Source of the DNA: Candidatus Endomicrobiellum guadaloupense | GTDB taxonomy: Bacteria; Elusimicrobiota; Endomicrobiia; Endomicrobiales; Endomicrobiaceae | Direction of reading: 5' to 3' | NCBI GenBank assembly: GCA_031278895.1 | Contig: JAITJN010000035.1 | Location: forward strand, 1,380-65,379 | Length of the DNA: 64,000 nt | Shown here: positions 1 through 64,000 of the stretch, piece after piece | How positions within the stretch are numbered: the stretch's first letter is position 1 | Layout of the letters: each line of letters opens with the position of its first letter | Made by a program: the position numbers and the translations under genes | The notes under the pieces: generated by a model | Database searches by the model: none | Told to the model about the DNA's origin: nothing | What the model saw: only the letters and a program-made list of their open reading frames with translations

Positions 1-830
1 GCACAATTTTTTAAACATCTTATATCTTTGATCTTATCTGAACAGTCAAAATCAGGCAAAGATACCATAGCAAGAATTTTACCTGTTTTTGGATCTTGAA
101 CTATACATATTGCTTTTTTTGCTTTATATTTTTCAAAGGCTTTTCTAAGCTCTTGCGCGGCTATAAACTGTATATTTCTATCTATAGTAAGTTCTACATT
201 GTACCCACAAATATCTTCAACATCAACTAATTTATTATGAATTACACGCCCTTTTCCATCACGAATTATCTTTGTTTTTATAGTTTCTCCTGAAAGATTT
301 ACATTGCATATTTTCTCAATACCTTCTAGTCCAAAACCATCGCAGTCAGTTATGCCAAGAATATGTGCTAAAAGGTGTTTTTCAGGGTATTGCCTTGTAT
401 ATTTAGTTTCAAAACCAATAGCTTTAAATTTTGCTGCCTTTATTTTTTCAGCGATGAAAGGATCAACATCAAAAGCTATTGGAATGTAAGACAATCCTTT
501 TAAATCTTCCAATTTTTTCTCTTTTATTTTTATCCCATTTTCTGACAACATTTTTCTTAATTTTTCAAAATTGTCTATCATTTTAGCGTCAAGAAAAATT
601 GTATATTTCTTTATACTTGTCGCTAAGATATTTCCTTTTGAATCAAGAATATCTCCACGTTTTGGAACTTCTACATTTTCCCGGTTGACCATTTTGTCAA
701 CAGCACGATTTATTTTTCCGTGAAGAAATATCTGTAAATATATAAGTTTTACAAACAAAAGAAAAAAGACCGATAGCGTCATAAACGCTAAAACAGTCTT
801 TCTGTTAATCCTATCTTTTTTCTTCCTCAT
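1..830 (-). CDS. ftsI: FtsI/PBP2-type peptidoglycan transpeptidase, N-terminal part (3' end lies beyond the left edge)
   Basis: Absent from the ORF track because there is no stop in the window. Hand translation of the minus strand from ATG 830-828 gives MRKKKDRINRKTVLAFMTLSVFFLLFVKLIYLQ...EVPKRGDILDSKGNILATS...YPEKHLLAHILGITD...GLEGIEK. This is a membrane anchor plus a PBP dimerisation-domain pattern. It follows rsmH-ftsL as in dcw clusters. Confidence 0.8.
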   Translation of the reverse strand, partial: MRKKKDRINRKTVLAFMTLSVFFLLFVKLIYLQIFLHGKINRAVDKMVNRENVEVPKRGDILDSKGNILATSIKKYTIFLDAKMIDNFEKLRKMLSENGIKIKEKKLEDLKGLSYIPIAFDVDPFIAEKIKAAKFKAIGFETKYTRQYPEKHLLAHILGITDCDGFGLEGIEKICNVNLSGETIKTKIIRDGKGRVIHNKLVDVEDICGYNVELTIDRNIQFIAAQELRKAFEKYKAKKAICIVQDPKTGKILAMVSLPDFDCSDKIKDIRCLKNC

Positions 831-840
831 TCTAAGGAAC

Positions 841-1092
841 CTAATTAATATAAATTACATACTTCTCATCTGGACGCGAAAGATTTTTTTCTTTAGCTAT
901 TTTATCCATTTTTTCCAAAGCAAGAATTGAATTTATTTTTAATCTCAAAATATCATTTTCAGAACTGAGCTTATCATGATCAGTCTGTAAACTACTAACT
1001 TTATATGCCATTCTCATTGACATATTTTGCTGCCATAAATAAGCAAAAACTGCAATAATCGTAGCCGCAACAAAAAAAAATGGTCTACGCAT
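841..1092 (-). CDS. ftsL: FtsL-like cell division protein
   Basis: 83 aa with one N-terminal TM helix followed by a leucine-rich coiled coil. It lies between rsmH and ftsI and overlaps the rsmH stop by 8 nt. Confidence 0.6.
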   Translation of the reverse strand: MRRPFFFVAATIIAVFAYLWQQNMSMRMAYKVSSLQTDHDKLSSENDILRLKINSILALEKMDKIAKEKNLSRPDEKYVIYIN

Positions 1093-1963
1093 TGATTATT
1101 TTCTCCGCAGCCCTTATTTTAGCACTTCTGCTTCTTGGGTTTACATTAACTTCTTCTTGAGAAGCTGTAATCACTTTTTTTGTAAGTATCTTGTATTTTC
1201 CATCTGAGGCATTTTTCTTAAAATCTTGCTTTACAATTCTGTCTTCTAATGAATGAAAACTAATTAAAACTATCCTGCCGCTTTGATTTAGCAATCTAGG
1301 GGCGTCAGATAACAGCATTTCCAAATTACCAAGCTCATCATTTACAAAAATTCTTAAAGCTTGAAAAACTTTTGTAGCTGGATTTACTTTCCCTTGAGAT
1401 CTTTTAGCAGAACATACAATATCTTTAAGTTCTAAAGCTGTATTTATTACTCCTCTTTTTCTGCGCAAACTAATTGCATCAGCGATTTGTCTTGACTTAT
1501 ACTCTTGTCCATATTTATAAAAAATATCAGCCAAATCATCGCGTGAATAAGAGTTTATGATTTCTTTTGCTGTTAAAGCATTTCTTTTATCCATTCTCAT
1601 GTCAAGAACATCAGAGTTAAAAGAAAAGCCTCTATCTAAATCATCAAACTGCTTTGAAGAAACACCAATATCTGCCAAAATACCATCAACTTTATTTATA
1701 TTAATTTCTGCTAAAGCATTTTTAATATTTTTAAAATTATTTCTTATAAAGACAACTTTATTATTAAAATCTTTTTTAATCTCAAGGAATCTATTCGTGG
1801 CATCTTCATCCCAATCAAATGCAATTATTTTAATTTTTTCAAACTTGTTTAGTAAATAAGAAGTATGCCCGCCACTACCAAAAGTGCAATCAATATACAG
1901 ACCTTCTGTATTATTAATTAAATATTGCGAAGTTTCCAAAGGCATTACAGAGATGTGATACAT
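1085..1963 (-). CDS. rsmH: 16S rRNA (cytosine1402-N4)-methyltransferase
   Basis: 292 aa with DCTFGSGGHT SAM motif, SFHSLEDR and a PRSRSAKIR tail, typical of MraW/RsmH. Located in the dcw position. Confidence 0.95.
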   Translation of the reverse strand: MYHISVMPLETSQYLINNTEGLYIDCTFGSGGHTSYLLNKFEKIKIIAFDWDEDATNRFLEIKKDFNNKVVFIRNNFKNIKNALAEININKVDGILADIGVSSKQFDDLDRGFSFNSDVLDMRMDKRNALTAKEIINSYSRDDLADIFYKYGQEYKSRQIADAISLRRKRGVINTALELKDIVCSAKRSQGKVNPATKVFQALRIFVNDELGNLEMLLSDAPRLLNQSGRIVLISFHSLEDRIVKQDFKKNASDGKYKILTKKVITASQEEVNVNPRSRSAKIRAAEKIINA

Positions 1964-1978
1964 TTATTATGGTCTATC

Positions 1979-2332
1979 CTACTTTGAAATTAAAATCTTT
2001 ATAGCCATTATTATCATTAAAACGGCAAAACATTTTCTAAGGACCTGATCTGGTAAATACTCTGCAAAATATGCCCCTAGAAACCCACCTATAACAAAAC
2101 CTAAACCGATTAAAGCTGCTATGCTAAGGTTTATATGTCCTTTTTTATAATATACTAACACTGAAATAAAACTAAGACAAATTACCGCTAGCGATATTCC
2201 TTGTGCTTGATGCTGAGTTATTTTTAATAAAAAAATCATAAGAGGTATTAAAATAATACCTCCTCCTATACCAAGAATGCCGCTAAGTATTCCAGCTGCA
2301 AGACCTATGACAACGCAAGTCAAAGTTTGCAT
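1979..2332 (-). CDS. TauE/SafE (TSUP, DUF81) family half-size membrane permease
   Basis: 117 aa, about four TM helices and the glycine-rich GILGIGGGIILIP motif typical of the TSUP family. Confidence 0.65.
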   Translation of the reverse strand: MQTLTCVVIGLAAGILSGILGIGGGIILIPLMIFLLKITQHQAQGISLAVICLSFISVLVYYKKGHINLSIAALIGLGFVIGGFLGAYFAEYLPDQVLRKCFAVLMIIMAIKILISK

Positions 2333-2348
2333 TATATTTTATCCTCAG

Positions 2349-2694
2349 CCTTATAAAGACGAATTATACACCGAATTCTGTCTTTCAAAGTTTGAAAGCG
2401 CAATCATTTCTCTGTTGTCAAAATTGCTTTTAACAATCAAGCGGCCATACTTCAGCCTTGCTTTCCGGTAAGGATTTGGCCGTTTCACCTTTCGCGTCTC
2501 CACGAAAGCTTATCCTTCTTTTACAAGGATACTTTCTTATTTCTAAGAAAAGCGTCTCTGTTCGCACCTCTACCCTCACGGGCGACAGGGATTGCCTGCT
2601 ACCGTTTACCTTAATAATATAAGGTTAAAGTTCGGACTTTCCTCTTTACATATCAAAAGACTGTAAAGCGATTGCGTATCCATCTTTATAAAGC
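2349..2694 (-). ncRNA. rnpB: RNase P RNA, bacterial type A
   Basis: 363-bp gap with no credible ORF. The minus strand contains AGAGGAAAGTCCGAAC (plus 2633-2644 = cggactttcctc), the universal P4 5' motif, and GACAGAATTCGGTGTATAA near the 3' end, the P4 3' strand. The termini form a P1 helix of about 14 bp (CUUUAUAAAGAUGG with UCGUCUUUAUAAGG). Confidence 0.8.
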
Positions 2695-2695
2695 A

Positions 2696-3406
2696 TTATT
2701 TCTTAAATAATATTCTAGAGCAATTATCGCAAAATACAAGCTCTTGTCCTTTGAGCGCTTGATTAATAAGCTGCATTCTTAAAACCATTCCGCATTCGCT
2801 GCAACTGTCCCCGTCAACAAGAGCCATTCCACGTCCATCGCGGCCATCTTTTAATCTCTCATAGTGAGGTAACATAGCCTTATTAATTCTTAACTTATGT
2901 TCTTCTATCACTTTTTCCAACGCAGAAACTTCTTCTTTAAGCTTGGCTATATTGCTTTCTATATCAGATATATCTTTCTTTGTATTTTTCTCAAATTCCT
3001 GAAGTTCATTTTCAGCAATTTTAACTTTTGCAGATTCTTCATCTACTTTTTCCATAAGAACCAGAAGCTCATCTTCAAGAACACTTCTATCAGCTTTCGA
3101 TTTTTCTATTTCCAAAAGTAAAGCATTATAAGTATCGTTAGATTTAACTGTATTAAGCTCCATAGAATGTTTTTCTATGACTTTTTCTTTACTCTCAAGC
3201 AAAGTCTCTTTTTCTTTTTTTAATGAAATTAAGGCTACATATTTTTTCTTTATCTCATTTAACTCAGCTTTTCTTTTACCCAAAGCTTTATTTTTCTCTT
3301 CAATTAAACCAGGAGCAAGGCTTATTTGTTTGTTGATATCTGCAATTTGTATGTCATAAGTTTGTAAATCAAACAACAAAGATAAACCTTGCTTTAAATC
3401 TTCCAT
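2696..3406 (-). CDS. Coiled-coil protein with C-terminal C4 zinc ribbon (COG1579 / CT398-HP0958-like)
   Basis: 236 aa with a long heptad-rich region followed by CSECG...CDNC. Confidence 0.75.
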   Translation of the reverse strand: MEDLKQGLSLLFDLQTYDIQIADINKQISLAPGLIEEKNKALGKRKAELNEIKKKYVALISLKKEKETLLESKEKVIEKHSMELNTVKSNDTYNALLLEIEKSKADRSVLEDELLVLMEKVDEESAKVKIAENELQEFEKNTKKDISDIESNIAKLKEEVSALEKVIEEHKLRINKAMLPHYERLKDGRDGRGMALVDGDSCSECGMVLRMQLINQALKGQELVFCDNCSRILFKK

Positions 3407-3478
3407 TTATCCCCCGGTTTTAGCAACGACTTTAATGTATTCGTGTACAGATTTAAATTGGATAACTCTATGATAACA

Positions 3479-3550
3479 TGGGTAGTGCAGGGTTTGAACC
3501 TGCGACCTCTCGCGTGTGAGGCGAACGCTCTTCCGCTGAGCTAACTACCC
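3479..3550 (-). tRNA. tRNA-Val (anticodon CAC)
   Basis: The reverse complement GGGTAGTTAGCTCAGCGGAAGAGCGTTCGCCTCACACGCGAGAGGTCGCAGGTTCAAACCCTGCACTACCCA folds by hand into a cloverleaf: 7-bp acceptor, GCTC/GAGC D stem, TTCGC/GCGAG anticodon stem with loop CTCACAC, and a GGTTCAAAC T loop. No CCA is encoded. Confidence 0.9.
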
Positions 3551-3581
3551 TAATACAACAAGAAAATTATAGCAAAATTAT

Positions 3582-3612
3582 AAAATAAAAAACTCCTGAT
3601 TTCTCAAGAGTT
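3582..3612 (-). terminator. Intrinsic terminator after tRNA-CAU
   Basis: Minus-strand RNA reads AACUCUUGA-GAAA-UCAGGAGUU, a 9-bp stem with one G.U pair and a GNRA loop, followed by UUUUUAUUUU. Confidence 0.6.
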
Positions 3613-3628
3613 AATTTAATATATTAAT

Positions 3629-3702
3629 TGGGCCTGGTAGGACTTGAACCTACGACCATTCGATTATGAGTCGAGTGCTCTAACCAACTGAGCTACAGGC
3701 CC
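3629..3702 (-). tRNA. tRNA with CAT anticodon, elongator type; probably tRNA-Ile2 (lysidine), alternatively elongator Met
   Basis: The reverse complement is GGGCCTGTAGCTCAGTTGGTTAGAGCACTCGACTCATAATCGAATGGTCGTAGGTTCAAGTCCTACCAGGCCCA. The cloverleaf folds by hand. The region ACTCATAATCG..TGGTCG..GGTTCAAGTCC closely resembles my recollection of E. coli ileX. It lacks the initiator features (1:72 mismatch and three G:C pairs in the anticodon stem). Confidence 0.85.
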
Positions 3703-3730
3703 ACCGAGTACTTATTTAACCGACGGATAT

Positions 3731-3760
3731 ATTATACTCAAAAAAAACTTTTTAAGTCAA
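3731..3760 (-). promoter_or_regulatory. Sigma70-type promoter for the tRNA genes
   Basis: On the minus strand there is TTGACT (3760-3755), an 18-nt spacer and TATAAT (3736-3731), about 30 nt upstream of the tRNA 5' end at 3702. Confidence 0.6.
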
Positions 3761-3779
3761 TTTTTTGTGTAAAAAGAGT

Positions 3780-4670
3780 TTATTCTGGACGCGTCTTCCA
3801 CTTACGGTGAAACCAAAACCATTGCTCCGGATATTCACGGACAATACTCTCAAGTTTTTTTAAATAGAAAGTATTTATTGCTTCTATGTCCTTATCTTCA
3901 TTACCAGTATTAGGCATTGGAACTTCAGTAAAATTAACTTTTATAACACCATTTTTCTGTCTTACGCCTAAAACTATAATTATTGGACATTTTACTCTCA
4001 AAGCAAAAATAGCAGCGCCCTTAGGTGTTGATGTACTCCTACCGAAAAATGGAACAAAAACGCCATGAGGTCCAGCATCTTGATCAGCTAAAAAAACCAC
4101 TATTTCATTTCTTTTTAAAGCCTTCATGACAGATCGGAAAGCCATTCCATCTCTGCTTATCGTTGCAAATCCTTGGTTAGTGCGGACATTATCTATCATT
4201 TTATCAACAAGAACATTAGATTGATTTGCAACAACTGCAGACATAGGGTATATCTTTGAGCAAGCTAAACCTGTAAGCTCCCAATTTCCTAGATGAGCAG
4301 ACATAAGAATTACACCTTTGCCGGCGGCATGGGATTTTTTGACTAAATCTTCATTTGTATAAACAAACAATTTTTTTATTTCTTCATCAGCCATTATCGA
4401 AAAAAACATAATTTCAACAACAGTCCTGGCAAAATTTTTATACGTGTTTCTAGCTATACGTTCTATCTCTGCTTTAGATTTTTTAGGAAAAGACTGTGTC
4501 AACATATCTATAACATGAGAACGCCTAAAATTAATCAAATAAAAAGAAATAATACCTATAAATTCACCAATTTTAACTGCAAGCTTGAATGGAGGTAGTC
4601 TTATAAAAAAAATTACTATTCTAAGAGATATATATTCCGTATAATTTTGAATCTTTGTTCTTTTAGTCAT
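3780..4670 (-). CDS. Lipid A late acyltransferase (LpxL/LpxM-HtrB family)
   Basis: 296 aa with an N-terminal TM segment, the HLGNWE motif and length typical of Kdo2-lipid IVA acyltransferases. Confidence 0.8.
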   Translation of the reverse strand: MTKRTKIQNYTEYISLRIVIFFIRLPPFKLAVKIGEFIGIISFYLINFRRSHVIDMLTQSFPKKSKAEIERIARNTYKNFARTVVEIMFFSIMADEEIKKLFVYTNEDLVKKSHAAGKGVILMSAHLGNWELTGLACSKIYPMSAVVANQSNVLVDKMIDNVRTNQGFATISRDGMAFRSVMKALKRNEIVVFLADQDAGPHGVFVPFFGRSTSTPKGAAIFALRVKCPIIIVLGVRQKNGVIKVNFTEVPMPNTGNEDKDIEAINTFYLKKLESIVREYPEQWFWFHRKWKTRPE

Positions 4671-4719
4671 CGTGTCAATTGTCCTTAATAAAAATTTTCT
4701 TTTTAAAGTCTATGGTCTT

Positions 4720-7700
4720 TTATGCTTCTTGAGCGCCGGGATCAGTTTCAGTTTTGCCCTGTTTATTCATTTTTACGGATATTATTTTTGAAACACCATG
4801 TTCTTCCATTGTTACTCCATAAAGAACATCTGCCATTTCCATTGTGCGTTTATTATGTGTTACAACTAGAAACTGTGTCTTTGATGAAAAATCTTTAATC
4901 ATAGCATTATATCTACCTACGTTTGCATCGTCTAAAGGAGCATCAACTTCGTCAAGAATACAAAATGGAGGAGGTTTAACCATAAAAAATGCAAAAAGTA
5001 AAGCAACAGCAGTTAAAGCCTTTTCGCCACCAGAACATAGAGAAATATTCTGCAACTTTTTCCCAGGAGGCTGCGCATAAATATCTACACCGCTTTCAAG
5101 CAAATTATTTTCATCGGTAAGCATTAAATCAGCTTCTCCACCGCCAAACAACTTTCTATAAAGCGTTTTAAAATTTTCCCTCACTATATCAAATGTCTTT
5201 TTGAAATTTTCTATAGTTGACTCATTTATTTTCTTTATAAGTTCAAGCAAATCATCTTTTGCTTTTAATAAATCTTGTTGTTGAGACAAAAGAAAGTTAT
5301 AGCGCTGCTCTAAAGCATCATATTCTTCTTGAGCTGCAAGATTAACAGATCCCAGACATTCCATCTTTCTCTTTATCTTTGATATTTCTTCATTATTTAC
5401 TTCAACGTCATTAAAAGCATTCTTTATTTCTTCATAATTCTTGCCATATGTTTCAGCTAATCTTTTTTCTAAATCACTCTTCTGATATTCAAAGTTTTTC
5501 AGATCAACTTGCATAGCGTTAACTTCATTGTTTAAACCATCAACTTTACTGCGTAAATCATGCCATTCATTAGTTTTAGAATCTAAAGTATCTTGAGTGG
5601 ACTGCCTCTCAGCCAAAGAAATTCGAATTTCCGCCTCTTTTTGAGCTTGGCTTTCATATAATTGCTGAATTTTTATAGTTTCAGTCTCTTGGGAAGTAAG
5701 CAATTCAGAAAGCTTCTCATCATTTTCTACAATTTTATTTTCAGCATACTGTATTTGCTGTTTTATATTTGCAATATTATCTGTCAAATACTGCTGGCCT
5801 TTCTGTTTATTTTCAAATTCAACAGTCTTTCTATCCCAAAGACTGCGAGCTTCCATCATTGACGGAGCTAAATCTTGTTCATCTTTTCTTACTGTTAAAC
5901 TATCATTTTCTATAGTTTTCAATTCTTCGTAAAATCTATTTCCTTCATCTTCGCAGTATAAAAGTTTTGTTTCAAATACAGATATTTTCTCATTAAATGA
6001 GTCTAGTTCAGCAGCTTTTATGCTTATCTCTTTTTTGTGCTTATTTATCTCTTCAATGATACTTTTTATATTATTTCTTTTTTCTTCTATCTGGATGTGC
6101 TTGCCTTCTATTTGAGTCTTTACCTTAATAGAGTCAAAATCATGTCTTTCTTTTTCTAGACGTAAATTTATTTGTTCTTCATTTATTTGCTCAATTTTAG
6201 ATTGTGTTGAAACAATATTTTGCCTAAGTTCTTCTGACTTAGCTTGAAGATTTTTTATCTGCTCTTCAATCAACACTGGTTTTTCAAAAGACATTTTCCC
6301 TCCACCGGAAACAACAACACTACCATAAACTTTATTTCCACAAATCAGAGATCCAGAACAAACGTAACGAATTATTTTCTCATCGGAAGTCTTATATCTT
6401 AAATGTTTTATAAGTTCGCTATGGCCTTGAGGTAAACCTATAGTAGAGCTTTGAACTGAGTCAGAAATTTTATCGGCAACTATAAAAGAAAGACGACTCA
6501 GGTTGTTTTCTTCTAAAAATTTAATAGCCTGCTCTGCTTTTTCAGTATTTTCGCAGACAAGGTAATTTAGCTTATCACCAAGAGCAGAAGCCACTAATTC
6601 CTGATCGCCTTCATCTGAATCAATTAAACTGCTTATTGGACCTCTTGTTAAATTGCCAAGCACCCCCAGTAGAGATCTTATTGAAGATCTCACTGGATCT
6701 CTTTGGTCAAACTCTTTAAGCGTAGCTACACGGGACTCATTTGATGCCAAAGACTCTTTATACTGTAATAAAACATTCTCCAAAGCTTTACATCTTTCTC
6801 CATTTTCTAAAATAGTCTTGCTTATTTCTTCTTTTTTCGTTTCAGAAGAACATAGAGAAGAGCTTGCAGCTTCAAGCTCAGCCTCTACAGCAGCTATTTC
6901 TTGATTAGTCGGCTCTACATCATTTTCAAGCCTTGATATTATTCTCTCTAAAGAGGCGACATCTGCATCTAAATGTATCTTACTTTCAGAAAGATCAGCT
7001 CTTAAATTAACTTGCTGCTCTTTTTCACATTCTATTTGTGAAAGTTTAGTTCTTATTTCATTTTCTCTAGTTTCTAGTTCAGACAATCTACTCTTTATAA
7101 AATTATATTGACGTTCTTTTTCTTTATAATCAGTCTTATATTTAACCAACTCATCTGATAGAGTTCCATCATCTAAATTTAAAGTTTTAAGTTGTTCTTC
7201 CATATAAACAACTTTTTCTCTATTTACTACTACTTCTTGTTCAAGTCTTTCTTTTTCAGACTTGATTTCTGCTTCTCTTTGCATGACATGTTGAACTATT
7301 TGGTCCGCCACGCCAATCTGCATTTTTATTTCGCTTAAGTCTCTATTTATATTAACATAAGACTCATTTTTTTCATCTAAAGAAAGCCTCATTCCTTGTA
7401 TACTAGCATCAAGTTGAGCCATAGAAGTACTTATTGATTCAAACTTTTTTATTTTAGGATCAAGCTCTGTTTTTATTCTTGATATTTCGTTGTCGCTGCA
7501 AGATATGTGTTTAACTAAAGAGGCAATCTCATATTTTGCAAGATCTTCTTGATATTGTTTATATTGTTTTGCTTTTTTCGCAGCAATGTCCAACGCTGTT
7601 ATCTGTTGCTTATGTATAGCTAAAGCGTCAGATAAGCGAGACATATCAGTATCTATTTTTTCAAGCCTTCTTAAAGTTTCTTCTCTTCTTACTTTATATT

Positions 7701-8205
7701 TAGAGACTCCGGCAGCTTCTTCAAACAATTCTCTTCTATCTTCTGGTTTTGCAGTAGTTAAAAAATCAACTCTTCCCTGTTCAATTATGGAATATCCATC
7801 TGAACCTATTCCAGTATCCAAAAACATATCTCTTATATCTTTAAGTCTGCATTGAGTTTTATTTATAAAATATTCACTCTCGCCACTTCTAAATAGTCTT
7901 CTTGTTACTGTAACTTCAGAATAGTCAACCGGTAAAATATTTTGCGAATTGTCAAAAGTTAGGGATACTTCAGCCATTCCAGTTGTAGACCTTGTTTGAG
8001 TTCCTCCAAATATCACTTCTTGCATATTGGAACTTCTCATTGATTTTGCTCTCTGCTCTCCAAGACACCAACGAATAGAATCTGATATGTTAGACTTACC
8101 ACAACCATTAGGGCCAATAATTCCTGAGATGCTTGGCTCAAAACCTAACAATGTCTTATCGGCAAAAGATTTAAAACCACACACTTCTACTTTCTTTAAA
8201 TACAT
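4720..8205 (-). CDS. smc: Chromosome partition protein SMC
   Basis: 1161 aa with Walker A GPNGCGKSN, a very long coiled coil with a central hinge, the signature LCSGGEKALTA and Walker B FCILDEVDAPLD. Confidence 0.97.
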   Translation of the reverse strand: MYLKKVEVCGFKSFADKTLLGFEPSISGIIGPNGCGKSNISDSIRWCLGEQRAKSMRSSNMQEVIFGGTQTRSTTGMAEVSLTFDNSQNILPVDYSEVTVTRRLFRSGESEYFINKTQCRLKDIRDMFLDTGIGSDGYSIIEQGRVDFLTTAKPEDRRELFEEAAGVSKYKVRREETLRRLEKIDTDMSRLSDALAIHKQQITALDIAAKKAKQYKQYQEDLAKYEIASLVKHISCSDNEISRIKTELDPKIKKFESISTSMAQLDASIQGMRLSLDEKNESYVNINRDLSEIKMQIGVADQIVQHVMQREAEIKSEKERLEQEVVVNREKVVYMEEQLKTLNLDDGTLSDELVKYKTDYKEKERQYNFIKSRLSELETRENEIRTKLSQIECEKEQQVNLRADLSESKIHLDADVASLERIISRLENDVEPTNQEIAAVEAELEAASSSLCSSETKKEEISKTILENGERCKALENVLLQYKESLASNESRVATLKEFDQRDPVRSSIRSLLGVLGNLTRGPISSLIDSDEGDQELVASALGDKLNYLVCENTEKAEQAIKFLEENNLSRLSFIVADKISDSVQSSTIGLPQGHSELIKHLRYKTSDEKIIRYVCSGSLICGNKVYGSVVVSGGGKMSFEKPVLIEEQIKNLQAKSEELRQNIVSTQSKIEQINEEQINLRLEKERHDFDSIKVKTQIEGKHIQIEEKRNNIKSIIEEINKHKKEISIKAAELDSFNEKISVFETKLLYCEDEGNRFYEELKTIENDSLTVRKDEQDLAPSMMEARSLWDRKTVEFENKQKGQQYLTDNIANIKQQIQYAENKIVENDEKLSELLTSQETETIKIQQLYESQAQKEAEIRISLAERQSTQDTLDSKTNEWHDLRSKVDGLNNEVNAMQVDLKNFEYQKSDLEKRLAETYGKNYEEIKNAFNDVEVNNEEISKIKRKMECLGSVNLAAQEEYDALEQRYNFLLSQQQDLLKAKDDLLELIKKINESTIENFKKTFDIVRENFKTLYRKLFGGGEADLMLTDENNLLESGVDIYAQPPGKKLQNISLCSGGEKALTAVALLFAFFMVKPPPFCILDEVDAPLDDANVGRYNAMIKDFSSKTQFLVVTHNKRTMEMADVLYGVTMEEHGVSKIISVKMNKQGKTETDPGAQEA

Positions 8206-8432
8206 TAAAATTTCCCTGTAAGTTTAATTTTTGTGTCTTTTTGAGAATAATCTTCCGGCGAGAGTCCATCATATGATTTTCTTAATCGTTCTAGATAACT
8301 ATTTGAAGTCTTATCATCATTTCTCAAAAAAGTTCTTGCAAGAACAAACGCGCTACACAATACCGCAGAAAATAAACATAATTTTCCTAAGCTTTCGCAA
8401 AAAGTAGTATTTTCTTTCAACATACTTTGCAT
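8205..8432 (-). CDS. Hypothetical small membrane protein
   Basis: 75-aa ORF with one hydrophobic segment, packed between neighbours. No recognisable family. Confidence 0.3.
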   Translation of the reverse strand: MQSMLKENTTFCESLGKLCLFSAVLCSAFVLARTFLRNDDKTSNSYLERLRKSYDGLSPEDYSQKDTKIKLTGKF

Positions 8433-8797
8433 TTCCTCTTGTCAGATTCTGCAATAATATCTCCGTGATAATTTACAAGTCTTGCTGATAAAGAATGATG
8501 TCCTTGATCAAAACCCGTCCAGTCAAACCACCAGTATCCGCTTCCAAATCTACAAGGAAGCCATTCTCCGTCATTGAATGAAATTTCAGCATATTCATCA
8601 TTAGATGCGCCTATACGCAATGCATAGTGCGGTCCATTAATTACTTCTGCTTCATTTGGGTAATCTATAACTATGTATGAACTTGATGGAACTTCTTCTA
8701 AAAAGATCTCTTTATTAGATGCTGGTTTAACAGTTTTCTTCTTAACAGTTCCTTCTTTTACTTCTACTTTTGTTTTTTTCTTTACAGATTTTACCAT
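8417..8797 (-). CDS. Hypothetical protein with a lysine-rich N-terminus and a beta-rich (E-set/Ig-like?) C-terminal domain
   Basis: I moved the start to MVKSVKKK (8797) because GGAGGA lies 6 nt upstream. The C-terminal part reads ...YALRIGASNDEYAEISFNDGEWLPCRFGSGYWWFDW.... No family recognised. Confidence 0.4.
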   Translation of the reverse strand: MVKSVKKKTKVEVKEGTVKKKTVKPASNKEIFLEEVPSSSYIVIDYPNEAEVINGPHYALRIGASNDEYAEISFNDGEWLPCRFGSGYWWFDWTGFDQGHHSLSARLVNYHGDIIAESDKRKCKVC

Positions 8798-8870
8798 TAC
8801 TGTTCCTCCGATTTCACAAAATTTCAACTTATTATAAAATCTTGTCTGAATCTTTGGAGAAAAAAAGTTG

Positions 8871-9983
8871 TTAATTACCGTACACAGCATACTTTTTATA
8901 AACTTTACCGTTCATCATCTCAGCAGTACGTTGCGTCATTATATTGTCATCAAGAACCCATGACAGTTCACAATGCTTGTAGCCTATTCTTAAAGCATTC
9001 TTTAGGCCTCTTTCATACATAATGGCCTCTATACCTTTATGCCTGTATTCCTTTACAACGCCCATAACCATGAGTCTTAGAGAATCAATCTTTTTTCTAT
9101 AATATAAAAATTCAAAAATACCAAATGGGAAAAATTTCCCGTTGAGTTTTTTTAATACCTGATTGTAATCAGGCAAAGAAATAAGCATACCTATAGGTTC
9201 TTCAGAAATGCTTGCTATAATAATCATCTCAGGGTCCATTATCAGCTTAAGTTTTGAAGCTATTGCTGAAAATTCTTCATCACTCCAAGGAACAAAGCCC
9301 CAGTTTTTCTCCCAAGCTCTATTATATATAGAAATCACAGCTTTTAAATCTTCTTCGTATGAATCTTTATTGACAGTTCTAATTTTTAACCCAGGAAGTT
9401 TTTTCTTAGCCATATCAACAATACGTTCAAGCCTTTTAACCCTTGAGTCAGCTGAAACATCCATATCGTAAGCATATAATTCTTTTATTTTTTTAAGTCC
9501 TGACTGTTCTGTAAGATTCAAGTAATATTGAGGCGTGTAAGGCATCATAAAACTTGGAGGAATATCAAATCCTTCCAATAGAAATCCGCATTCATCATTT
9601 GTAGATGGGTTCATGGGGCCAATCATTTTTTTAATATCCTGTTCATTTAACCATTCTTTGGCTGCACAAAAAAGAGACTTCGCTGTTTGGACATCGTCAA
9701 TACATTCAAAGAAACCAAAAAACCCACACTTGTCATCTTGAAAAGACATATAATTATAGTCTATTATAGCGGCAATTGTGCCAATAACATTATCACTATT
9801 ATCGTAAGCTAAAAACAATTGTCTTCTTGCGTGCAGCCAAAAAGGATTTTTATCTTCAGAAATAATCCATTTTACATCAGAAATTAATGGTGGAACCCAT
9901 TTACTGTTTTTTGAATAGATTTTCCAAGGAAATTTAACAAATTGCTCTATGTGACTTTTATTAATAACTTTCGCTATTCTCAT
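8871..9983 (-). CDS. GNAT-fold acyl-CoA N-acyltransferase-like protein (candidate N-acyltransferase of the adjacent oxoamine-synthase module)
   Basis: 370 aa. The C-terminal half has a GNAT motif-A-like segment (VVKEYRHKGIEAIMY). The N-terminal half reads WVPPL...NPFWLHA...FLAY. Located immediately downstream of the AOS gene. Confidence 0.55.
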   Translation of the reverse strand: MRIAKVINKSHIEQFVKFPWKIYSKNSKWVPPLISDVKWIISEDKNPFWLHARRQLFLAYDNSDNVIGTIAAIIDYNYMSFQDDKCGFFGFFECIDDVQTAKSLFCAAKEWLNEQDIKKMIGPMNPSTNDECGFLLEGFDIPPSFMMPYTPQYYLNLTEQSGLKKIKELYAYDMDVSADSRVKRLERIVDMAKKKLPGLKIRTVNKDSYEEDLKAVISIYNRAWEKNWGFVPWSDEEFSAIASKLKLIMDPEMIIIASISEEPIGMLISLPDYNQVLKKLNGKFFPFGIFEFLYYRKKIDSLRLMVMGVVKEYRHKGIEAIMYERGLKNALRIGYKHCELSWVLDDNIMTQRTAEMMNGKVYKKYAVYGN

Positions 9984-10002
9984 TTGTATATTTCCTAAAA
10001 AA

Positions 10003-11190
10003 TTACGCTATCACGCCAAGATGTTTACCAACTTTTTTAAATTTGTCTAATATAAAATTTAAATGGTCATCTGTATGCGTCGCCATATAGCTTGTTCTTA
10101 TTATTGCTTGCCCTTCAGGAACTGCAGGAGTTACAACAGGAGAAGCAAAGATACCCTCGTCAAAAAGCATTTTCCACATTTTGAAAGCAATTAAGTCGTT
10201 ACCGACGGTTAGAGGTATAATTGGAGACTGAGAATTATTTACATTATATCCCATAAACTTAAATTCTTCTTTCATTTTTTTTGCAGTATTCATCAATCTA
10301 GCTCTTCTATCAGGCTCAGCAACAACCAAATCTAAAGCTGCGTCAATAGCTCCTACGCATGCAGGAGGAAGACTTGCCGTAAAAATCATGCTTCTTGCAT
10401 TATGCTTTATATAATTGATAACTCTAGAATTACTAGCTATAAAACCGCCGATTGAAGCCAAAGATTTTGAAGCTGTAGCCATTATAACATCAACATCATC
10501 TTGCATATTAAAATGTTCACCAGTACCCATACCATTTTTACCCAAAACACCGAGTGAGTGAGCTTCATCAACAAAAATTCTAGCACCATACTTTTTTGCA
10601 AGTTTTGAAATTTCGGGAAGATTTGTAATATCTCCTTCCATACTAAAAATACCATCTACAACTATCAAGATTCCTATTCCTTGATGATTGGAAAGCTGTC
10701 TTTCTAAGTCCGCCATATCGTTATGTCTAAATCTTGCCATTTTACCAAAAGAAAGGCGACAACCATCTATAATTGAAGCATGATCCAATCTATCTGTAAT
10801 TACAACTTCGCCTTTTCCAACAAGCGACGAAATTGCACCTAGATTTGAATGATGTCCTGTGGTAAAAAGAATCGCTTCTTCTTTCCCTGCAAATTTAGCA
10901 AACTTTTTTTCAACTTTTTCATGTAGATCGTTAGTCCCGTTAAGAAATCTTGAACCTGTACAAGAAGTCCCGTATTTCTTTGCAGCGATAACTGAAGATT
11001 CTATAACTTTGAGATGACTTGCAAGACCAAGATAATTATTTGAACAAACAACTATTTTCTTACTGCCATCAACTATAATTTCAGGACCTTGTTCAGACTC
11101 AACTATATGGAAATATGGATAAAAGCCAGTTTGTTTTAGATCATCAGCAGCATGAAAGCTAAAACACTTTTCAAAAACGTCTCTACTCAT
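10003..11190 (-). CDS. PLP-dependent alpha-oxoamine synthase (serine palmitoyltransferase-like, or 2-amino-3-ketobutyrate CoA ligase)
   Basis: 395 aa with NNYLGL, GSRFLNGT, HASIIDG, RFRHN, DEAHS, the PLP-lysine region TASKS, FTASLPP and a C-terminal GKHLGVIA. By recollection, GSRxLNGT, RFRHN and FTASLPP match Sphingomonas Spt better than E. coli Kbl. The C-terminus matches Kbl. Confidence 0.85.
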   Translation of the reverse strand: MSRDVFEKCFSFHAADDLKQTGFYPYFHIVESEQGPEIIVDGSKKIVVCSNNYLGLASHLKVIESSVIAAKKYGTSCTGSRFLNGTNDLHEKVEKKFAKFAGKEEAILFTTGHHSNLGAISSLVGKGEVVITDRLDHASIIDGCRLSFGKMARFRHNDMADLERQLSNHQGIGILIVVDGIFSMEGDITNLPEISKLAKKYGARIFVDEAHSLGVLGKNGMGTGEHFNMQDDVDVIMATASKSLASIGGFIASNSRVINYIKHNARSMIFTASLPPACVGAIDAALDLVVAEPDRRARLMNTAKKMKEEFKFMGYNVNNSQSPIIPLTVGNDLIAFKMWKMLFDEGIFASPVVTPAVPEGQAIIRTSYMATHTDDHLNFILDKFKKVGKHLGVIA

Positions 11191-11217
11191 TTATAGGATC
11201 TCCTTCTGTTTTTGTAT

Positions 11218-12198
11218 CTAAAACCAATTATTTTTCAAATACCAATTATACGTAATTTCAGAAGCAACTTCAAGGCTAGTAAATTTCATATTTAAATCTT
11301 TTTCGGCAGGAAGTGTATCTGCGACCCAAGCATCTTGAAGCATTTCTGTAATTTTTTGTTTGTTTAATACAACAGGTTTTCTGATTATACTAGATAAAGT
11401 TTCCATTATAAAACCTGCTGCTTTAAACATAAAATCTGGAACAGGCAAAGGAATAGTCTTAACCCCTACAGATAAAGATATTATTCTTCCTATATCACCC
11501 CAAGTATATGTTGATGAATTTGCAAGGTAGTAAGTATTATTATTTATTTTTGTATTTCCAAGAGAAGAAAGTACAGATTTTGCAATATCTTTAACATATA
11601 CAAGCTGCAAAAGTCTTTTCTTTAATGTTATAGGTCTTAAGTGTCTATGTACCAGACTGAACAATATAAATATATCTTTATCTCTAGGGCCATAAACACC
11701 TGCAGGACGGAAAATTATATATGGAATTTTATCTTCAAGGATTTTCTTTAATTCTTTTTCTGCCTCTATTTTACTTAAACCATAGTCTGAAACAGGTTTA
11801 GGAATATCCATAATTTTTCTTACAGTTCCAAGTTGCGATGCGCCCATTGCTGCTTGTGAGGAAATAAATATAAACTTTTTTAAACTTGGATTATTGTTTA
11901 AAACTGATTCGCAAAGATTTTTTGTACTTTTTACATTTGTTTTAAAATATTCTTCCTTATCCATTGCGCGGACAACTCCTGCGCAATGAATAACAAAATC
12001 TACATCTTTTATTACTTCTTTCAAGAAAGCTTTATTATTTAAATCTCCATATTTATATTCTAAAGGAAGATTTTTAATCCATCTTAAATTTGATTTCTGT
12101 CTTACAGTACATATCACTTTATGTTTAGCTTCTACTAATGCCTCTGCAATATGGCTTCCAACAAATCCGCCCGCACCAGTAAGTAAAATTTTAGACAT
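11218..12198 (-). CDS. NAD(P)-dependent extended SDR (epimerase/dehydratase family reductase)
   Basis: I moved the start to MSKILLTGAGGFVGSH (12198). Contains a Rossmann GxxGxxG motif and the catalytic YGLSK. 326 aa. Confidence 0.8.
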   Translation of the reverse strand: MSKILLTGAGGFVGSHIAEALVEAKHKVICTVRQKSNLRWIKNLPLEYKYGDLNNKAFLKEVIKDVDFVIHCAGVVRAMDKEEYFKTNVKSTKNLCESVLNNNPSLKKFIFISSQAAMGASQLGTVRKIMDIPKPVSDYGLSKIEAEKELKKILEDKIPYIIFRPAGVYGPRDKDIFILFSLVHRHLRPITLKKRLLQLVYVKDIAKSVLSSLGNTKINNNTYYLANSSTYTWGDIGRIISLSVGVKTIPLPVPDFMFKAAGFIMETLSSIIRKPVVLNKQKITEMLQDAWVADTLPAEKDLNMKFTSLEVASEITYNWYLKNNWF

Positions 12199-12262
12199 AT
12201 ATTCACCTTTTATCTTATTAACTATACAATGATATCCTGACTTTTTGCTATTTGAGGAAACT

Positions 12263-12617
12263 CTAAAATCTTTTATCCAGTTTAATAAACTCAAGATTAA
12301 AGACTATTGCATTCATAACTTCTTTCCCTGCACTATAATGAACTATGCTTGCATCATCTACGCATTGTGTTTTATCTTTACGAATTTTCTCATCTCTAAG
12401 AGATATTCTAAAAAGATCTGCAGTCAGTTCTTGACTGTTCATATAATTCAAAGTCTTCTGCTTTGGAAAAAGATATTTTTATGATTTGTTTTCTATGGAC
12501 ACAATTTCGAACTATTAAATAACAAGCATAACGAGGTAAATTATAATCGAGAATAGACCTTTTTATTATATTCCAAAACTTGAGCAAGCTCGCATGCAAG
12601 CTGGAATTCACTACCAT
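12263..12617 (-). pseudogene. DinD/Bro-N-type DNA-damage-inducible protein D-like gene remnant (frameshifted, N-terminally truncated)
   Basis: Two overlapping short ORFs in different frames. The first reads ...DYNLPRYACYLIVRN..RK.. (compare DinD L(T/S)RYACYLIAQNGDPRK). The second reads ..ELTADLFRISLRDEKIRKDK....GKEV (compare ..ANLFRxTQTExKLRRE..). Together they are far shorter than an intact homologue. Confidence 0.6.
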
Positions 12618-12744
12618 TTGTCTATACGTTTTATATCTTTAAAACTTTTATACTCTATCGCTCATCTTAAAATCCTATTATTCAAGAATTTTATTTCTTA
12701 TCATTATGAAAAGACTTACTTTCCAGCACGATTTGGCATTTTAG

Positions 12745-12776
12745 ATTAAAAAATGTCACGCACTTTTTTCGTGGCT
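12745..12776 (-). terminator. Possible intrinsic terminator after the hydrogenase gene
   Basis: Minus-strand RNA reads GCCACG-N9-CGUGAC (5 of 6 pairs) followed by AUUUUUU. The stem is weak. Confidence 0.35.
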
Positions 12777-12783
12777 TTATAAA

Positions 12784-14244
12784 CTAAAAATTACTTTTTT
12801 CTATATCTTTACTTTGATCGTATAATGCTTTTATCGCCTTCTGTGCTATTCTCGGCGCACAAACAGTAGCGTTTCCACCAATACAGCCGCCTTCACAGCC
12901 CATAACTTCCACTAAATTACCTTCAAGACATTTTCTGTCTTTGACCATCTTTTTTAACTGCTTTATTGTTTCTTTATTTAAACCGTTAATGACGTGAGTC
13001 TTTACAAAACCTTTTTTATCATCTAAAAGTTTCACCACAGCACCTGCAACCCCGCCTGTAACTCCAAAATTGCGTCCCTGTTTTGAGCTTTCAACATCGA
13101 ACTTCTCTTCAGCGCAATTTTGAACTTTAATATCTTTAGCCGATAACAAAGCTGCAATTTCTTCATAATTTATAACATAATTAACATTTTCATCACCACA
13201 AGCTTCATTTTTTTTAGCAACACAAGGACTTACAAAAACAGTAATATAGTCCTGGTGTTGTTCTTTAACCTTTTGAGCTATATAATACATAGGCGTTTTT
13301 GTAGTTGACACAAAGTCTTTTATCTCTGGCAAATGCTTTTTTATAAATTGATTATATCCGGCACAACATGAAGTGGTCATAAAAGATTCACCTGCTTCCA
13401 TACGCTCATCAAACTCATGGGCTTCATTTTCAGTGGTAATATCGGCTCCTTGAGCAACTTCATATACATCATAAAACCCAGCTTTTTTTAAAGCTGTTTT
13501 CAGTTGATATACAGATCCCTGAAGCTGGCCAACAATAGAAGGCGCTATCATAGAAACAACTTTCTTACCAGCTTTAATATTTTTTAAAACATCAATTATC
13601 TGGCTTTTCTCGTTGACGGCTCCAAATGGGCATGCCATCATGCATTTGCCGCATGATATACAAACATTGTAATCTATTTTAGTTGTACCATTTTCATTCT
13701 TTTTAATAGCGTTTACAGGACACGCATCTTCGCAAGGAACTGCTATTTTCACTATAGCATTATATGGACACGCTGGCACACACATTTTACAGTTTTTGCA
13801 TTTAGCAGGATCTATTTTAGATTTACTGTTTACAATGCTTATAGCGCCAAACTTACACGCAGTTTTGCAAGATCTTGCTACACACCCTTGGCATATATCC
13901 GTAACATAAATTCTTTTTGGAACACAGCCCTGACATGCAGTTTCAATAAGAGTAAGAGGTTTATCATCAATATGTTCGCGTTCAAGAGCTTTTTTTGCAT
14001 AAATAAATAAATCAACAGATTCATCAGCATCTTCTATAGAGAAACCAAGCCCTGCTATAACTCTATCTCTTAAAATCGCTCTCTCTTTATAAATACAGCA
14101 TCTATAAAGAACCTCGTATCCCTTTGGACGCATTCCTAAAGGGATACTACGAGTACTCTCTTCAAAATTGTCTGAGAAAAATGCTCTTATTATTCTTTCT
14201 AATACTTCTTTCTTTAAACCTATTTCCTGGTTCTTGTTATTCAT
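12784..14244 (-). CDS. [FeFe]-hydrogenase catalytic subunit, group-B-like, with N-terminal multi-[4Fe-4S] domain
   Basis: 486 aa with several CxxCxxCxxxCP ferredoxin motifs. The H-cluster motifs are TSCCAG (L1 variant), SPCVAKKNE (L2) and EVMGCEGGCIGG (L3). Confidence 0.85.
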   Translation of the reverse strand: MNNKNQEIGLKKEVLERIIRAFFSDNFEESTRSIPLGMRPKGYEVLYRCCIYKERAILRDRVIAGLGFSIEDADESVDLFIYAKKALEREHIDDKPLTLIETACQGCVPKRIYVTDICQGCVARSCKTACKFGAISIVNSKSKIDPAKCKNCKMCVPACPYNAIVKIAVPCEDACPVNAIKKNENGTTKIDYNVCISCGKCMMACPFGAVNEKSQIIDVLKNIKAGKKVVSMIAPSIVGQLQGSVYQLKTALKKAGFYDVYEVAQGADITTENEAHEFDERMEAGESFMTTSCCAGYNQFIKKHLPEIKDFVSTTKTPMYYIAQKVKEQHQDYITVFVSPCVAKKNEACGDENVNYVINYEEIAALLSAKDIKVQNCAEEKFDVESSKQGRNFGVTGGVAGAVVKLLDDKKGFVKTHVINGLNKETIKQLKKMVKDRKCLEGNLVEVMGCEGGCIGGNATVCAPRIAQKAIKALYDQSKDIEKSNF

Positions 14245-14260
14245 TCTTTTCCTGCTTTAA

Positions 14261-16900
14261 TTATTCTATTTCTCCATTGTATGCTTTTAGGAAAACCTCT
14301 TTAATATCCTCCATCAAAGGATATACAGGGTTTGCACCTGTGCACTGATCGTCAAAAGCCTGCTCAACCAATGTATTAAGTTTATCCTTAAAATCTTTCT
14401 CAGAAACACCCATTTCTTTTATTGAAAGAGGTATCTGAATATCTTTCTTAAGCTGAGTTATAGCATTAATCAACAACTCTACTTTGTCGTCATCATTCTT
14501 TCCGCCAAGTCCTAGCTCATCAGTAATCTGTCCGTATTTTGCTTTCGCATTTGGGAATTTGTACTGTGGGAATATTGCTTGTTTTCTAGGCTTATCAGTT
14601 GCATTGTATCTTATAACTTGATTGATAACCAATGCATTTGCAATTCCATGTGGAATATTAAATGCTGCACCAAGCTTATGAGCTAACGAGTGTGATAGTC
14701 CCAAGAAAGCATTTGCAAAAGCCATACCAGCTAATGTAGAGGCATAATGCATTTTCTCTCTTGCTATTGGATCATCTCCACCTTTTGAATAAGAGCGAGG
14801 TAAATATCTAAATATAAGCTTAACAGCTTCTAATGCCGGAGAATTTGTGAAGTTTGTGGCAAGTACAGAAACATAGGCTTCTAAAGCATGTGTTAAAGCG
14901 TCTATTCCAGAAGCAGCACAAAGAGCTTTAGGCATAGAGTCTACAAAATTTGGATCAATTATTGCCATATTAGGAGTCAATGCATAATCTGCTATAGGGT
15001 ATTTAATGTGAGTTGAATCTTCTGTAATTACAGCAAATGGAGTAACTTCAGATCCAGTTCCAGAAGTGGTAGGTATAGCAATTAACTGAGCTTTAGTTCC
15101 AAGTTCAGGTATTTTGCAGATTCTCTTTCTTATATCCATAAAGCGCATTGCCACGTCTTTGAAATCTGTATCTGGATTTTCATACATCAACCACATAATT
15201 TTTGCTGCATCTATTGGAGAACCACCTCCAAAAGCGATAATAATATCAGGCTCGTAAGTTCTAAGCATAGACAATGCTTCGTTTATAGTTGAAACAGTAG
15301 GGTCTGGTTTTACATCAAAGAATATTTGATAGTCAACATTTATTTCTTCCAAAACTTTAGTTATATTGTAGATAGAGCCAGAATTAAAAAGAAATCTGTC
15401 TGTAACTATAAATGCACGCTTTTTACCTTCAAGTTCGCGTAGAGCTAAATCTGTAGCGCCTCTTTTAAAATAAATTTTTGGAGGAATTCTAAACCACAAC
15501 ATATTTTCACGTCTTTCTGCAACAGTTTTATAATTCAAAAGGTGTTTTACCCCAACGTTCTCACTCACAGCGTTTCCTCCCCATGAGCCGCAACCAAGAG
15601 TTAATGACGGCTCTAGTTTAAAGTTAAACAAATCTCCTATTCCACCTTGTGATGATGGGGTATTAATCAATACTCTTCCTGTATGCAGTTTGTTTGCGAA
15701 ATAATTTATTCTCTCTTTTTTTCTTTCGTCAGTATATAAAACTGAAGTATGCCCTGCACCACCAAGCTCTACAAGTTGATAAGCTTTTTCAACAGCATCC
15801 TCAAAATTATCAGCTTTATATATTGCTATTACAGGAGATAACTTCTCGTGGGCAAATTCTTCGTCTAAAGAAATTTCGCTAACTTCACCCGCAATAACTT
15901 TGGCGTCCTTAGGGACTTTAACTCCAGCCATCTCAGCTATTTTATATGCAGGCTGACCTACAATAGCAGCGTTTAGTTTTCCATCATTGATTATGGTTTT
16001 TGCAACTTTATCTTTTTCTTGTTTATTTAGTATGTAAGCTCCACGAAACGTCAATTCTTTTATAACTGTATCATAAATATCTTTAACGATTATTATTGAT
16101 TGTTCTGAAGCACAAATCATACCATTATCAAATGTTTTTGACATAAGAATAGAAGAAACCGCCATCTGGATATTACCAGTTTCGTCAATAATTGCAGGTG
16201 TATTTCCAGCACCTACACCCAAAGCAGGCTTTCCAGAAGAATAAGCAGCTCTAACCATTCCCGGTCCGCCTGTGGCAAGGATTGTTGCTATATCTTTATG
16301 CGTCATGAGCAAATTTGTAAGTTCTAAAGATGGTACATCTATCCAAGCTATTATATTTTCAGGCGCACCTGCTTTAACAGCAGCATCAAGAATAATTTTA
16401 GCTGCAGCTATTGTAGAATTCTTTGCTCTAGGATGAGGCGAGAAAATAATCCCATTTCTCGTTTTTAAAGCAATTAAAGATTTAAATATCGCTGTAGATG
16501 TAGGATTTGTCGTCGGCACTATGCCTGCAATAATACCGATAGGGTCTGCTACTATTTTAATCCCATTAGCTTTATCTTCACTTATAAGTCCGCAGGTGCG
16601 AGCGTCTTTATGTTTATTGTAGATATATTCGCAAGCAAAATGGTTTTTTATAACCTTATCTTCAACGATTCCCATACCAGTTTCTTCAACTGCCATTTTT
16701 GCTAATGGAATTCTTGCTTGATTAGCTGCAATAGCCGCAGCTTTGAAAATCTCGTCAACCTGCTCTTGTGTAAAGCTTGAATAAGTTTCCTGCGCTTTTT
16801 TCACTCGATCTAAAAGAGCATTAAGGGCATCAGGAGTATCTATTAACGAAGTCTGATTTTTAACACTCTGCTGTTGAACGTCCATTACTTTTTTCGGCAT
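14261..16900 (-). CDS. adhE: Bifunctional acetaldehyde-CoA/alcohol dehydrogenase
   Basis: 879 aa with an N-terminal aldehyde dehydrogenase domain (catalytic ...NGMICASEQS...) fused to an iron-containing alcohol dehydrogenase domain (GGGSPIDAAK). Confidence 0.97.
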   Translation of the reverse strand: MPKKVMDVQQQSVKNQTSLIDTPDALNALLDRVKKAQETYSSFTQEQVDEIFKAAAIAANQARIPLAKMAVEETGMGIVEDKVIKNHFACEYIYNKHKDARTCGLISEDKANGIKIVADPIGIIAGIVPTTNPTSTAIFKSLIALKTRNGIIFSPHPRAKNSTIAAAKIILDAAVKAGAPENIIAWIDVPSLELTNLLMTHKDIATILATGGPGMVRAAYSSGKPALGVGAGNTPAIIDETGNIQMAVSSILMSKTFDNGMICASEQSIIIVKDIYDTVIKELTFRGAYILNKQEKDKVAKTIINDGKLNAAIVGQPAYKIAEMAGVKVPKDAKVIAGEVSEISLDEEFAHEKLSPVIAIYKADNFEDAVEKAYQLVELGGAGHTSVLYTDERKKERINYFANKLHTGRVLINTPSSQGGIGDLFNFKLEPSLTLGCGSWGGNAVSENVGVKHLLNYKTVAERRENMLWFRIPPKIYFKRGATDLALRELEGKKRAFIVTDRFLFNSGSIYNITKVLEEINVDYQIFFDVKPDPTVSTINEALSMLRTYEPDIIIAFGGGSPIDAAKIMWLMYENPDTDFKDVAMRFMDIRKRICKIPELGTKAQLIAIPTTSGTGSEVTPFAVITEDSTHIKYPIADYALTPNMAIIDPNFVDSMPKALCAASGIDALTHALEAYVSVLATNFTNSPALEAVKLIFRYLPRSYSKGGDDPIAREKMHYASTLAGMAFANAFLGLSHSLAHKLGAAFNIPHGIANALVINQVIRYNATDKPRKQAIFPQYKFPNAKAKYGQITDELGLGGKNDDDKVELLINAITQLKKDIQIPLSIKEMGVSEKDFKDKLNTLVEQAFDDQCTGANPVYPLMEDIKEVFLKAYNGEIE

Positions 16901-17010
16901 TTATGTCTCTCCTTTGGTTATACCAACAAAAACTATCTTCGCTTTTACAAGCTCCTTTCGGTTTCATCTTATAGCAAAGCAGAACAGACAAACCAAGTAC
17001 ATAAACTTAT

Positions 17011-18240
17011 TTAGTTACACCTTACAGATTTTATTTCTTTTATTATATTGGGAATTATTTCATACAAATCGCCTTCTAAAGCATATGTTGCTGTCTGCAT
17101 CATTGGGCAAGATGCATCTTTATTTATTGCAATAATAATATCTGAAGAATTCATTCCAACAGTATGTTGTATTTGTCCAGATATTCCACACGCTATATAC
17201 ACTTTAGGGACAACTGTTTTTCCTGTTTGACCTATCTGATGCGAATATGGTATCCATTCAGAATCTACAGCAGCTCTTGAAGCACCTACAGCGCCGTCAA
17301 GAAGCTCAGCAAGTTCCTCAAGAAGTTCAAAGCCTTCAGCTTTACCAATACCTCTTCCTCCGGATACAATAATATCAGCATCGCCAATATTAATATTTGA
17401 GCTTGAATCTTTTATAAAACCTAAAAATTTTGTTCTGTTGACTAATGTATCAACTTCAATTTTACAATCTACAATTTCGCCTTTTCTTCCTTCCTCTACT
17501 TTTGCCTCTTTAAAGACTTTATGTCTAACTGTAGACATTTGAGGTCGATGGCCGGGAGTTAAAATAGTAGCCATAATATTTCCGCCAAAAGCAGGTCTAG
17601 TTTGTTGGAGATTTCTTGTTTCAGGATCAATTTCTAAAGATGTACAGTCTGCCGTAAGACCTGTATGAATTCTTGCAGCAACTCTTGAAGCAAAAGAACG
17701 ACCTATATTTGTAGCACCAATCAAAATAATCTCAGGTTTTTCTTTCTTTATAATTTGAGTCAATATACTTGTATAAGGATCATCTTGGAATTCAATAAAA
17801 ATTGGATCGTCACAAATATAAACTTTGTCAGCGCCTCTATTTATCAAATCTTGAGCTTTTGATTTTATATTGTCACCAATTAAAACAGCGCTGAGGGTTG
17901 TACCCAACTGTTTTGCAAGTCTTTTTCCTTCATTTAGAAGTTCGTACACTACACCTGCAATTTCTCCATGTCTTTGTTGAGCATAAACCCATACGCCTTT
18001 GTATTCACTTTTATCAACACCTGCTTGAGACGCGTCTTTCGTAAGATCTATTGCATTAAACTTACACTTCTCTACACAAGTTCTACAATATGTACATTTG
18101 TTTAAATCTATAACTGCCAACTTAAATTTCTTAGGATGTTCAGATCTCTCAATCATTGAAATAGCGCCAAAAGGGCATGCTCCTGCACATTGTCCACAAC
18201 CGACGCATTTATCATTTAATACTTTTATACTGTTTGCCAT
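17011..18240 (-). CDS. etfA: Electron transfer flavoprotein alpha subunit with N-terminal 2x[4Fe-4S] ferredoxin domain
   Basis: 409 aa with CVGCGQCAGACP and CTYCRTCVEKC followed by the EtfA core (...VSGGRGIG...YIACGISGQIQH...). Confidence 0.9.
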   Translation of the reverse strand: MANSIKVLNDKCVGCGQCAGACPFGAISMIERSEHPKKFKLAVIDLNKCTYCRTCVEKCKFNAIDLTKDASQAGVDKSEYKGVWVYAQQRHGEIAGVVYELLNEGKRLAKQLGTTLSAVLIGDNIKSKAQDLINRGADKVYICDDPIFIEFQDDPYTSILTQIIKKEKPEIILIGATNIGRSFASRVAARIHTGLTADCTSLEIDPETRNLQQTRPAFGGNIMATILTPGHRPQMSTVRHKVFKEAKVEEGRKGEIVDCKIEVDTLVNRTKFLGFIKDSSSNINIGDADIIVSGGRGIGKAEGFELLEELAELLDGAVGASRAAVDSEWIPYSHQIGQTGKTVVPKVYIACGISGQIQHTVGMNSSDIIIAINKDASCPMMQTATYALEGDLYEIIPNIIKEIKSVRCN

Positions 18241-18289
18241 TTACAATTTCTCCATTCTAAAAAGCTATATTCAAAAAACAAATTCTCTT

Positions 18290-19075
18290 CTATATAAGGT
18301 TTAAGTCAGATAATCTCTTCACTAAAGCCGCAGCAACTTCATTAGACTCTCCAGTAAATTTTTCTCCACCTGTTCTTTGGGGTGGAGTAAAGATTTTCAT
18401 AACCTGAGTAGGAGATCCATTAAGACCAGTCTTTCTAGTATCAGCGCCAATTGCTGCAGCATCTAAAATTTTAATAACTGCTTTTTTGGCTGCCATTTTG
18501 CCTTTTAATGACGGCACTCTTGGATTATTTATTTCTTTAACTACAGTTAAAAGAACTGGAAGTGAACTTTCTATTAAATCGTAACCATCTTCCATCATTC
18601 TTTCAACCTTTATAGTTTTATCATCAGTTGATTCTACTTTTTTAACATAAGCTACATGTGGAATATCCAACATCTCTGCAATTCCAGGTCCTACTTGAGC
18701 AGTATCACCATCTGAGGCCTGTTTACCACAAATAACTATATCAAAACTACCTAATGATTTTATAGCCGTTGACAAAGCATAGGAGGTGGCCAAAGTGTCG
18801 GCTCCGACAAAAGCTCTATCACTTACTAAAACACCTTCGTCTGCACCTTTTGCTACAGCTTCTCTTAAAATAGCTTCTGCCTGAGGCGGTCCCATGGTAA
18901 TAACCGTTACTTTCCCGCAAGCTTTTTCTTTTATTCTTACACCTTCTTCTATAGCATACTCGTCAAAAGGATTTATTATAGATTCTACTCCCTCTCTTTT
19001 TAATCTGCCAGTCTCATGATCAATTTGAACATTTGTGGTATTAGGGACCTGCTTGATGCAAACAATTATATTCAT
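18290..19075 (-). CDS. etfB: Electron transfer flavoprotein beta subunit
   Basis: 261 aa starting MNIIVCIKQVPNT.. with the ..CGKQASDGDTAQVGP.. pattern of EtfB. Confidence 0.92.
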   Translation of the reverse strand: MNIIVCIKQVPNTTNVQIDHETGRLKREGVESIINPFDEYAIEEGVRIKEKACGKVTVITMGPPQAEAILREAVAKGADEGVLVSDRAFVGADTLATSYALSTAIKSLGSFDIVICGKQASDGDTAQVGPGIAEMLDIPHVAYVKKVESTDDKTIKVERMMEDGYDLIESSLPVLLTVVKEINNPRVPSLKGKMAAKKAVIKILDAAAIGADTRKTGLNGSPTQVMKIFTPPQRTGGEKFTGESNEVAAALVKRLSDLNLI

Positions 19076-19100
19076 TCTTCTCCTCTCTATTTCATAATCG

Positions 19101-19159
19101 TCTTAAAAACACAAAAGTGGAACTACGACAAATTATAAACTTTTGTCTTTACTCCACTT
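19101..19159 (-). terminator. Long hairpin plus U-tract between the acyl-CoA dehydrogenase gene and etfB (terminator or attenuator)
   Basis: The outer stem pairs AAGTGGA (19115-19121) with TCCACTT (19153-19159). The inner stem pairs GACAAA (19127-19132) with TTTGTC (19142-19147). On the minus-strand RNA the hairpin is followed by UUUUGUGUUUUU. Confidence 0.45.
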
Positions 19160-19187
19160 ATGCTGTATTTCAAAGATTTATCTTTTC

Positions 19188-20357
19188 TTATTTAGATTTT
19201 GCAGCCGATTCTTTTATAAGGTTAAGGGCAATCTCATTTTTTTGAATTTGGCTTGTTCCTTCATAAAGAGTCGTTATTTTTGCATCTCTCATCATTTTTT
19301 CAACCGGATATTCTCTTGAATATCCGTATCCGCCAAGTATCTGTACCGCGTTAGTCGTAACCTTCATAGCTACCTCAGAGCAAAAAAGCTTAGCCATAGC
19401 AGATTCTTTGCTGGTACGTTTTTCTGTTCCAGCATCTATCATTCTAGCTGAAGCATAAAGCAAGGCTCTAGCGGCTTCAACCTCAGTAGCCATATCTGCA
19501 AGCATATGTTGTATGCCCTGGAAAGAAGCTATGGGCTGGCCAAACTGTACTCTTTTTCTAGCATAATCAACTGCTTCATCTAATGCTCCTGCAGCTATGC
19601 CCAAAGCCTGAGCAGCTACTCCAGGACGAGAGTTGTCTAACGTAGCTTGCGCTATCATTAAGCCATGACCTTCTTTTCCAAGGAGCTGATCTTTATGTAC
19701 TCTACAATTATTAAATATAAGTTCTGTTGTGGAAGATGCTCGTATCCCCATTTTCTTTTCTTTTTTCCCAAATTCAAATCCAGAAATTCCTTTTTCTACT
19801 ATAAAACAAGAAATTCCTCTTGCTCCTCTAGCAGGATTTGTTTTTGCAAAAATTGTATATGTTTCAGCTGCGCCACCATTTGTTATAAAGCACTTTGTTC
19901 CGTTTAAAACATAGTAATCGCCATCTTTTACAGCTGTCGTCGTCATACCAGTAGCATCAGAACCAGCATTAGCTTCAGTTAGTCCAAAAGCTGCAAGTTT
20001 TTTACCTGATGCAATATCTGGCAAATACTTTTTCTTTTGTTCTTCATTTCCTGCTATAAGAATAGGAAGAGTCCCTAAAGCTGTAGCAGCAAGAGACAAT
20101 GCTATAGCACCATCAACTTTGCAAAGTTCTTCAACTACAAGAGCCAAGCCCATTATCCCTTTTCCAAAACCGCCGTACTCTTCGGGAATATATACTCCAC
20201 ATAAATCAGCCTGAGCAAACTCTTTTACAATCTCCCAGGGAAATTCTTCTTTTTCATCGTAATGTTCTCTAACAGGCTTCATCTTTTCAATCGCAATAGT
20301 TCTTGCGGTTTCAACCATCATCTCTTCTTCTTCAGACAACATATAATCCATTACCAT
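19188..20357 (-). CDS. Acyl-CoA dehydrogenase (butyryl-CoA dehydrogenase-like)
   Basis: 389 aa with ..LTEANAGSD.. and the ..YEGTSQIQ.. catalytic region. Adjacent to etfBA. Confidence 0.9.
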   Translation of the reverse strand: MVMDYMLSEEEEMMVETARTIAIEKMKPVREHYDEKEEFPWEIVKEFAQADLCGVYIPEEYGGFGKGIMGLALVVEELCKVDGAIALSLAATALGTLPILIAGNEEQKKKYLPDIASGKKLAAFGLTEANAGSDATGMTTTAVKDGDYYVLNGTKCFITNGGAAETYTIFAKTNPARGARGISCFIVEKGISGFEFGKKEKKMGIRASSTTELIFNNCRVHKDQLLGKEGHGLMIAQATLDNSRPGVAAQALGIAAGALDEAVDYARKRVQFGQPIASFQGIQHMLADMATEVEAARALLYASARMIDAGTEKRTSKESAMAKLFCSEVAMKVTTNAVQILGGYGYSREYPVEKMMRDAKITTLYEGTSQIQKNEIALNLIKESAAKSK

Positions 20358-20405
20358 TTATAACCCCTCTTTTAGTTTACCTCAAATTTAGTGGCGCAAA
20401 CATTG

Positions 20406-21098
20406 CTAGTGTCCAAGATTTCTCGCGTCAACAGCTTCCATTGCCTGTTTAGCTGCAGATTGATGGGCTTCCTTTTTAGAACTACCTATACCTTTACCAA
20501 AAAGTCTATTTTTTATATAAACAGCCGCTTCAAACTTTTTGTTGTGGTCAGGGCCAGATTCTTTTATTATTTTATATTCAGGAAGCTCTTTATAAACTGA
20601 TTGAGCTTCTTCCTGCAATCTGCTTTTATAGTCTGTTATAATTATTTCTTTACGAATATCTAAGAATTTTATAACAAACTTCTTAGCATTTTCAAAACCA
20701 CCATCTAAATATATGGCTCCGACAACAGCTTCAAAAGCATCGCATAAAAGACTTTCCCTATTTCTCGCCTTAAATGCATCTTCACTTCTTCCTAATAAAA
20801 TATAAACCCATAAATCTATTTCTTTTGCCCAAATGCTTAAATTAGACGCAGAAGCTATTTGGGCTTTTAATTGAGATAATTTCCCCTCGCTTTCGCTAGG
20901 ATATCTTAAGTATAGAGTTTCTGCTATTATAGCAGATAAGATACTGTCTCCTAGAAACTCCATACGCTCATTGTAGTTCTTTTTGCCGTTAGATTCAGCG
21001 GCAAAAGATTTATGGATTAAAGCAGTTTCTAAAACTTCAAGATTATTGAATTTATATTCAATAATCTCTTGAAATTTTCTATAGTTTTTAACTAACAT
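20406..21098 (-). CDS. rnc: Ribonuclease III
   Basis: 230 aa with the signature ERMEFLGDS and a C-terminal dsRBD (..GSSKKEAHQSAAKQA..). Confidence 0.95.
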   Translation of the reverse strand: MLVKNYRKFQEIIEYKFNNLEVLETALIHKSFAAESNGKKNYNERMEFLGDSILSAIIAETLYLRYPSESEGKLSQLKAQIASASNLSIWAKEIDLWVYILLGRSEDAFKARNRESLLCDAFEAVVGAIYLDGGFENAKKFVIKFLDIRKEIIITDYKSRLQEEAQSVYKELPEYKIIKESGPDHNKKFEAAVYIKNRLFGKGIGSSKKEAHQSAAKQAMEAVDARNLGH

Positions 21099-22329
21099 AT
21101 TTTTTTACTACTATTGTTGCATTATGACCACCAAAGCCCAAAGAATTTGAAAGCGCACAAGTTATTTGCTGCTGCCTCATTTTATTTGGAACATAGTCTA
21201 AATCACAGTCTGGATCTGGAGTTTCATAATTTATAGTAGGAGGGATAAAACCTTCTTGCATGGAAAGAATTGTAGCAGCAAGCTCCACACCAGCAGCACC
21301 GCCCAATAGATGGCCAGTCATAGATTTAGTTGACGAAACAGGTATCTTATACGCCTTTTCTCCAAAAACTTTTTTTATTGCCAAAGTTTCAGTCTTATCA
21401 TTTAATGCTGTGGAAGTTCCATGAGCATTTATATAATCAACTTCATCTTTAGAAATACCTGCATCGGATATAGCTTTTTTCATTGCCGAAATAGCAGCTT
21501 TACCTTCTGGTTCAGGAGCTGTAATGTGATAAGCATCCTCAGAGGCTCCATATCCTACAAGTTCAGCATATATTTTTGCACCTCTGGCTAAAGCATGTTC
21601 TAAAGTTTCAAGAACTACAATTCCAGCACCTTCTCCCATAACAAAACCATCGCGATTCTTATCAAAAGGTCTAGATGCTTTTTGTGGATCATCATTCCTC
21701 TGAGAGAGAGCTTTTATGCAACAAAAACCTGCTACTCCTAGCGGAACTATAGCACCTTCAGAACCACCAGTAATTATAACATCAGCTCCACCACTTCGCA
21801 AGAGACTTAAAGCATCTCCTATAGCATGGTTTCCCGAAGCGCAAGCACTAGTAACTGCATAATTGGGGCCGGTAAAACCATACTCTATGGCTATTTCACC
21901 AGGAAGTATATTTGTAATTATCATAGGGATAAGAAAAGGACTTACTCTTCTTGGGCCTTTTGCTAAAAGAGACTGTTCTTCTTTCTCAATTATATCTAAA
22001 CCACCTATACCGGTACCAGTTATAACTCCTACTCTTGACAAATCTTCTTTAGACAGATCAAGTCCTGAATCTTCAATAGCCATTTTCGCAGCAGCAAAAC
22101 CAAACTGTGTAAATCTGGCCATCTTATTTATTTTCTTTTTCTCAATAAATTTCTCAGGTTCAAAATCTTTTACGATAGCTGCAAAGCGAGTAGTATAAGC
22201 ACTTGTATCAAAAGATTCTATATTAGAGGCACCTGACTTTCCTTCTTTTAAAGCATTAGTAAACTCAGCGTTGCCTATACCTATAGGAGTAACAATTCCA
22301 ACACCGGTTATAACTGTCCTCTTTTTCAT
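21088..22329 (-). CDS. fabF: 3-oxoacyl-ACP synthase II
   Basis: 413 aa with active-site ACASG, HGTST and a GFGGHN tail. Confidence 0.95.
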   Translation of the reverse strand: MKKRTVITGVGIVTPIGIGNAEFTNALKEGKSGASNIESFDTSAYTTRFAAIVKDFEPEKFIEKKKINKMARFTQFGFAAAKMAIEDSGLDLSKEDLSRVGVITGTGIGGLDIIEKEEQSLLAKGPRRVSPFLIPMIITNILPGEIAIEYGFTGPNYAVTSACASGNHAIGDALSLLRSGGADVIITGGSEGAIVPLGVAGFCCIKALSQRNDDPQKASRPFDKNRDGFVMGEGAGIVVLETLEHALARGAKIYAELVGYGASEDAYHITAPEPEGKAAISAMKKAISDAGISKDEVDYINAHGTSTALNDKTETLAIKKVFGEKAYKIPVSSTKSMTGHLLGGAAGVELAATILSMQEGFIPPTINYETPDPDCDLDYVPNKMRQQQITCALSNSLGFGGHNATIVVKKYVS

Positions 22330-22344
22330 TTTTATACCTTGTTA

Positions 22345-22584
22345 TTATTTTGTAGCATGTGCCTTTATGTATTCAACTGCGCTTCCTACTGTTTGAATCT
22401 TCTCAGCTTCTTCATCTGGTATTTCAATGCCAAATTCTTCTTCAAAAGCCATAACAAGCTCTACTGTATCCAAAGAATCTGCTCCTAAATCATTAACAAA
22501 AGATGCTCCTGTTACAACTTCTGCTGGATCTACACCTAACTGTTCAACAATAATTTCTTTCACTCTAGCCTCTAAATCTGCCAT
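22345..22584 (-). CDS. acpP: Acyl carrier protein
   Basis: I moved the start to [11 protein letters not shown] (GGGAGGA lies 7 nt upstream). Contains the [13 protein letters not shown] phosphopantetheine site. Confidence 0.95.
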
Positions 22585-22655
22585 TGTACGTCCTCCCTTT
22601 GTCATTCTTTGCTATTATTTTTATACGACTATTTTAGATACGCAAAGCGTATAAA

Positions 22656-23399
22656 TTACATGTACATTCCACCGTTGACTGACATAACGTGTCCTGTTAT
22701 ATAAGACGAATCATCACTCGCAAAAAACAAAGCAGCCTTAGCGATATCAGATGCATCTCCAAGTCTTGCAAGAGGTATTGTAGAAGCCATAGCATCTTTT
22801 TGCTCTTGAGTCAACTTGTCAGTCATTGCAGTACGTATAAATCCTGGAGCGATAGCATTCACTAAAATATTTCTTGAAGCAAATTCTCTGGCACAAGTTT
22901 TAGTCATTGCTATAACTCCCCCCTTAGAAGCAGAATAATTTATCTGGCCAGCATTCCCCATTTCTCCAACAACAGAAGCTATATTTATTATTCTACCCTG
23001 TCTTGCTTTAATCATTGGCCTACTTGCAGCTTTTATACAGTTAAACACTCCTTTTAAATTAACAGCTATAACTGCATCCCACTCTGTTTCACTCATTCTT
23101 AAGACGAGATTATCCTTAGTTATCCCTGCATTATTGACTAGTATATCTATTTTGGAAAATTTGTCAAGAGACGCTTTTACCAACGATTCACAGTCTTCTA
23201 ATTTAGTCACATTTGCTGCTATAGCTGCAGTTTCAATACTATACTTTGATTTTATTTCATCTGCAGTTTTCTGAGTTGATTCAATATTTATGTCAGAAAT
23301 AACAACCTCTGATCCTTCAGATGCAAAAAGCTCGGCTATTGCCCTTCCTATTCCCTGAGCAGAACCAGTAATAACTGCTGTCTTTGCCTGAAGTCTCAT
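22656..23399 (-). CDS. fabG: 3-oxoacyl-ACP reductase
   Basis: 247 aa with TGSAQGIG, NNAG and YSASKGG motifs. Confidence 0.95.
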   Translation of the reverse strand: MRLQAKTAVITGSAQGIGRAIAELFASEGSEVVISDINIESTQKTADEIKSKYSIETAAIAANVTKLEDCESLVKASLDKFSKIDILVNNAGITKDNLVLRMSETEWDAVIAVNLKGVFNCIKAASRPMIKARQGRIINIASVVGEMGNAGQINYSASKGGVIAMTKTCAREFASRNILVNAIAPGFIRTAMTDKLTQEQKDAMASTIPLARLGDASDIAKAALFFASDDSSYITGHVMSVNGGMYM

Positions 23400-24337
23400 T
23401 TATTCAATCCCTCCAACGTTTTTTCTAAACTTGCACAATCTTCTATATTTAACGCCTTTTTTGATCTGTCTATTCTTCTTAAAAGCCCTGACAAAACTTT
23501 TCCTGACCCAATCTCTATAAATTTGTCAAAACCTAAAAGGATTATGTTCTTTATAGTTTCATCCCACTTTACTGCAGATTTAATCTGTTTTATAAGTCTT
23601 TCTTTTATTGTTGACGAGTCTTTAGTTAGAGAAGCATCGCAATTGGTAAACACACCAAATTTGGGAATATTAAAAGTATATTTTTCCAGCTCTTTTGCCA
23701 TACTATCCGAAGCTGATGACATAAGAGAAGAATGGAAAGGACCTGAAACATTTAAAACAGCTGTTTTTGCAGCTCCGGCTGCAGACGCAAGTTCAATAGC
23801 TTTATTTATTGCAGCAGAAACTCCAGCTATAACAATTTGGCATGGAGAATTGAAATTTACAGCTTCACATACACCAACACTTGAAGCTTGGTTACATATA
23901 TCTTCAACAATAGGAGCATCAAGGCCAATGATTGCAGCCATACTACCCGGATTTGCTTCAGAAGCTTTTTGTATAAATTCACCTCTGGCTTTTACCAAAG
24001 ATAGTCCATCTTTAAAATCAAAGAACCCTGCGGTATACAATGCACTATACTCGCCTAAAGAATGCCCAGCAGCAACAAATTCAGTATTTTTGAAATCATA
24101 AAGCTCTTTAAAAACTTCAAATGCTGCTATACTTACTGTAAAGATTGCAGGTTGAGCATATTTTGTAAGAGTTAAATCTTCTTGAGGTCCTTCAAAGATA
24201 ATTTTTTTAAGTTCGTCACCAGCTAAATCTATTATTTCTTTAGCTTTTTGGTATTTTTCATAAAGCTCTTCTCCCATTCCTACACTCTGAGATCCTTGTC
24301 CGGGAAACATCAATGCTATTTTTGACATTATAATCAA
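23396..24337 (-). CDS. fabD: Malonyl-CoA:ACP transacylase
   Basis: FPGQGSQ and GHSLGEYSAL motifs. Confidence 0.95.
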   Translation of the reverse strand: MIIMSKIALMFPGQGSQSVGMGEELYEKYQKAKEIIDLAGDELKKIIFEGPQEDLTLTKYAQPAIFTVSIAAFEVFKELYDFKNTEFVAAGHSLGEYSALYTAGFFDFKDGLSLVKARGEFIQKASEANPGSMAAIIGLDAPIVEDICNQASSVGVCEAVNFNSPCQIVIAGVSAAINKAIELASAAGAAKTAVLNVSGPFHSSLMSSASDSMAKELEKYTFNIPKFGVFTNCDASLTKDSSTIKERLIKQIKSAVKWDETIKNIILLGFDKFIEIGSGKVLSGLLRRIDRSKKALNIEDCASLEKTLEGLNK

Positions 24338-24349
24338 TCCTATGAAATC

Positions 24350-25339
24350 TTAAATTCTAACTACAGAAGCACCCCAAGTAAATCCACCACCAAAAGCAAC
24401 CATCTCAACTAAGTCTCCGCGTTTAACTCTGCCTGTCTTTATAGCTTCATCTAAAGCTGTTATTGTGGTAGCTGATGAAATATTCCCAGTTTTATGGATA
24501 TTTACAAAAACTTTGTCCATTGATATATCAAGTTTTTTAGCAACAGCTTCAATTATCCTCATATTTGCTTGGTGAGGTATAAAGAGACTTATATCTTCTA
24601 GTTTTTTGCCAGAAAGCTCTAAAGCTTTTTTAGCAGATAAAGCCATTTTTGGAACTGCTGCCTTAAAAACATCTTTGCCTTGCATTCTCATTGTATGAAG
24701 ATTTTGATTAACAGTTTCTGCTGTAGCAGGGTTGACAGAACCGCCTCCAGGTAAGAAAAGTAAATCTGAGTATGCACCATCTGCGCCTAGATATATCGAT
24801 AAGATATTGTCATCTTCCTGTGAAGCAGACAATATCATTGCACCTGCTCCATCACCAAATAAAACGCATGTATTCCTGTCTGTCCAGTCTGTAATTTTTG
24901 AAAGAGTTTCAGATCCTACTAACAAAACAGTTCTATATAGTCCAGACTCTATAAATGCTCTTGCCGTAGCAATGCCATAAATAAAACCACTGCAAGCAGC
25001 AGATAAGTCAAAAGCTGGGATAGAATTTAATCCCAATTTTTTTTGCAAAAAACATGCTGTTGACGGAAAAAACATATCTGGAGTAATAGTAGCTACAATT
25101 ATTAAATCTATTTTATCTGGAGAAATATTTGAAGATTTTAAAGCTTCTAAAGAAACCATATAGGCAAGATCTAAAGTAGTTTCATTTTTTTCGACAATTC
25201 GTCTTTCCTTGATTCCAGTTCTTGTACTTATCCATTCATCTGAAGTGTCAACCATCTTTTCCAAATCAGCATTGGTAAGAACTTTCTTGGGGAAATATGA
25301 ACCAGTACTTAAAATTTTCACGCCAATCTTTTTGTTCAT
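24350..25339 (-). CDS. fabH: 3-oxoacyl-ACP synthase III
   Basis: 329 aa with AACSGFIYG, HQAN and GGGFTWG. Confidence 0.95.
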   Translation of the reverse strand: MNKKIGVKILSTGSYFPKKVLTNADLEKMVDTSDEWISTRTGIKERRIVEKNETTLDLAYMVSLEALKSSNISPDKIDLIIVATITPDMFFPSTACFLQKKLGLNSIPAFDLSAACSGFIYGIATARAFIESGLYRTVLLVGSETLSKITDWTDRNTCVLFGDGAGAMILSASQEDDNILSIYLGADGAYSDLLFLPGGGSVNPATAETVNQNLHTMRMQGKDVFKAAVPKMALSAKKALELSGKKLEDISLFIPHQANMRIIEAVAKKLDISMDKVFVNIHKTGNISSATTITALDEAIKTGRVKRGDLVEMVAFGGGFTWGASVVRI

Positions 25340-25354
25340 TTATTTATATGACCT

Positions 25355-26371
25355 TTACACCAAGTCTATTTTTGATTTTGCTATAGCTTCTTTTATGTCT
25401 TTGGTAAGATTATTTTTAGCAGCTTTTGCTCCAACGAAAATAGCGTTTTTAACAGCTTTAAAATTTGAAGCTCCATGACCAACTATGCAAACACCGTCAA
25501 CACCTAAAAGAGGAGCTCCACCAACTTCGTTATAATCCACCTTTTTTCTTAAATCTTTTATAGCAAACCATAAAAAAGGAATAGATATCCAAGCCATAGG
25601 ATGTCTTTTAAGGGATGTTTTAATGAGTTTTAGAAGGACTTCTGCAAGACCCTCGCCAAATTTTAATATTACGTTTCCTACAAAACCATCACATACCACA
25701 ACATCTGCTTTTGATTTTGGAATATCTCTACCTTCAACATTACCAACAAAATTAATGTTGGCTTTCTTTAGGAGATCAAATGCAGCCAATGTAAGCTCAT
25801 TGCCTTTGACATCTTCTTCTCCTATTGAGACAAGTCCGACTTTTGGATTTTTAATACCACTAATCTTTTCACAAAATAAACTTGCCATTATCCCAAATTG
25901 CAAAAGATATTCTGGTTTGCAGTCAACGTTTGCCCCCATATCGGCAATTACACAATGTCCGTTTATGGTTGGAAAAGTTGTTGAAATAGCGGGTCTCAAG
26001 ACGCCTTCTATCCTTTTCAAATAGAACAATGCCGCAGACATAACTGCTCCAGAGTTACCCATTGAAACAAAAGCATCTGCTTTTCCATCGGCAACAAGTT
26101 TTGCACAAACTGATAAAGATGAATTTTTTTTCTCACGTACAGCCTTAACTGGATGATCGTCCATAAAAATAATTTCTGTTGCATTAACTATTTCTATATT
26201 AAGAGACTTAACGTTATAACGCTTAGTATACTTTGCCATTTCTTCAGCTAAAATCTTTTCTGGACCTACAAGTAAAATCTTGTAATCTGATTCTCTTGCA
26301 GCTAAAATTGCACCTTCAACTGTAGAAACTGGAGCGAAATCACTACCCATAGCGTCAAGCGCAATTATCAT
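25355..26371 (-). CDS. plsX: Phosphate acyltransferase
   Basis: 338 aa starting MIIALDAMGSD with ..GNVEGRDI.. and ..VCDGFVGN.. Confidence 0.95.
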   Translation of the reverse strand: MIIALDAMGSDFAPVSTVEGAILAARESDYKILLVGPEKILAEEMAKYTKRYNVKSLNIEIVNATEIIFMDDHPVKAVREKKNSSLSVCAKLVADGKADAFVSMGNSGAVMSAALFYLKRIEGVLRPAISTTFPTINGHCVIADMGANVDCKPEYLLQFGIMASLFCEKISGIKNPKVGLVSIGEEDVKGNELTLAAFDLLKKANINFVGNVEGRDIPKSKADVVVCDGFVGNVILKFGEGLAEVLLKLIKTSLKRHPMAWISIPFLWFAIKDLRKKVDYNEVGGAPLLGVDGVCIVGHGASNFKAVKNAIFVGAKAAKNNLTKDIKEAIAKSKIDLV

Positions 26372-26598
26372 TATTTTTCAACCTCTTGCTGAGTTTGTTC
26401 TTCTGACTCTGCTTTTTTAACTTTTTTAGTAACTATAAGCTTCCCATTATAAAAACCGCACTTTGGGCATACTTTATGAGGCATTTTTGAAGCTCCGCAA
26501 TTTGAGCATTTACTTGCATTTGGAGTGTCTAATTTTGAATTTGCTGATCTTCTGCAATCCCTACGATAAGGGGTATGTTTTCTTTTTGGATTTGGCAT
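26371..26598 (-). CDS. rpmF: 50S ribosomal protein L32 (with acidic/lysine-rich C-terminal tail)
   Basis: An internal ATG at 26598-26596 is preceded by GGAGGAAGTAAAAAG. It translates to MPNPKRKHTPYRRDCRRSANSKL...CSNCGASKMPHKVCPKCGFYNGK, the L32 N-terminal signature plus zinc ribbon. It lies in the same frame as the upstream YceD-like ORF with no intervening stop. Confidence 0.85.
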   Translation of the reverse strand: MPNPKRKHTPYRRDCRRSANSKLDTPNASKCSNCGASKMPHKVCPKCGFYNGKLIVTKKVKKAESEEQTQQEVEK

Positions 26599-27096
26599 CT
26601 TTTTACTTCCTCCACTCTTGTTATTTAACAATTCTTCCCATCTTTCTTTAGCTGACTCATCAATGCTATCACGGCAATTACAAGAACTATTCTTTTTATT
26701 ATGCCTCCCACACGTTCTACATATTCCAAGACAATCTTGATTACAAATAGGTTTCATGGGCATTTCAAGTAGTAATAACTGACGAACTTCTTCGCCAACA
26801 TCAACCCGCAAATTATCTACTTCAATATTGGTATTTATAGAGATTTCAATATGATGTTTGTATAAGTTAAGACAACGCGAACATTCAAGTTCAACAAAAC
26901 CTTCTATTATCCCACTTACATATATTGATTCTTCAGAAGATTTTAAAGCTCTAAAAGAAACAAAAATGTCAAAATTTAACCCTATATTAGCAGTGTATTT
27001 ATGTTCTTTAACTTCAACTGTATCTGTTTTCAAAAAATCAGACAAACTTAGTATTAATTCTCTCATTGAAATTCCGAACATTTTAATATGTTCCAC
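26599..27096 (-). CDS. yceD: YceD (DUF177) family protein; the ORF has no stop of its own and runs in frame into rpmF
   Basis: The ORF track gives one 241-aa ORF (26371..27096). The first ~166 aa have the DUF177 pattern (..ELECSRCL....PICNQDCLGICRTCG..) and sit in the canonical position upstream of rpmF-plsX. Confidence 0.7.
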
Positions 27097-27113
27097 AGCT
27101 TCTTGTCAATTGC

Positions 27114-28325
27114 TTACTCATTATTTCCTATAACTCTGCGAGACTCTCTTGCTATCATCAATTCTTCATTTGTTGGAATAATTATAATCTTCACTTTAGA
27201 ATTGTTTGTTGATATAAATCTCTCTTCACTCGAACGCTCTTTATTTTTTTCGGCATCTAGTTCAATCCCCAAAGCATTTAAATTCTTACAAACAGCTTCT
27301 CTAACAGGAGCGGAATTTTCCCCTATTCCAGCAGTAAATATTAATGCATCAGCATCATTTAATACTCCATAATAAGCGCTTATATACTTTTTTATACTGT
27401 AAACAAGCATGTTAAAAGCAAGCTGTGCTTTTTTATTACCTTCTGAAATAGCTTTAAGAATATCTCTCATATCAGCAGAAAGGCCTGACACTCCTGTTAA
27501 TCCACTTTTTTTATTCATCAAATCATTTAGCGTTTTACCATCTTTATACTCAGGGTATTGATCTATTAGATAAGCTATTATAGCAGGATCAATATCTCCG
27601 CATCTTGTACCCATAACAACACCTTGCAATGGAGTAAAACCCATTGACGTATCTATAACTTTACCATTTTCTATTGCAGTTATGCTGCTACCATTGCCAA
27701 GATGAGCAGTTATCAATTTTAAATCGCTCAAAGGTTGGTTAAGTAAAACTGCTGCTCTCTGCGAAACATAATTATGGGATGTCCCATGAAAACCATATCT
27801 TCTTATATGATCTTTTTCATAAAACTCATAAGGAAGAGCATACATATAAGCATAATCAGGCATTGTTTGATGGAAAGCCGTATCAAACACCAAAACAGAT
27901 GGTATTCCATGAAGCATTTTTTCAACAGCAACTATACCAGCATAATGAGCCGGAGTATGTAAAGGAGCTATTGAAAAACATTCTTTTAACTGTTCTTTTA
28001 CTTTTTCTGTAATCAAAACAGATTTTGAGAATTTATCTCCGCCGTGAACTATTCTGTGCCCAACAGCAGCTATTTCACTGACATCTGAAATAATGCCTTT
28101 GTTTTTATCTAGCAATTCATTTATTATCAGCTCTACAGCTTCAGTATGATTTGCAACTTTTACAGATTCTTTTCTCTCTTGACTTTTTACAGTTTCTCTC
28201 TTATAAAAAGCTTCTGGAAGACCTATACACTCTATTAACCCCCAAGCTATCTTCTTCTCATTTCCCATCTCAAATAAAGTATACTTTACAGAGGACGAAC
28301 CACAATTAACAACTAATACTTTCAT
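27114..28325 (-). CDS. ackA: Acetate kinase
   Basis: 403 aa starting [15 protein letters not shown] with ..HRIVHGG.. and ..FTAGIGENS.. Confidence 0.96.
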
Positions 28326-28374
28326 AATGCTACAACTCCTTTTTTAAACTTTTCTAAGTACCTATAATATATAC

Positions 28375-28405
28375 GTCCTATAAACTCATACTAAGTTTAT
28401 AGGAC
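28375..28405. promoter_or_regulatory. Perfect 11-bp inverted repeat (GTCCTATAAAC-N9-GTTTATAGGAC) just upstream of the putative ackA -10/SD
   Basis: Read directly. On the minus strand it is followed by TATATATTATAGG...AAAAAGGAGTTGTAGCATT-ATG (ackA start 28325). There is no U-tract on either strand, so it looks more like an operator than a terminator. Confidence 0.45.
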
Positions 28406-28530
28406 AATGTCTGATTCTATCAGTATTTTCTATTAATTGTCAAACACTTACACAATATCATTCTACTGCAAGAATTATTTGTTTACCACTTCGAGCATTA
28501 TTTATTGTATTTTTTGAAATAATTATCAAT

Positions 28531-29277
28531 TTATTCTCTAAGTTCAATGCCAACGTGATCAAAACAATCCAATAAATCTTTATATGTATCTTTGCCTGCA
28601 AGAAAATCCCAGAATTCTTCAGCAACTTTTAACTCATTTACTAAATCAAGCATTCCAGCCATTGTCCATCGGTCATATGGTTCTGGCTCGTAAGGATTAT
28701 ACGGAATTGCTATAAGCGTATTAACTTTTGCTTTGGGATTTTCTGAAAGAATTACCGCTGTCCATTCAAGTAAAGTTCTTTTAAATTCTTTAAAACTACC
28801 TTTATTAGGTTTTGCGGTTTTAATATCAAATAAAAATTTTTCTCCATTAATTTTTTCAAGGTAAATATCTATTTTTGTAAGCTTTACTTTATGCATTTTG
28901 CCTGTCCTGCAAACTCTTCTTATTCTTTCTATCTCTTCAATTTTACTCGGCTTTACGCTTGCTGCTGAGATTGCGTCAATAATATTTTGAATTTCTCTTT
29001 GAGCCCCATCGCTTATTTACGTTCCAGGAGTTGCCTGCTTTTCAGTTATTTTGAAATTTATTTTAGCAAGCTCGAGAGCGACAGGCTCAAAAATTGTAGT
29101 TTCAAAGTTAGTATTTAGAGAATGTATAAAAGAAAACAATGCCATTCTGTCTTTACCAAGAAGGCGAGTATGAAACGGCATAGACGCAGACCCGGGCTTG
29201 TAGTTTGTAAATTTGCTCCGTAAGCTATTGATTACAACTTGTTCAATATTGAATTTTTACCCATTGGTTAGAGACAT
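28531..29277 (-). pseudogene. Type II restriction endonuclease-like gene (TdeIII-family-like by recollection) inactivated by two in-frame TAA codons
   Basis: Hand translation from ATG 29277 gives MSLTNG*KFNIEQVVINSLRSKFTNYKPGSASMPFHTRLLGKDRMALFSFIHSLNTNFETTIFEPVALELAKINFKITEKQATPGT*ISDGAQREIQ...GKMHKVKLTKIDIYLE... This runs in one frame into the 121-aa track ORF (28531..28896). The stops are at 29259-29257 and 29019-29017. Confidence 0.75.
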
Positions 29278-29311
29278 AAGAAATAAACCACACTCCTTCT
29301 TTACTTTTTAC

Positions 29312-30900
29312 TTACCCTTGATTTATCAAATGAAAAATAATTTCCGAGTAAGCGCCTTTGTCTTTTTCCGTCCTATTTAGTACGGGACGTCTGAATTGGT
29401 TAACTATTTTCATACCTGCCTTTTGCGCTATTTGCGGATATAAGTTATATTTGTCGTTTGCTACCAAAAATACATTATAATCATCTCTGAAGTATTTTTT
29501 GCAATTATTTAAAACTGTGGAAATCCCCTCAACATAACTTTTCTGAGCAGCTTTTGTTTGCCCATTAGATAATGGACCTATTTCAAGCTCGTCTTTTCTT
29601 TCAAACCCGAATAAATCGTAAGCGTAGGCATGCTGCTCGTGATAGTTTATTAAGCCTACATAAGGTGGGCTCGAAAAGATACCAGAGATCTTTTGTTTCT
29701 TTAACAAACACCCGAAATCTTTTTGTTTTTTTGAAAACTCTTTTTGTATATCTATCGTTCTGCTGTCACCCGTTAAGCAATACTGATAAGTCTTTGTTTT
29801 TAATTTCGAAAACTCTTCTAAACGATTAACCGTATCTTTTGAATATGGTCGCCACCATTTAATTATTGAAAATATCGGCTTGCAGATTTTGCCGTGTTTA
29901 GAACAATAATAAGTTTTGCTGATAGGTTCTAGAAGCGTTGCTAAATCAGAATGCGTAGTGGCCCTGCAAGAACGCATCGCGCGGCTTAAAATTAAAGCGA
30001 GTATTTTTTTTATATCTCCATCCTTTATTTGTTTTATCTCGTTATATATGAAGTCGCTTTCATTTCTTATATTTTTGAAATACCACTTTTCTATAAAATT
30101 TTTTGGCAGACTTTTAAGTAGTTCTATTTTATATTCTGAAATCAATTTATTATAAACTGGCAAAAACAATTTTTCTTTCTCTGCACCGTATTGAGTTTCG
30201 TCTAAAAGATTCCGTCTTAATTTATATTTAAATTCCGGAACTGAAAAATATTTATCGTTAAAATCTTTTAGTTTGTCTATTAATGTATTTTCAAAATCAG
30301 CAACTTCTAACGTTTTGACTTTTGCATAGAATTTGAGTGTTATTTGTTCTATAGTCTCATGTAATTTTTTATGTCGTAATCTGCAACTTTACAATTTGAA
30401 ATAAACGCATTAAAATACGACACATCTATACCTATTGCGTGAAGTCCAAGTTCATTACTCTGCGCAAGAGTAGTACCACTGCCGCAAAATGGATCTAAAA
30501 CAATATCGCCCTTATTAAAATATTTTTTAGTTTTAAATTTATCAGTATGGGTGTCCAAAAAATATTTAACAAGCTGAGGTATAAATTTACCTTTATATGG
30601 ATGGAGCCTGTGAACATGCTTTGTGGTATCAGCTTCTTTTAAGTTGTCAAAAGATAATGCCCAATTTAAATCTTGTCCTAGTTTTTCTTTCCAAGCCGTT
30701 TCTTTTGATTTATTTAACGAAAAATAATATTTTTCAAGTTCAGATTTTGAAATCTGCGTTGAACCGTTATGTCCTATTTTTGCAACGCGTCCATACTGAA
30801 TTAAATAGGAAATATTTGAAGTTGTTACTTCTTCCCCTAAATAATCAGTCGCCCATATACTTGCTTCTTTGATTGTTAAATAATCTATATTTTCTAACAT
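29312..30900 (-). pseudogene. Amino (N4-C/N6-A) DNA methyltransferase split by a frameshift
   Basis: The upstream ORF (probable start MLENIDYL at 30900) carries an HTH-like N-terminus, ..HRLHPYKGKFIPQLV.. and SAM motif I DPFCGSGTT, and stops at 30349. The downstream ORF carries motif IV SSPPY. Its frame is open back to 30388, so the two frames overlap around a T6 run (30365-30370). Confidence 0.75.
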
Positions 30901-31028
30901 ACAAATATTATACAATACAAAATACGAAAATTTCACGCATAGACACCAGAAACCTTGGCTGTCGGGAAATAAAGGTACAGCTGCACACAATCTTGGTTTT
31001 AATTTTAAGCACGTCTTTGAATTGAGAT

Positions 31029-32324
31029 TTAGGTACTAAAGCAATTTTTATTTAACATATCTGCCAAACTTTTTGCATCTTGTATGTTTTTTTCAATAAA
31101 AGAATATTCCCATGCTCCGTATCTGCCTATTGAAAAAATATCACATTCTTTTAAAAACTCTTTTATAATTTGAAGAGATTTCTCTCTTTTATCGTCAAAA
31201 ATCACGTAAGCATAAGGCATATCTATAATATTTAGAGCTATTATTTTATCGGTTCTTCTTATAAATTCAAGATTTCTAAAATCGTCTAATAAATTCTCAA
31301 CATTTTTATATTTTTTATTGAATGAAGAGAATTCAACATAAAAGCTATAACTTCCTTTCGGTACATTCAAATTATTTACATTTGAATAAACACCTGCTCT
31401 ATAAAAAGGAATTTGAGATTCCGGAAAATATATCCAATGTTTGTCTTTGATCTTTTTTGGAACACCTTTTTCTGATTTAATGCCAATATTAACACATCTA
31501 ACGGAATTTGACAATAAATTCTCCACCGCTTTTTTAACATTTGGGGCAACATTTGTTATTTGCTTTATAAGCTCAGGTAGAGCTTGAGTTGAAACAATTT
31601 TATTGTATTTGTAGATTTTTCCAGAAGAACAGAAAACAATTTTATTGTGCACATCTATCTTTTCTACTTTAGAATTTAAATTAACTTTTACTTTTTTTGT
31701 AAGACCACCTATTAATGCTCCACAACCATTAACTTCAGGATAGTAAAATACGCTATTGTAGCCGTATTTCTTTTTATTTTTTGAATATGCAGTCTCAATT
31801 ATTGCATCTGCACAAGGCTTTGGAACAAATTCACCTGTCCACTCTGCAGTCATTTTGGTTAAGTCATAACTCCATAATTTATGATTATACGGCTTCATAA
31901 AATATTTTGTTATCCCAGCGCCAAACATTGCTTCCGACCAACGTAGAAAAGGCATTGATGTTGAAATTTTAATATCTTTTCTTTTTAATATACCTTCAAT
32001 GCATTCTTTTTTTGTTTTTTCATCAAGATAATAAAGGTTTGCTTGAAAAGGATATGGAATAAATTTATTTTTTGCATATATTGACGCATTTCTTTCTATT
32101 TTTAAAAGCCCTCCAGTCAACTTTTCTATTGCTCTTTCTATTTCTTTATCTTTAACATGTATAAAGTGTCCGGAACAATCAAAGACAAAACCATCTTCAT
32201 GGAATGAAGCGCAAAGCCCACCTGTATAAGGTTTAGCTTCTAAAACTTCATATGGCTTTTTCAAAAAATACGCAGTTGTTAAACCACTTATTCCAGCACC
32301 GATTATTAATATTTTCTCTTGCAT
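31029..32324 (-). CDS. FAD-dependent oxidoreductase, UDP-galactopyranose-mutase/protoporphyrinogen-oxidase-like
   Basis: 431 aa with the N-terminal dinucleotide fold ILIIGAGISGLTTAY and a C-terminal ..GRYGAWEYS.. motif. Confidence 0.6.
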   Translation of the reverse strand: MQEKILIIGAGISGLTTAYFLKKPYEVLEAKPYTGGLCASFHEDGFVFDCSGHFIHVKDKEIERAIEKLTGGLLKIERNASIYAKNKFIPYPFQANLYYLDEKTKKECIEGILKRKDIKISTSMPFLRWSEAMFGAGITKYFMKPYNHKLWSYDLTKMTAEWTGEFVPKPCADAIIETAYSKNKKKYGYNSVFYYPEVNGCGALIGGLTKKVKVNLNSKVEKIDVHNKIVFCSSGKIYKYNKIVSTQALPELIKQITNVAPNVKKAVENLLSNSVRCVNIGIKSEKGVPKKIKDKHWIYFPESQIPFYRAGVYSNVNNLNVPKGSYSFYVEFSSFNKKYKNVENLLDDFRNLEFIRRTDKIIALNIIDMPYAYVIFDDKREKSLQIIKEFLKECDIFSIGRYGAWEYSFIEKNIQDAKSLADMLNKNCFST

Positions 32325-33356
32325 TTAATCTACCTTTACAGAAGTAAGAGTGATACTTAACCCCCACATACCAACAATCAAAGAAATAAAAAGTACTAGT
32401 GAATATCCTGGCGTTAATGTTGTAACTAAATAAGCACACACAGAAAAAAATATACTTGTAACATAAGTTATAACTAAGATTTTCTTTCTTGAAAAACCCA
32501 TTTTTTCAAGACGTAAAGCATAATGATCTTTGCTCCCTAAAAATGGTAACTTCCCTTTACGTATCCTACAAACACTAACTAGAATAGTCTCATATATAGG
32601 AATAGCAAGTATAAATAATGGAGCAAAAACACCAAAGTTATTTATACTTGAATAAGATGTCCCCATAGCAAGGCTTGCCATTACAAAGCCAACAAATAAA
32701 CTTCCAGCATCACCCATAAATATTTTCTTTGATTTAGAAAGATTAAAAGGTAGAAAGCCAAGAATTGCTCCAGCTATAGCTATTGAACAAAAGTTGACAT
32801 AAAACATTTTAGTTGGAATAGAAATAAAGAAAAAAGCAAATGCTGCAATAACTGCAATACCGCTTGAGAGTCCGTCCATTATATCTATTATATTAAAGGC
32901 ATTTGTTACACCGACTATCCATATAATACTTACAAGGCAAGACAGCCAATATATAGAAATAAACTCTATCCTTATACCAAAGCAAAATACAACGATTGAA
33001 GCCGCAATGAATTGAATTAAAAGTTTTGATTTAAAATCAAGCCCTTTTAACTTTATGTCATCAATTAAACCAAGTAAACACAATATTAGAGACCCGTATA
33101 TTATTCCTCTTAAATTTCTTAAGGTTAAATTTGGGAAAGATGTTATATTTCTTATTAAAAATAACGATAAAAACCAAGAAGAAGCAATAGCAAGACCACC
33201 AAAATAAGGGGTACTAATTTTATGAGTTTTTATATTTGAAGAAGGATTATCAAAAACATTAAACTTAATTGCAAAAAATCTAAAAATAGGAACTGAAAAA
33301 AATGAAGCTATCAAAGCCGAAATAAAAGCAAACAAATAGAGTAAGCTTTCGTTCAT
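32325..33356 (-). CDS. Polyprenyl-phosphate HexNAc-1-phosphate transferase (MraY/WecA, GT4 family)
   Basis: 343 aa, polytopic, with NAFNIIDIMDGL and ..FMGDAGSLFVG.. motifs. Confidence 0.85.
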   Translation of the reverse strand: MNESLLYLFAFISALIASFFSVPIFRFFAIKFNVFDNPSSNIKTHKISTPYFGGLAIASSWFLSLFLIRNITSFPNLTLRNLRGIIYGSLILCLLGLIDDIKLKGLDFKSKLLIQFIAASIVVFCFGIRIEFISIYWLSCLVSIIWIVGVTNAFNIIDIMDGLSSGIAVIAAFAFFFISIPTKMFYVNFCSIAIAGAILGFLPFNLSKSKKIFMGDAGSLFVGFVMASLAMGTSYSSINNFGVFAPLFILAIPIYETILVSVCRIRKGKLPFLGSKDHYALRLEKMGFSRKKILVITYVTSIFFSVCAYLVTTLTPGYSLVLFISLIVGMWGLSITLTSVKVD

Positions 33357-33440
33357 TATTTTTCCCCCTAGTTGTCATGAATTTTTAATGGTATTAAACA
33401 CAGTCATACAAAACAAATCTTATTTTAGTATAGATCTAAA

Positions 33441-34430
33441 TTAATTAGATTTATCTTTAGCAAATTTAAATAAATCAGAAAAAGAAAGCTTTGTTTTTAT
33501 AATACAAATTATTCCTAACGAAAATATAATAACGAGTTGTAAAAAATGGCAAATTGCTGTACATATAAAAGCTGGATCCTTATTTACAGATAAAATTGAT
33601 AGAGCCAAAATGCCCATTAATTCAAATACCCCAAAATATCCTGGAGCAGTAGGGATTATACTTCCCATGCCTATTACTATAACTGTGAATATACCACCAA
33701 TAATTGAAATATGTATCCCACATGCATAAGCTACAACCACAATAAATAGTGATTCTGTTCCCCATAAAATTCCTGAAAGAATAAAAGTTTTTATTAAAAC
33801 AGAAGGAGTTTTTAAAACAATAAGCCCACTTGTAAACCTATCTAAAAAATTTGTTATCAAAGATTTAAGAGATGACGTCACAGAAACTTTTGATAATACT
33901 TTAAAAGCATTATCTTTATAAATCAAAATAATATAAAGTGCTAATAAACAAATGAAAAAAATAACGGTTAATATATAAAAAGATCTCTTTATATATTCAG
34001 GAAAAGACATAACCATAACTATTAAAAAGAAAAACGAAACAAACATTATTACATCAAACAAACGCTCAATAATAATCGTAGCTAGAACACTACTACGAGA
34101 CACTTTCAAGCGCTCTCCTGTTACCTTAGCTCTTATCAATTCACCAAGTCTTAAAGGAATTATGTTATTTGCAAAAAAACCAAGCATTGTATAAGGAAAA
34201 TTATCAAAAACTTTAGTTTTTTTTAGAGGAAGAAGAATATAGTAATATCTTATGCTTCTTAAGACATAAGTAAAACAATAAACTAAAATTGCTGGAATTA
34301 AAATAAGATAGTTGACGCTAGGGATAAGTTCCAAAGACTTTTTAATATCTATTTGGCGTAAAGTCAACAAAATAAGAATAACACTTATACATATACCTAC
34401 CAATATTTTTAAAAAATGTTTTTTGAACAC
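33441..34430 (-). CDS. Flippase-like / LPG-synthase-TM (UPF0104) family membrane protein
   Basis: 329 aa with about 8 TM helices. The early ..LRSIRYYYILLPL.. segment and the overall pattern resemble UPF0104. The assignment is moderate. Confidence 0.55.
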   Translation of the reverse strand: MFKKHFLKILVGICISVILILLTLRQIDIKKSLELIPSVNYLILIPAILVYCFTYVLRSIRYYYILLPLKKTKVFDNFPYTMLGFFANNIIPLRLGELIRAKVTGERLKVSRSSVLATIIIERLFDVIMFVSFFFLIVMVMSFPEYIKRSFYILTVIFFICLLALYIILIYKDNAFKVLSKVSVTSSLKSLITNFLDRFTSGLIVLKTPSVLIKTFILSGILWGTESLFIVVVAYACGIHISIIGGIFTVIVIGMGSIIPTAPGYFGVFELMGILALSILSVNKDPAFICTAICHFLQLVIIFSLGIICIIKTKLSFSDLFKFAKDKSN

Positions 34431-34450
34431 TTTATTTTAATCTCCTAAGT

Positions 34451-36022
34451 TTACATAAGTATAGTCTCACAAGCTTCTTGGTATAAAGGATTAAAAGGAT
34501 CTTTTTCAATAGCTAACATTATGTTATGTGACGCTCTCTCTTTGCTTTTTTCAAAATGATATAACCATGCAAGTTGATAGTAATATTTACCATTATTTTT
34601 AGAAAGATTTGAAGCATAATTTGCCCAACTTATAGATTTTTTTAAAAAAATCCTATTTTCTTTTTTTTGGTATAAAGCAAAATAAACTTCACTAAGCCTG
34701 CCAGAATATTCAGGATTTAAATAATCAATACTTAAAGACTTAATAAAACTATCTTTCGCTTCTATAAAATGTGTCCCTGCAAAAAATGACAATCCTTTTC
34801 TATATTCCTGGCGTGCATACAGAGGTGCACCTGAAGCAAAAATCAATGGTACACATAAAGCTGCTAAAATATAGCCGTTCAATCTTTTATTTCTCTTTTG
34901 TGTCAAATATCGCGGCAAAGGAAAAGAAAGAAGGAAGAAAAACAACAGCATATTTGTAGAAACAAAAGAACTTGAGTTAAAAGAATTATAAATCAGGAAA
35001 GAAATGACAGAGATCAAAACAAACAAGTATATATTTCTCTCTTTTTCTAACTTTATCTCTTTTGCTATGCAAAATAAGAAAACAGCTAAAATAGCTAAAA
35101 AGAATAGCAATCCGAATACACCACTTTCAGCTAAAACCTGCAAAAAAATATTGTCGCAATATAGGACATCAACATTTTCAAAAATTCCGTAAGAAAGAGA
35201 TACAGATTTATAATTATTAAAACCAACGCCAAGTAAGAAATTATCTTTTATTACATATAATGCTGTTTTCCAAACAAACAGTTTATCTAAAAAGTAAGAA
35301 CTCTTAATAAGAAGATAGAATGACCCAACGCCCATCATTGTAAAAAGAACTGCAACTGTTCTCTTCTGGATTGCACCTAAAATAAACAAAGAAATTGCAA
35401 ATATAAGATTTGCAACAAATACTGCGAATAAAGATCTTGTCATAACAATAGCAAGAAAAAAAATAAACGGCATAAATATATAAATTCTTTTTTCTTCATT
35501 CCAAAAAGCAAAAGATAATGAAAGAGCAGACAACAGAAAGCATATTGCAGAGTCCATATATCCAGTTAATCCTGGAATATAAGAACATTTTGACGAGAAA
35601 AGAATAGATGCAAAAATATAAATAGTAAGCCAAAGAGCTATAACTACCTGTATGATTAATACTTTTTTTCTTTCTTCAACAATCAAAAAACCATTTAGTA
35701 AATATATACCAGATGCTGAAAAAAGCAAAAACATTTCATTTCTTATATTATACTTAAAATCTGCAAAAAAATAAGAAATTATAATTATTAAAATGAATAG
35801 AGAAAATGGAAGTAGATACTTTTTTAAGCTAATTTTAAAGTTATTGAAACAAAATATAGAGGTTATCACAATGATGATAAAGGAAGCAATATTTATACCC
35901 AAAGAATCTGAAAAACGAGAAAAAACTGAAAATATAAAAACTATGGAAAACAAGACTGTCAGAAAGTAAAAATTTTCACGAGTTGATGACATTTTTAAAC
36001 TCCTAAAATTTTTGTTTCCCAT
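34451..36022 (-). CDS. O-antigen ligase (Wzy_C) family membrane protein with C-terminal TPR-like domain
   Basis: 523 aa with more than 10 TM helices and ..LLGVGFNNYKS... and ..DNIFLQVLAESGVFGLLFF.. characteristic of Wzy_C. The soluble C-terminal ~130 aa is TPR-like. Confidence 0.7.
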   Translation of the reverse strand: MGNKNFRSLKMSSTRENFYFLTVLFSIVFIFSVFSRFSDSLGINIASFIIIVITSIFCFNNFKISLKKYLLPFSLFILIIIISYFFADFKYNIRNEMFLLFSASGIYLLNGFLIVEERKKVLIIQVVIALWLTIYIFASILFSSKCSYIPGLTGYMDSAICFLLSALSLSFAFWNEEKRIYIFMPFIFFLAIVMTRSLFAVFVANLIFAISLFILGAIQKRTVAVLFTMMGVGSFYLLIKSSYFLDKLFVWKTALYVIKDNFLLGVGFNNYKSVSLSYGIFENVDVLYCDNIFLQVLAESGVFGLLFFLAILAVFLFCIAKEIKLEKERNIYLFVLISVISFLIYNSFNSSSFVSTNMLLFFFLLSFPLPRYLTQKRNKRLNGYILAALCVPLIFASGAPLYARQEYRKGLSFFAGTHFIEAKDSFIKSLSIDYLNPEYSGRLSEVYFALYQKKENRIFLKKSISWANYASNLSKNNGKYYYQLAWLYHFEKSKERASHNIMLAIEKDPFNPLYQEACETILM

Positions 36023-36042
36023 CTAAAAAATTCAGTAAATAG

Positions 36043-36654
36043 TTAAACTGGACGAGGAATAAATATAGTGGCAAAAGATGCCAGTGATAAAAATGGTCCA
36101 AATGGAATATATGTTTCCCTTATATTACGTTTATTAAATAAAATAAAGATAAGACCATATATACTCCCTAACAGTGCGGCTATAAAAGTTGCAAGTAATA
36201 CTTTTTCAACACCAATAAAAGCCCCTACTCCAACCATCAACTTTATATCTCCACCACCAATAACTTCTTTTTTATAAAAAAATTGTCCTATTATACCAAT
36301 TAAAAATAAAACACCACCTCCAGCAAGAATACCTAAGATGGCATTAAAAAATCTTAGAGAATAAGTTTCTCCTAATATATGATTAAAAAAACTAAAAATT
36401 AAACCCGTTCCAAATAAAAGAGGTGGAATAATTACTGGAATTATCCTATGAAAATAGTCAATAACAGAAGCTGAAATTAAAGAAAACGCAAAAATGGAAA
36501 ACATTAAAAATTGCAGTGAAAAAGAAAATTCAGAGAAGAGAAATACTAAAGAAAAAGCAGAGATAAGTTTTACCAATAAACTTTTATGAACTATATTACC
36601 AACTTTAAACCCTATATAAAAAACAACTAAAATCTTAATATATAAAAACCTCAT
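36043..36654 (-). CDS. A24-family prepilin peptidase (peptidase domain only)
   Basis: 203 aa, polytopic, with the two catalytic Asp contexts ..SVIDYFHRIIP.. and ..GGGDIKLM... There is no N-terminal Cys-rich methyltransferase domain. Confidence 0.8.
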   Translation of the reverse strand: MRFLYIKILVVFYIGFKVGNIVHKSLLVKLISAFSLVFLFSEFSFSLQFLMFSIFAFSLISASVIDYFHRIIPVIIPPLLFGTGLIFSFFNHILGETYSLRFFNAILGILAGGGVLFLIGIIGQFFYKKEVIGGGDIKLMVGVGAFIGVEKVLLATFIAALLGSIYGLIFILFNKRNIRETYIPFGPFLSLASFATIFIPRPV

Positions 36655-36656
36655 TA

Positions 36657-37067
36657 TTATAGCTTACTCCAGTCACCATGTGAACAATTTATCCAAATTT
36701 GCCCCTTTGTTCGTCCACTGGAATCAGGAGTATCCTCAACTTTATATGCCCATCCACCAGAATCTGTATTGTTGTCAAGATTGGTTGTTGTTATATAGTT
36801 TGATTTTTTATGATGAGGAATATAAACATATGGTATTTTTTCTATATATCCCTTATCTACAAGATCTTTAGCAATATTACTATCGGGATATTTTCCATTA
36901 TTATAAGCATAGTATACAGCAATAGCACTTCTTAAAGAAGAAAGCCCTTTTTTTGTAGCAATCTCTTTAGACTGTTCTAAGGCACGAAAACATTTAGGAA
37001 GAATAAGAGAAGTAAGCAAAACTAAAACTATAATAGCTCCCACTATTTCTATTTTGTTAATTTTCAT
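36657..37067 (-). CDS. Type IV pilin / pseudopilin-like protein with non-canonical leader
   Basis: 136 aa. MKINKIEIVGAIIVLVLLTSLILPKCFRALEQSKEIATKKGLSSLRSAIAVYY matches the pilin N-terminal helix pattern, including Glu and the ..P...A.E.S......L..LRSAI..Y segment. It lacks the Gly-Phe cleavage motif. The gene lies 2 nt upstream of the prepilin peptidase gene. Confidence 0.6.
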   Translation of the reverse strand: MKINKIEIVGAIIVLVLLTSLILPKCFRALEQSKEIATKKGLSSLRSAIAVYYAYNNGKYPDSNIAKDLVDKGYIEKIPYVYIPHHKKSNYITTTNLDNNTDSGGWAYKVEDTPDSSGRTKGQIWINCSHGDWSKL

Positions 37068-37075
37068 AGTAGCCT

Positions 37076-37570
37076 TTATCTACTTCCAAATCGCTTTTTC
37101 AAGTCAAGTTCAACACATTTAGGAACAAAATCTCTTGTACTTCCGCCAAGCATAGCAATTTCTTTAACCATACTTGAAGAAAGGAAAGTATAAGATTGAT
37201 CTGGCGTAAGGAATATAGTCTCAATTTTTTTATTTAGCTTTCTGTTCATTAAAGCCATCTGGAATTCATATTCAAAATCAGAGAGAGCTCTTAAGCCTCT
37301 TATCACTATAAAAGAATTTATTTTCTCAAGATAGTCTGCCAAAAGACCTGAAAAAGATAAAACCTCTACATTTTCTAAATTCTCTGTAGATTTCTTCAAT
37401 AAGTCAACTCTTTCTTGCAATGTAAATGTATGTTTTTTATTAACATTATCCGTTACAGCAACTATTATATTTGGAAATAATCGCGAAGCTCTTGCTATAA
37501 TATCTAAATGTCCGTTTGTATGAGGGTCAAAACTGCCAGGATAAACTGCTGAAAACTTTCTACTATTCAT
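37076..37570 (-). CDS. coaD: Phosphopantetheine adenylyltransferase
   Basis: 164 aa with the YPGSFDPHTNGH motif. Confidence 0.93.
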   Translation of the reverse strand: MNSRKFSAVYPGSFDPHTNGHLDIIARASRLFPNIIVAVTDNVNKKHTFTLQERVDLLKKSTENLENVEVLSFSGLLADYLEKINSFIVIRGLRALSDFEYEFQMALMNRKLNKKIETIFLTPDQSYTFLSSSMVKEIAMLGGSTRDFVPKCVELDLKKRFGSR

Positions 37571-37680
37571 AGCGAATTTTATATCAATTTTAAGTCTAAT
37601 GTGTCAATTTGTGTCATTCCAAAATTAAAAGCTGGCTAAATGTATTAGGGCTTCAAAGTTAAAGATAAACTGATAGAATA

Positions 37681-39045
37681 CTATTTATTAACATCACTTT
37701 TTATATTTATATCACTATACAATACAACTCTGTCTTTACCTTTTTTCTTAGCTTCATAAAGTGCTCTATCAGAACTTTCTATTAAAAGCATAGGATCTGA
37801 TATTTTTTTTGATGGAGCACTAACTCCAATACTCATAGTAACGCTAAATCTCTCTTCATTTTCTTTAAAAACTAACGATTTTACAGCTTCTTTTATCTTA
37901 AGAGCGGCAACTTCTACTTCTTTCTTATTAATGATAGGCATTAAGACTATAAATTCTTCCCCTCCATATCTGCCAACTAAATCTCCTGGTCTTACAGAAT
38001 CTGAAATGGTTTTAGCAATTGATGCAAGGACCAAATCACCAGCTAAATGTCCATATTTGTCATTAACACTTTTGAAATGATCCAAATCTAACATTAAAAT
38101 ATAAAAACCATAATCGAAACGCTTTTCTCTTTGAATTTCAAAATTCAATCTCTGCAAAAAATAGTGTTTAAGCATTAGACCTGTTAATCCATCTCGTCTT
38201 GACCTATAAAGCATTATGTCAAAAAGAATTATTCTTTTAAAACCCAAAGAAATCTGAGGAGCAAAAATCATGCCTTCTTCAACGTATCTGTCAGCATACT
38301 GTTTATCAACTGCTATTATTAGACACCCCAAAATTTCGTCATCAATTTTTAAAAACCAATATACGATTTTACAATCTACAATATTATCATCACTAATAAC
38401 ACCATAACCTTTATCTTTGTCCAATAAACTTGACAAAATAGAGATATCTTTATTTTGAAAAATACCTGAAGTTTTAAGACAAATCAAGCCTGTCTGTGTT
38501 TTTTCAAAAAATACCTGTCCTTTAGAACCAACTTGACTATCAAAAAAACTCAAAACAACTTGTACATATTCATTTTTTGATATACTCGTATATAACTTTT
38601 TCCACACACTGTAGAATCTTACTATTTTATCTATATTGTCTTCTTGTTTTTGTCTCTCATAAAAAGTTCCTCTATATTTAGAAAGTACTGTTTGGTATTT
38701 TATTTTTAGCTTTCTGTTTCTTAAAAATAAACTCTTTTTCATATTCTTTGATTTTTTACAAAAATAGTAAGGAATTGGAATCAAAAATAGAAAAATCAGA
38801 CAGGCACTAAAAACAGAAAAAGGGTACTCCTTTACAAATGTAATAGCTATTATACAAGCTAATAAAGAGAAAATAAAAATAGCTTTTTTGTACCAATATG
38901 AGTATAAAAGACCTGATAATGCCACAAACGATGCCCAAATCATGATACCTGTTTCAGTATCTTTAATGATCCAAAATAAAAATACTAGAACTGAAATTAT
39001 ATATAACAATATTCTTATTTTTTTATTCATATAAATATTCTTCAA
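37681..39045 (-). CDS. Membrane-anchored diguanylate cyclase (GGDEF)
   Basis: 454 aa with N-terminal TM helices. The C-terminal GGDEF domain carries RPGD (I-site-like) and GRYGGEEF. Confidence 0.85.
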   Translation of the reverse strand: MKNIYMNKKIRILLYIISVLVFLFWIIKDTETGIMIWASFVALSGLLYSYWYKKAIFIFSLLACIIAITFVKEYPFSVFSACLIFLFLIPIPYYFCKKSKNMKKSLFLRNRKLKIKYQTVLSKYRGTFYERQKQEDNIDKIVRFYSVWKKLYTSISKNEYVQVVLSFFDSQVGSKGQVFFEKTQTGLICLKTSGIFQNKDISILSSLLDKDKGYGVISDDNIVDCKIVYWFLKIDDEILGCLIIAVDKQYADRYVEEGMIFAPQISLGFKRIILFDIMLYRSRRDGLTGLMLKHYFLQRLNFEIQREKRFDYGFYILMLDLDHFKSVNDKYGHLAGDLVLASIAKTISDSVRPGDLVGRYGGEEFIVLMPIINKKEVEVAALKIKEAVKSLVFKENEERFSVTMSIGVSAPSKKISDPMLLIESSDRALYEAKKKGKDRVVLYSDINIKSDVNK

Positions 39046-40399
39046 CTCTATTTCTTCCTAAAATTTTTGCTTTATAAAGTGCCTTGTCAGCATTTTTTAA
39101 AAATTCTTCTTCTGAAGATTCTACTTTATCAGAAAGTGAAACAAAGCCAATACTTACAGTTATTTTTAAACAAACAGGCAACAAACTTTCAACCGGAATA
39201 AAGAAATCTTCATGTTCTACTGATGCTCTTATCTTTTCTAGAATTTTTGAGGCTTCTTTAGAAGATGCATGCAGCATCATAAAGGCAAACTCTTCGCCAC
39301 CATATCTTGCTATAAAGTCAGATTCTCTAAAATTTAGTCGCAAAATAGAAGCTATGCGTCTAAGAACAAAATCTCCTGATTGATGTCCGTATTTGTCGTT
39401 TACATTCTTAAAATGGTCAATGTCAAGAATTCCTAAAGATAGAGGTATTTTATTGCTACGCGAACGATTTAGTTCTTCTCCTAATCTTTCTTTAAAATAA
39501 GCATTTGTGTAAAGACTTGTTAAACCATCGGTTATTGCCAAAGTTTGTAATTTCTTATAAAGATAAAAATTATTTAAAGCTGTAGCAATAATCCCTGAAA
39601 TCATTGATAATTGCTGCAAATTTTCTTGAGAAAAGAAATTTTCTTCACGAGAATAACCTTCTAAAATTCCCCAAAATATCCCATTAAATTCAATGGGAAC
39701 TGCAATAAGAGACATCTTTTCAGAATTATAATTATTAAATCGTTTATCTTCTACAATATTTCCAACTATTAAAGGAACTGAGTTTTGTTTTATGTAATAA
39801 GTAATTTTATCATACTCACTATATTTTTTTAACTTCCAACTACCTTTACTAAAAAACCTGAAAGCAATATCTTCCGATTTATGAACTATTTCTTTCTCAC
39901 TTAAAGAATCATGAAATGTTTGTAGAATATCGCCAATTTTTCTGAAATTTTTGATTTGCCCTGATAGATTGCTGCTTAAAATATTATTTTCAAGAATTAT
40001 GGATTCTTTTTCTGAAATTTTTCTAGATAAGTCTTCATATTTAGAAATAAATTTATTTCTAACATTAACATGTCTTTTTCTATAAAGTTCAAGAACTGCA
40101 TATACGCCAAATATAGCCAAGCATTCAAACAACAAAGCACAAATTTCAGAATATCTATCAATAAAAAATAAAGATTCCAAAATACCTGTCATTATAGAAA
40201 TAAATACTAGAATTGCACTGAAAATACTTCCGGAAAAGTAGTAAAATATTATTATTGGAAAAGCTATAATAGGGAAATATGCAACTGGATGTTTAAGTAG
40301 ATTAACAGCCCAAAAAATAAAAAAAATCCCAGATGCAATGGGCACTAAAGAATCAGATATAATATCTATAGTATTCTTACTTATTCTGTTTTTTGACAT
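39023..40399 (-). CDS. Membrane-anchored GAF-domain diguanylate cyclase (GGDEF)
   Basis: 458 aa with TM helices, a GAF-like middle region and a GGDEF domain carrying RESD and ARYGGEEF. Confidence 0.85.
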   Translation of the reverse strand: MSKNRISKNTIDIISDSLVPIASGIFFIFWAVNLLKHPVAYFPIIAFPIIIFYYFSGSIFSAILVFISIMTGILESLFFIDRYSEICALLFECLAIFGVYAVLELYRKRHVNVRNKFISKYEDLSRKISEKESIILENNILSSNLSGQIKNFRKIGDILQTFHDSLSEKEIVHKSEDIAFRFFSKGSWKLKKYSEYDKITYYIKQNSVPLIVGNIVEDKRFNNYNSEKMSLIAVPIEFNGIFWGILEGYSREENFFSQENLQQLSMISGIIATALNNFYLYKKLQTLAITDGLTSLYTNAYFKERLGEELNRSRSNKIPLSLGILDIDHFKNVNDKYGHQSGDFVLRRIASILRLNFRESDFIARYGGEEFAFMMLHASSKEASKILEKIRASVEHEDFFIPVESLLPVCLKITVSIGFVSLSDKVESSEEEFLKNADKALYKAKILGRNRVEEYLYE

Positions 40400-40406
40400 A
40401 ATTAAA

Positions 40407-40967
40407 TTACTTTAACTCAAGAGAAGTATAATCTGTAATGAGTTTTTTTTCAACATTATTTTGCAAATTTTTATTTATAAACCTGAAGTTCTTTACCCAA
40501 ACATTATTTTTTAAGCTTGAAGGCCAAGCTACCCATAAACCGTTTTTGCCATTTATAATTCGGCATTCGACTTCAATATCGTCATTGAAAATAACAGATA
40601 CAAAAGCTTTCAAATTTTTATTATTCTTTAATACCGACATCTTATTGATTTTAAAAGATGTTGAAAATTCCCCAGTCAAAGTCTTATTATTTAACAAAGA
40701 TTGCAGTAAATAATTCTTAAAATTTCTATTTAGAATTGAAAATTGTTTATAATTTTTATTTTTACCTTCATATTTGGGAAATTCGAGAGTATTGTCTGCA
40801 AAAAATATTCCTGAAATTTTAATATCATTGTTTAGAACAATCTCATAAAAGCCACCACTTTTCTTTATTTTAGTGACCTTCATATCGGCAAATAATGCAG
40901 GTGAGAACAGCAGAAAAATTACAGAGACGAGAATCAGAAACTCTATTCGCAAAGGATGGATTATCAT
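40407..40967 (-). CDS. Signal-peptide-bearing protein with two SpoVG-like domains
   Basis: 186 aa. The N-terminus (..LILVSVIFLLFSPALFA|D) looks like a signal peptide. The segment ..LKAFVSVIFNDDIEVECRIINGKNGLWVAWPS.. parallels SpoVG ..[33 protein letters not shown]... A weaker first copy lies at aa 29-95. Confidence 0.5.
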   Translation of the reverse strand: MIIHPLRIEFLILVSVIFLLFSPALFADMKVTKIKKSGGFYEIVLNNDIKISGIFFADNTLEFPKYEGKNKNYKQFSILNRNFKNYLLQSLLNNKTLTGEFSTSFKINKMSVLKNNKNLKAFVSVIFNDDIEVECRIINGKNGLWVAWPSSLKNNVWVKNFRFINKNLQNNVEKKLITDYTSLELK

Positions 40968-41608
40968 TATTTTATATCTGAAAGATTTATTCTTCGCTTC
41001 AATATTCTCTCTAATAACTCTGCATAATGTAAGAGATGCGGATTATACTTGATAAGAATTTGCAAACCTTCTATTAAGACTTTTGCATTAAGCTCTTTTG
41101 CACCTTTAGGAACTGGAAGCAATTTAGGAATGTCTATTTTTCGTGAAAGCTTTGGAGATATCTTTACTATTTTCAAAGATAATTTATGCGCAGTATATTC
41201 TAAAATTGATTCTTCATCTTCTATATTCTGCTCATAACGCAATAATAAAACCAGATCTTCTATCCCAAATAATAAAATAGGTTCATAATTTATTTTATGT
41301 TTATCCTCAAAATTTTCCAATGCAAGTTCAAATTCTTTTTTCATCTTTGCCTTACATTGAGCAGCCTGCTCCTGAAAACTTAAAGGGTAAACAAAAGCTA
41401 TAAGTTCATTCTCGCTGTCATGGTAAAGTATAAAACATTCAGCATAGAACATTTCTCCGCATACAGGACAAGAAACAAGATTAATTTCCCCTGCTATGAG
41501 TGATTCTTTTAACTCAGGGTTATCTGCAACACTTATAGCTGAAAGAAGGCTAGCCTCAAAGAGATGTCCTTGAGGACATTTTATTTCTTCAAGATTAGAA
41601 ATTGTCAT
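40967..41608 (-). CDS. CpXC-domain-like zinc-finger protein
   Basis: 213 aa with ..KCPQGH..(31 aa)..SCPVCGEMF... The N-terminal pattern resembles the CpXC family. Confidence 0.45.
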   Translation of the reverse strand: MTISNLEEIKCPQGHLFEASLLSAISVADNPELKESLIAGEINLVSCPVCGEMFYAECFILYHDSENELIAFVYPLSFQEQAAQCKAKMKKEFELALENFEDKHKINYEPILLFGIEDLVLLLRYEQNIEDEESILEYTAHKLSLKIVKISPKLSRKIDIPKLLPVPKGAKELNAKVLIEGLQILIKYNPHLLHYAELLERILKRRINLSDIK

Positions 41609-41639
41609 ATAGAGATTTTATAAATTATCCAAAACTTAA

Positions 41640-42317
41640 TCAATATTTGTTGTTCCAAACATTATTTGAATACCTTTCTTTAGCTATGCTCAAGGCTTTT
41701 TGTATATAGTGATCATCTAACTTTATTTCCATCGCACTTTTATTTATAGAAGATGATAAATTCTTGGCAAACAATCTTGAAAACAAATCTGCAGTATCAC
41801 TATCTAAATGTGCATGAACTGATCCTTGAACCATAATCTTGCTGCCTCTTCTTCTAAGACAAGATCCTACAATTTTCTTTCCACGATAGACCAAATCATT
41901 AGTATAAAAAGTATTTACACAAATACTATTAGAATACCCTGCTTTATCTTTAAGCATAATTGTATAAATACCACATTCTTCCAAAGTTTTTTTTATAGCC
42001 AAGTGGATAATTTTATAAGTCTCATCTTGGCTATAAACATTCCAGTCTTTTGATGAAACAATAAAACCGTATGAAATATCATGCTGATGATTTACAGTAA
42101 AGCCACCAGTAAATCTTCTCACAAAATCTTTTACAATAACATCTTTTGCTTTTTGAAAATAGCCTACAGTTGTATAAGCATTATCCCAATAATATGTTCT
42201 CAAAACAGGTATATCACCGTATTCGTTAAATAACATTTCATCTATAGACATATTCATAACTGCATTTCTATAAGTATCTTTAATCCAATGAAGCATCTGT
42301 TCCTGTTTCTCTCTCAT
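41640..42317 (-). CDS. Biotin/lipoate A/B protein ligase family protein (LplA/LipB-like)
   Basis: 225 aa with ..NMSIDEMLF.., ..RRFTGGFTVNH.. and ..GKKIVGSCLRRRG..VQGSVH.. The Lys-containing catalytic strand pattern matches the BPL_LplA_LipB family. Confidence 0.6.
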   Translation of the reverse strand: MREKQEQMLHWIKDTYRNAVMNMSIDEMLFNEYGDIPVLRTYYWDNAYTTVGYFQKAKDVIVKDFVRRFTGGFTVNHQHDISYGFIVSSKDWNVYSQDETYKIIHLAIKKTLEECGIYTIMLKDKAGYSNSICVNTFYTNDLVYRGKKIVGSCLRRRGSKIMVQGSVHAHLDSDTADLFSRLFAKNLSSSINKSAMEIKLDDHYIQKALSIAKERYSNNVWNNKY

Positions 42318-42630
42318 ATTTAATCATTTTTAACTTTTCCTTTATTCCACCACAAGCAGAATAACCACCAAGCTTTCCGTCACTTCTTATAACCCTATGG
42401 CAAGGTATTATAGGAGCAAAAGGATTTTTTGCTAATGCGGTTCCTACTGCCCTTGCAGCTTTTGGCGAGCCTATTTTCTTCGCAATTTGCTTATATGTCA
42501 ATGTTTTACCAGCAGGTATTTCAAAACAAGCAGTCCAAACTTTCTTATAAAAGTCAGGATATTTACTCATCTTTTTAATTATATTTTGAGGTATTTTAAT
42601 ATGCTTCTTTTTCATTTTTTCTGAAATCAT
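42280..42630 (-). CDS. ogt: Methylated-DNA-protein-cysteine methyltransferase (C-terminal domain-only form)
   Basis: 116 aa with ..FYKKVWTACFEIPAGKTLTYKQIA..PKAARAVGTALAKNP..IIPCHRVI... The PCHRV active site is intact. Confidence 0.85.
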   Translation of the reverse strand: MISEKMKKKHIKIPQNIIKKMSKYPDFYKKVWTACFEIPAGKTLTYKQIAKKIGSPKAARAVGTALAKNPFAPIIPCHRVIRSDGKLGGYSACGGIKEKLKMIKYERETGTDASLD

Positions 42631-42776
42631 CTAAAATTAGTTTTTCCTCTTTTGTCAAATTTTGTTTTTCTAGAAATAAATAGCATTTTTTTATATTATC
42701 TTCTCCAAAAAATTTTAAAAGAGAAATATCACGTATTTTCATATAATTTAAAATTATATTTTTAAATCCCATTATT

Positions 42777-44078
42777 TTAAATTTTATACAAACTTTTTTC
42801 TCTAAGTTTTCTGTGGTAGTTTAATGCAAATCTGTGTGATTCATCTCTTATTGCTTGTAAAAGCTTTAATGCCTCTGAATGTTTGCTTAAAACTAAGCCT
42901 CTATCTCTTGCAGGGGAAAAAATTTCTTCATTTTTTTTAGCTAAAGAAATTATAGGAATATTAACCTGAAGTTCTTCTAAAGCACTCACTGCGGCGCCTA
43001 GCTGACCTTTTCCACCATCTATTAAAATTAAATCTGGCAGTTTTTCATTTTTTCTAATTAACGATGAATATCTTCTAAAAACAACCTCTCGCATTGTTGC
43101 AAAATCATCAGCGCCCTCTACAGTTTTTATCTTAAAACGTCTATAGTTTTTTTTATCTGCAATACCGTTGTGAAATCTAGCCATAGAAGCGACAGCATTT
43201 GTGCCTTGTATATTAGAATTATCAAAGCCTTCTATAATAGCAGGAGGATTTTTCAATCTTAAAACGTTTTTCAATTCATTTATGCTATCTGCTCTTTGAA
43301 CAGACTCATTTATTTCATCTTTACTAATCTCACTTATCATAACTCTTTCAGACATATTTTGTAAAGCATAGAGTCTATCTCTTATTTCTTTAGCTTCTTC
43401 ATAACGCATATCACTGCTTAAATTAAACATATAAGATTGCCATTCCTCTTCAAGCTTTTTAAACTTTCCGTTTAAAAACAATTCCACATCTTTTATTTTA
43501 CTTTTATACTCTTTTGACGTCATCTTTCCCATACATGGTACATAGCACATTTCAGTATGATAATATACGCACGACTTAACTTTTTTCTGTTCTGGAAGAT
43601 TCCCTTGAGTAAAGTTTAATTTACATGGACGGATCTTGAAAAACTTAATAAGCCAACGGACAAGTTTTTTTATATAAAAAAACTGAGGGTATGGTCCAAA
43701 ATATAAAGAACTGTCTTCAATTTTTTTCCTTGTAAATGTTAAACGTGGGAAATCTTCGCTTACTGAAAACTTAATATATGGGTAAGACTTATCGTCTTTC
43801 CACATAGAGTTAAAGTACGGTTTTATCTTATTTATTAATTGTCTCTCAATAATCAGTGCTTCTCTTTCTGAAATGCATAAAATATAATCTATTTTACGCA
43901 TAGCTGTTATGATAGATGTGGCTTTTGAATCTATATCTGCATTGAAATATGAAGATAATCTATCTCTAAGACTTTTTGCTTTGCCGATGTAAATTATATT
44001 TCCTATTCCATCACGCATTATATAAACGCCTGGAAGCTTTGGAATTTGTTCAAGTTTTTTATTTTTGTACTCAGACAT
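42777..44078 (-). CDS. uvrC: Excinuclease ABC subunit C, compact form lacking the C-terminal (HhH)2 domain
   Basis: 433 aa with GIY-YIG (PGVYIMRD..IIYIGKAKSLRDRL), a UVR domain (..YEEAKEIRDRLYALQ..) and an endonuclease domain (..DNSNIQGT.., ..LILIDGGKGQL..). It ends right after ..HRFALNYHRKLR... Confidence 0.9.
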   Translation of the reverse strand: MSEYKNKKLEQIPKLPGVYIMRDGIGNIIYIGKAKSLRDRLSSYFNADIDSKATSIITAMRKIDYILCISEREALIIERQLINKIKPYFNSMWKDDKSYPYIKFSVSEDFPRLTFTRKKIEDSSLYFGPYPQFFYIKKLVRWLIKFFKIRPCKLNFTQGNLPEQKKVKSCVYYHTEMCYVPCMGKMTSKEYKSKIKDVELFLNGKFKKLEEEWQSYMFNLSSDMRYEEAKEIRDRLYALQNMSERVMISEISKDEINESVQRADSINELKNVLRLKNPPAIIEGFDNSNIQGTNAVASMARFHNGIADKKNYRRFKIKTVEGADDFATMREVVFRRYSSLIRKNEKLPDLILIDGGKGQLGAAVSALEELQVNIPIISLAKKNEEIFSPARDRGLVLSKHSEALKLLQAIRDESHRFALNYHRKLREKSLYKI

Positions 44079-44088
44079 TTATACCTTC

Positions 44089-45615
44089 TTACCTGTTAAA
44101 TACACTCTTAATCGTCTTCAATTCTTCAGACTTTAAAATATATGCTGAGGCTACAAATGCAAGAATCGCGCAAAATATAGCAATAGGAACACAAATAAAT
44201 AAATTATCAGAAACTTTGCAAGCATTCCAAGCAACTACTGCAGTAATTATTGAAGCTATTAACGATTTAAATGAAGAAAAAATCACTTGTTTTAAACCAA
44301 GATTTCCTATACATTTCCTTAAGTATATAGCAAGAACTGTAACATTAAAGTAGGAAGACAAGGCTGTAGCAAAAGCAAGTCCTCCTACACCCATAGGACG
44401 CATTAAAGATATACATAAGAAAACGTGTAATATCATAGCCCAAATTGCTGTTTTTACGGGAGTTTTGGTATCTTGAAAAGAATAAAATGCATTTGCAAAG
44501 ATTTTCGCCGCAGCATAAGCTGGAAGACCTAAAGAATAATAAAATAAAGCATTATCAGTCATAATAGATGCAGCAACAGTAAATTTTCCATGTTCAAATA
44601 AAATTTTAATTATTGGAAGGCCTATAGCCATTAAACCTGAAGCTGCCGGAAGTAAAGTAAAAATTGTAAATCTTACAGAGTAATTTAGAGATTTTTTAAA
44701 AGTAACCATATCTTTTTGAGCATATGCCTTTGACATAGCAGGCAATGAAACAGAAGCAAAAGCTAACCCAAAAACAGCAAGAGGTAATTGCATAACCCTG
44801 TTGGAATAATAAAGAGATGTCACAGAACCCAAAGAAAGAAATGAAGCACAGTTAGTATCTACGAAAGCGTTAATTTGATCTACAGATAATCCTATTAGAG
44901 ATGGAACCATCAAAAGAGTTATTTTTTTTATGCCAGGATGCTTTAAATCTAATTTAAACTTTAAATGCCAATCAAGATTTTTAAGTTTTGGATACTGAAT
45001 AAAAAAATGTAAAGCACCTCCAATTATAACACTTATTGCAAGACCTTTAATTTGACTGTCAGAAACAAGCACTGGAGCAACAGCCAACATATAAAAAATT
45101 TCTGAAAAGCTTAACATTGACGGCGCAAATGCTGAGAAAAAAAATGAATGTAAAGTGTTAAGTATTGCAAGTAAAAATGCAGCAAGACAAATAAAAAAAA
45201 CAAAAGGAAACATCAATCTTGTTAATTCTATTGTAAGTCGCATTTGCTCAGCATTGAATCCCCAAGTCATTATTTTTACAAGCGCAGGAGCAAAAAATAC
45301 ACCTAGAATTGATATTACAACAAGAATCAATACCAACGCAGTAAAAACAATATTTAGAAATTTTTGTGTCTCGCTTCTTTCTTTTGTGTGTAAATATTTG
45401 CTAAATACAGGGACAAAAGCAGCCGAAAAAGAACCTTCACCAAATATTCGCCTAAAAAGATTTGGGATTCTAAAAGCTGCGTAAAAAGCGTCAGCAAAAA
45501 TACCAGCTCCAAATAAATTTGCAACAAGCATATCTCTTATGTACCCAACAGTTCTTGAAAGCATAGTGCCAAAAGATACTTTTCCTGCATTTCGTACAAG
45601 AGTTTTATGTTCCAT
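44089..45615 (-). CDS. murJ: Lipid II flippase MurJ
   Basis: 508 aa with ..FGTMLSRTVGYIRDMLVANLFGAG..ADAFYAAFRIPNLFRRIFGEGSFSAAFVPVF.. Confidence 0.93.
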   Translation of the reverse strand: MEHKTLVRNAGKVSFGTMLSRTVGYIRDMLVANLFGAGIFADAFYAAFRIPNLFRRIFGEGSFSAAFVPVFSKYLHTKERSETQKFLNIVFTALVLILVVISILGVFFAPALVKIMTWGFNAEQMRLTIELTRLMFPFVFFICLAAFLLAILNTLHSFFFSAFAPSMLSFSEIFYMLAVAPVLVSDSQIKGLAISVIIGGALHFFIQYPKLKNLDWHLKFKLDLKHPGIKKITLLMVPSLIGLSVDQINAFVDTNCASFLSLGSVTSLYYSNRVMQLPLAVFGLAFASVSLPAMSKAYAQKDMVTFKKSLNYSVRFTIFTLLPAASGLMAIGLPIIKILFEHGKFTVAASIMTDNALFYYSLGLPAYAAAKIFANAFYSFQDTKTPVKTAIWAMILHVFLCISLMRPMGVGGLAFATALSSYFNVTVLAIYLRKCIGNLGLKQVIFSSFKSLIASIITAVVAWNACKVSDNLFICVPIAIFCAILAFVASAYILKSEELKTIKSVFNR

Positions 45616-46474
45616 GTATAAATCCTATATCTGCCTGAGCTCTAAACCAAGTTTTTTGGCGCTTAGCATAATGTCTTGTATCTTTTGAAAATTCCGTTAT
45701 TAACTCTTCTTTTGAAATCTTTTTATCAAGATATTGAATTATATGCTTATAGCCTATTGCACTTAAAGCCGAGCAATTTTTATCATAGCCCATATTTAAA
45801 ACTTTAATAGTCTCTTCTATCATTCCATGTTCAACCATATACTTACACCTTTTATTTATTCTATCATAAAGAATTTCATTCTCAATGACAATACTATAAT
45901 GTTTAAATTCATATCTTTGTCTTTTTGGTTTTATATGCTGGCGTAGTGTTTTTCCTGAAAGGATATTAATTTCCAAAGCTCTAATAAGTCTTTGAGGATT
46001 TTTGCTATTTTTTTGTGCAGATTCTGGATCTAATTTTAAAAGATGCTTGAACAATTCTTCTTGAGATTTATTTCTTAATTCATTGCGCAAAGATTTATCT
46101 GATTTTGGCATATCATCAAGACCATAAAGTAAAGTTTTTATATATAACCCTGTACCGCCTACTATAACAGGGACTTTTTTGTTCTTATAAATTTCAGATA
46201 TTCTTAGATCAGCATCTTTAACAAACTCTGTAGCATTATAAGTTTCATCTGGATTTATAATATCTATAAGATATTGACGTATACCATTAATCTCACGAAT
46301 ACTGTCTTGTATAAGAATTCCTCCTTTATTTGTACCAACATCTAAATATTTATAAATCTGTCTTGAATCGCAAGAAATTATCTCGCCGTTTATTTCCTTA
46401 CAGATCTCAACAGCTTTTTTTGTTTTCCCACTTGCAGTAGGACCTGAGATAATTATTATCCCTGTATTTCCCAT
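45605..46474 (-). CDS. miaA: tRNA dimethylallyltransferase
   Basis: 289 aa with GPTASGKT, ..SCDSRQIYK..DVGTNK.. and ..GGTGLY.. Confidence 0.93.
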   Translation of the reverse strand: MGNTGIIIISGPTASGKTKKAVEICKEINGEIISCDSRQIYKYLDVGTNKGGILIQDSIREINGIRQYLIDIINPDETYNATEFVKDADLRISEIYKNKKVPVIVGGTGLYIKTLLYGLDDMPKSDKSLRNELRNKSQEELFKHLLKLDPESAQKNSKNPQRLIRALEINILSGKTLRQHIKPKRQRYEFKHYSIVIENEILYDRINKRCKYMVEHGMIEETIKVLNMGYDKNCSALSAIGYKHIIQYLDKKISKEELITEFSKDTRHYAKRQKTWFRAQADIGFIHGT

Positions 46475-46490
46475 TATTTAGCACCGTTCA

Positions 46491-48278
46491 TTATCTACGT
46501 TTAAAGAATTTTTCTAGCTCATTTAAAGAAATTCTGTAAGCTGTGGGCCTGCCATGCGGACAAGTAAAAGGATGGTCACATTTGAAAAGATCGTTTATCA
46601 TTTTTTTAGTCTCAATAAAACTTACCTTATCTCCAGCTCTAATGCTTGCTCTACACGATAAACGGATAATTTTTTCTCTCTTTTCTTTTATCTCAGCATT
46701 TTTATCTTCTTGTATATCTAAAACTATAGTTTTAACTATTTGCTCTATTGCTATATTTCCAAGTAAAGCTGGATATGAAATAATTCTAAAAGAATTCTGT
46801 CCAAATTCTTCAACAGATATTCCAAGATCATTGAATAGTTCTATATTGGATTTTAAAACCTCTGAACTGCTTGGAGGCAGATCAAATGTTTCAGGTATAA
46901 GAAGCTGCTGCATTTTTATGGACTGATGGTGAATTTGAGAAAGATAAGATTCATATCTTATTCTTTCTGCCGCGGCATGTTGATCAAAGATATACAAATC
47001 TCCTTTATTTTCGACAACAATATAAGTGCCAAAAGCCTGTCCTAACACTTTTATATTATCCTCATCAAATGCGTCGCCTGTTAATTCTTGCTGTTTTGCA
47101 AAAACATTAGCGTATTTATCTATAGAATAATTTTTAGGATTATATTTTGATATTGGCTCGGAGACTACACTGTTAGAAGTATTAAATATATTTTCTTTCT
47201 TTGACTGGTATATAAAACTGCTTGAGATATTTGAAGGCTTTGGGACTTCAGATTCTCTTGTCTCAATATTTATCTTTATCTCTTGGTGAGCGTGAGATAC
47301 AAGAGCATTTCTAATAGTTTTGCAAATAATGTCATACATACCCTGCTCATCGGCAAATTTTACTTCTCTTTTTGCAGGATGTATGTTAACATCTATTTGT
47401 GAAGGATCTATTGTAATATAAATCAATATTGCGGGATGTCTGTCATGAGCAATAGATTCTTTATAAGCTTGATAAATACAATGTATAAGCCATTTAGGGT
47501 AGTTTACAGGACGAGAATTTACAAAAAGGTATTGAAATTTTTTATTTGCTAAAGAGTTATCTCTTCCAGTAAAATAAATATCTAATATTACTTTAGGATG
47601 TTCTAGGTTTATAAACTTTAAATTTCTTGAAAAGTCTCTGCCCAGTATATCTGAAATTCTTTCAAGTTTATTATTTGTCTTTGAAGTTGAAAAAATAATT
47701 TTTTTATCTGAAACCATTTTGAAAGATATTTCAGGATTAGCAATGGCAGTTTCTTCAAGAGAATCTGTAATTCTTGAGCGTTCTGTTGCATCGCTTTTTA
47801 AAAACTTCAATCTTGCCGGAGTATTAAAAAATAAATCTTTAACTTCTGTAATTGTCCCTTCACAACCAGCACTTGGAACAATTCTTATATCTTTACCACC
47901 GAAACTTAAAAGTTTCCAGCCAGAAGTTTCACCTTTCTTTTTGGTCTTTATCTCAAAATTTGAAACAGCTGAAATAGATGAGAGAGCTTCTCCTCTAAAC
48001 CCCATAGTATATACATGCGATAAATCTTCAAAATTTTCTATTTTGCTTGTAGCATGTCTTAATATAGATAATTCCAAATCTTTTTTATCCATACCACTGC
48101 CATTGTCACAAACTCTTATAAGTTTCTTCCCGGAGCCTTCTATTTCTACTGTTATGGAAGAAGCAAAAGCGTCTAAAGAATTTTCAACAAGTTCTTTGAC
48201 AACATTTAAAGGCCTTTCTACAACCTCGCCTGCAGCTATTTTATTTATAGTTTCTTGAGATAAAATATTTATTGGCAT
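46491..48278 (-). CDS. mutL: DNA mismatch repair protein MutL
   Basis: 595 aa with ..IAAGEVVERP..VVKELVENSLDA.., ..GFRGEAL.. and ..CPHGRP.. Confidence 0.96.
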   Translation of the reverse strand: MPINILSQETINKIAAGEVVERPLNVVKELVENSLDAFASSITVEIEGSGKKLIRVCDNGSGMDKKDLELSILRHATSKIENFEDLSHVYTMGFRGEALSSISAVSNFEIKTKKKGETSGWKLLSFGGKDIRIVPSAGCEGTITEVKDLFFNTPARLKFLKSDATERSRITDSLEETAIANPEISFKMVSDKKIIFSTSKTNNKLERISDILGRDFSRNLKFINLEHPKVILDIYFTGRDNSLANKKFQYLFVNSRPVNYPKWLIHCIYQAYKESIAHDRHPAILIYITIDPSQIDVNIHPAKREVKFADEQGMYDIICKTIRNALVSHAHQEIKINIETRESEVPKPSNISSSFIYQSKKENIFNTSNSVVSEPISKYNPKNYSIDKYANVFAKQQELTGDAFDEDNIKVLGQAFGTYIVVENKGDLYIFDQHAAAERIRYESYLSQIHHQSIKMQQLLIPETFDLPPSSSEVLKSNIELFNDLGISVEEFGQNSFRIISYPALLGNIAIEQIVKTIVLDIQEDKNAEIKEKREKIIRLSCRASIRAGDKVSFIETKKMINDLFKCDHPFTCPHGRPTAYRISLNELEKFFKRR

Positions 48279-48284
48279 ATTTTC

Positions 48285-50858
48285 TCACCTATATTTATCC
48301 TTCCATTGGCTGAGTAGATTAAATGCATCAATTGGAGTTAATGTATTTATATCAATATTTCTCAATTCTACCAAAACTTGTGGTTCTTGAGGCTCTGGCT
48401 CAGAGAATAACTTCATTTGCTGTTTATTTTCTTTTGATTTAGTCTCTGAACTTGCTTCAAGCTTATTTAGAATTTTATAAGCTCTCTCTATTACTTGATG
48501 AGGCAGTCCTGCAATTTTTGCCACATGTATACCATAAGACTTATCTGCACTGCCTTCTATTATCTTATGTAAAAAGACAACATCGCCATTCCATTCTTTA
48601 ACATCAACACTAAAATTTACAACTCCTTTGAGACTTTGAGAAAGAGCTGTAAGTTCAAAGTAATGCGTTGCAAATAGAACTTTAGCGCCATCATTTGCTT
48701 TTCTTTTAGCGTCAGCAAGAAATTCTATTATTGACCACGCTATAGACATTCCGTCATAAGTAGATGTCCCTCTACCTACTTCATCTAAAATTATAAGACT
48801 TCTTTGTGTGTATTGGTTTAAAATATTTGCTGCTTCTGTCATCTCAATCATAAATGTTGACTCGCCACCAGCAAGATTATCTCCAGCGCCGATACGTGTA
48901 AATATTCTATCAACAATTCCTATTTCTGCTTGCAATGCTGGAACAAAAGAACCGATTTGAACCATTATAACAATAAGCGCCGTTTGTCTAAGATAAGTTG
49001 ACTTACCAGACATGTTAGGGCCGGTAAGAATCATTATTCTTGATTTTTCATTAAAAGAAATATCATTTGAAGTAAAATCTCCATTTTTCAATATTCTTTC
49101 AACTACAGGGTGCCTTCCCTCTTTAATTAAGATGTCTTTACTATTTGAAATCTTAGGACAAACATAATTATATTCTAAAGCGTTTGAAGCAAAACCACAA
49201 AAAACATCAATTTCTGAAATAATTTGAGAGGTCTTTAAAATATCTGCCATATAAAATGTTAAATCTGTTCTTAGAGAATTAAAAATATTACTTTCAAGTC
49301 TTAATATTTTTTCCTGAGAGGAGAGTATTTTTTCTTCTAATGTTTTTAAGTCTTGCGTTATATATCTTTCGCCTGTGGCAACAGTTTGTTTGCGGATATA
49401 GTGTTTTGGAACTAATGAAATATTTGATTTACTTACTTCTATGTAATAACCAAATACAGACGTATATCCTATTTTCAAATTATTTATTCCAGTTGATTCT
49501 CTTTCTCTAGATTCAAGCTCTGATATGAAACCTTTAGCATCTGTTGATATCTTTCTTAATTCATCAAGCTCAGGATTTACACCGATTTTAATTACATTCC
49601 CATCTTTTAGAGATACTGGCGGTTCATCTGCTATATAAGAAGAAATTTTTTCTATAACTTGAAAATTCTTGGGGATATTAAAAGTTAGTCCTTTAGATAA
49701 AGAAATGATTTCAGAAATCTCATTTACTGTTATTAGAGACTCTTTTAAAGCAGATAAATCTTTTGGATTTGCAGTTCCTGAAGATATTCTTGCAATTATT
49801 CTTTCAATATCTGAAATAAATTTAAATTTTTCAGTAATATCTTTTCTTATAGATGATTCTCTTATAAAAAATTTAACAATATTTTGTCTATTTTCTATTT
49901 TTGACACATCTAGCAAAGGCTTGGTAACCCATTGACGTATAGTCCTTGCTCCCATAGGCGTTCTGGTTGAATCCATGACAGATAGCAAAGAATTTTCAAA
50001 TTTACCGCTTGCTAAAGAATTAAGCAATTCAAGGTTCTTTATAGCAACTGCATCCAAATACATAAAATCTGAACTATTTATATATTTTATACATGAAAAA
50101 ATCCCAATAGTTTGAGACTGCATTTCCTTTATATAAGAAAATAAAGCTGCGCATGCGCGGATAGTTTTTTTTTGATTTAATTCAAACTTCTTTAAAGCAT
50201 CTTTTCCAAAATGATCTTCTATTATTTTTTGGGAGGTTTCCAAATCAAAAAAATAATCGTTTACTGTTGAGATAGGAGCTTTAATACCCGATAAAAATTC
50301 TTGAATACGTTTATTCTTTGAATTAGTTTCAGATATAACTAATTCTCCAGGATTATATTTTGATATTTCAGTATCAAGAAGTTTTAAAGAAGTCTCTGAA
50401 GTAAAAAAGTCTCCAGTTGAGATATCTGCCGCGGCAAATGCAGCAGACATTGTATATTCGTCAAAAACAACTGTCATCAAAAAGTTATTTTCTTTTGACT
50501 CTAAAAGTATATCTTCTAAAACTGTCCCTGGAGTTATAACCTTTGTAACTCCACGTTTTACTATACCTTTCGAAACGCCAGGCTCTTCTAACTGCTCGCA
50601 AATGGCAACTTTTAAACCTTTTGTTATAAGTTTTCTTATATAGGAATTTACAGAATGATGTGGAACTCCACACATGGGAAGGCCATTCCTCTTTGTAAGA
50701 ACAACATCCATAACTGGTGCAGCAAGTTCAGCATCTGGACCAAACATTTCATAAAAATCACCAAGTCTAAAAAACAGAATCATGCTTGGATATTTATTTT
50801 TGATGTCATGGTATTGCATCATTAACGGAGTTAATTTTTCAGAAGATTTTTTACTCAT
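48285..50858 (-). CDS. mutS: DNA mismatch repair protein MutS
   Basis: 857 aa with TPLMMQY, GDFYEMF, Walker A GPNMSGKST and DEVGRGTSTYDG. Confidence 0.97.
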   Translation of the reverse strand: MSKKSSEKLTPLMMQYHDIKNKYPSMILFFRLGDFYEMFGPDAELAAPVMDVVLTKRNGLPMCGVPHHSVNSYIRKLITKGLKVAICEQLEEPGVSKGIVKRGVTKVITPGTVLEDILLESKENNFLMTVVFDEYTMSAAFAAADISTGDFFTSETSLKLLDTEISKYNPGELVISETNSKNKRIQEFLSGIKAPISTVNDYFFDLETSQKIIEDHFGKDALKKFELNQKKTIRACAALFSYIKEMQSQTIGIFSCIKYINSSDFMYLDAVAIKNLELLNSLASGKFENSLLSVMDSTRTPMGARTIRQWVTKPLLDVSKIENRQNIVKFFIRESSIRKDITEKFKFISDIERIIARISSGTANPKDLSALKESLITVNEISEIISLSKGLTFNIPKNFQVIEKISSYIADEPPVSLKDGNVIKIGVNPELDELRKISTDAKGFISELESRERESTGINNLKIGYTSVFGYYIEVSKSNISLVPKHYIRKQTVATGERYITQDLKTLEEKILSSQEKILRLESNIFNSLRTDLTFYMADILKTSQIISEIDVFCGFASNALEYNYVCPKISNSKDILIKEGRHPVVERILKNGDFTSNDISFNEKSRIMILTGPNMSGKSTYLRQTALIVIMVQIGSFVPALQAEIGIVDRIFTRIGAGDNLAGGESTFMIEMTEAANILNQYTQRSLIILDEVGRGTSTYDGMSIAWSIIEFLADAKRKANDGAKVLFATHYFELTALSQSLKGVVNFSVDVKEWNGDVVFLHKIIEGSADKSYGIHVAKIAGLPHQVIERAYKILNKLEASSETKSKENKQQMKLFSEPEPQEPQVLVELRNIDINTLTPIDAFNLLSQWKDKYR

Positions 50859-50868
50859 TGATACCAGC

Positions 50869-51414
50869 CTACAGTTTTATTTGCGATATGAATTTGTAAA
50901 CTTTATAAATAAACATTACAGATTTAACATAGTTTTTTGTTTCATTAAAAGGTATTCTTGTTGGGTTTGAAGACACACTTGGAATTTCTTTACGCCACAT
51001 ATCTACATTTCCAATCCCGGCATTATATGCCGCTAAAACTAATACTAGATTGTTATTGTAGTAATCCAATAGCTTTTTTAAGTAGTACGTTCCAACCATT
51101 ATATTTATTTGTGGTTCTTTTAACTTTTCAGAAGAATAGTCTGAAACTCCTAGTTGGATAGCTATTTCACGAGCTGTTTTAGGCATAATTTGCATTAGAC
51201 CAACAGCACCTTTATTAGATATTACTTCGGGATTTAAATTAGATTCTTTCTTTATAATAGCTCTTACAAGAAGAGAATCTACACTGAATTTATTTGAGTA
51301 TTCGTCAATATAATTATTATATCTTCTCTTATCAAATAATCCTATTCTTCTTTCAACATTAGACAAAAATAAAATTATCAGAATCAAAAACGCGTATAGA
51401 ACAATTCTATTCAT
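50869..51414 (-). CDS. Lytic transglycosylase (SLT domain) with signal anchor
   Basis: 181 aa with ..AIIKKESNLNP...GAVGLMQIMP.. and ..AAYNAG.. Confidence 0.85.
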   Translation of the reverse strand: MNRIVLYAFLILIILFLSNVERRIGLFDKRRYNNYIDEYSNKFSVDSLLVRAIIKKESNLNPEVISNKGAVGLMQIMPKTAREIAIQLGVSDYSSEKLKEPQINIMVGTYYLKKLLDYYNNNLVLVLAAYNAGIGNVDMWRKEIPSVSSNPTRIPFNETKNYVKSVMFIYKVYKFISQIKL

Positions 51415-52685
51415 ATAATTTCGCCAAATAAAGAATTTATTTTTGCTTCTTTTATACTGACGTTTAATTGTTTTCCTAGATCTTTTTTACTTGCGCACTT
51501 TACAAAAACTTTACGACCACTTCTTGTTCTAGTTTCTATAACATCTCCTTCTATTTTTTCTGCTAAAACTTGCTGAGTAGTGCCGACCATTGATGCAACT
51601 ATCTCAATAGAAATTTTATTTGACTCTTTGAGGATAATAGAATGCCGTTTTTTCTTGTCTTCTAAAGGAACATCATCGTCCATGCTTGCTGCTCTAGTAT
51701 TTGGACGAGAAGAATATCTAAAAACATACAACCCACCAAATCTTATTTCTTTGACAGCTTTTAAAGTCTGCTCAAAATCTTCTTCAGTCTCTCCAGGGAA
51801 ACCAACTATTATATCTGTAGTTACGCTTATATCAGGAACTGCAACTCTCAGTTTTTTAATCAACATCAGATACTGTTGATAAGTATACTTTCTGTTCATT
51901 GCCAAAAGAATATTGTTTGACGCAGACTGCATCGGCAAATGAATATGAGAGCAAACTTTAGGTTCTCTAGCCATCATATCTATCAGCTCATTGCTTAAGT
52001 CTTTAGGATGATTAGTCATAAATCTTATGCGTTCAAGTCCGTCTATTTTTGCTATATTCTTGACCAAATCTGTAAACTTAATATCATCGTATTTATATGA
52101 ATTTACATTTTGACCTAACAGCATTATCTCTTTAGCGCCATTATTGACTGCCAAACGACAATCTTCTATTATATCTGAAGACTTAAAACTTGTTTCTTGA
52201 CCTCTAACAAATGGCACTACGCAATAAGAGCAATAATTATCACAACCTCTCATAACAGTAATATATTTTATAATATCAAAAGCTTTGTCGGATTCTCTTT
52301 CTGCTATAGAATAATTGCTTATATCACATAAATCTGCAATTTTAAAAGCCGCATTATCTATATCTTTAGCACCTATTATCAAATTAACACTTTTAAAGCG
52401 ATGCTTAATTTTATGTTCTATTCTTTCAGCCATACATCCAACAACAACTATTTTAATATTAGGCTTTTCTCTTTTAAATTCTTCAGCTCTTCCAAGAAAA
52501 GAAAATGCTTTCTGTTCAGCCTGATCTCTAACAGAGCAGGTATTAAGTATAACTATGTCAGCTTTTTGCAAAACATTTGCTTTTAAAATTCCGTAACATG
52601 ATAAAGCATGCCCTAATTTATCAGACTCACATATATTCATCTGACAACCAATTGTTTCAATAAAATAATTCAAAGACTTGTCCAA
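51411..52685 (-). CDS. miaB: tRNA-2-methylthio-N6-dimethylallyladenosine synthase
   Basis: 424 aa with TIGCQMN.., the radical-SAM CDNYCSYCVVP motif, LLGQNVNSY and a TRAM tail. The apparent start is TTG. Confidence 0.9.
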   Translation of the reverse strand: MDKSLNYFIETIGCQMNICESDKLGHALSCYGILKANVLQKADIVILNTCSVRDQAEQKAFSFLGRAEEFKREKPNIKIVVVGCMAERIEHKIKHRFKSVNLIIGAKDIDNAAFKIADLCDISNYSIAERESDKAFDIIKYITVMRGCDNYCSYCVVPFVRGQETSFKSSDIIEDCRLAVNNGAKEIMLLGQNVNSYKYDDIKFTDLVKNIAKIDGLERIRFMTNHPKDLSNELIDMMAREPKVCSHIHLPMQSASNNILLAMNRKYTYQQYLMLIKKLRVAVPDISVTTDIIVGFPGETEEDFEQTLKAVKEIRFGGLYVFRYSSRPNTRAASMDDDVPLEDKKKRHSIILKESNKISIEIVASMVGTTQQVLAEKIEGDVIETRTRSGRKVFVKCASKKDLGKQLNVSIKEAKINSLFGEII

Positions 52686-52842
52686 TCCTGTTCTTCTAAA
52701 TTTAGAGAGAGTATATTATTATACAAAATTGTTTATATTATTTATTTGTTTTTGGAATGTTTTGAATGATTGATACTTGTTTTAGGAATATTTTCTAAAC
52801 TAGATGATTACATTTATAAAGTCTATTTGATTATTTGTTCAA

Positions 52843-53976
52843 TCAAATATTATTTAATTTTAAATACAAATTCTCATGCTGTTTAACACTTGTGTTTATA
52901 TCATAATCTTGACTAATGGAATTAAAACCCTTTAACCCCATATCTTTTAGAATATGCTTATCATTTAATAAATAAACAACGTTTTCAGCTGTCTTTTCAT
53001 AATCATAAGGTTCTATTAAAAACCCAGTTTCTCTATCTTTGACTATTTCTTTTACTCCATCTACTGCATTTGCAATAACAGGTATAGAGCAACACATAGA
53101 TTCAATAATAGTACAAGGTAAACCTTCCCAAAGAGATGTTAAAACAAAAATATCGCTTGCTTTAAGTATTTCTACAATATCGCTTCTCCAGCCAAGGATA
53201 AGAATTTTATATTTTAAATTTAAGCTTTCTATTAGAGCCTCAAGTTCTTTTCTTTGCTCTCCATCTCCAACTACCAAAAAAATAACATTATCAATCCTTT
53301 TAGATACAATTGAAGCGGCTCTAATAAAGTCTCTCAGATTTTTCTGCGGTTTAAAAGGGCCTATTGTAGTGACAACCTTCATATCTCTGCTAATACCAAG
53401 CTCAGGCTTAAATTCTGGATTAGGGACAAAACTTTTATAGAACTTTGTATCTATACCAGCTCTTATAAGCACAAACGTATCTTCTTTGGCTATCTTATAG
53501 TGCAATCCTTTTTTTATATCTTCTTTAGTTACTACGATTAATTTATCTGAAAACAACGCACAAAACTTTTCAAGAAATATATAAAAATTTTTAACAATCC
53601 AATTCTGCGTTTCATTGAAACCATATCCATGTATTGTGTGAACAATAGTTTTTACACCTGCAAGTTTAGCAGCAATTCTTCCAAGTATACCAGCTTTTGA
53701 AGAATGTGTATGCACAATATTAGGCCTTTCTCTTTTTAAAACAGTATAAATTTCAAAGAGAGTTTTTAAATCCTTTAGAGGAGAAATTTCTCTAACAAAA
53801 TCTTTTAGACTATAAAGCTCAATTTTTTTTGCAATTATACCGTCTAGAATCCCTCCATTACCCGCAATAATAAAACTATCAAAAATATCTTTATTAATAT
53901 TTTTTGCAACGTGCAAAGCTACTTTTTGAGCACCACCAAGTTCAAGTTTAGTGATAATATAACAAACTTTTATCAT
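52843..53976 (-). CDS. GT-B glycosyltransferase (GT4 family)
   Basis: 377 aa starting MIKVCYIITKLELGGAQK.. with the C-terminal ..SLWEGLPCTIIESMCCSIPVIA.. EX7E region. Confidence 0.85.
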   Translation of the reverse strand: MIKVCYIITKLELGGAQKVALHVAKNINKDIFDSFIIAGNGGILDGIIAKKIELYSLKDFVREISPLKDLKTLFEIYTVLKRERPNIVHTHSSKAGILGRIAAKLAGVKTIVHTIHGYGFNETQNWIVKNFYIFLEKFCALFSDKLIVVTKEDIKKGLHYKIAKEDTFVLIRAGIDTKFYKSFVPNPEFKPELGISRDMKVVTTIGPFKPQKNLRDFIRAASIVSKRIDNVIFLVVGDGEQRKELEALIESLNLKYKILILGWRSDIVEILKASDIFVLTSLWEGLPCTIIESMCCSIPVIANAVDGVKEIVKDRETGFLIEPYDYEKTAENVVYLLNDKHILKDMGLKGFNSISQDYDINTSVKQHENLYLKLNNI

Positions 53977-54010
53977 GTTTGTTATTCTTCTATTTCCAAT
54001 AGAATATCAA

Positions 54011-54194
54011 CTATATTGATTTTGTTAAGCATTTAAGAAACCACTCTTCTTCCATTGACTTTAGATATTTTAATGCTTCTTTTTCATCTGTAAAATTCTA
54101 ATGTTTCTTCTTCCTCATATCCTCTAAACTTCTCTTTTAACACTTCATGCACATTCTCATCGTCATCTAATATTACTTCCTCATCTCCATTCAT
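54011..54194 (-). pseudogene. Response-regulator receiver-domain remnant (frameshifted and truncated)
   Basis: Hand translation starting 27 nt after the kinase stop gives MNGDEEVILDDDENVHEVLKEKFRGYEEEETLEFYR* (54194..54084). It continues in the +1 frame as ..TDEKEALKYLKSMEEEWFLKCLTKSI*. This matches only the first ~55 residues of a receiver (..DDDE....L...L...GY.V....dg.EAL.yL..). The phospho-acceptor Asp region is missing. Confidence 0.5.
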
Positions 54195-54220
54195 TATTTC
54201 TATCTTGTTTACAAACCATC

Positions 54221-55720
54221 TTACATTGGGTTGTCTGCTTTTGGGAATGTAAGTATAAATTCTGTTCCTATACCTTCCCTAGATTCTATCTTTAATTTGC
54301 CATTCATTGATTTTATTGTAGACATTACCTGTTGCGTACCTATTCCATTTCCATATTCCTTTGTCGTTCCTACTTCTTCCCCTCTCATTAACTTCTCCGC
54401 CATCTCTTTGGGCATCCCTTGCCCGTTATCCTTCACTATTATCTCTACTTCTTCTCCTTTTTCTTCACACACTACTTCTATCTCTGCTTTCTTTCCTTCT
54501 ACTGCTTCTACACCATTGTTTATTAGGTTTGACATCATTCGTTCAAATTCTACTCTCTCTCCTTTGATAAATACTATTTTCTCTTCATACTTTATCTCTA
54601 CGTTCTTGTTAGTATACTCATGCTCCTTCCTTTCTATCAATTCTTTCAGACTCAAATTCACGTTTATTCTTTCTTCTTTCTTTTGAACAGTTCTTACTCT
54701 AGCAAGACCCTTTCTACTCTCTCCCTCTTTTATTTCTTTATATTTTTCCATCATCCTGCTTGCTATATCATGTATACTTCTTTTTAGCGAATCTAATATT
54801 CCATTTTCTTTATCTGTTAGCTTACTTTGTACTATATACTGGAATGCTCCCAATGCCGCTAATGGCGAATGTATATCGTGCGCTACTTCTTTTGCTATTT
54901 TACTCAGTTCTTTTTCTAATTTCAGTTTTGCTTCCAACTCTTCCTTCTCTTTCCTATCCGTTATATCTATTGAAACTCCTATGATTCCAATAACATTATT
55001 CTTATCATCATAAAGCGGAGATTTTCTTGTTAGCATTACTGCCTCTTTACCATTAGCTACTTTTCCTATCTCCAATACTTCTTCAGTTTCTCTATTATCA
55101 ATAATCCTCTGATCTGTTTTTCTGAGTATTTCCGCCACATATCTCCATGATAAATCATAATCTGTCTTGCCTGTAACCTCTTTAAAAGATTTAAATCCTA
55201 ACATTTCTGCTTCAGCTTGATTACAACCTAAATAAACTCCATTGATATCTTTCCAATAGATGCATCCTGGAGCATATTGTAAAATATTATTAACAGTCCA
55301 TTGTGTTTTTAATTCACTTTCTCTCTCTTCTTTTAATCTACGTTCTGTTATATCAACTGTCACTCCTATAATCCCTATAACCTCACCTTTATCATCGCAA
55401 AGAGGAGACTTCCTTGTTAACATTACCAATTTCCTATTACCACAACAAGTACCGTTTTCTATAATGTCTTCACATACTTTACTTTTCATAATTCTTTTAT
55501 CTGTTTCTCTCAAGACACCAGCAGTCTCTTTCCATGGCAAGTCATAATCTGTTTTTCCTATCATTTCTTCTGGAGAGCTTAGCCCTAACAACTCTGCTTC
55601 AGCTTGATTACAGCCCAGGTAAACTCCATTGATATCTTTCCAATAGATACAGCCTGGCACCATTTGTAAAATGTTGCTAATTTCAGCTTGATTTTTTCCC
55701 ATAATTATCCATTTATTCAA
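54221..55720 (-). CDS. Soluble sensor histidine kinase with two tandem PAS domains
   Basis: 499 aa with no TM segment. PAS x2 (..PGCIYWKDINGVYLGCNQAEAE..), H-box EVAHDIHSPLAAL, N-box NLINNGVEA, G1 DNGQGM and G2 GNGIGT. The track start is TTG at 55720. An ATG (MGKNQAE) lies at 55702. Confidence 0.9.
   Translation of the reverse strand: MNKWIIMGKNQAEISNILQMVPGCIYWKDINGVYLGCNQAEAELLGLSSPEEMIGKTDYDLPWKETAGVLRETDKRIMKSKVCEDIIENGTCCGNRKLVMLTRKSPLCDDKGEVIGIIGVTVDITERRLKEERESELKTQWTVNNILQYAPGCIYWKDINGVYLGCNQAEAEMLGFKSFKEVTGKTDYDLSWRYVAEILRKTDQRIIDNRETEEVLEIGKVANGKEAVMLTRKSPLYDDKNNVIGIIGVSIDITDRKEKEELEAKLKLEKELSKIAKEVAHDIHSPLAALGAFQYIVQSKLTDKENGILDSLKRSIHDIASRMMEKYKEIKEGESRKGLARVRTVQKKEERINVNLSLKELIERKEHEYTNKNVEIKYEEKIVFIKGERVEFERMMSNLINNGVEAVEGKKAEIEVVCEEKGEEVEIIVKDNGQGMPKEMAEKLMRGEEVGTTKEYGNGIGTQQVMSTIKSMNGKLKIESREGIGTEFILTFPKADNPM
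54950..55675 (-). repeat. Internal tandem duplication (two PAS modules, period 387 bp)
   Basis: For example, 55594-55675 and 55207-55288 read ctgcttcagcttgattaca[8 nt]aaactccattgatatctttccaatagat... in both copies. At protein level aa 16-128 and aa 145-257 align without gaps. Confidence 0.9.
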
Positions 55721-56408
55721 TAAATTTGACTGCTGAATATCCTTGTTTTAAAGACACATTTGAAGAAAATTGACTCTCTTTGTTATATATTTTCATTAAA
55801 AATTCTGAAGGTAAATCTTTATATACGTATAAGGATGATGAAACATTTAGAATTTCTGCAGTATTCAAATATATAGGGAGTTCCGCTATGAAATATTTTA
55901 CAGCTACCCTCACCGCTTCATCATCTGCATCCCCTTGGAAGCCTTTACTTGCTAATACTATCTTGGAAGTCGCTAAACATCCTTTCCTAAAATCCTCATT
56001 AGTCTCATATAATTTTTTATAAGTATCATGAAATTTTAAATATCTTTCATTTTTCATGAGTTCACTAATAAAGACTATCATATTGTTGGCTTCAACCTCT
56101 GGAATATTATTTGCCACTAAAGCTCTTATTGCTTTATTTTTTAAATTGTTATCATGTAATTTTGTCTTTTTTTCGGCTTTCTCTTGAGAATATCCCATCG
56201 CCTGTAGCGTGTACATAGAGATACCATCTGGTATACAAATATTTATTCTTTTAAAAGTTGACACCCCCCATGAAAAGATTTTTTTTAAATTCTCTTCTGA
56301 ATAATAACTGTTAAACGGACTTATGCCTATTAACGCATGTTCTTTTAAAACAAATATTTTTTCTGACTCGGAATTTGCAAAATTTAATACTGCCTTTTCT
56401 TTTCCCAT
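55713..56408 (-). CDS. tRNA-dependent cyclodipeptide synthase (CDPS)
   Basis: 231 aa. KEHALIGISPFNSYYSEENL matches the catalytic-Ser pocket of AlbC (GEHALIGISAGNSYFS) and YvmC (RRHVLVGISPFNSRFSE). AVKYFIAELPIYL matches the YxxxExP motif (YVLAEAPLF / YVIAELPFF). ..SSLYVYKD.. aligns with ..VLCYH.. / ..LLAYH... The size and single-domain architecture fit. GGAGAGG lies 7 nt upstream of the ATG. Confidence 0.85.
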   Translation of the reverse strand: MGKEKAVLNFANSESEKIFVLKEHALIGISPFNSYYSEENLKKIFSWGVSTFKRINICIPDGISMYTLQAMGYSQEKAEKKTKLHDNNLKNKAIRALVANNIPEVEANNMIVFISELMKNERYLKFHDTYKKLYETNEDFRKGCLATSKIVLASKGFQGDADDEAVRVAVKYFIAELPIYLNTAEILNVSSSLYVYKDLPSEFLMKIYNKESQFSSNVSLKQGYSAVKFIE

Positions 56409-56436
56409 AATAACCTCTCCATTCTAAATGTTAAAC

Positions 56437-56486
56437 ATTATACTACTTCTTTTCCAAATTATAACGATTACTTCTTATGAAGTCTA
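56437..56486 (-). promoter_or_regulatory. Candidate promoter region of the CDPS-kinase operon
   Basis: The minus strand has TAGACT-17 nt-TATAAT (56486..56458) and a second TATAAT at 56442-56437. A 6-1-6 palindrome AATGTT-T-AACATT lies between the -10 and the SD. By eye only. Confidence 0.3.
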
Positions 56487-56603
56487 TCCATCTTACCTAA
56501 CCCATACATCCTCTCTAATTCTACTATATAAGCTTCTTTTCTTTGCATTTAGATTACTGACTTAAGAGACTTTACAACACATAGCATATAAAAATATAAA
56601 TTT

Positions 56604-56666
56604 GATGTCAACAATACAATCATTTTACATCTTCCCATTGCGAATAACGATGTTACCAATACAATC
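56604..56666. repeat. Two 18-bp direct repeats, 45-bp period, upstream of the CDPS operon
   Basis: 56604-56621 reads gatgtcaacaatacaatc and 56649-56666 reads gatgttaccaatacaatc (16/18 identical). Confidence 0.7.
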
Positions 56667-56732
56667 ACGCCTTTCTTTATTACTTTTGAACTTATAGGGA
56701 AATAATACTTATTTCTAAAATACAGCTGTCAA

Positions 56733-57101
56733 TTATATACTAACAACAGCCGAAGAATACTCGCTTTCCCAAACTTCAACTTCGCATACTTTTGCAGTCT
56801 CAGTCTCTATTTGCTTTAATTGTTCATAAATAAATGCTGCTATATTTTCGGCTGTTGGATTTATTTTATTGAAGGGTTCTATTTCATTTAAGAACTTGTG
56901 GTCTAAATATGCAATAATTTTATCAAGATGCTTTTTTATATCCGTAAAATCTATAAGCAGACCCGCATTATCAAGCTTTGAACCAGAAAAGGCAGCTCTT
57001 ATCTTCCAGTTATGTCCATGAAGGTCTTCGCACCTGCCTTTATATTCTCTAAGGCAGTGCGCCGAAGCAAAATTTTTAGTTACTGAAAGTTTATATTTCA
57101 T
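56733..57101 (-). CDS. queD: 6-carboxy-5,6,7,8-tetrahydropterin synthase
   Basis: 122 aa with ..SAHCLREYKGRCEDLHGHNW.. and ..DHKFLNE.. Confidence 0.9.
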   Translation of the reverse strand: MKYKLSVTKNFASAHCLREYKGRCEDLHGHNWKIRAAFSGSKLDNAGLLIDFTDIKKHLDKIIAYLDHKFLNEIEPFNKINPTAENIAAFIYEQLKQIETETAKVCEVEVWESEYSSAVVSI

Positions 57102-57109
57102 TTTTCCTT

Positions 57110-57940
57110 TTAACCACCTAAATCAACTTTTTTTACATCTTTTATACTTTTTGAGAAAAACTTCATTCCTATTTTCTTGAACTTTTCAGGATTATCACTT
57201 ACGTAAAATTTTAGATATTTCTTATTGCTCTTTGATGCAAGCAGAGATTTCTGCTCTAAAATACGTTTTACTTCCATGGCTGTAGATTTTGCTGAATCTA
57301 CAAGGACTATATTCTTATCCAAATTCTTCTCTAATGCTTTTCTTAGGAGCGGGTAATGAGTACACCCTAAAACTAAAGTGTCAATCCTTTTTGAAAGCAA
57401 AGGCTTTATATACTTTTTAACTATGATATCGGTTATTTCTCCATCTGTCAAACCTTCTTCTACAAGTGGAACAAACAACGGGCATGCCTGTTGATATATT
57501 TTAGCTTTTGCAAGTTTGCTTATTGCTTTAGGATAAGATTTGCTTCCTATAGTACCTTCAGTACCGATAATCCCTATTTTTAAATTTTTTGACGCTCCTA
57601 CTGCAGCTATTGCACCAGGTGATATTACCCCTATAACAGGAATTTTTGCAATTCTATCTAAAACTGGTAAAGCTAAAGCAGACACAGTATTACACGCTAC
57701 AACTATAAGTTTTACATTGCTTTTTATCAAAAAGGAAGTTATTTTCTTAGAAAACTTAATTATTGCATTTTGCGATTTTGTACCGTATGGGACATGAGCA
57801 GTATCTCCAAAATAAATAAGATTTTCATAAGGAAGAATTTTATTTATTGCAGACATTACGGTAAGACCGCCAAATCCAGAATCAAAAATCCCTATAGGCT
57901 TATTATTTCCTAGCGTTTTGATCTCTTTCTTTCTTTGCAT
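57110..57940 (-). CDS. murI: Glutamate racemase
   Basis: 276 aa with IGIFDSGFGGLTV, ..VACNTVSA.. and ..LGCTHYP.. Confidence 0.95.
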   Translation of the reverse strand: MQRKKEIKTLGNNKPIGIFDSGFGGLTVMSAINKILPYENLIYFGDTAHVPYGTKSQNAIIKFSKKITSFLIKSNVKLIVVACNTVSALALPVLDRIAKIPVIGVISPGAIAAVGASKNLKIGIIGTEGTIGSKSYPKAISKLAKAKIYQQACPLFVPLVEEGLTDGEITDIIVKKYIKPLLSKRIDTLVLGCTHYPLLRKALEKNLDKNIVLVDSAKSTAMEVKRILEQKSLLASKSNKKYLKFYVSDNPEKFKKIGMKFFSKSIKDVKKVDLGG

Positions 57941-59654
57941 AATATCTTATAACACCCTCATATATAGAATCTGCTACAGATGCGCGAAAACTTTTAGTGC
58001 CAAGTTTTGCCTCTTCAGCAAAATTACTTACAAAAGCGCTTTCAACAAGAACCGACGGCATTTGTGTACCCCTTAACACATAAAAATTCCCCTGTTTAAC
58101 ACCTTTAATAGGTATCTTTAACCTTCCACTTGCTTGAGCAGATATGAGCGCGCTTAATTCTGAAGATTCATTCATATGCTCGTTCATTGCCATAGCCAAG
58201 AGCATCTCTTGAAGGCTAGCACACTTTTTATTTGGTTTCCCTTCTAATTCTATAACAGAATTTTCTAATACTGCAGTCGCGGCTGCTTCAGAGTCCGTAG
58301 CTTTCTCGGATAAAAAGTAAATCTCAAAACCATTGACATTACTATTAAGGTTTGCATTGCAGTGTACAGATATAAATAAATCAGCATTATTCTCGTTTGC
58401 CATGTTTGCTCTTTCAGCCAAAGATATAAACGTATCATCTTTTCTTGTTAAAATGCTTTCAAAATTATCATCTTTGTCGAAAAGATATTCAAGCTCATAC
58501 GCAATATCAAGGTTCAAATCTTTTTCCATAGTTCCGTTTGCTCCGATAGCACCAGTATCATGTCCACCATGTCCAGCATCTATAACTATAATTTTCTTTC
58601 TAGCAGACTTTTTCTTTTTACCTTCTTTAGCAACAACTCCAGATAATGTATCAGTGTCATCAAGTATTACAAAGCTATCATCAGTTATATTAGCGTTTTC
58701 AAATTTTGTAACGATGGCATCATTTAAATCTTTATTTTCATCATCACTTTCAATAAGAGAATCTATCTCGCTTATGTGGGCCTGCCCAAACTTTTCTGGT
58801 GGAGTTAAATCTAAACTAGTCAATCTTCTGTTGCTAGGAAGATTTTCTCTATCTTCATTAGGGTTTTCTTCTTTTATATGAGCAATAACAGGAATATTTC
58901 TAGAATGACCTATTTCTACAGTTACTTCTTTAAGATTTGAAGAACGTGTAGTCTTAACATTCTTAGGGGTTTGTTCAAGCTTTATAGAGATAACTGCGCT
59001 ATGCCCTGATGTATTATATTGAATGCTTTTAAGAATACCATTGTTTATATTTACAAATCCGCTTTGAATTTTACCTTTTGATATTGTCAATGTTATTGTA
59101 TCAGCATTTTTTGAAACTTTATACTGTAACGATTCATCAAGCTGAACCACCACCTGTGTATTTTCTGACTTTGTATAATATCTTACTGCAGAAATATTAG
59201 CATGATGATTTACAGTTAGCACTAAAGACGAAGAGTTCCATGAAGTTTGCGCATCTGAAATTTCTGCAAACTCTTTTGAATTAATGAATTCCGATGAAAC
59301 ATATATATCATTTTTTCTTAATATTGACGGCAAAGACATCTTTTTTAACTTTTTGCCAAAAACAAAGTCTGAGGTATTAGCCCTTATACCTATATTCCTA
59401 TTATTTAACCTCATAGTTACTTTTGAACTCACGGATTGCCAATCAAGTACAGCATTATATAATTTAGCAAGCTCTCTTATTGAAAAATAGTCTGTATTAT
59501 CAGAAACTTTATAAACTTTTATTCCTTCAAAAAGATCACCATCAAGAACTGCATTTACATTTTGTGATGTGAGATAATTATCGGAATCCGCATAAGAAAT
59601 TATGAAAAAGAATAATAGAATAGTTGAAAAAAACAAATATATAATTTTTTTCAT
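57903..59654 (-). CDS. N-acetylmuramoyl-L-alanine amidase (AmiC-like) with N-terminal stalk and AMIN-like domains
   Basis: 583 aa with a signal peptide, an AMIN-like beta domain, and a C-terminal Amidase_3 domain (VIDAGHGGHDTGA..., ..ISVHCNA.., ..SVLVESAFVSN..). Confidence 0.9.
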   Translation of the reverse strand: MKKIIYLFFSTILLFFFIISYADSDNYLTSQNVNAVLDGDLFEGIKVYKVSDNTDYFSIRELAKLYNAVLDWQSVSSKVTMRLNNRNIGIRANTSDFVFGKKLKKMSLPSILRKNDIYVSSEFINSKEFAEISDAQTSWNSSSLVLTVNHHANISAVRYYTKSENTQVVVQLDESLQYKVSKNADTITLTISKGKIQSGFVNINNGILKSIQYNTSGHSAVISIKLEQTPKNVKTTRSSNLKEVTVEIGHSRNIPVIAHIKEENPNEDRENLPSNRRLTSLDLTPPEKFGQAHISEIDSLIESDDENKDLNDAIVTKFENANITDDSFVILDDTDTLSGVVAKEGKKKKSARKKIIVIDAGHGGHDTGAIGANGTMEKDLNLDIAYELEYLFDKDDNFESILTRKDDTFISLAERANMANENNADLFISVHCNANLNSNVNGFEIYFLSEKATDSEAAATAVLENSVIELEGKPNKKCASLQEMLLAMAMNEHMNESSELSALISAQASGRLKIPIKGVKQGNFYVLRGTQMPSVLVESAFVSNFAEEAKLGTKSFRASVADSIYEGVIRYYAKKERDQNARK

Positions 59655-60301
59655 ATAAAAAGCGATTTTATAGCATCTTTTGGATTTTTGGAAGAAAATA
59701 TATAACTGCCGCTTACCAGTGCGTCTGCACCGGCATCAATACATATTTTCCCTGTTTGGGCATTTATCCCACCGTCAACTTCTATGAGGCAATTATACTT
59801 TTTTTCATTAATAATTTTTCTTAAACCTTTAATTTTAGGAACCATACATTCCATAAAAAACTGTCCTCCAAAACCTGGTTCAACGGTCATTACTAAAACT
59901 AAATCAACATATGGCAATAAATTTTCTATTTTTTCTATAGAAGTTTTTGGCTTTATTGACACTCCAACCTCTATGCCTGAATCCTTTATATATTTTATGA
60001 GCTTTTTTTTATTAGCTAAAATCTCTTGATGAAATACAATCAAATCAGCCCCAGCTTTTTTAAAGTCCACCCAATATTTTTCAGGATTTGTAATCATAAG
60101 ATGAACATCAAAGAACAATTTTGTCGTTTTTCTTAATGCTTTTACTACTCCTGGGCCTATTGTTATATTTGGCACAAAATGACCATCCATAACATCTATA
60201 TGAACCCAATCTGCACCAATGCTTTCTAACATTTTAACATCGCGTTCTAAGTTTGAAAAATTCGCTGACAAAATTGACGGCGCTATTATAGTTTTCTTCA
60301 T
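59651..60301 (-). CDS. rpe: Ribulose-phosphate 3-epimerase
   Basis: 216 aa with ..APSILSANF.., ..HIDVMDGHFVPN.. and ..MTVEPGFGGQ.. Confidence 0.96.
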   Translation of the reverse strand: MKKTIIAPSILSANFSNLERDVKMLESIGADWVHIDVMDGHFVPNITIGPGVVKALRKTTKLFFDVHLMITNPEKYWVDFKKAGADLIVFHQEILANKKKLIKYIKDSGIEVGVSIKPKTSIEKIENLLPYVDLVLVMTVEPGFGGQFFMECMVPKIKGLRKIINEKKYNCLIEVDGGINAQTGKICIDAGADALVSGSYIFSSKNPKDAIKSLFI

Positions 60302-60304
60302 TTT

Positions 60305-61036
60305 CTATTGCTCTTCTTGCCCTTGAGAAACAGTTATATATATAGTATTAAAACCTGTTATATCTATATCAGGTTCTGGGTATTGACTTACAATAACGTC
60401 AGATTTAAACTCTGAAGCGTCTTCTTTCTTTATGTTTAAATTTATGCCTGTTTGTAACGACCATTCAGATACTTCTTGAATACTTTTGTTAATAAAGTTT
60501 GGCATAAGAACAGTCCCTTCAGGAGGTTTCCCATCAGAAACAACTAGATTTACAACAGAGTCTTTGTCAACTTTAGTTCCAGCAGAAATGTCTTGGGAAA
60601 GAATAATATCTCTATCAAAAACTGCTGAATATTTCTTTGTAACTTCACCCATAACCAATGTTGATGTTCTTAAAGCAATATCAGCTGAACGAATACTCTG
60701 TCCAACAAGATCTGGAACGTAAATAATCTCTCCACCGCGACTTATTGTAACTTTTATTACCTTACCTTCTCTGACAATCATTCCTGCTGTAGGATTTTGT
60801 CTTAATATTGTACCTGCAGGAACATTTTGGTTTGTTTCTTCACCTTCAAGCTTTAATCCAAACCCTTCTCTAGAGAGATCTTCAACAGCTTTATACAAAC
60901 TTTTCCCAATAACATCAGGCGTTGACACCTCTTTTTTATTGTGAACCAAAGATACAATTACCATGTTAAAGGAGAAATAAAATGCTAAACCTATTATCGC
61001 TAAAAAAATGAATATTTTAAATAACTTTCTTACCAA
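60305..61036 (-). CDS. Membrane-anchored protein with three PASTA domains (no kinase or PBP domain)
   Basis: 243 aa with an N-terminal TM segment followed by three ~65-aa repeats (..VPDVIGKS...A...L...G...., ..VPDLVGQSIRSA.., ..MPNFINKSIQEV..). Confidence 0.8.
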   Translation of the reverse strand: MVRKLFKIFIFLAIIGLAFYFSFNMVIVSLVHNKKEVSTPDVIGKSLYKAVEDLSREGFGLKLEGEETNQNVPAGTILRQNPTAGMIVREGKVIKVTISRGGEIIYVPDLVGQSIRSADIALRTSTLVMGEVTKKYSAVFDRDIILSQDISAGTKVDKDSVVNLVVSDGKPPEGTVLMPNFINKSIQEVSEWSLQTGINLNIKKEDASEFKSDVIVSQYPEPDIDITGFNTIYITVSQGQEEQ

Positions 61037-61066
61037 AATATTCCCCCGTTTAAATCTAAAAAACTA

Positions 61067-62065
61067 TTATTTTTTAGCCCAAGACATACGTGAACGAAGT
61101 CTTGCTCCAACTTTTTCTATAAGCCTCTCGCTTACTTCTTTTCTTTCTTTATTAAATAATGGTCTGCCGTCTTTGTTTTCTTTAAGCCAGTCATTTGCAA
61201 ATTTACCAGATTGTATATCTCCTAAAACTTTCTTCATTTCAGCTCTTGTTGCATCTGTTATTAGTCTTTTTCCAGTTATATACTCGCCATATTCAGCAGT
61301 ATCAGAAATAGAGTAGTTCATCTTGCTAAAACCGCCTTCAAAAATTAAATCAACTATAAGTTTCACCTCATGGCAACATTCAAAATATGCTATTTCTGGT
61401 TGATACCCTGCAGCAACAAGTGTTTCAAAGCCTGAATTTATCAACTCAACTATACCACCGCAAAGAACTGTCTGCTCACCAAATAAATCTGTCTCTGTTT
61501 CTTCTTTAAATGTTGTCTCAAGAGCTCCACCTCTTGTTGCGCCTATACCCATAGCATATGCAAGAGCTAATTCCTTCGCTTTGCCGCTTGTATTTTGTTC
61601 AACAGCTATCAAACATGGAACGCCTTTTCCTTCTTCATATTGTCTTCTTACTAAATGTCCCGGACCTTTAGGCGCAATCATTATTACGTCTAAATCTTCA
61701 CTAGGAACTATTTGTTTATAGCGTATATTAAACCCATGAGAAAAACTTAAAACAGTACCTTTTTTAATATTGGGCTTTATATCTTCTTGCCAAGCTTTTC
61801 CTTGAACCTCGTCAGGCAAAAGAATGTGAATCCAATCAGCTTGTTTAACAGCTTCACCTATGCTTACAGGCTTCCAGCCATCTTCCACAGCTTTTTTATA
61901 GTTGGCTCCGCCTTCTCTCTGGGCAACTATAACATTTACCCCAGAGTCTCTAAGGTTTAACGCATGAGCGTGGCCTTGACTTCCATATCCTAAAATTGCG
62001 ATTGTTCTCCCTTTTAACAAACTCAAATCCGCGTCATTGTCATAATACATTTTTGCTTCGGGCAT
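61067..62065 (-). CDS. ilvC: Ketol-acid reductoisomerase
   Basis: I moved the start to [11 protein letters not shown] (AAGGAG lies upstream). Contains [17 protein letters not shown]. Confidence 0.96.
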
Positions 62066-62089
62066 CTTCTTTCTCCTTAACATTAGTTC

Positions 62090-62584
62090 TTATTTAATCT
62101 TGCCAGCATTACCACGACATAAAACAGAAACTCCTGTTTTGCAAGTTTCTTTTACGCCATAAGGCAAGATTGCTTTCATAAAAGCACTCAATCTACTTTC
62201 ATCACCACTTATTTCAGCTATTACAGAATCTGGAGATATATCTATTATTCTAGCTCTAAAAACACCTGCAACTCTAATAATTTCATCTCTAGACGTCTTA
62301 TTTACAGCGGTTATTTTTATAAGAGCAAGCTCTCTTTCTATATACCCAATATCTTTAAAATCTGTAACTTTTATAACATCAACAAGCTTGTTTAATTGTT
62401 TTGTTACCTGTTCCAAAATTGACTCATTGCCCTTTACAACAATAGTTATTCTTGAAATTGCAGGCTCTTCCGTTTCGTTTACAGAAAGCGAAGCTATATT
62501 AAATCCGCGAGCAGCAAAAAGAGCAGATATTCTTGCCAAAACGCCAGAGTTGTTTTCTACTAAAACTGAAAGTGTGTGGCGCAT
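62090..62584 (-). CDS. ilvN: Acetolactate synthase small (regulatory) subunit
   Basis: 164 aa starting MRHTLSVLVENNSGVLARISALFAARGFNI.., an ACT domain. Confidence 0.93.
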   Translation of the reverse strand: MRHTLSVLVENNSGVLARISALFAARGFNIASLSVNETEEPAISRITIVVKGNESILEQVTKQLNKLVDVIKVTDFKDIGYIERELALIKITAVNKTSRDEIIRVAGVFRARIIDISPDSVIAEISGDESRLSAFMKAILPYGVKETCKTGVSVLCRGNAGKIK

Positions 62585-62622
62585 TCCGTCTCCATTATAC
62601 CAAATCTTTGCTTTAATATTAT

Positions 62623-64000
62623 TTATCCGTTCATTCTGATTATCATGTCATCAAGAGAAGCTCCGGCTGGAATCATAGGGAAAATATTTTCTTCTATCTC
62701 AACCCACATATCAATAACTACAGAGCCTTTAGTCTCAAGCATCTTTTTTAAAGCAAGCTCAACGTCTTTTTTATCAGTAACTCTTATACCTAAAACCCCA
62801 TAACTTTCAGCCCATTTCACAAAATCTGGAATATATACAGGACATACCGCTCTGTTTGGAGTATTGCACCACTTAGGACACTCTTTTCGTTTAGCAAGGC
62901 AACTGTGAGAATATCTTTTACTGTAAAACATCTCTTGCCACTGACGGACATTTCCTAAATATTGATTATTTAATATAATCACTTTAACATCAATATTATT
63001 TAAAACTGCAACTGCCATCTCCTGCATGTTCATTTGAAAAGATCCATCACCAGCTATAGCTATAACTTCTTTATTTGGATTTCCAAATTTTGCGCCTATA
63101 GCGGCGGGATAGCCAAAACCCATAGTCCCAAGTCCGCCTGAACTTAAAAATAAACGAGAATATTTGGCTTTATAATACTGAGCAGACCACATTTGATGCT
63201 GTCCTACTTCTGTAGTTATAATCGCTTCACCTTTGGTGAGATCCGAAATCTTTTCTATAACATATTGAGGGTGGAGCTTATTATCATTTGTGTCGTAAGA
63301 CAAAGGATGCTCTTCTTTCCACACACCAACCGTTTTAATCCAATCTTTATGCTCTTTTGTATTTACTAAACCTAACATTTCTTTTAAAACTGTTTTTGCA
63401 TCTCCAACAACTGGAATATCAACATCAACAATTTTTGATATTGCAGTAGGGTCTATATCAATATGGATTATTTTTGCTTTTCTAGCAAAGTCGCAAATCT
63501 TGCCCGTACATCGGTCGTCAAACCTAGCTCCTACTGCTATAATGACATCTGCAGATTGTATACACTTATTTGCACAATAAGTTCCGTGCATTCCAAGCAT
63601 ACCCAAACTAAGTTTTGAATCAAAAGGATATGCTCCTACTGCAAGCAAAGTATTAGTTACTGGAATATCTGCTTTTTTTGATAATTCCAAAATTTCATCT
63701 TGAGCATTGGAAACAACTACACCCGTTCCAATATAGAAAACTGGTCGTTCACTCCTATTTATAACTTCAGCTGCTTTTTTTATTTGTCCGATATGTCCAT
63801 TATAGTTAGGTTTATAAGAACGTATCTCAACTTTCTCAGGATAAACAAATTCACAAACACTGCGCTGTACATCTACAGGAACGTCAACTAAAACAGGACC
63901 TGGTCTTCCTGTTGTTGCAATATAAAATGCTTCTTTAATAATTCTTGCCAAATCTTTTACATCTTTAACCAAAAAATTATGTTTTGTTACCGGTCTTGTT
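62623..64000 (-). CDS. ilvB: Acetolactate synthase large subunit (5' end beyond the right edge)
   Basis: The frame stays open to the window edge upstream of the track start. Contains ..RPGPVLVDVP.. and the TPP motif ..GGLGTMGFGYPAAIGAK...GDGSFQMN.. Confidence 0.93.
   Translation of the reverse strand, partial: TRPVTKHNFLVKDVKDLARIIKEAFYIATTGRPGPVLVDVPVDVQRSVCEFVYPEKVEIRSYKPNYNGHIGQIKKAAEVINRSERPVFYIGTGVVVSNAQDEILELSKKADIPVTNTLLAVGAYPFDSKLSLGMLGMHGTYCANKCIQSADVIIAVGARFDDRCTGKICDFARKAKIIHIDIDPTAISKIVDVDIPVVGDAKTVLKEMLGLVNTKEHKDWIKTVGVWKEEHPLSYDTNDNKLHPQYVIEKISDLTKGEAIITTEVGQHQMWSAQYYKAKYSRLFLSSGGLGTMGFGYPAAIGAKFGNPNKEVIAIAGDGSFQMNMQEMAVAVLNNIDVKVIILNNQYLGNVRQWQEMFYSKRYSHSCLAKRKECPKWCNTPNRAVCPVYIPDFVKWAESYGVLGIRVTDKKDVELALKKMLETKGSVVIDMWVEIEENIFPMIPAGASLDDMIIRMNG

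Follow-up and report, generated by a model that had tools for sequence, protein, structure and literature searches.

A clade of cyclodipeptide synthases linked to VqmA-type PAS histidine kinases forms a candidate diketopiperazine signalling module in protist-dwelling bacteria

In a 64-kb stretch of DNA (the window) from Candidatus Endomicrobiellum (Elusimicrobiota), a termite-gut endosymbiont, a tRNA-dependent cyclodipeptide synthase (CDPS) and a cytoplasmic PAS-domain histidine kinase form the intact two-gene operon of a horizontally mobile module. We report the identities of these genes, their coupling in the operon, their linkage throughout one CDPS clade, their fusions, the homology of the PAS domains to the autoinducer receptor VqmA, and purifying selection on both. 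We lean towards reading the module, which elsewhere includes a PQ-loop membrane protein and a receiver domain, as a synthase and receptor that signal by means of an untailored diketopiperazine. For 25 years diketopiperazines have been described as bacterial signals and, to our knowledge, a dedicated synthase–receptor pair has been missing throughout. Evidence for such signalling consists mostly of cross-talk with LuxR-type receptors, or with ToxR.

In a survey by Skinnider et al. (BMC Genomics 2018, 19:45; PMC5767969), PAS ranked among the commonest Pfam domains without a biosynthetic role to within 2.5 kb of a CDPS, and quorum sensing was put forward as the role of these PAS domains, so the novelty that the original prediction claimed for a CDPS/two-component link was overstated. 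The suggestion occupies one sentence, with no account of the kinase or its clade, of fusions, of a PQ-loop partner, of the VqmA homology or of the host range, and with no experiments. We found no description of the module in the literature on CDPSs with histidine kinases, two-component systems, VqmA, Endomicrobium or PQ-loop proteins.

Results

The 231-aa product of the first gene (Table 1) scores well above the cut-offs of both CDPS profiles (PF16715, 169.6 bits against 27; TIGR04539, 179.9 bits against 45), which upholds the identity first assigned to it. Its sequence marks it as a bona fide CDPS, predicted to form its product from aminoacyl-tRNAs, the established substrates of the family (PMC5816076). 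The closest PDB entries are 6EZ3 and 6ZTU. Residues S30, N33, Y172, E176 and Y196 of the catalytic centre are invariant across 25 homologues, and four of them (S30, Y172, E176 and Y196) map to the catalytic Ser37, Tyr178, Glu182 and Tyr202 of AlbC, numbered on an AlbC sequence whose anchor residues are consistent with those published (PMC5816076). The NYH signature (Asn40, Tyr202, His203) is incomplete, with Asn and Tyr present and Lys at position 203 (motif SNYEYK); core members of the kinase-linked clade also have Lys at this position, and outer members His or Asn. On these residues the enzyme is assigned to an NYH-like subfamily in which Lys replaces His203. Product prediction from the substrate pockets was dropped, as neither the motifs of the window enzyme (P1 LGCPIIYY, P2 TIVSDPE) nor the clade consensus (P1 LGFPLLYF, P2 TWVxDPx) match any published consensus group (PMC5816076); the 'cyclo(Tyr-Tyr)' and 'cyclo(Leu-Leu)' synthase names given in databases are automatic labels and were not used for the product. 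The pocket motifs only resemble those with Pro at position 67, which accommodate Trp, Pro or Leu.

Table 1 Features of the CDPS–kinase locus, in window coordinates
Feature	Position	Strand	Evidence
Intergenic region, queD (PTPS) to CDPS	56409..56732	(-)	Promoter-like hexamers; conserved ribosome-binding-site segment just 5' of the ATG
tRNA-dependent CDPS, 231 aa	55713..56408	(-)	PF16715, TIGR04539
Cytoplasmic sensor histidine kinase, 499 aa, PAS1-PAS2-DHp-CA	54221..55720	(-)	Pfam PAS_4 x2 + HATPase_c
PAS1, residues 11–134, VqmA-type	55319..55690	(-)	phmmer against PDB, AlphaFold/Foldseek
PAS2, residues 140–262, same PAS type as PAS1	54935..55303	(-)	Pfam, match to 7DWM
H-box AHDIHSPL, residues 280–287, with presumed phospho-acceptor His in the DHp helix	54860..54883	(-)	Motif
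Catalytic ATP-binding (CA) domain	54236..54556	(-)	HATPase_c; N, G1 and G2 boxes
Frameshifted, truncated vestige: linker and N-terminal part of a receiver-like domain	54011..54242	(-)	tblastn; 54011–54089 aligned by eye only

The kinase gene starts either at a TTG (55720) that gives an 8-nt overlap with the CDPS gene, whose stop codon TAA lies at 55715–55713, or at an ATG (55702) 10 nt past this stop. The overlap recurs in relatives (8 nt in L007 and 4 nt in L012), no terminator-like site was found between the two genes, and the coupling proposed for them is borne out. Three promoter-like sites precede the CDPS gene (56611–56583, 56486–56458 and 56434–56407), a count not above shuffled expectation in the promoter scan, and the final ~35 nt before the ATG (TATAATGTTTAACATTTAGAATGGAGAGGTTATT) are kept in L011 and L007. 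As expected from the original prediction, no tailoring enzyme adjoins the CDPS gene in the window. A glycosyltransferase (52843–53976) was considered for this role and rejected, as it is missing from every other locus.

Both genes are under purifying selection, with dN/dS values of 0.15–0.44 over the pair, 0.15–0.22 for the CDPS against its relatives and 0.21–0.36 for the kinase. In the kinase, HATPase_c is found at residues 389–495 (66.6 bits), with the GHKL motifs of the N box (NLINNGVEA, residue 398), G1 (DNGQGM, 431) and G2 (GNGIGT, 457). Pfam calls no HisKA domain here, though an H-box-like motif sits at residue 280; the homologues L009, L071, L097 and P0392 do have a HisKA call. The window kinase has no hydrophobic segment (maximum Kyte–Doolittle value of 0.92 over 19 residues), in line with its description as a soluble protein, and transmembrane segments are absent from all the kinases.

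Downstream of the CA domain the window holds a vestige to which the hybrid kinases L019, L003 and L017 align, in another frame and over 54090–54242, through their C-terminal extensions (tblastn, linked E 1e-17). The L019 extension aligns at 35% over 51 aa, and blastp E-values for the vestige run from 7.7e-10 to 1.7e-10. In alphaproteobacterial homologues this domain is fused to the kinase; Pfam does not recognise it as Response_reg, hence our term receiver-like rather than REC, and alignment of the extension family with REC domains by hhalign gives a probability of 63% (E 7e-5). Other relatives carry a separate REC (L009, L024) or, in Legionella, a REC-Hpt protein, alongside the divergent receiver-like extensions of the alphaproteobacterial kinases. 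The response-regulator remnant first proposed at this site is thereby corrected to the decayed, receiver-like C-terminal domain of a once-hybrid kinase.

Neither a REC ORF nor a PQ-loop gene was found in the 64 kb, and the chromosomal site of the module varies between Endomicrobiellum species. With the receiver reduced to a frameshifted vestige, the cassette might be taken for a decaying, horizontally acquired remnant in which signalling has ceased. We consider this very improbable: both ORFs are intact and retain all catalytic and kinase motifs, a 99% identical copy is present in another sample, and dN/dS is 0.15–0.36 in comparison with four other Endomicrobiellum species that likewise lack the receiver.

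The kinase is adjacent or fused to the CDPS in all 24 clade members with readable flanks, against none of 61 other CDPS loci (Fisher p = 1e-21, a value that ignores shared ancestry). In a neighbour-joining tree the linked CDPSs group as a single clade, which is spread over two phyla (Endomicrobiellum, Holosporales, Odyssella, Finniella, Coxiellaceae and, on plasmids, Legionella), and the kinase gene lies directly downstream of the CDPS gene at every homologue locus inspected. A scan of species-representative genomes places the kinase at all loci whose CDPS is at least 43% identical, and additionally in two Legionella species; at CDPS loci of Streptomyces, Nocardia, cyanobacterial or Bdellovibrio type the same scan found none. 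Reciprocally, two PAS-kinase homologues chosen for long contigs alone both have a CDPS gene immediately upstream. The PAS-kinase family has many paralogues, and this reciprocal context was checked for two homologues.

Single polypeptides join the two activities in either order, as CDPS-PAS-HATPase_c (L019, L020, P0174, P0181, P0340 and P0381) and as PAS-HisKA-HATPase_c-CDPS (P0392 and L002). A second, distant CDPS subfamily, of the XYP type, which includes members that PF16715 does not detect, lies directly upstream of PQ-loop-PAS-PAS-HK fusions at 3 of 3 loci, and its linked CDPS matches PDB 5OCD (E 2.7e-67). At L095 and L096 the upstream protein aligns weakly with the NYH-type alignment (hhalign, 12.8% probability) and was identified as an XYP CDPS by PDB profile search. 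Although one ancestral event could be the common source of the main-clade linkage, the independent fusions and the second subfamily support the locus counts in indicating an association beyond chance. Adjacency peculiar to one genome, which would have spoken against the proposal, is excluded by the clade-wide linkage, its extent over two phyla and the in-frame fusions.

The third recurrent partner, beside the kinase or fused to it, is a small PQ-loop membrane protein. Its gene is adjacent in 6 distinct loci from two phyla, and in some homologues the PQ-loop domain forms the N-terminus of the PAS kinase.

Single-polypeptide fusions in both domain orders, the translational coupling of the genes and the cytoplasmic location of the sensor would also suit a cell-autonomous circuit, in which the cyclodipeptide is a cofactor-like ligand from the cell's own CDPS, or a gauge of charged tRNA, and the kinase reads physiology instead of density. 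CDPSs do draw on aminoacyl-tRNAs (PMC5816076), and about two thirds of the loci, the window among them, have no PQ-loop gene. We find this account unlikely, as an adjacent or fused PQ-loop partner implies membrane traffic and VqmA binds its ligand reversibly, in the manner of a signal. Untailored diketopiperazines are, in addition, generally membrane-permeant, which makes their retention inside the cell doubtful.

Searched against PDB with phmmer, PAS1 is most similar to VqmA (6UGL, 6IDE and 6KJU; E 7.6e-9), with the next family, BvgS, at 1e-3, and PAS2 (residues 157–257) matches phage VqmA (7DWM, E 8e-5). When both PAS domains were modelled together, the fold hits were all tandem-PAS proteins of a generic kind (DosP, NifL and LOV-PAS), which are uninformative on the ligand, so a single-domain model of PAS1 was required. 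With this AlphaFold model (pLDDT 90.5), Foldseek ranks 1–6 are all VqmA (query-normalised TM-score 0.81–0.83, E 1e-10), compared with 1e-7 for the next best. By sequence and predicted fold alike, VqmA is the nearest solved structure to the window PAS domain.

The PAS1 equivalents of the VqmA pocket are K28, E41, L70, D74, E88, M100, T102 and K104. VqmA K101, which hydrogen-bonds the ligand carbonyl in a reversible, signal-like interaction (bioRxiv 10.1101/2019.12.19.881847), corresponds to K104 in PAS1 and K233 in PAS2 and is conserved in 34 of 34 linked PAS domains, as are K23 in 33 and D71 in 32; the position of D85 is Glu in all 34. The aromatics that stack against DPO in VqmA are replaced, F67 by Leu or Ile and F99 by Thr or Ser. 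The pocket therefore differs from that of VqmA and its ligand class is only inferred; with the set of DPO contacts incomplete, we do not predict DPO itself as the ligand of the domain. The residues point to a pocket homologous to that of VqmA with a different lining. Covariation between the CDPS and PAS pockets (four matching groups) is fully confounded with phylogeny and was not used as evidence. PAS-GerE relatives, with an HTH output, exist elsewhere (P0126 and P0170); one PAS-GerE relative has no CDPS in its vicinity.

PAS1 and PAS2 are a duplicate pair, with 60% identity between the proteins and 72% between the DNA sequences, joined by a 214-nt direct repeat of 72% identity. The duplication is not recent, as had been supposed: each copy clusters with its own counterpart in other Endomicrobiellum species.

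A pocket unlike that of VqmA would also be in keeping with a kinase that is a regulator and not a receptor, its PAS domains sensing a host metabolite, redox or oxygen and controlling the CDPS, with the cyclodipeptide exported by the PQ-loop protein as an effector against host or competitors. Host-manipulating dipeptides have been proposed for CDPSs of intracellular bacteria (PMC2922099), the PQ-loop partner is compatible with export, and the lack of a DNA-binding output makes control at the protein level conceivable. Such control could act on CDPS activity or expression, and allosterically in the fusions. We hold this explanation to be unlikely, because the PAS domains are specifically of the only PAS type with solved structures that is known to bind a small heterocycle derived from two amino acids, their ligand-anchoring Lys is invariant, and an N-terminal PQ-loop fusion to the PAS kinase suits ligand delivery better than effector export. 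The CDPS is, moreover, mostly a separate protein without a known phospho-acceptor domain.

Discussion

The closest match of the PAS domains being VqmA, the receptor of the autoinducer DPO, and the recurrence of a PQ-loop membrane partner both strengthen the reading of the module as a synthase plus its sensor. We infer the ligand (a cyclodipeptide), the direction of signalling, the role of the transporter and the output of the circuit as follows. The CDPS would form an untailored 2,5-diketopiperazine by condensing two aminoacyl-tRNAs, and this product would equilibrate across the inner membrane by diffusion or, where present, through a SemiSWEET-like PQ-loop facilitator. One or both cytoplasmic PAS domains of the co-translated kinase would then bind the diketopiperazine, with the invariant Lys (K104 or K233) hydrogen-bonding a ring carbonyl. 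Binding would alter kinase autophosphorylation, and phosphate would pass to a receiver that is fused, separate or, in Legionella, part of REC-Hpt. Such a circuit may report the concentration of a self-produced signal, and with it the density of the cells or their confinement by a host cell. Counting against it, the window has no PQ-loop gene and no receiver, and classical quorum-sensing systems do not usually have synthase and receptor fused.

The proposed circuit resembles known systems in part. DPO–VqmA, of Vibrio cholerae and the vibriophage VP882, has a homologous ligand-binding PAS domain, the best PDB match (E 8e-9, TM-score 0.82); its receptor is likewise cytoplasmic, three of its pocket residues (K101, K23 and D71) are kept in the linked PAS domains, and it binds a small N-heterocycle with a six-membered ring, assembled from two amino-acid-derived units. 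The stacking aromatics of VqmA are not shared, and its output is a C-terminal LuxR-type HTH, whereas the kinase ends in DHp-CA and has no HTH. DPO production depends on threonine dehydrogenase, which is unlinked to vqmA; the presumed signal of the module is a tRNA-derived diketopiperazine from a linked or fused CDPS.

The gene logic, with a synthase beside a sensor kinase and receiver, is that of CqsA–CqsS in Vibrio and LqsA–LqsR–LqsS in Legionella, and cassettes of this type occur in Legionella and are mobile. CqsS and LqsS are membrane-integral kinases for alpha-hydroxyketones made by PLP-dependent acyl-CoA transferases, whereas the sensor of the module is PAS-based and either soluble or PQ-loop-anchored, and its synthase is an aminoacyl-tRNA-dependent CDPS. 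Canonical CDPS clusters (albonoursin AlbABC, pulcherrimin YvmC-CypX and mycocyclosin Rv2275-CYP121) share the enzyme family and catalytic residues with the window; unlike them, the module lacks tailoring genes, be it for an oxidase, a P450, a methyltransferase or another enzyme, and has conserved partners that serve in signalling and transport. BphO–BphP likewise places a ligand-producing enzyme in one operon with a PAS-containing histidine kinase: biliverdin, the product of the haem oxygenase BphO, goes to the bacteriophytochrome kinase BphP. There it is bound covalently as a chromophore for light sensing, and nothing in the module suggests a chromophore.

We tentatively suggest, at somewhat less than even confidence, that the module is the first dedicated diketopiperazine signalling system, with the CDPS as autoinducer synthase, the PQ-loop protein as membrane facilitator and the VqmA-type PAS kinase as cognate receptor, spread horizontally among unrelated protist-dwelling bacteria (Endomicrobiellum, Holosporales, Odyssella, Coxiellaceae and Legionella plasmids) for the sensing of density or confinement. 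The module lies on plasmids of the culturable Legionella pneumophila LPE509 and L. lytica, which makes the idea of a circuit directly testable. If it is true, the triad of CDPS, PAS kinase and PQ-loop protein would supply the missing diketopiperazine synthase–receptor pair, CDPSs would gain a signalling role beside secondary metabolism, and the range of VqmA-type PAS receptors would extend past vibrios and their phages. The distribution of the module points to chemical self-sensing inside protist cells, obligate endosymbionts with reduced genomes included.

Endomicrobial CDPS gene overlaps or abuts a soluble PAS kinase gene

The cyclodipeptide synthase (CDPS) exceeds both family profile cut-offs, and its catalytic residues S30, N33, Y172, E176 and Y196 are invariant in an alignment of 25 homologues, so the ORF is a genuine synthase. 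Its closest PDB structures are Cglo-CDPS 6EZ3 and BtCDPS 6ZTU, a lysine replaces the histidine of the NYH signature, and the nearest CDPSs (79–81% identity) come from Candidatus Endomicrobiellum MAGs. The kinase carries an H-box-like motif (AHDIHSPL) and N, G1 and G2 boxes; its hydropathy profile contains no hydrophobic segment. Read from its TTG start, the kinase ORF takes in the CDPS stop codon; an alternative ATG lies 10 nt past that stop, and overlapping kinase starts recur in relatives. The pair is flanked by queD upstream and by a glycosyltransferase downstream that is found at no other locus, with no tailoring enzyme among its window neighbours. Translational coupling, a soluble kinase and the absence of tailoring genes beside the pair, all part of the original prediction, are borne out. 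The kinase coding strand has a very strong purine bias, far above that of neighbouring genes (forward-strand GC skew to −0.59, AT skew to −0.44), which reflects the Glu/Lys-rich DHp-CA region.

Coordinates of features in the window and at homologous loci (L numbers)
Feature	Sequence	Position	Strand	Details
CDPS, tRNA-dependent	window	55713-56408	-	231 aa; PF16715 169.6 bits (cut-off 27); TIGR04539 179.9 bits (cut-off 45)
CDPS stop codon	window	55715-55713	-	
PAS histidine kinase	window	54221-55720	-	499 aa; two PAS_4 + HATPase_c (Pfam); TTG start at 55720
Purine-biased segment	window	54000-55500		
Receiver-like vestige	window	54090-54242		frame other than kinase's
queD	window	56733-57101		
XYP-type CDPS	L095	583-1305		
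XYP-type CDPS	L096	368-1117		
XYP-type CDPS	L099	5001-5711		
CDPS-kinase pair between queD and queC-queE	L007	5358-9640		
Module beside primase element	L004	1-12866		Ca. Odyssella thessalonicensis
96-aa ORF region	L097	7734-8273		L. pneumophila LPE509 plasmid NC_020522.1

Linkage marks a CDPS clade and recurs in fusions

Endomicrobiellum is a genus of Elusimicrobiota whose members are endosymbionts of flagellates in the termite gut. Exact-sequence look-up covered eight homologues, two of them fusion proteins ended by a contig edge, and in all six with readable flanks a PAS_4-HATPase_c gene lies directly 3′ of the CDPS. These six include two Endomicrobiellum contigs, an alphaproteobacterium, Ca. 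Odyssella thessalonicensis and a plasmid-like contig that carries a single-domain receiver as well. A scan of genomes, one per species, yielded 80 CDPS loci, and HMMs derived from six of these kinases were used to score their ORFs. The PAS kinase adjoins every locus with flanking DNA and a CDPS at least 43% identical, always on the CDPS strand except in one Coxiellaceae MAG, and is present at the CDPS loci of Legionella erythra and L. shakespearei. HMM scoring found it at none of approximately 60 other loci (Streptomyces, Nocardia, cyanobacteria, Bdellovibrio-type and others). Neighbour-joining groups the 24 linked CDPSs in a single clade that excludes the 61 unlinked ones (Fisher p 1e-21, though this statistic is not independent of phylogeny). 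The predicted adjacency thus extends well beyond this genome.

Support independent of a single ancestral linkage comes from three sources. Two PAS-kinase homologues, selected for long contigs alone, each have a CDPS just 5′. Fusions occur in both orders, CDPS-PAS-HATPase_c (L019, 711 aa; L020, 746 aa; P0174, P0181, P0340 and P0381) and PAS-HisKA-HATPase_c-CDPS (P0392 and the truncated L002); seven of the best 150 CDPS-family representatives reach 400 aa or more, and six of these seven are CDPS-PAS/kinase fusions. Finally, a second subfamily, the XYP-type CDPSs, lies directly 5′ of a PAS-PAS kinase at all three loci (L095, L096 and L099). These CDPSs give no PF16715 match even at E ≤ 1, so neighbourhood surveys relying on the Pfam model miss them; the XYP CDPS upstream of the kinase matches Fdum-CDPS (PDB 5OCD, E 2.7e-67). 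P0378 (440 aa), a Sel1-repeat–CDPS fusion, is the sole multidomain CDPS lacking PAS/kinase domains among the top representatives. Termite-gut alphaproteobacterial 'FACS' assemblies (P0177, P0179, P0184, P0198 and P0206) encode several 800–900-aa kinase-core paralogues per genome, some with REC domains and some lacking PAS_4; here the family has expanded past the CDPS-linked copy.

A PQ-loop (SemiSWEET-like) membrane protein of 90–103 aa directly adjoins the module at six distinct loci (Endomicrobiellum, Holosporales/Holosporaceae and one further alphaproteobacterium), and a PQ-loop domain is fused to the kinase N terminus at all three XYP-linked loci. No PQ-loop gene was found in the 64-kb window. 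This partner counts against a cell-autonomous circuit, concerned with cofactor supply or with reading out the charged-tRNA pool, which the CDPS-kinase fusions favour and which we consider distinctly improbable.

PAS domains resemble the autoinducer receptor VqmA

Searched against all PDB sequences, the window PAS region matches Vibrio cholerae VqmA best (6UGL, 6IDE and 6KJU, E about 8e-9); VqmA of phage VP882 (7DWM, 8e-5) comes next, and the BvgS family (1e-3) after it. With an AlphaFold model of PAS1 (pLDDT 90.5), Foldseek ranks 1–6 are all VqmA (E 1e-10 to 1e-9, TM-score 0.81–0.83), and the first other match is NifL (1e-7). VqmA is the cytoplasmic receptor for the autoinducer 3,5-dimethylpyrazin-2-ol (DPO); the DPO ring stacks against F67 and F99, its 2′ carbonyl is hydrogen-bonded by K101, and the K101R substitution eliminates binding (bioRxiv 10.1101/2019.12.19.881847). 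Across 34 CDPS-linked PAS domains, K101 (34/34), K23 (33/34) and D71 (32/34) are retained and D85 is always Glu, while F67 becomes Leu/Ile, F99 Thr/Ser, F116 Gly and H97 mostly Met. We infer a pocket homologous to that of VqmA, its polar anchors kept and its aromatic sandwich gone, which would fit a non-aromatic diketopiperazine bearing bulkier side chains.

The original synthase–sensor interpretation is thereby supported: the pair is real, clade-wide and sometimes fused, and its PAS domains are VqmA-like. We lean, with moderate confidence, towards a scheme in which the CDPS would release an untailored cyclodipeptide that equilibrates across the membrane, via the PQ-loop facilitator where one exists; the VqmA-type PAS domains would bind it and set kinase activity, with phosphate passing to a receiver. 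That the kinase instead senses another cue and governs the CDPS, whose product would be an effector, seems unlikely.

The module is under purifying selection and sits in varied genomic settings

Out of frame with the kinase, a vestige aligns to the linker plus the initial ~45 residues of the C-terminal extension that is fused to the kinase in alphaproteobacterial homologues (35% over 51 aa to L019; linked with the end of the kinase, E is 1e-17). Joined to it as a pseudo-protein, the kinase gives blastp E values of 1.7e-10 to 7.7e-10. The extension family weakly resembles receiver domains (hhalign 63%, E 7e-5), its acidic pocket and acceptor Asp aligning, and a Pfam search of it called no receiver domain. 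This vestige points to a kinase that was once hybrid and has since shed its receiver-like domain; the predicted response-regulator remnant is thus present, but as a formerly fused domain of weak receiver likeness. Other Endomicrobiellum kinases likewise stop directly after the CA domain.

Over five Endomicrobiellum species, dN/dS is 0.15–0.39 for the CDPS and 0.19–0.44 for the kinase, so both are kept despite receiver loss. Such purifying selection makes it very improbable that this copy is a decaying remnant. PAS1 and PAS2 share 60% identity, and each clusters with its counterpart from other species; the duplication, predicted to be recent, is therefore old within Endomicrobiellum. It postdates acquisition from a single-PAS hybrid-kinase type resembling those of termite-gut Alphaproteobacteria.

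The module sits at queD in the window, L011 and L007, and at other sites in L008, L012 and L014. In L007 the pair lies between queD and queC-queE; the window and L011 have this upstream junction in common, but in the window the glycosyltransferase takes the place of queC/queE. The nearest relative of the window CDPS is in L012 (80% aa) and that of the kinase in L007 (67%, versus 59% for L012); these differing closest relatives suggest within-module recombination among Endomicrobiellum lineages. The module also occurs on the RepA/ParA plasmid-like contig, on plasmids carried by Legionella pneumophila LPE509 and L. lytica, and, in Odyssella, beside an HTH_17/Toprim-DUF927 primase-type mobile element with a Colicin-DNase/WHH toxin and SUKH immunity gene close by. 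The published giant-virus genome PLMV encodes a CDPS that is reported to be almost identical to the Odyssella enzyme (PMC6403294). On the LPE509 plasmid, a 96-aa ORF without a Pfam match overlaps the hybrid kinase end, followed on the opposite strand by a csrA-like 'carbon storage regulator' gene; both are possible downstream partners.

Relation to known systems

Like CqsA-CqsS and LqsA-LqsS, the module would act as an autoinducer synthase/sensor kinase cassette, with a putative receptor domain that shares homology with VqmA. It belongs to none of these systems, because synthase chemistry, soluble PAS-kinase architecture and pocket lining all differ. Aravind et al. 2010, who reported no fusions, drew attention to CDPSs in intracellular bacteria (PMC2922099). 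A single sentence by Skinnider et al. 2018 states that PAS domains are common near CDPSs, whose products may be quorum-sensing metabolites (PMC5767969); our literature search for CDPS linkage to sensor kinases, VqmA or PQ-loop proteins found no further mention. The predicted novelty is accordingly overstated: the module has already been noticed, yet is uncharacterised, and its presence in Legionella makes it experimentally tractable.

What the first reader, a model, noticed from the sequence alone, without database searches (positions are those of the whole stretch)
55713..56408. Stand-alone CDPS with a non-canonical residue at the NYH/XYP signature position
The 231-aa protein has the catalytic-serine pocket GISPFNSYYS (Ser37/Asn40 equivalents), the YFIAELP (Tyr178/Glu182) motif and a conserved Tyr in ..SSLYVYKD...
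- My hand alignment places Lys where NYH-subfamily enzymes have His203 and XYP enzymes have Pro203.
- That would place it outside the two described subfamilies, or as a variant of NYH.
- The specificity-pocket residues, and hence the product, cannot be inferred by eye.
- The surrounding genome otherwise looks like a low-GC fermentative anaerobe, a group not noted for CDPSs.
Basis: partly seen in the sequence, partly recalled or inferred. Interest (0 to 1): 0.65.

Follow-up and report, generated by a model that had tools for sequence, protein, structure and literature searches.

The report
Cyclodipeptide synthase paired with sensor kinase
The gene is a genuine, probably active cyclodipeptide synthase whose odd lysine already has an active precedent; more notably, it is always paired (sometimes fused) with a sensor kinase whose sensing domain resembles a known quorum-sensing receptor, suggesting an untested signal-maker/signal-sensor pair.

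Summary
Window 55713-56408 (-) encodes a 231-aa CDPS (Pfam 1e-49) with Ser30, Asn33, Tyr172, Glu176 and Tyr196 intact, and Lys197 where NYH enzymes have His203. No alignment restores His or Pro.

- **Subfamily:** by sequence, tree and predicted fold it belongs with NYH enzymes, not in a third subfamily.
- **Precedent:** CDPS 8 from Ca. Odyssella (WP_010302596.1) also has Asn-Tyr-Lys. It makes cyclo(Gly-Val) in E. coli and is published under NYH.
- **Variability:** position 203 varies widely in this branch (K, N, T, Y, R, Q, S, C).
- **Not stand-alone:** its stop overlaps the start of a soluble PAS-PAS histidine kinase (54221-55720).

The CDPS-kinase pair recurs in Endomicrobiellum, Holosporales-type alphaproteobacteria, Odyssella, Legionella and a contig catalogued as viral. 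It occurs in unrelated neighbourhoods and is sometimes fused into one protein. The two genes co-diverge (r=0.89).

The kinase's PAS domain is closest, by sequence and by predicted fold, to Vibrio VqmA, the receptor for the pyrazinone autoinducer DPO. VqmA's ligand-anchoring Lys is invariant; its two stacking Phe are replaced.

Best reading: a cyclodipeptide synthase/sensor pair. Ligand sensing is inferred, not shown. A 2018 paper noted CDPS-PAS co-occurrence in one sentence; I found no experimental follow-up.

The parts
55713..56408 (-). CDPS gene (231 aa), NYH-type fold with an Asn-Tyr-Lys signature
   Evidence: ORF. Pfam PF16715 at 1e-49 and TIGR04539 at 5e-53. AF2 pLDDT 94.8 with best Foldseek hits to NYH CDPS structures at TM 0.86-0.89. 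dN/dS of 0.16-0.22 against Endomicrobiellum orthologues.
55818..55820 (-). Lys197 codon (AAA), equivalent to AlbC His203
   Evidence: Read from the DNA. Alignments.
56319..56321 (-). Ser30 codon (AGT), the catalytic serine (AlbC Ser37). Asn33 (AlbC Asn40) is at 56310-56312.
   Evidence: Both residues are invariant in alignment A1.
55821..55895 (-). Stretch holding Tyr172 (55893-55895), Glu176 (55881-55883) and Tyr196 (55821-55823), equivalent to AlbC Tyr178, Glu182 and Tyr202
   Evidence: All three are invariant in alignment A1.
54221..55720 (-). Soluble PAS-PAS histidine kinase (499 aa). Its TTG start overlaps the CDPS stop by 8 nt; an alternative ATG at 55702 would leave a 10-nt gap.
   Evidence: ORF. 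Pfam PAS_4 x2 and HATPase_c. H-box EVAHDIHSPL at residues 278-287. dN/dS of 0.28-0.38.
55325..55684 (-). PAS1 (kinase residues 13-132), VqmA-like. The Lys104 codon (AAG) is at 55409-55411.
   Evidence: phmmer to VqmA chains 6ugl/6ide/6kju at E 5e-9. AF2 pLDDT 91.6. Foldseek top 6 hits are all VqmA at E about 1e-10. VqmA Lys101 is conserved.
54938..55297 (-). PAS2 (kinase residues 142-261), a tandem copy of PAS1 with the same LTRKSPL motif (Lys233)
54236..54556 (-). HATPase_c catalytic domain of the kinase (residues 389-495). The phospho-acceptor His281 is at 54878-54880.
56409..56732 (-). Intergenic region upstream of the CDPS, with a conserved TATAAT about 30 nt before the ATG and a conserved GGAGAGG/GTAGAGG ribosome-binding site
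   Evidence: Alignment of four Endomicrobiellum genomes. The consensus promoter scan was not above chance, so the promoter assignment is an inference.

Best explanation
The locus is a two-gene operon: a tRNA-dependent cyclodipeptide synthase followed by a cytoplasmic PAS-PAS histidine kinase.

**Step 1 (well supported).** The CDPS is an active NYH-type enzyme.
- Ser30 accepts the first aminoacyl group from an aminoacyl-tRNA.
- Tyr172 and Glu176 position and deprotonate it.
- Tyr196 relays the proton during cyclisation.
- Lys197 takes over the role of His203, which with Asn40 holds the catalytic loop and the dipeptidyl intermediate in a reactive conformation.

**Step 2 (inferred, low resolution).** The pockets are P1 = LGCPIIYY and P2 = TIVSDPE. 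They are lined by bulky aromatic residues. They most resemble those of CDPS 8 (cGV) and CDPS 102 (cCG). The product is therefore probably a small aliphatic cyclodipeptide.

**Step 3 (genetic coupling shown, ligand inferred).** The cyclodipeptide, or a derivative of it, is sensed in the cytoplasm by the VqmA-like PAS domain(s) of the co-transcribed kinase. The kinase then autophosphorylates on His281 and signals to a response regulator encoded elsewhere.

The pair would thus be a self-contained signal-synthase/receptor cassette. It would be analogous to Tdh-DPO-VqmA or CqsA/CqsS. It has spread horizontally among intracellular and protist-associated bacteria.
For: **Enzyme**
- Family and fold membership.
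- All catalytic residues are invariant across 45 homologues.
- Purifying selection, dN/dS 0.16-0.22.
- The Asn-Tyr-Lys enzyme CDPS 8 is active, making cGV.
- AlbC H203A is strongly impaired, and Asn40/His203 'work in pairs' (PMC5935735). So position 203 matters, and Lys is evidently an allowed partner for Asn40.

**Coupling to the kinase**
- A PAS-HK starts within -37 to +76 nt of the CDPS stop in the window, L001-L007, L009, L010, L012-L015 and L018. The same holds in three Legionella species (L055, L060, L070/L074). Flanking genes are otherwise unrelated.
- Single-ORF fusions exist in both orders: L016, L017 (Pfam CDPS-PAS_4-HATPase_c, 746 aa), P0053, P0054, P0121, P0127, P0111 and P0042.
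- None of the roughly 45 actinobacterial loci has an adjacent kinase.
- CDPS and kinase pairwise identities correlate, r=0.89, Mantel p about 2e-4 over 16 loci.
- Reverse test: kinases picked only by PAS similarity have a CDPS directly upstream in 2 of 3 informative cases.

**Sensor**
- PAS1 hits only VqmA (E 5e-9) and weakly BvgS in the PDB by sequence.
- VqmA chains are the six best Foldseek matches, about 100-fold better in E-value than the next hit.
- VqmA Lys101 H-bonds the ligand carbonyl, and K101R abolishes binding. This Lys is invariant in all 26 PAS domains of CDPS-linked kinases. So is Lys23; Asp71 is Asp in 25 of 26 (Glu in L018 PAS1).
- The pi-stacking Phe67 and Phe99 are always Leu/Ile and Thr/Ser. 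That fits a non-aromatic diketopiperazine rather than an aromatic pyrazinone.
- The kinase domains fill its whole length, leaving no room for a membrane segment. This suits a membrane-permeant ligand made in the same cell.
Against: - No binding or activity data exist for this protein or for any partner kinase.
- No response regulator or second kinase is detectable in the 64-kb window, so the output is unknown.
- The conserved Lys could be a structural feature of this PAS_4 subgroup rather than a ligand contact.
- One close PAS-HK homologue is an orphan with no CDPS nearby (L091).
- Cluster-situated regulators are common next to biosynthetic genes, so adjacency alone does not prove that the product is the ligand.
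- Deep nodes of my NJ tree are unresolved (bootstrap below 20%). I cannot show that kinase-linked CDPSs form a single clade.
- The meaning of 'quorum' sensing is unclear for an endosymbiont living inside a flagellate.
- The product prediction rests on 4/8 and 2/7 pocket identities to CDPS 8.
Confidence: 0.5

Rival explanations
1. The kinase is an ordinary cluster-situated regulator. Its PAS domains sense some other cue, such as redox state, a metabolite or a host signal. Through a distant response regulator it controls production of the cyclodipeptide. The cyclodipeptide is then the output, for example an antimicrobial or host-directed molecule, and not the kinase's ligand.
For: - PAS histidine kinases are generic sensors.
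- The Legionella partners are hybrid PAS-HisKA-HATPase-REC-Hpt kinases typical of phosphorelays.
- One close homologue works without any CDPS nearby (L091).
- CDPS products are usually discussed as precursors of bioactive diketopiperazines (PMC5816076).
- CDPSs in protist symbionts have been read as defensive (PMC10132079).
Against: - The sensor sits downstream of the enzyme in the same transcript and is repeatedly fused to it in both orders. That is unusual for a transcriptional regulator of the enzyme gene.
- No tailoring or export genes accompany the pair.
- The PAS domain's closest relative is an autoinducer receptor, with the ligand-anchoring Lys retained.
- The two genes co-diverge.
Confidence: 0.3
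2. The same synthase-sensor coupling operates, but as an intracellular metabolic read-out rather than a cell-to-cell signal. The CDPS samples the pool of particular aminoacyl-tRNAs. The steady-state cyclodipeptide level then tells the kinase about tRNA charging or amino-acid supply, acting as a second-messenger-like circuit in nutritionally dependent endosymbionts.
For: - The kinase is cytoplasmic, and the fusions put synthase and sensor in one polypeptide. That favours local, same-cell sensing.
- Carriers are mostly intracellular bacteria with reduced genomes: Endomicrobiellum, Holosporales, Odyssella and Legionella.
- CDPS substrates are aminoacyl-tRNAs (PMC5816076).
Against: - There is no precedent for such a circuit.
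- Cyclodipeptides are diffusible and would leak out of the cell.
- The cassette also rides on a contig catalogued as viral and on a genomic island. That fits a social or eavesdropping function at least as well.
Confidence: 0.12
3. Lys197 marks a catalytically dead or repurposed CDPS, for example an aminoacyl-tRNA-binding input domain. Alternatively, it marks a genuinely separate third subfamily outside NYH and XYP.
For: - AlbC H203A is strongly impaired.
- A few relatives have also lost Tyr202: L016/P0053 have Cys and P0118 has Asn.
- By the literal three-residue signature, the protein is neither NYH nor XYP.
Against: - CDPS 8, with the same Asn-Tyr-Lys-Asp motif, is active in E. coli and is filed under NYH.
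- All other catalytic residues are invariant.
- dN/dS is 0.16-0.22.
- Sequence and fold are clearly nearer to NYH than to XYP.
- Lys203 enzymes form at least two well-supported clades interleaved with His203 enzymes, plus L041 elsewhere in the tree.
- An earlier proposed third subfamily, SYQ, was later absorbed into XYP.
Confidence: 0.05

Closest known systems
CDPS 8 of Ca. Odyssella thessalonicensis (WP_010302596.1; Jacques et al. 2015, tabulated in Gondry et al. 2018, PMC5816076)
   Same: - Same Asn40-Tyr202-Lys203-Asp204 motif, with Pro at 206.
- 45% identity to the window enzyme.
- Similar pocket character: P1 LGFMIIWF and P2 ASIQDPL, against LGCPIIYY and TIVSDPE.
- Its gene is itself followed by a PAS_4-HATPase kinase (L003).
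   Different: - It lies in a different, well-supported clade (bootstrap 86) from the window clade (bootstrap 87-90).
- Four of 8 P1 residues and 5 of 7 P2 residues differ, so the product need not be cGV.
- Its partner kinase has one PAS domain, not two.
- It sits on a Toprim/DUF927 island in an alphaproteobacterium.
NYH-subfamily CDPS structures: Shae-CDPS 6ez3, YvmC 3oqh, BtCDPS 6ztu, Rv2275 2x9q, AlbC 3oqv
   Same: Rossmann-like CDPS fold at TM 0.83-0.89 (0.71 to AlbC 3oqv). Ser37, Asn40, Tyr178, Glu182 and Tyr202 are conserved.
   Different: - Lys replaces His203, and Asp replaces the usual Gln/Arg at 204.
- Only 24-29% identity.
- The pockets differ from the cLL, cYY and cFL motifs.
- Those enzymes sit beside tailoring enzymes (a P450, a cyclodipeptide oxidase) rather than a kinase. 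This last point is from my own knowledge of the pulcherrimin, mycocyclosin and albonoursin clusters.
Vibrio cholerae DPO-VqmA quorum-sensing receptor (PDB 6ugl, 6ide, 6kju) and vibriophage VP882 VqmA (7dwm)
   Same: - The PAS ligand-binding domain is the closest solved relative of the kinase's PAS1 by sequence (E 5e-9) and by fold (RMSD 1.7-2.8 A for the six VqmA chains).
- Lys101, Lys23 and Asp71 equivalents are conserved.
- It is a cytoplasmic receptor for a small amino-acid-derived six-membered N-heterocycle.
- A version of it is carried on a mobile element or phage.
   Different: - The output is a histidine kinase, not a LuxR-type HTH.
- The Phe67/Phe99 stacking pair is replaced by Leu/Ile and Thr/Ser.
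- The presumed ligand is made by a CDPS from aminoacyl-tRNAs, not from threonine via Tdh.
- Synthase and receptor are adjacent or fused, whereas, to my knowledge, tdh and vqmA are unlinked.
Autoinducer-synthase / sensor-kinase gene pairs such as CqsA/CqsS (Vibrio) and LqsA/LqsS (Legionella)
   Same: A small-molecule synthase is encoded next to a histidine kinase that senses its product. These pairs also occur in Legionella (PMC3376566 listed; the system's organisation is from my own knowledge).
   Different: - Those kinases are membrane-bound and sense alpha-hydroxyketones through transmembrane domains.
- Here the kinase is soluble and PAS-based, and the synthase is a tRNA-dependent CDPS.
- This resemblance is functional only; there is no homology between the synthases.
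CDPS-PAS co-occurrence noted by Skinnider et al. 2018 (PMC5767969)
   Same: [quoted passage not shown]
   Different: It is a single sentence with no loci, no kinase architecture and no fusions. It gives no homology to VqmA, no pocket analysis, no taxonomic pattern and no experiment.

Membership tests
Cyclodipeptide synthase family (Pfam PF16715 / TIGR04539) | Profile match above the curated cutoff over the full domain | tested here: met
   PF16715 scores 169.6 bits against a cutoff of 27. TIGR04539 scores 179.9 bits against a cutoff of 45.
Cyclodipeptide synthase family (Pfam PF16715 / TIGR04539) | Rossmann-type fold shared with solved CDPSs | tested here: met
   AF2 pLDDT 94.8, pTM 0.90. Foldseek gives E about 1e-18 and TM 0.86-0.89 to 6ez3, 3oqh and 6ztu.
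Cyclodipeptide synthase family (Pfam PF16715 / TIGR04539) | Catalytic Ser37, Tyr178, Glu182 and Tyr202 (AlbC numbering) | tested here: met
   Ser30, Tyr172, Glu176 and Tyr196 are present, and all are invariant in alignment A1.
Cyclodipeptide synthase family (Pfam PF16715 / TIGR04539) | Formation of cyclodipeptides from two aminoacyl-tRNAs | not testable with these tools
   There is only indirect support: the 45%-identical CDPS 8 makes cGV in E. coli.
NYH subfamily of CDPSs | Asn at position 40 | tested here: met
   Asn33, invariant in alignment A1.
NYH subfamily of CDPSs | His at position 203 | tested here: not met
   Lys197 (AAA at 55820-55818). The published curated table nonetheless files the Asn-Tyr-Lys enzyme CDPS 8 under NYH.
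NYH subfamily of CDPSs | Closer in sequence and structure to NYH members than to XYP members | tested here: met
   phmmer gives E 7e-23 to 8e-15 against NYH chains and 0.1-0.5 against XYP chains. TM is 0.83-0.89 to NYH structures other than AlbC (0.71) against 0.59-0.77 for XYP. The NJ tree places the clade among Asn40 enzymes, but deep nodes are unsupported.
XYP subfamily of CDPSs | Pro at position 203, with a non-conserved residue at position 40 | tested here: not met
   Position 203 is Lys and position 40 is the conserved Asn. The nearest Pro is at the position equivalent to 206.
VqmA-type PAS ligand-binding domain | PAS fold with VqmA as the nearest solved relative | tested here: met
   phmmer E 5e-9 to 6ugl, 6ide and 6kju. 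The Foldseek top six hits are all VqmA chains, at RMSD 1.7-2.8 A.
VqmA-type PAS ligand-binding domain | Ligand-contact residues Phe67, Phe99 and Lys101 | tested here: inconclusive
   The Lys101 equivalent is invariant in 26 of 26 PAS domains. Phe67 is replaced by Leu/Ile and Phe99 by Thr/Ser.
VqmA-type PAS ligand-binding domain | C-terminal LuxR-type HTH output domain | tested here: not met
   The output here is DHp plus HATPase_c. A PAS + GerE relative does exist elsewhere (P0275).
Two-component sensor histidine kinase | Phospho-acceptor His box and HATPase_c domain | tested here: met
   EVAHDIHSPL at residues 278-287. HATPase_c at residues 389-495, E 3e-18.
Two-component sensor histidine kinase | A cognate response regulator | tested here: inconclusive
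   No REC domain was found in the 64-kb window with a five-sequence REC profile. A stand-alone REC follows the kinase in L006. A 121-aa stand-alone REC lies about 1.8 kb downstream in L018. REC is fused into the Legionella kinases.
Autoinducer synthase / cognate receptor pair | Synthase and receptor genetically linked and co-inherited | tested here: met
   Adjacency or fusion in more than 20 loci across several lineages. Co-divergence at r=0.89, Mantel p about 2e-4.
Autoinducer synthase / cognate receptor pair | The receptor binds the synthase's product and responds to it | not testable with these tools
   This needs binding and phosphorylation assays.

The most novel reading that the evidence does not exclude
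The CDPS plus VqmA-like PAS kinase cassette is a dedicated, horizontally mobile cyclodipeptide signalling system. It would be the first case where a diketopiperazine signal has both a genetically defined tRNA-dependent synthase and a cognate receptor. It would operate in protist endosymbionts (Endomicrobiellum, Holosporales, Odyssella), in Legionella and on a contig catalogued as viral. The relaxed residue 203 (mostly Lys) would be a hallmark of this signalling branch of the family.
Probability: 0.4. Interest if true: 0.8.

Novelty: new variant of a known kind. Interest (0 to 1): 0.55.

Why it matters
**For CDPS enzymology.** Natural Asn40/Lys203 enzymes, at least one of them active, show that the 'NYH versus XYP' signature is not a strict dichotomy. 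In the 256 nearest metagenomic CDPSs, position 203 is His in about 177 and Lys in about 52. It is also N, T, Y, R, Q, S, C or P, mostly alongside Asn40. This bears directly on the published idea that only a limited set of 40/203 pairs is compatible with catalysis.

**For signalling.** Diketopiperazines have long been proposed as bacterial signals. As far as I know, no dedicated synthase-receptor pair has been described. A conserved, sometimes fused CDPS/VqmA-like kinase cassette makes the question directly testable. One partner already has a known product: Odyssella CDPS 8 makes cGV.

**For symbiosis.** Genome-reduced endosymbionts of termite-gut flagellates retain the pair under purifying selection, which suggests it does something important in that setting.

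Tried and rejected
- **JGI annotation.** The label 'cyclo(L-tyrosyl-L-tyrosyl) synthase' on the homologues is not supported. The pockets LGCPIIYY / TIVSDPE do not resemble the cYY motifs VG[IV]TMLFN / L..xQLP.
- **Promoters, terminators and RNA.** The consensus promoter scan found 19 sites against 15.5 expected. The terminator scan found 1 against 0.8 expected, on the wrong strand. Both are uninformative. Rfam found nothing in 53500-57500.
- **Base composition.** GC is about 30-33% in the pair and in its flanks, so there is no sign of recent transfer.
- **Response regulator.** None was found in the window.
- **Lys197 geometry.** I could not measure it relative to Asn33 and Glu176 because model coordinates are not exposed.
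- **Tree building.** Biopython NJ with bootstraps timed out, so I replaced it with a vectorised NJ. Deep nodes stay unresolved, so I do not claim that kinase-linked CDPSs are monophyletic.
- **Is Lys203 exclusive to kinase-linked CDPSs?** No. L041 has Tyr-Lys-Asp but is coupled to an HTH_65-methyltransferase. Kinase-linked Legionella, L018, P0121/P0127 and P0111/P0042 have His.
- **Literature limits.** Jacques et al. 2015 is not held in the library. What I say about CDPS 8 comes from the Gondry 2018 supplements. Searches linking CDPS with histidine kinase, VqmA or Legionella found no experimental study. This covers only the open-access library.
- **Viral collection.** The scan returned only the contig already seen as L006.


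Full report
**1. What is at the coordinates**

Window 55713-56408 (minus strand) is an intact 231-aa ORF. It matches Pfam CDPS (PF16715, E 1.1e-49, nearly full profile) and NCBIfam TIGR04539 (E 4.8e-53). I verified the key codons directly in the DNA:

| Residue | AlbC equivalent | Codon | Coordinates |
|---|---|---|---|
| Ser30 | Ser37 | AGT | 56321-56319 |
| Asn33 | Asn40 | AAC | 56312-56310 |
| Tyr172 | Tyr178 | TAT | 55895-55893 |
| Glu176 | Glu182 | GAA | 55883-55881 |
| Tyr196 | Tyr202 | TAT | 55823-55821 |
| Lys197 | His203 | AAA | 55820-55818 |

Lys197 falls on AlbC His203 in several independent alignments:
- phmmer alignments to the solved NYH enzymes 6ez3, 6ztu/7azu and 3oqh
- MAFFT L-INS-i alignments of 93 and 256 CDPSs
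- an alignment anchored on AlbC residues 19-233

The AlbC-anchored alignment also reproduces the published pocket motifs of AlbC (LGVVLLFL) and Rv2275 (VGVTMLFN / LRFTQLP). That validates the register. There is no His in SSLYVYKDLPSEF, and the only Pro is three residues after the Lys.

**2. Which subfamily**

By everything except the literal third letter of the signature, this is an NYH-type enzyme.
- phmmer E-values are 7e-23 to 8e-15 against NYH structures and 0.1-0.5 against XYP structures.
- An AlphaFold2 model built on 45 homologues is confident (pLDDT 94.8, pTM 0.90).
- The model superposes on Shae-CDPS, YvmC, BtCDPS, Rv2275 and the AlbC mutant 4q24 at TM 0.83-0.89, and on AlbC 3oqv at 0.71. 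It superposes on XYP structures (9j61, 5ocd, 5mlp, 5mlq, 7qb8) at TM 0.59-0.77.
- Asn40 is conserved.

The literature says His203 is not decorative. [quoted passage not shown] A natural Asn/Lys pair is therefore relevant to CDPS specialists.

**3. The Lys has an active, published precedent**

Homologue P0036 (45% identical) is by exact-sequence look-up WP_010302596.1 from Ca. Odyssella thessalonicensis. This is 'CDPS 8' of Jacques et al. 2015. The supplements of Gondry et al. 2018 give three facts about it:
- its sequence reads ...INSSVFVYKDLPLF...
- its activity in E. coli is cGV 99%, plus cVP
- it is listed on the sheet 'NYH cyclodipeptide synthases', with pockets LGFMIIWF / ASIQDPL

So an Asn-Tyr-Lys-Asp CDPS is already known to be active, and the field already files it under NYH.

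An earlier candidate third subfamily, SYQ, consisted of one sequence and was later absorbed into XYP.

Position 203 is also much more variable than the NYH/XYP shorthand implies. A profile search of 1.84 billion representative proteins found 1,080 CDPSs. Among the 256 sequences nearest to the window enzyme, position 203 is His in about 177 and Lys in about 52. It is also N, T, Y, R, Q, S, C or P, mostly with Asn40 retained.

In a 131-sequence NJ tree (300 bootstraps), the window enzyme sits in a well-supported clade (87-90%) of Asn-Tyr-Lys enzymes from Endomicrobiellum and Holosporales-type alphaproteobacteria. CDPS 8 sits in a second Asn-Tyr-Lys clade (86%). Deeper nodes are unresolved.

The CDPS is under purifying selection, with dN/dS of 0.16-0.22 against five Endomicrobiellum orthologues.

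My conclusion is that this is an active NYH-type CDPS with a tolerated His-to-Lys substitution, not a new subfamily.

**4. Product**

I used the published pocket positions: P1 = 33-35-65-67-119-185-186-200 and P2 = 152-155-156-159-204-206-207. The window enzyme reads P1 = L26 G28 C58 P60 I114 I179 Y180 Y194 and P2 = T147 I150 V151 S154 D198 P200 E202.

These motifs match no defined specificity group. They clearly differ from the cYY motif, so the JGI auto-label 'cYY synthase' is unsupported. The nearest characterised pockets are:
- CDPS 8: LGFMIIWF / ASIQDPL, product cGV
- CDPS 102: VGYPSIFF / SAIKDPT, product cCG

Both share the Asp204 and Pro206 pair and aromatic residues at 186 and 200. I infer, with low confidence, a small aliphatic cyclodipeptide.

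**5. It is not stand-alone**

The CDPS stop codon (55715-55713) overlaps the TTG start (55720) of a 499-aa ORF by 8 nt. An alternative ATG start at 55702 would leave a 10-nt gap. That protein contains the following:
- two tandem PAS_4 domains (residues about 13-132 and 142-261)
- an H-box (EVAHDIHSPL, His281)
- a HATPase_c domain (residues 389-495)
- no space for a membrane segment

**The same arrangement recurs wherever a close CDPS relative is found.**
- A PAS-HK starts within -37 to +76 nt of the CDPS stop in L001, L002, L009, L010, L012 and L013, all from Endomicrobiellum.
- It does so in L005, L014 and L015 (alphaproteobacterial and Holosporaceae MAGs) and in L018 (a gammaproteobacterial MAG).
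- It does so in L003, the Odyssella CDPS 8 locus, on an island with a Toprim/DUF927 primase.
- It does so in L006, a RepA/ParA/RecT/SSB element, where a stand-alone receiver domain follows.
- It does so in three Legionella species, where the partner is a PAS-HisKA-HATPase-REC-Hpt hybrid kinase (L055, L060, L070/L074).

Flanking genes differ completely between these loci.

**In several cases the two are one protein.**
- L017 is CDPS-PAS_4-HATPase_c, 746 aa by Pfam.
- L016/P0053 (711 aa), P0054, P0121 and P0127 have the CDPS at the N-terminus.
- P0111 and P0042 have it at the C-terminus.

**Controls and reciprocal tests.**
- None of the roughly 45 actinobacterial loci fetched in the same scan has an adjacent kinase.
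- Pairwise identities of CDPSs and of their partner kinases correlate across 16 loci (Pearson 0.89, Mantel p about 2e-4).
- When I picked kinases purely by similarity to the PAS region, two of three informative loci had a CDPS directly upstream (L089, L090). One was an orphan (L091), and a fourth sat at a contig end.
- The L089 and L090 CDPSs are again Asn-Tyr-Lys-Asp and cluster with CDPS 8.
- The kinase is also under purifying selection, with dN/dS of 0.28-0.38.

**6. What the kinase senses (inference)**

By sequence, the only PDB matches to PAS1 are three entries at E 5e-9 and, weakly, BvgS. Those three entries, 6ugl, 6ide and 6kju, are V. cholerae VqmA, the cytoplasmic receptor of the autoinducer 3,5-dimethylpyrazin-2-ol (DPO).

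An AF2 model of PAS1 (pLDDT 91.6) finds VqmA chains as its six best structural matches among all PDB PAS domains. These score E about 1e-10 at RMSD 1.7-2.8 A, about 100-fold better in E-value than the next hit, NifL. The phage VP882 VqmA also appears.

In VqmA, DPO is held by pi-stacking with Phe67 and Phe99 and by an H-bond from Lys101 to the ligand carbonyl. K101R abolishes binding. I aligned 26 PAS domains from CDPS-linked kinases with VqmA:

| VqmA residue | Role in VqmA | In the 26 CDPS-linked PAS domains |
|---|---|---|
| Lys101 | H-bonds the ligand carbonyl | invariant Lys, in the motif LT[RK]KSPLY |
| Lys23 | binding-site residue tested by mutagenesis | invariant Lys |
| Asp71 | binding-site residue tested by mutagenesis | Asp in 25 of 26 (Glu in L018 PAS1) |
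| Phe67 | pi-stacking with DPO | always Leu or Ile |
| Phe99 | pi-stacking with DPO | always Thr or Ser |

A pocket that keeps the carbonyl-binding Lys but drops the aromatic stackers is what one would expect for a saturated 2,5-diketopiperazine rather than an aromatic pyrazinone. This is inference; nothing here demonstrates binding.

**7. Mechanism proposed, and its rivals**

*Best explanation (confidence about 0.5 for the whole chain).* The CDPS converts two aminoacyl-tRNAs into a small cyclodipeptide. The co-transcribed cytoplasmic kinase senses it through its VqmA-like PAS domains. The kinase then phosphorylates a regulator encoded elsewhere. This would be a compact signal-synthase/receptor cassette that has moved horizontally among intracellular and protist-associated bacteria.

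What is shown:
- enzyme family membership and intact catalytic residues
- operon structure
- cross-phylum linkage, fusions and co-divergence
- PAS homology to VqmA

What is inferred:
- the product
- the ligand-receptor relationship
- the output

*Rivals.*
- The kinase is a conventional cluster-situated regulator sensing another cue (about 0.3).
- The circuit reads out tRNA charging inside the cell rather than between cells (about 0.12).
- Lys197 marks a dead enzyme or a true third subfamily (about 0.05). This is contradicted by CDPS 8's activity, by selection and by the fold.

*Weak points.*
- No response regulator lies in the 64-kb window.
- There is one orphan kinase homologue.
- Deep phylogeny is unresolved.
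- No biochemical data exist.

**8. Novelty**

The CDPS itself is a new member of a known kind. The Lys variant is real but already represented by a characterised enzyme.

The CDPS-PAS association was flagged once, in a single sentence by Skinnider et al. 2018, who suggested quorum sensing 'akin to' the Vibrio system. I found no follow-up in the searchable literature. That library is open-access only.

What is added here:
- the kinase architecture
- the fusions in both orders
- the co-divergence of the two genes
- the specific VqmA homology and its pocket pattern
- the distribution: Endomicrobiellum, Holosporales, Odyssella, Legionella and a contig catalogued as viral
- the fact that the characterised CDPS 8 belongs to such a pair, which gives an immediate experiment

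I rate the whole as a new variant of a known kind (an autoinducer synthase plus receptor), of moderate interest now and high interest if the ligand-receptor link is confirmed.

**9. Source organism**

The nearest genome-collection relatives of the CDPS are Ca. Endomicrobiellum meruensis and Ca. E. cubanum MAGs, at 80-81% identity. These belong to Elusimicrobiota, Endomicrobiaceae. Upstream synteny (ilvC, a PASTA-domain gene, rpe, an amidase, murI, queD, then the CDPS) is shared with L001. I therefore take the window to come from a related Endomicrobiellum-type genome of termite-gut origin. This is an inference from its relatives.

Noticed in passing
L006 6001-8253 (same contig as L007 and L094; JGI 3300049926 Ga0497403_0000029, 55.4 kb): A CDPS (Asn-Tyr-Asn) / PAS-HisKA-HATPase kinase / stand-alone receiver cassette sits on a contig with RepA, ParA, RecT and SSB. 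IMG/VR catalogues this contig as a viral genome (UViG_3300049926_000093). It looks like a phage-plasmid carrying a signal-synthase/sensor module, which recalls vibriophage VP882's VqmA.
   Followed up: partly
L001 5358-9640; window 56733-57101: In L001 the CDPS-kinase pair lies between queD and queC-queE, apparently splitting a queuosine-precursor operon. queD is directly upstream of the CDPS in the window, L001, L009 and L011. queC and queE are absent from the 64-kb window.
   Followed up: partly
L016 4962-7097 (= P0053); P0118: Two relatives have lost the otherwise invariant catalytic Tyr202. The CDPS-kinase fusion in Alphaproteobacteria bacterium PG1894_72 has Cys; the same genome also has an intact unfused copy (L014). 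P0118 has Asn; its local sequence matches the row preceding CDPS 8 in Gondry's supplementary alignment, which is probably the Powai lake megavirus entry (ANB50207.1) that follows CDPS 8/102 in their NYH table. These may be inactive or repurposed CDPS domains.
   Followed up: no
L041 3913-5678: A gammaproteobacterial MAG has an Asn-Tyr-Lys-Asp CDPS with no kinase. Instead it overlaps by 4 nt a winged-HTH (HTH_65) SAM-methyltransferase of the Rv2258c type. So Lys203 also occurs in a conventional tailoring context.
   Followed up: partly
window 1-64000: Every long ORF that looks like a real gene (about 55 of them, 110 aa or more) is on the minus strand. GC skew is negative throughout the 48-62 kb stretch I profiled. 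This is an unusually long co-directional stretch.
   Followed up: no
window 54938-55684; L012 4487-6373: The kinase's two PAS domains are near-identical tandem copies: ILQMVPGCIYWKDINGVYLGCNQAEAE... and ILQYAPGCIYWKDINGVYLGCNQAEAE.... Copy number varies from one to three between orthologues (three in L012), which suggests recent duplication and loss of the sensor module.
   Followed up: partly
P0275 (255 aa): One relative of the kinase's PAS domain (41% identity) has VqmA's own architecture, PAS_4 plus a GerE/LuxR HTH. This shows the same sensor family is wired to both kinase and transcription-factor outputs.
   Followed up: no
L090 5672-8985: In a 1.6-Mb contig the CDPS-kinase pair is followed by a SAM-methyltransferase, a second HATPase_c protein and a 343-aa response regulator. 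This could be a fuller version of the signalling pathway.
   Followed up: no
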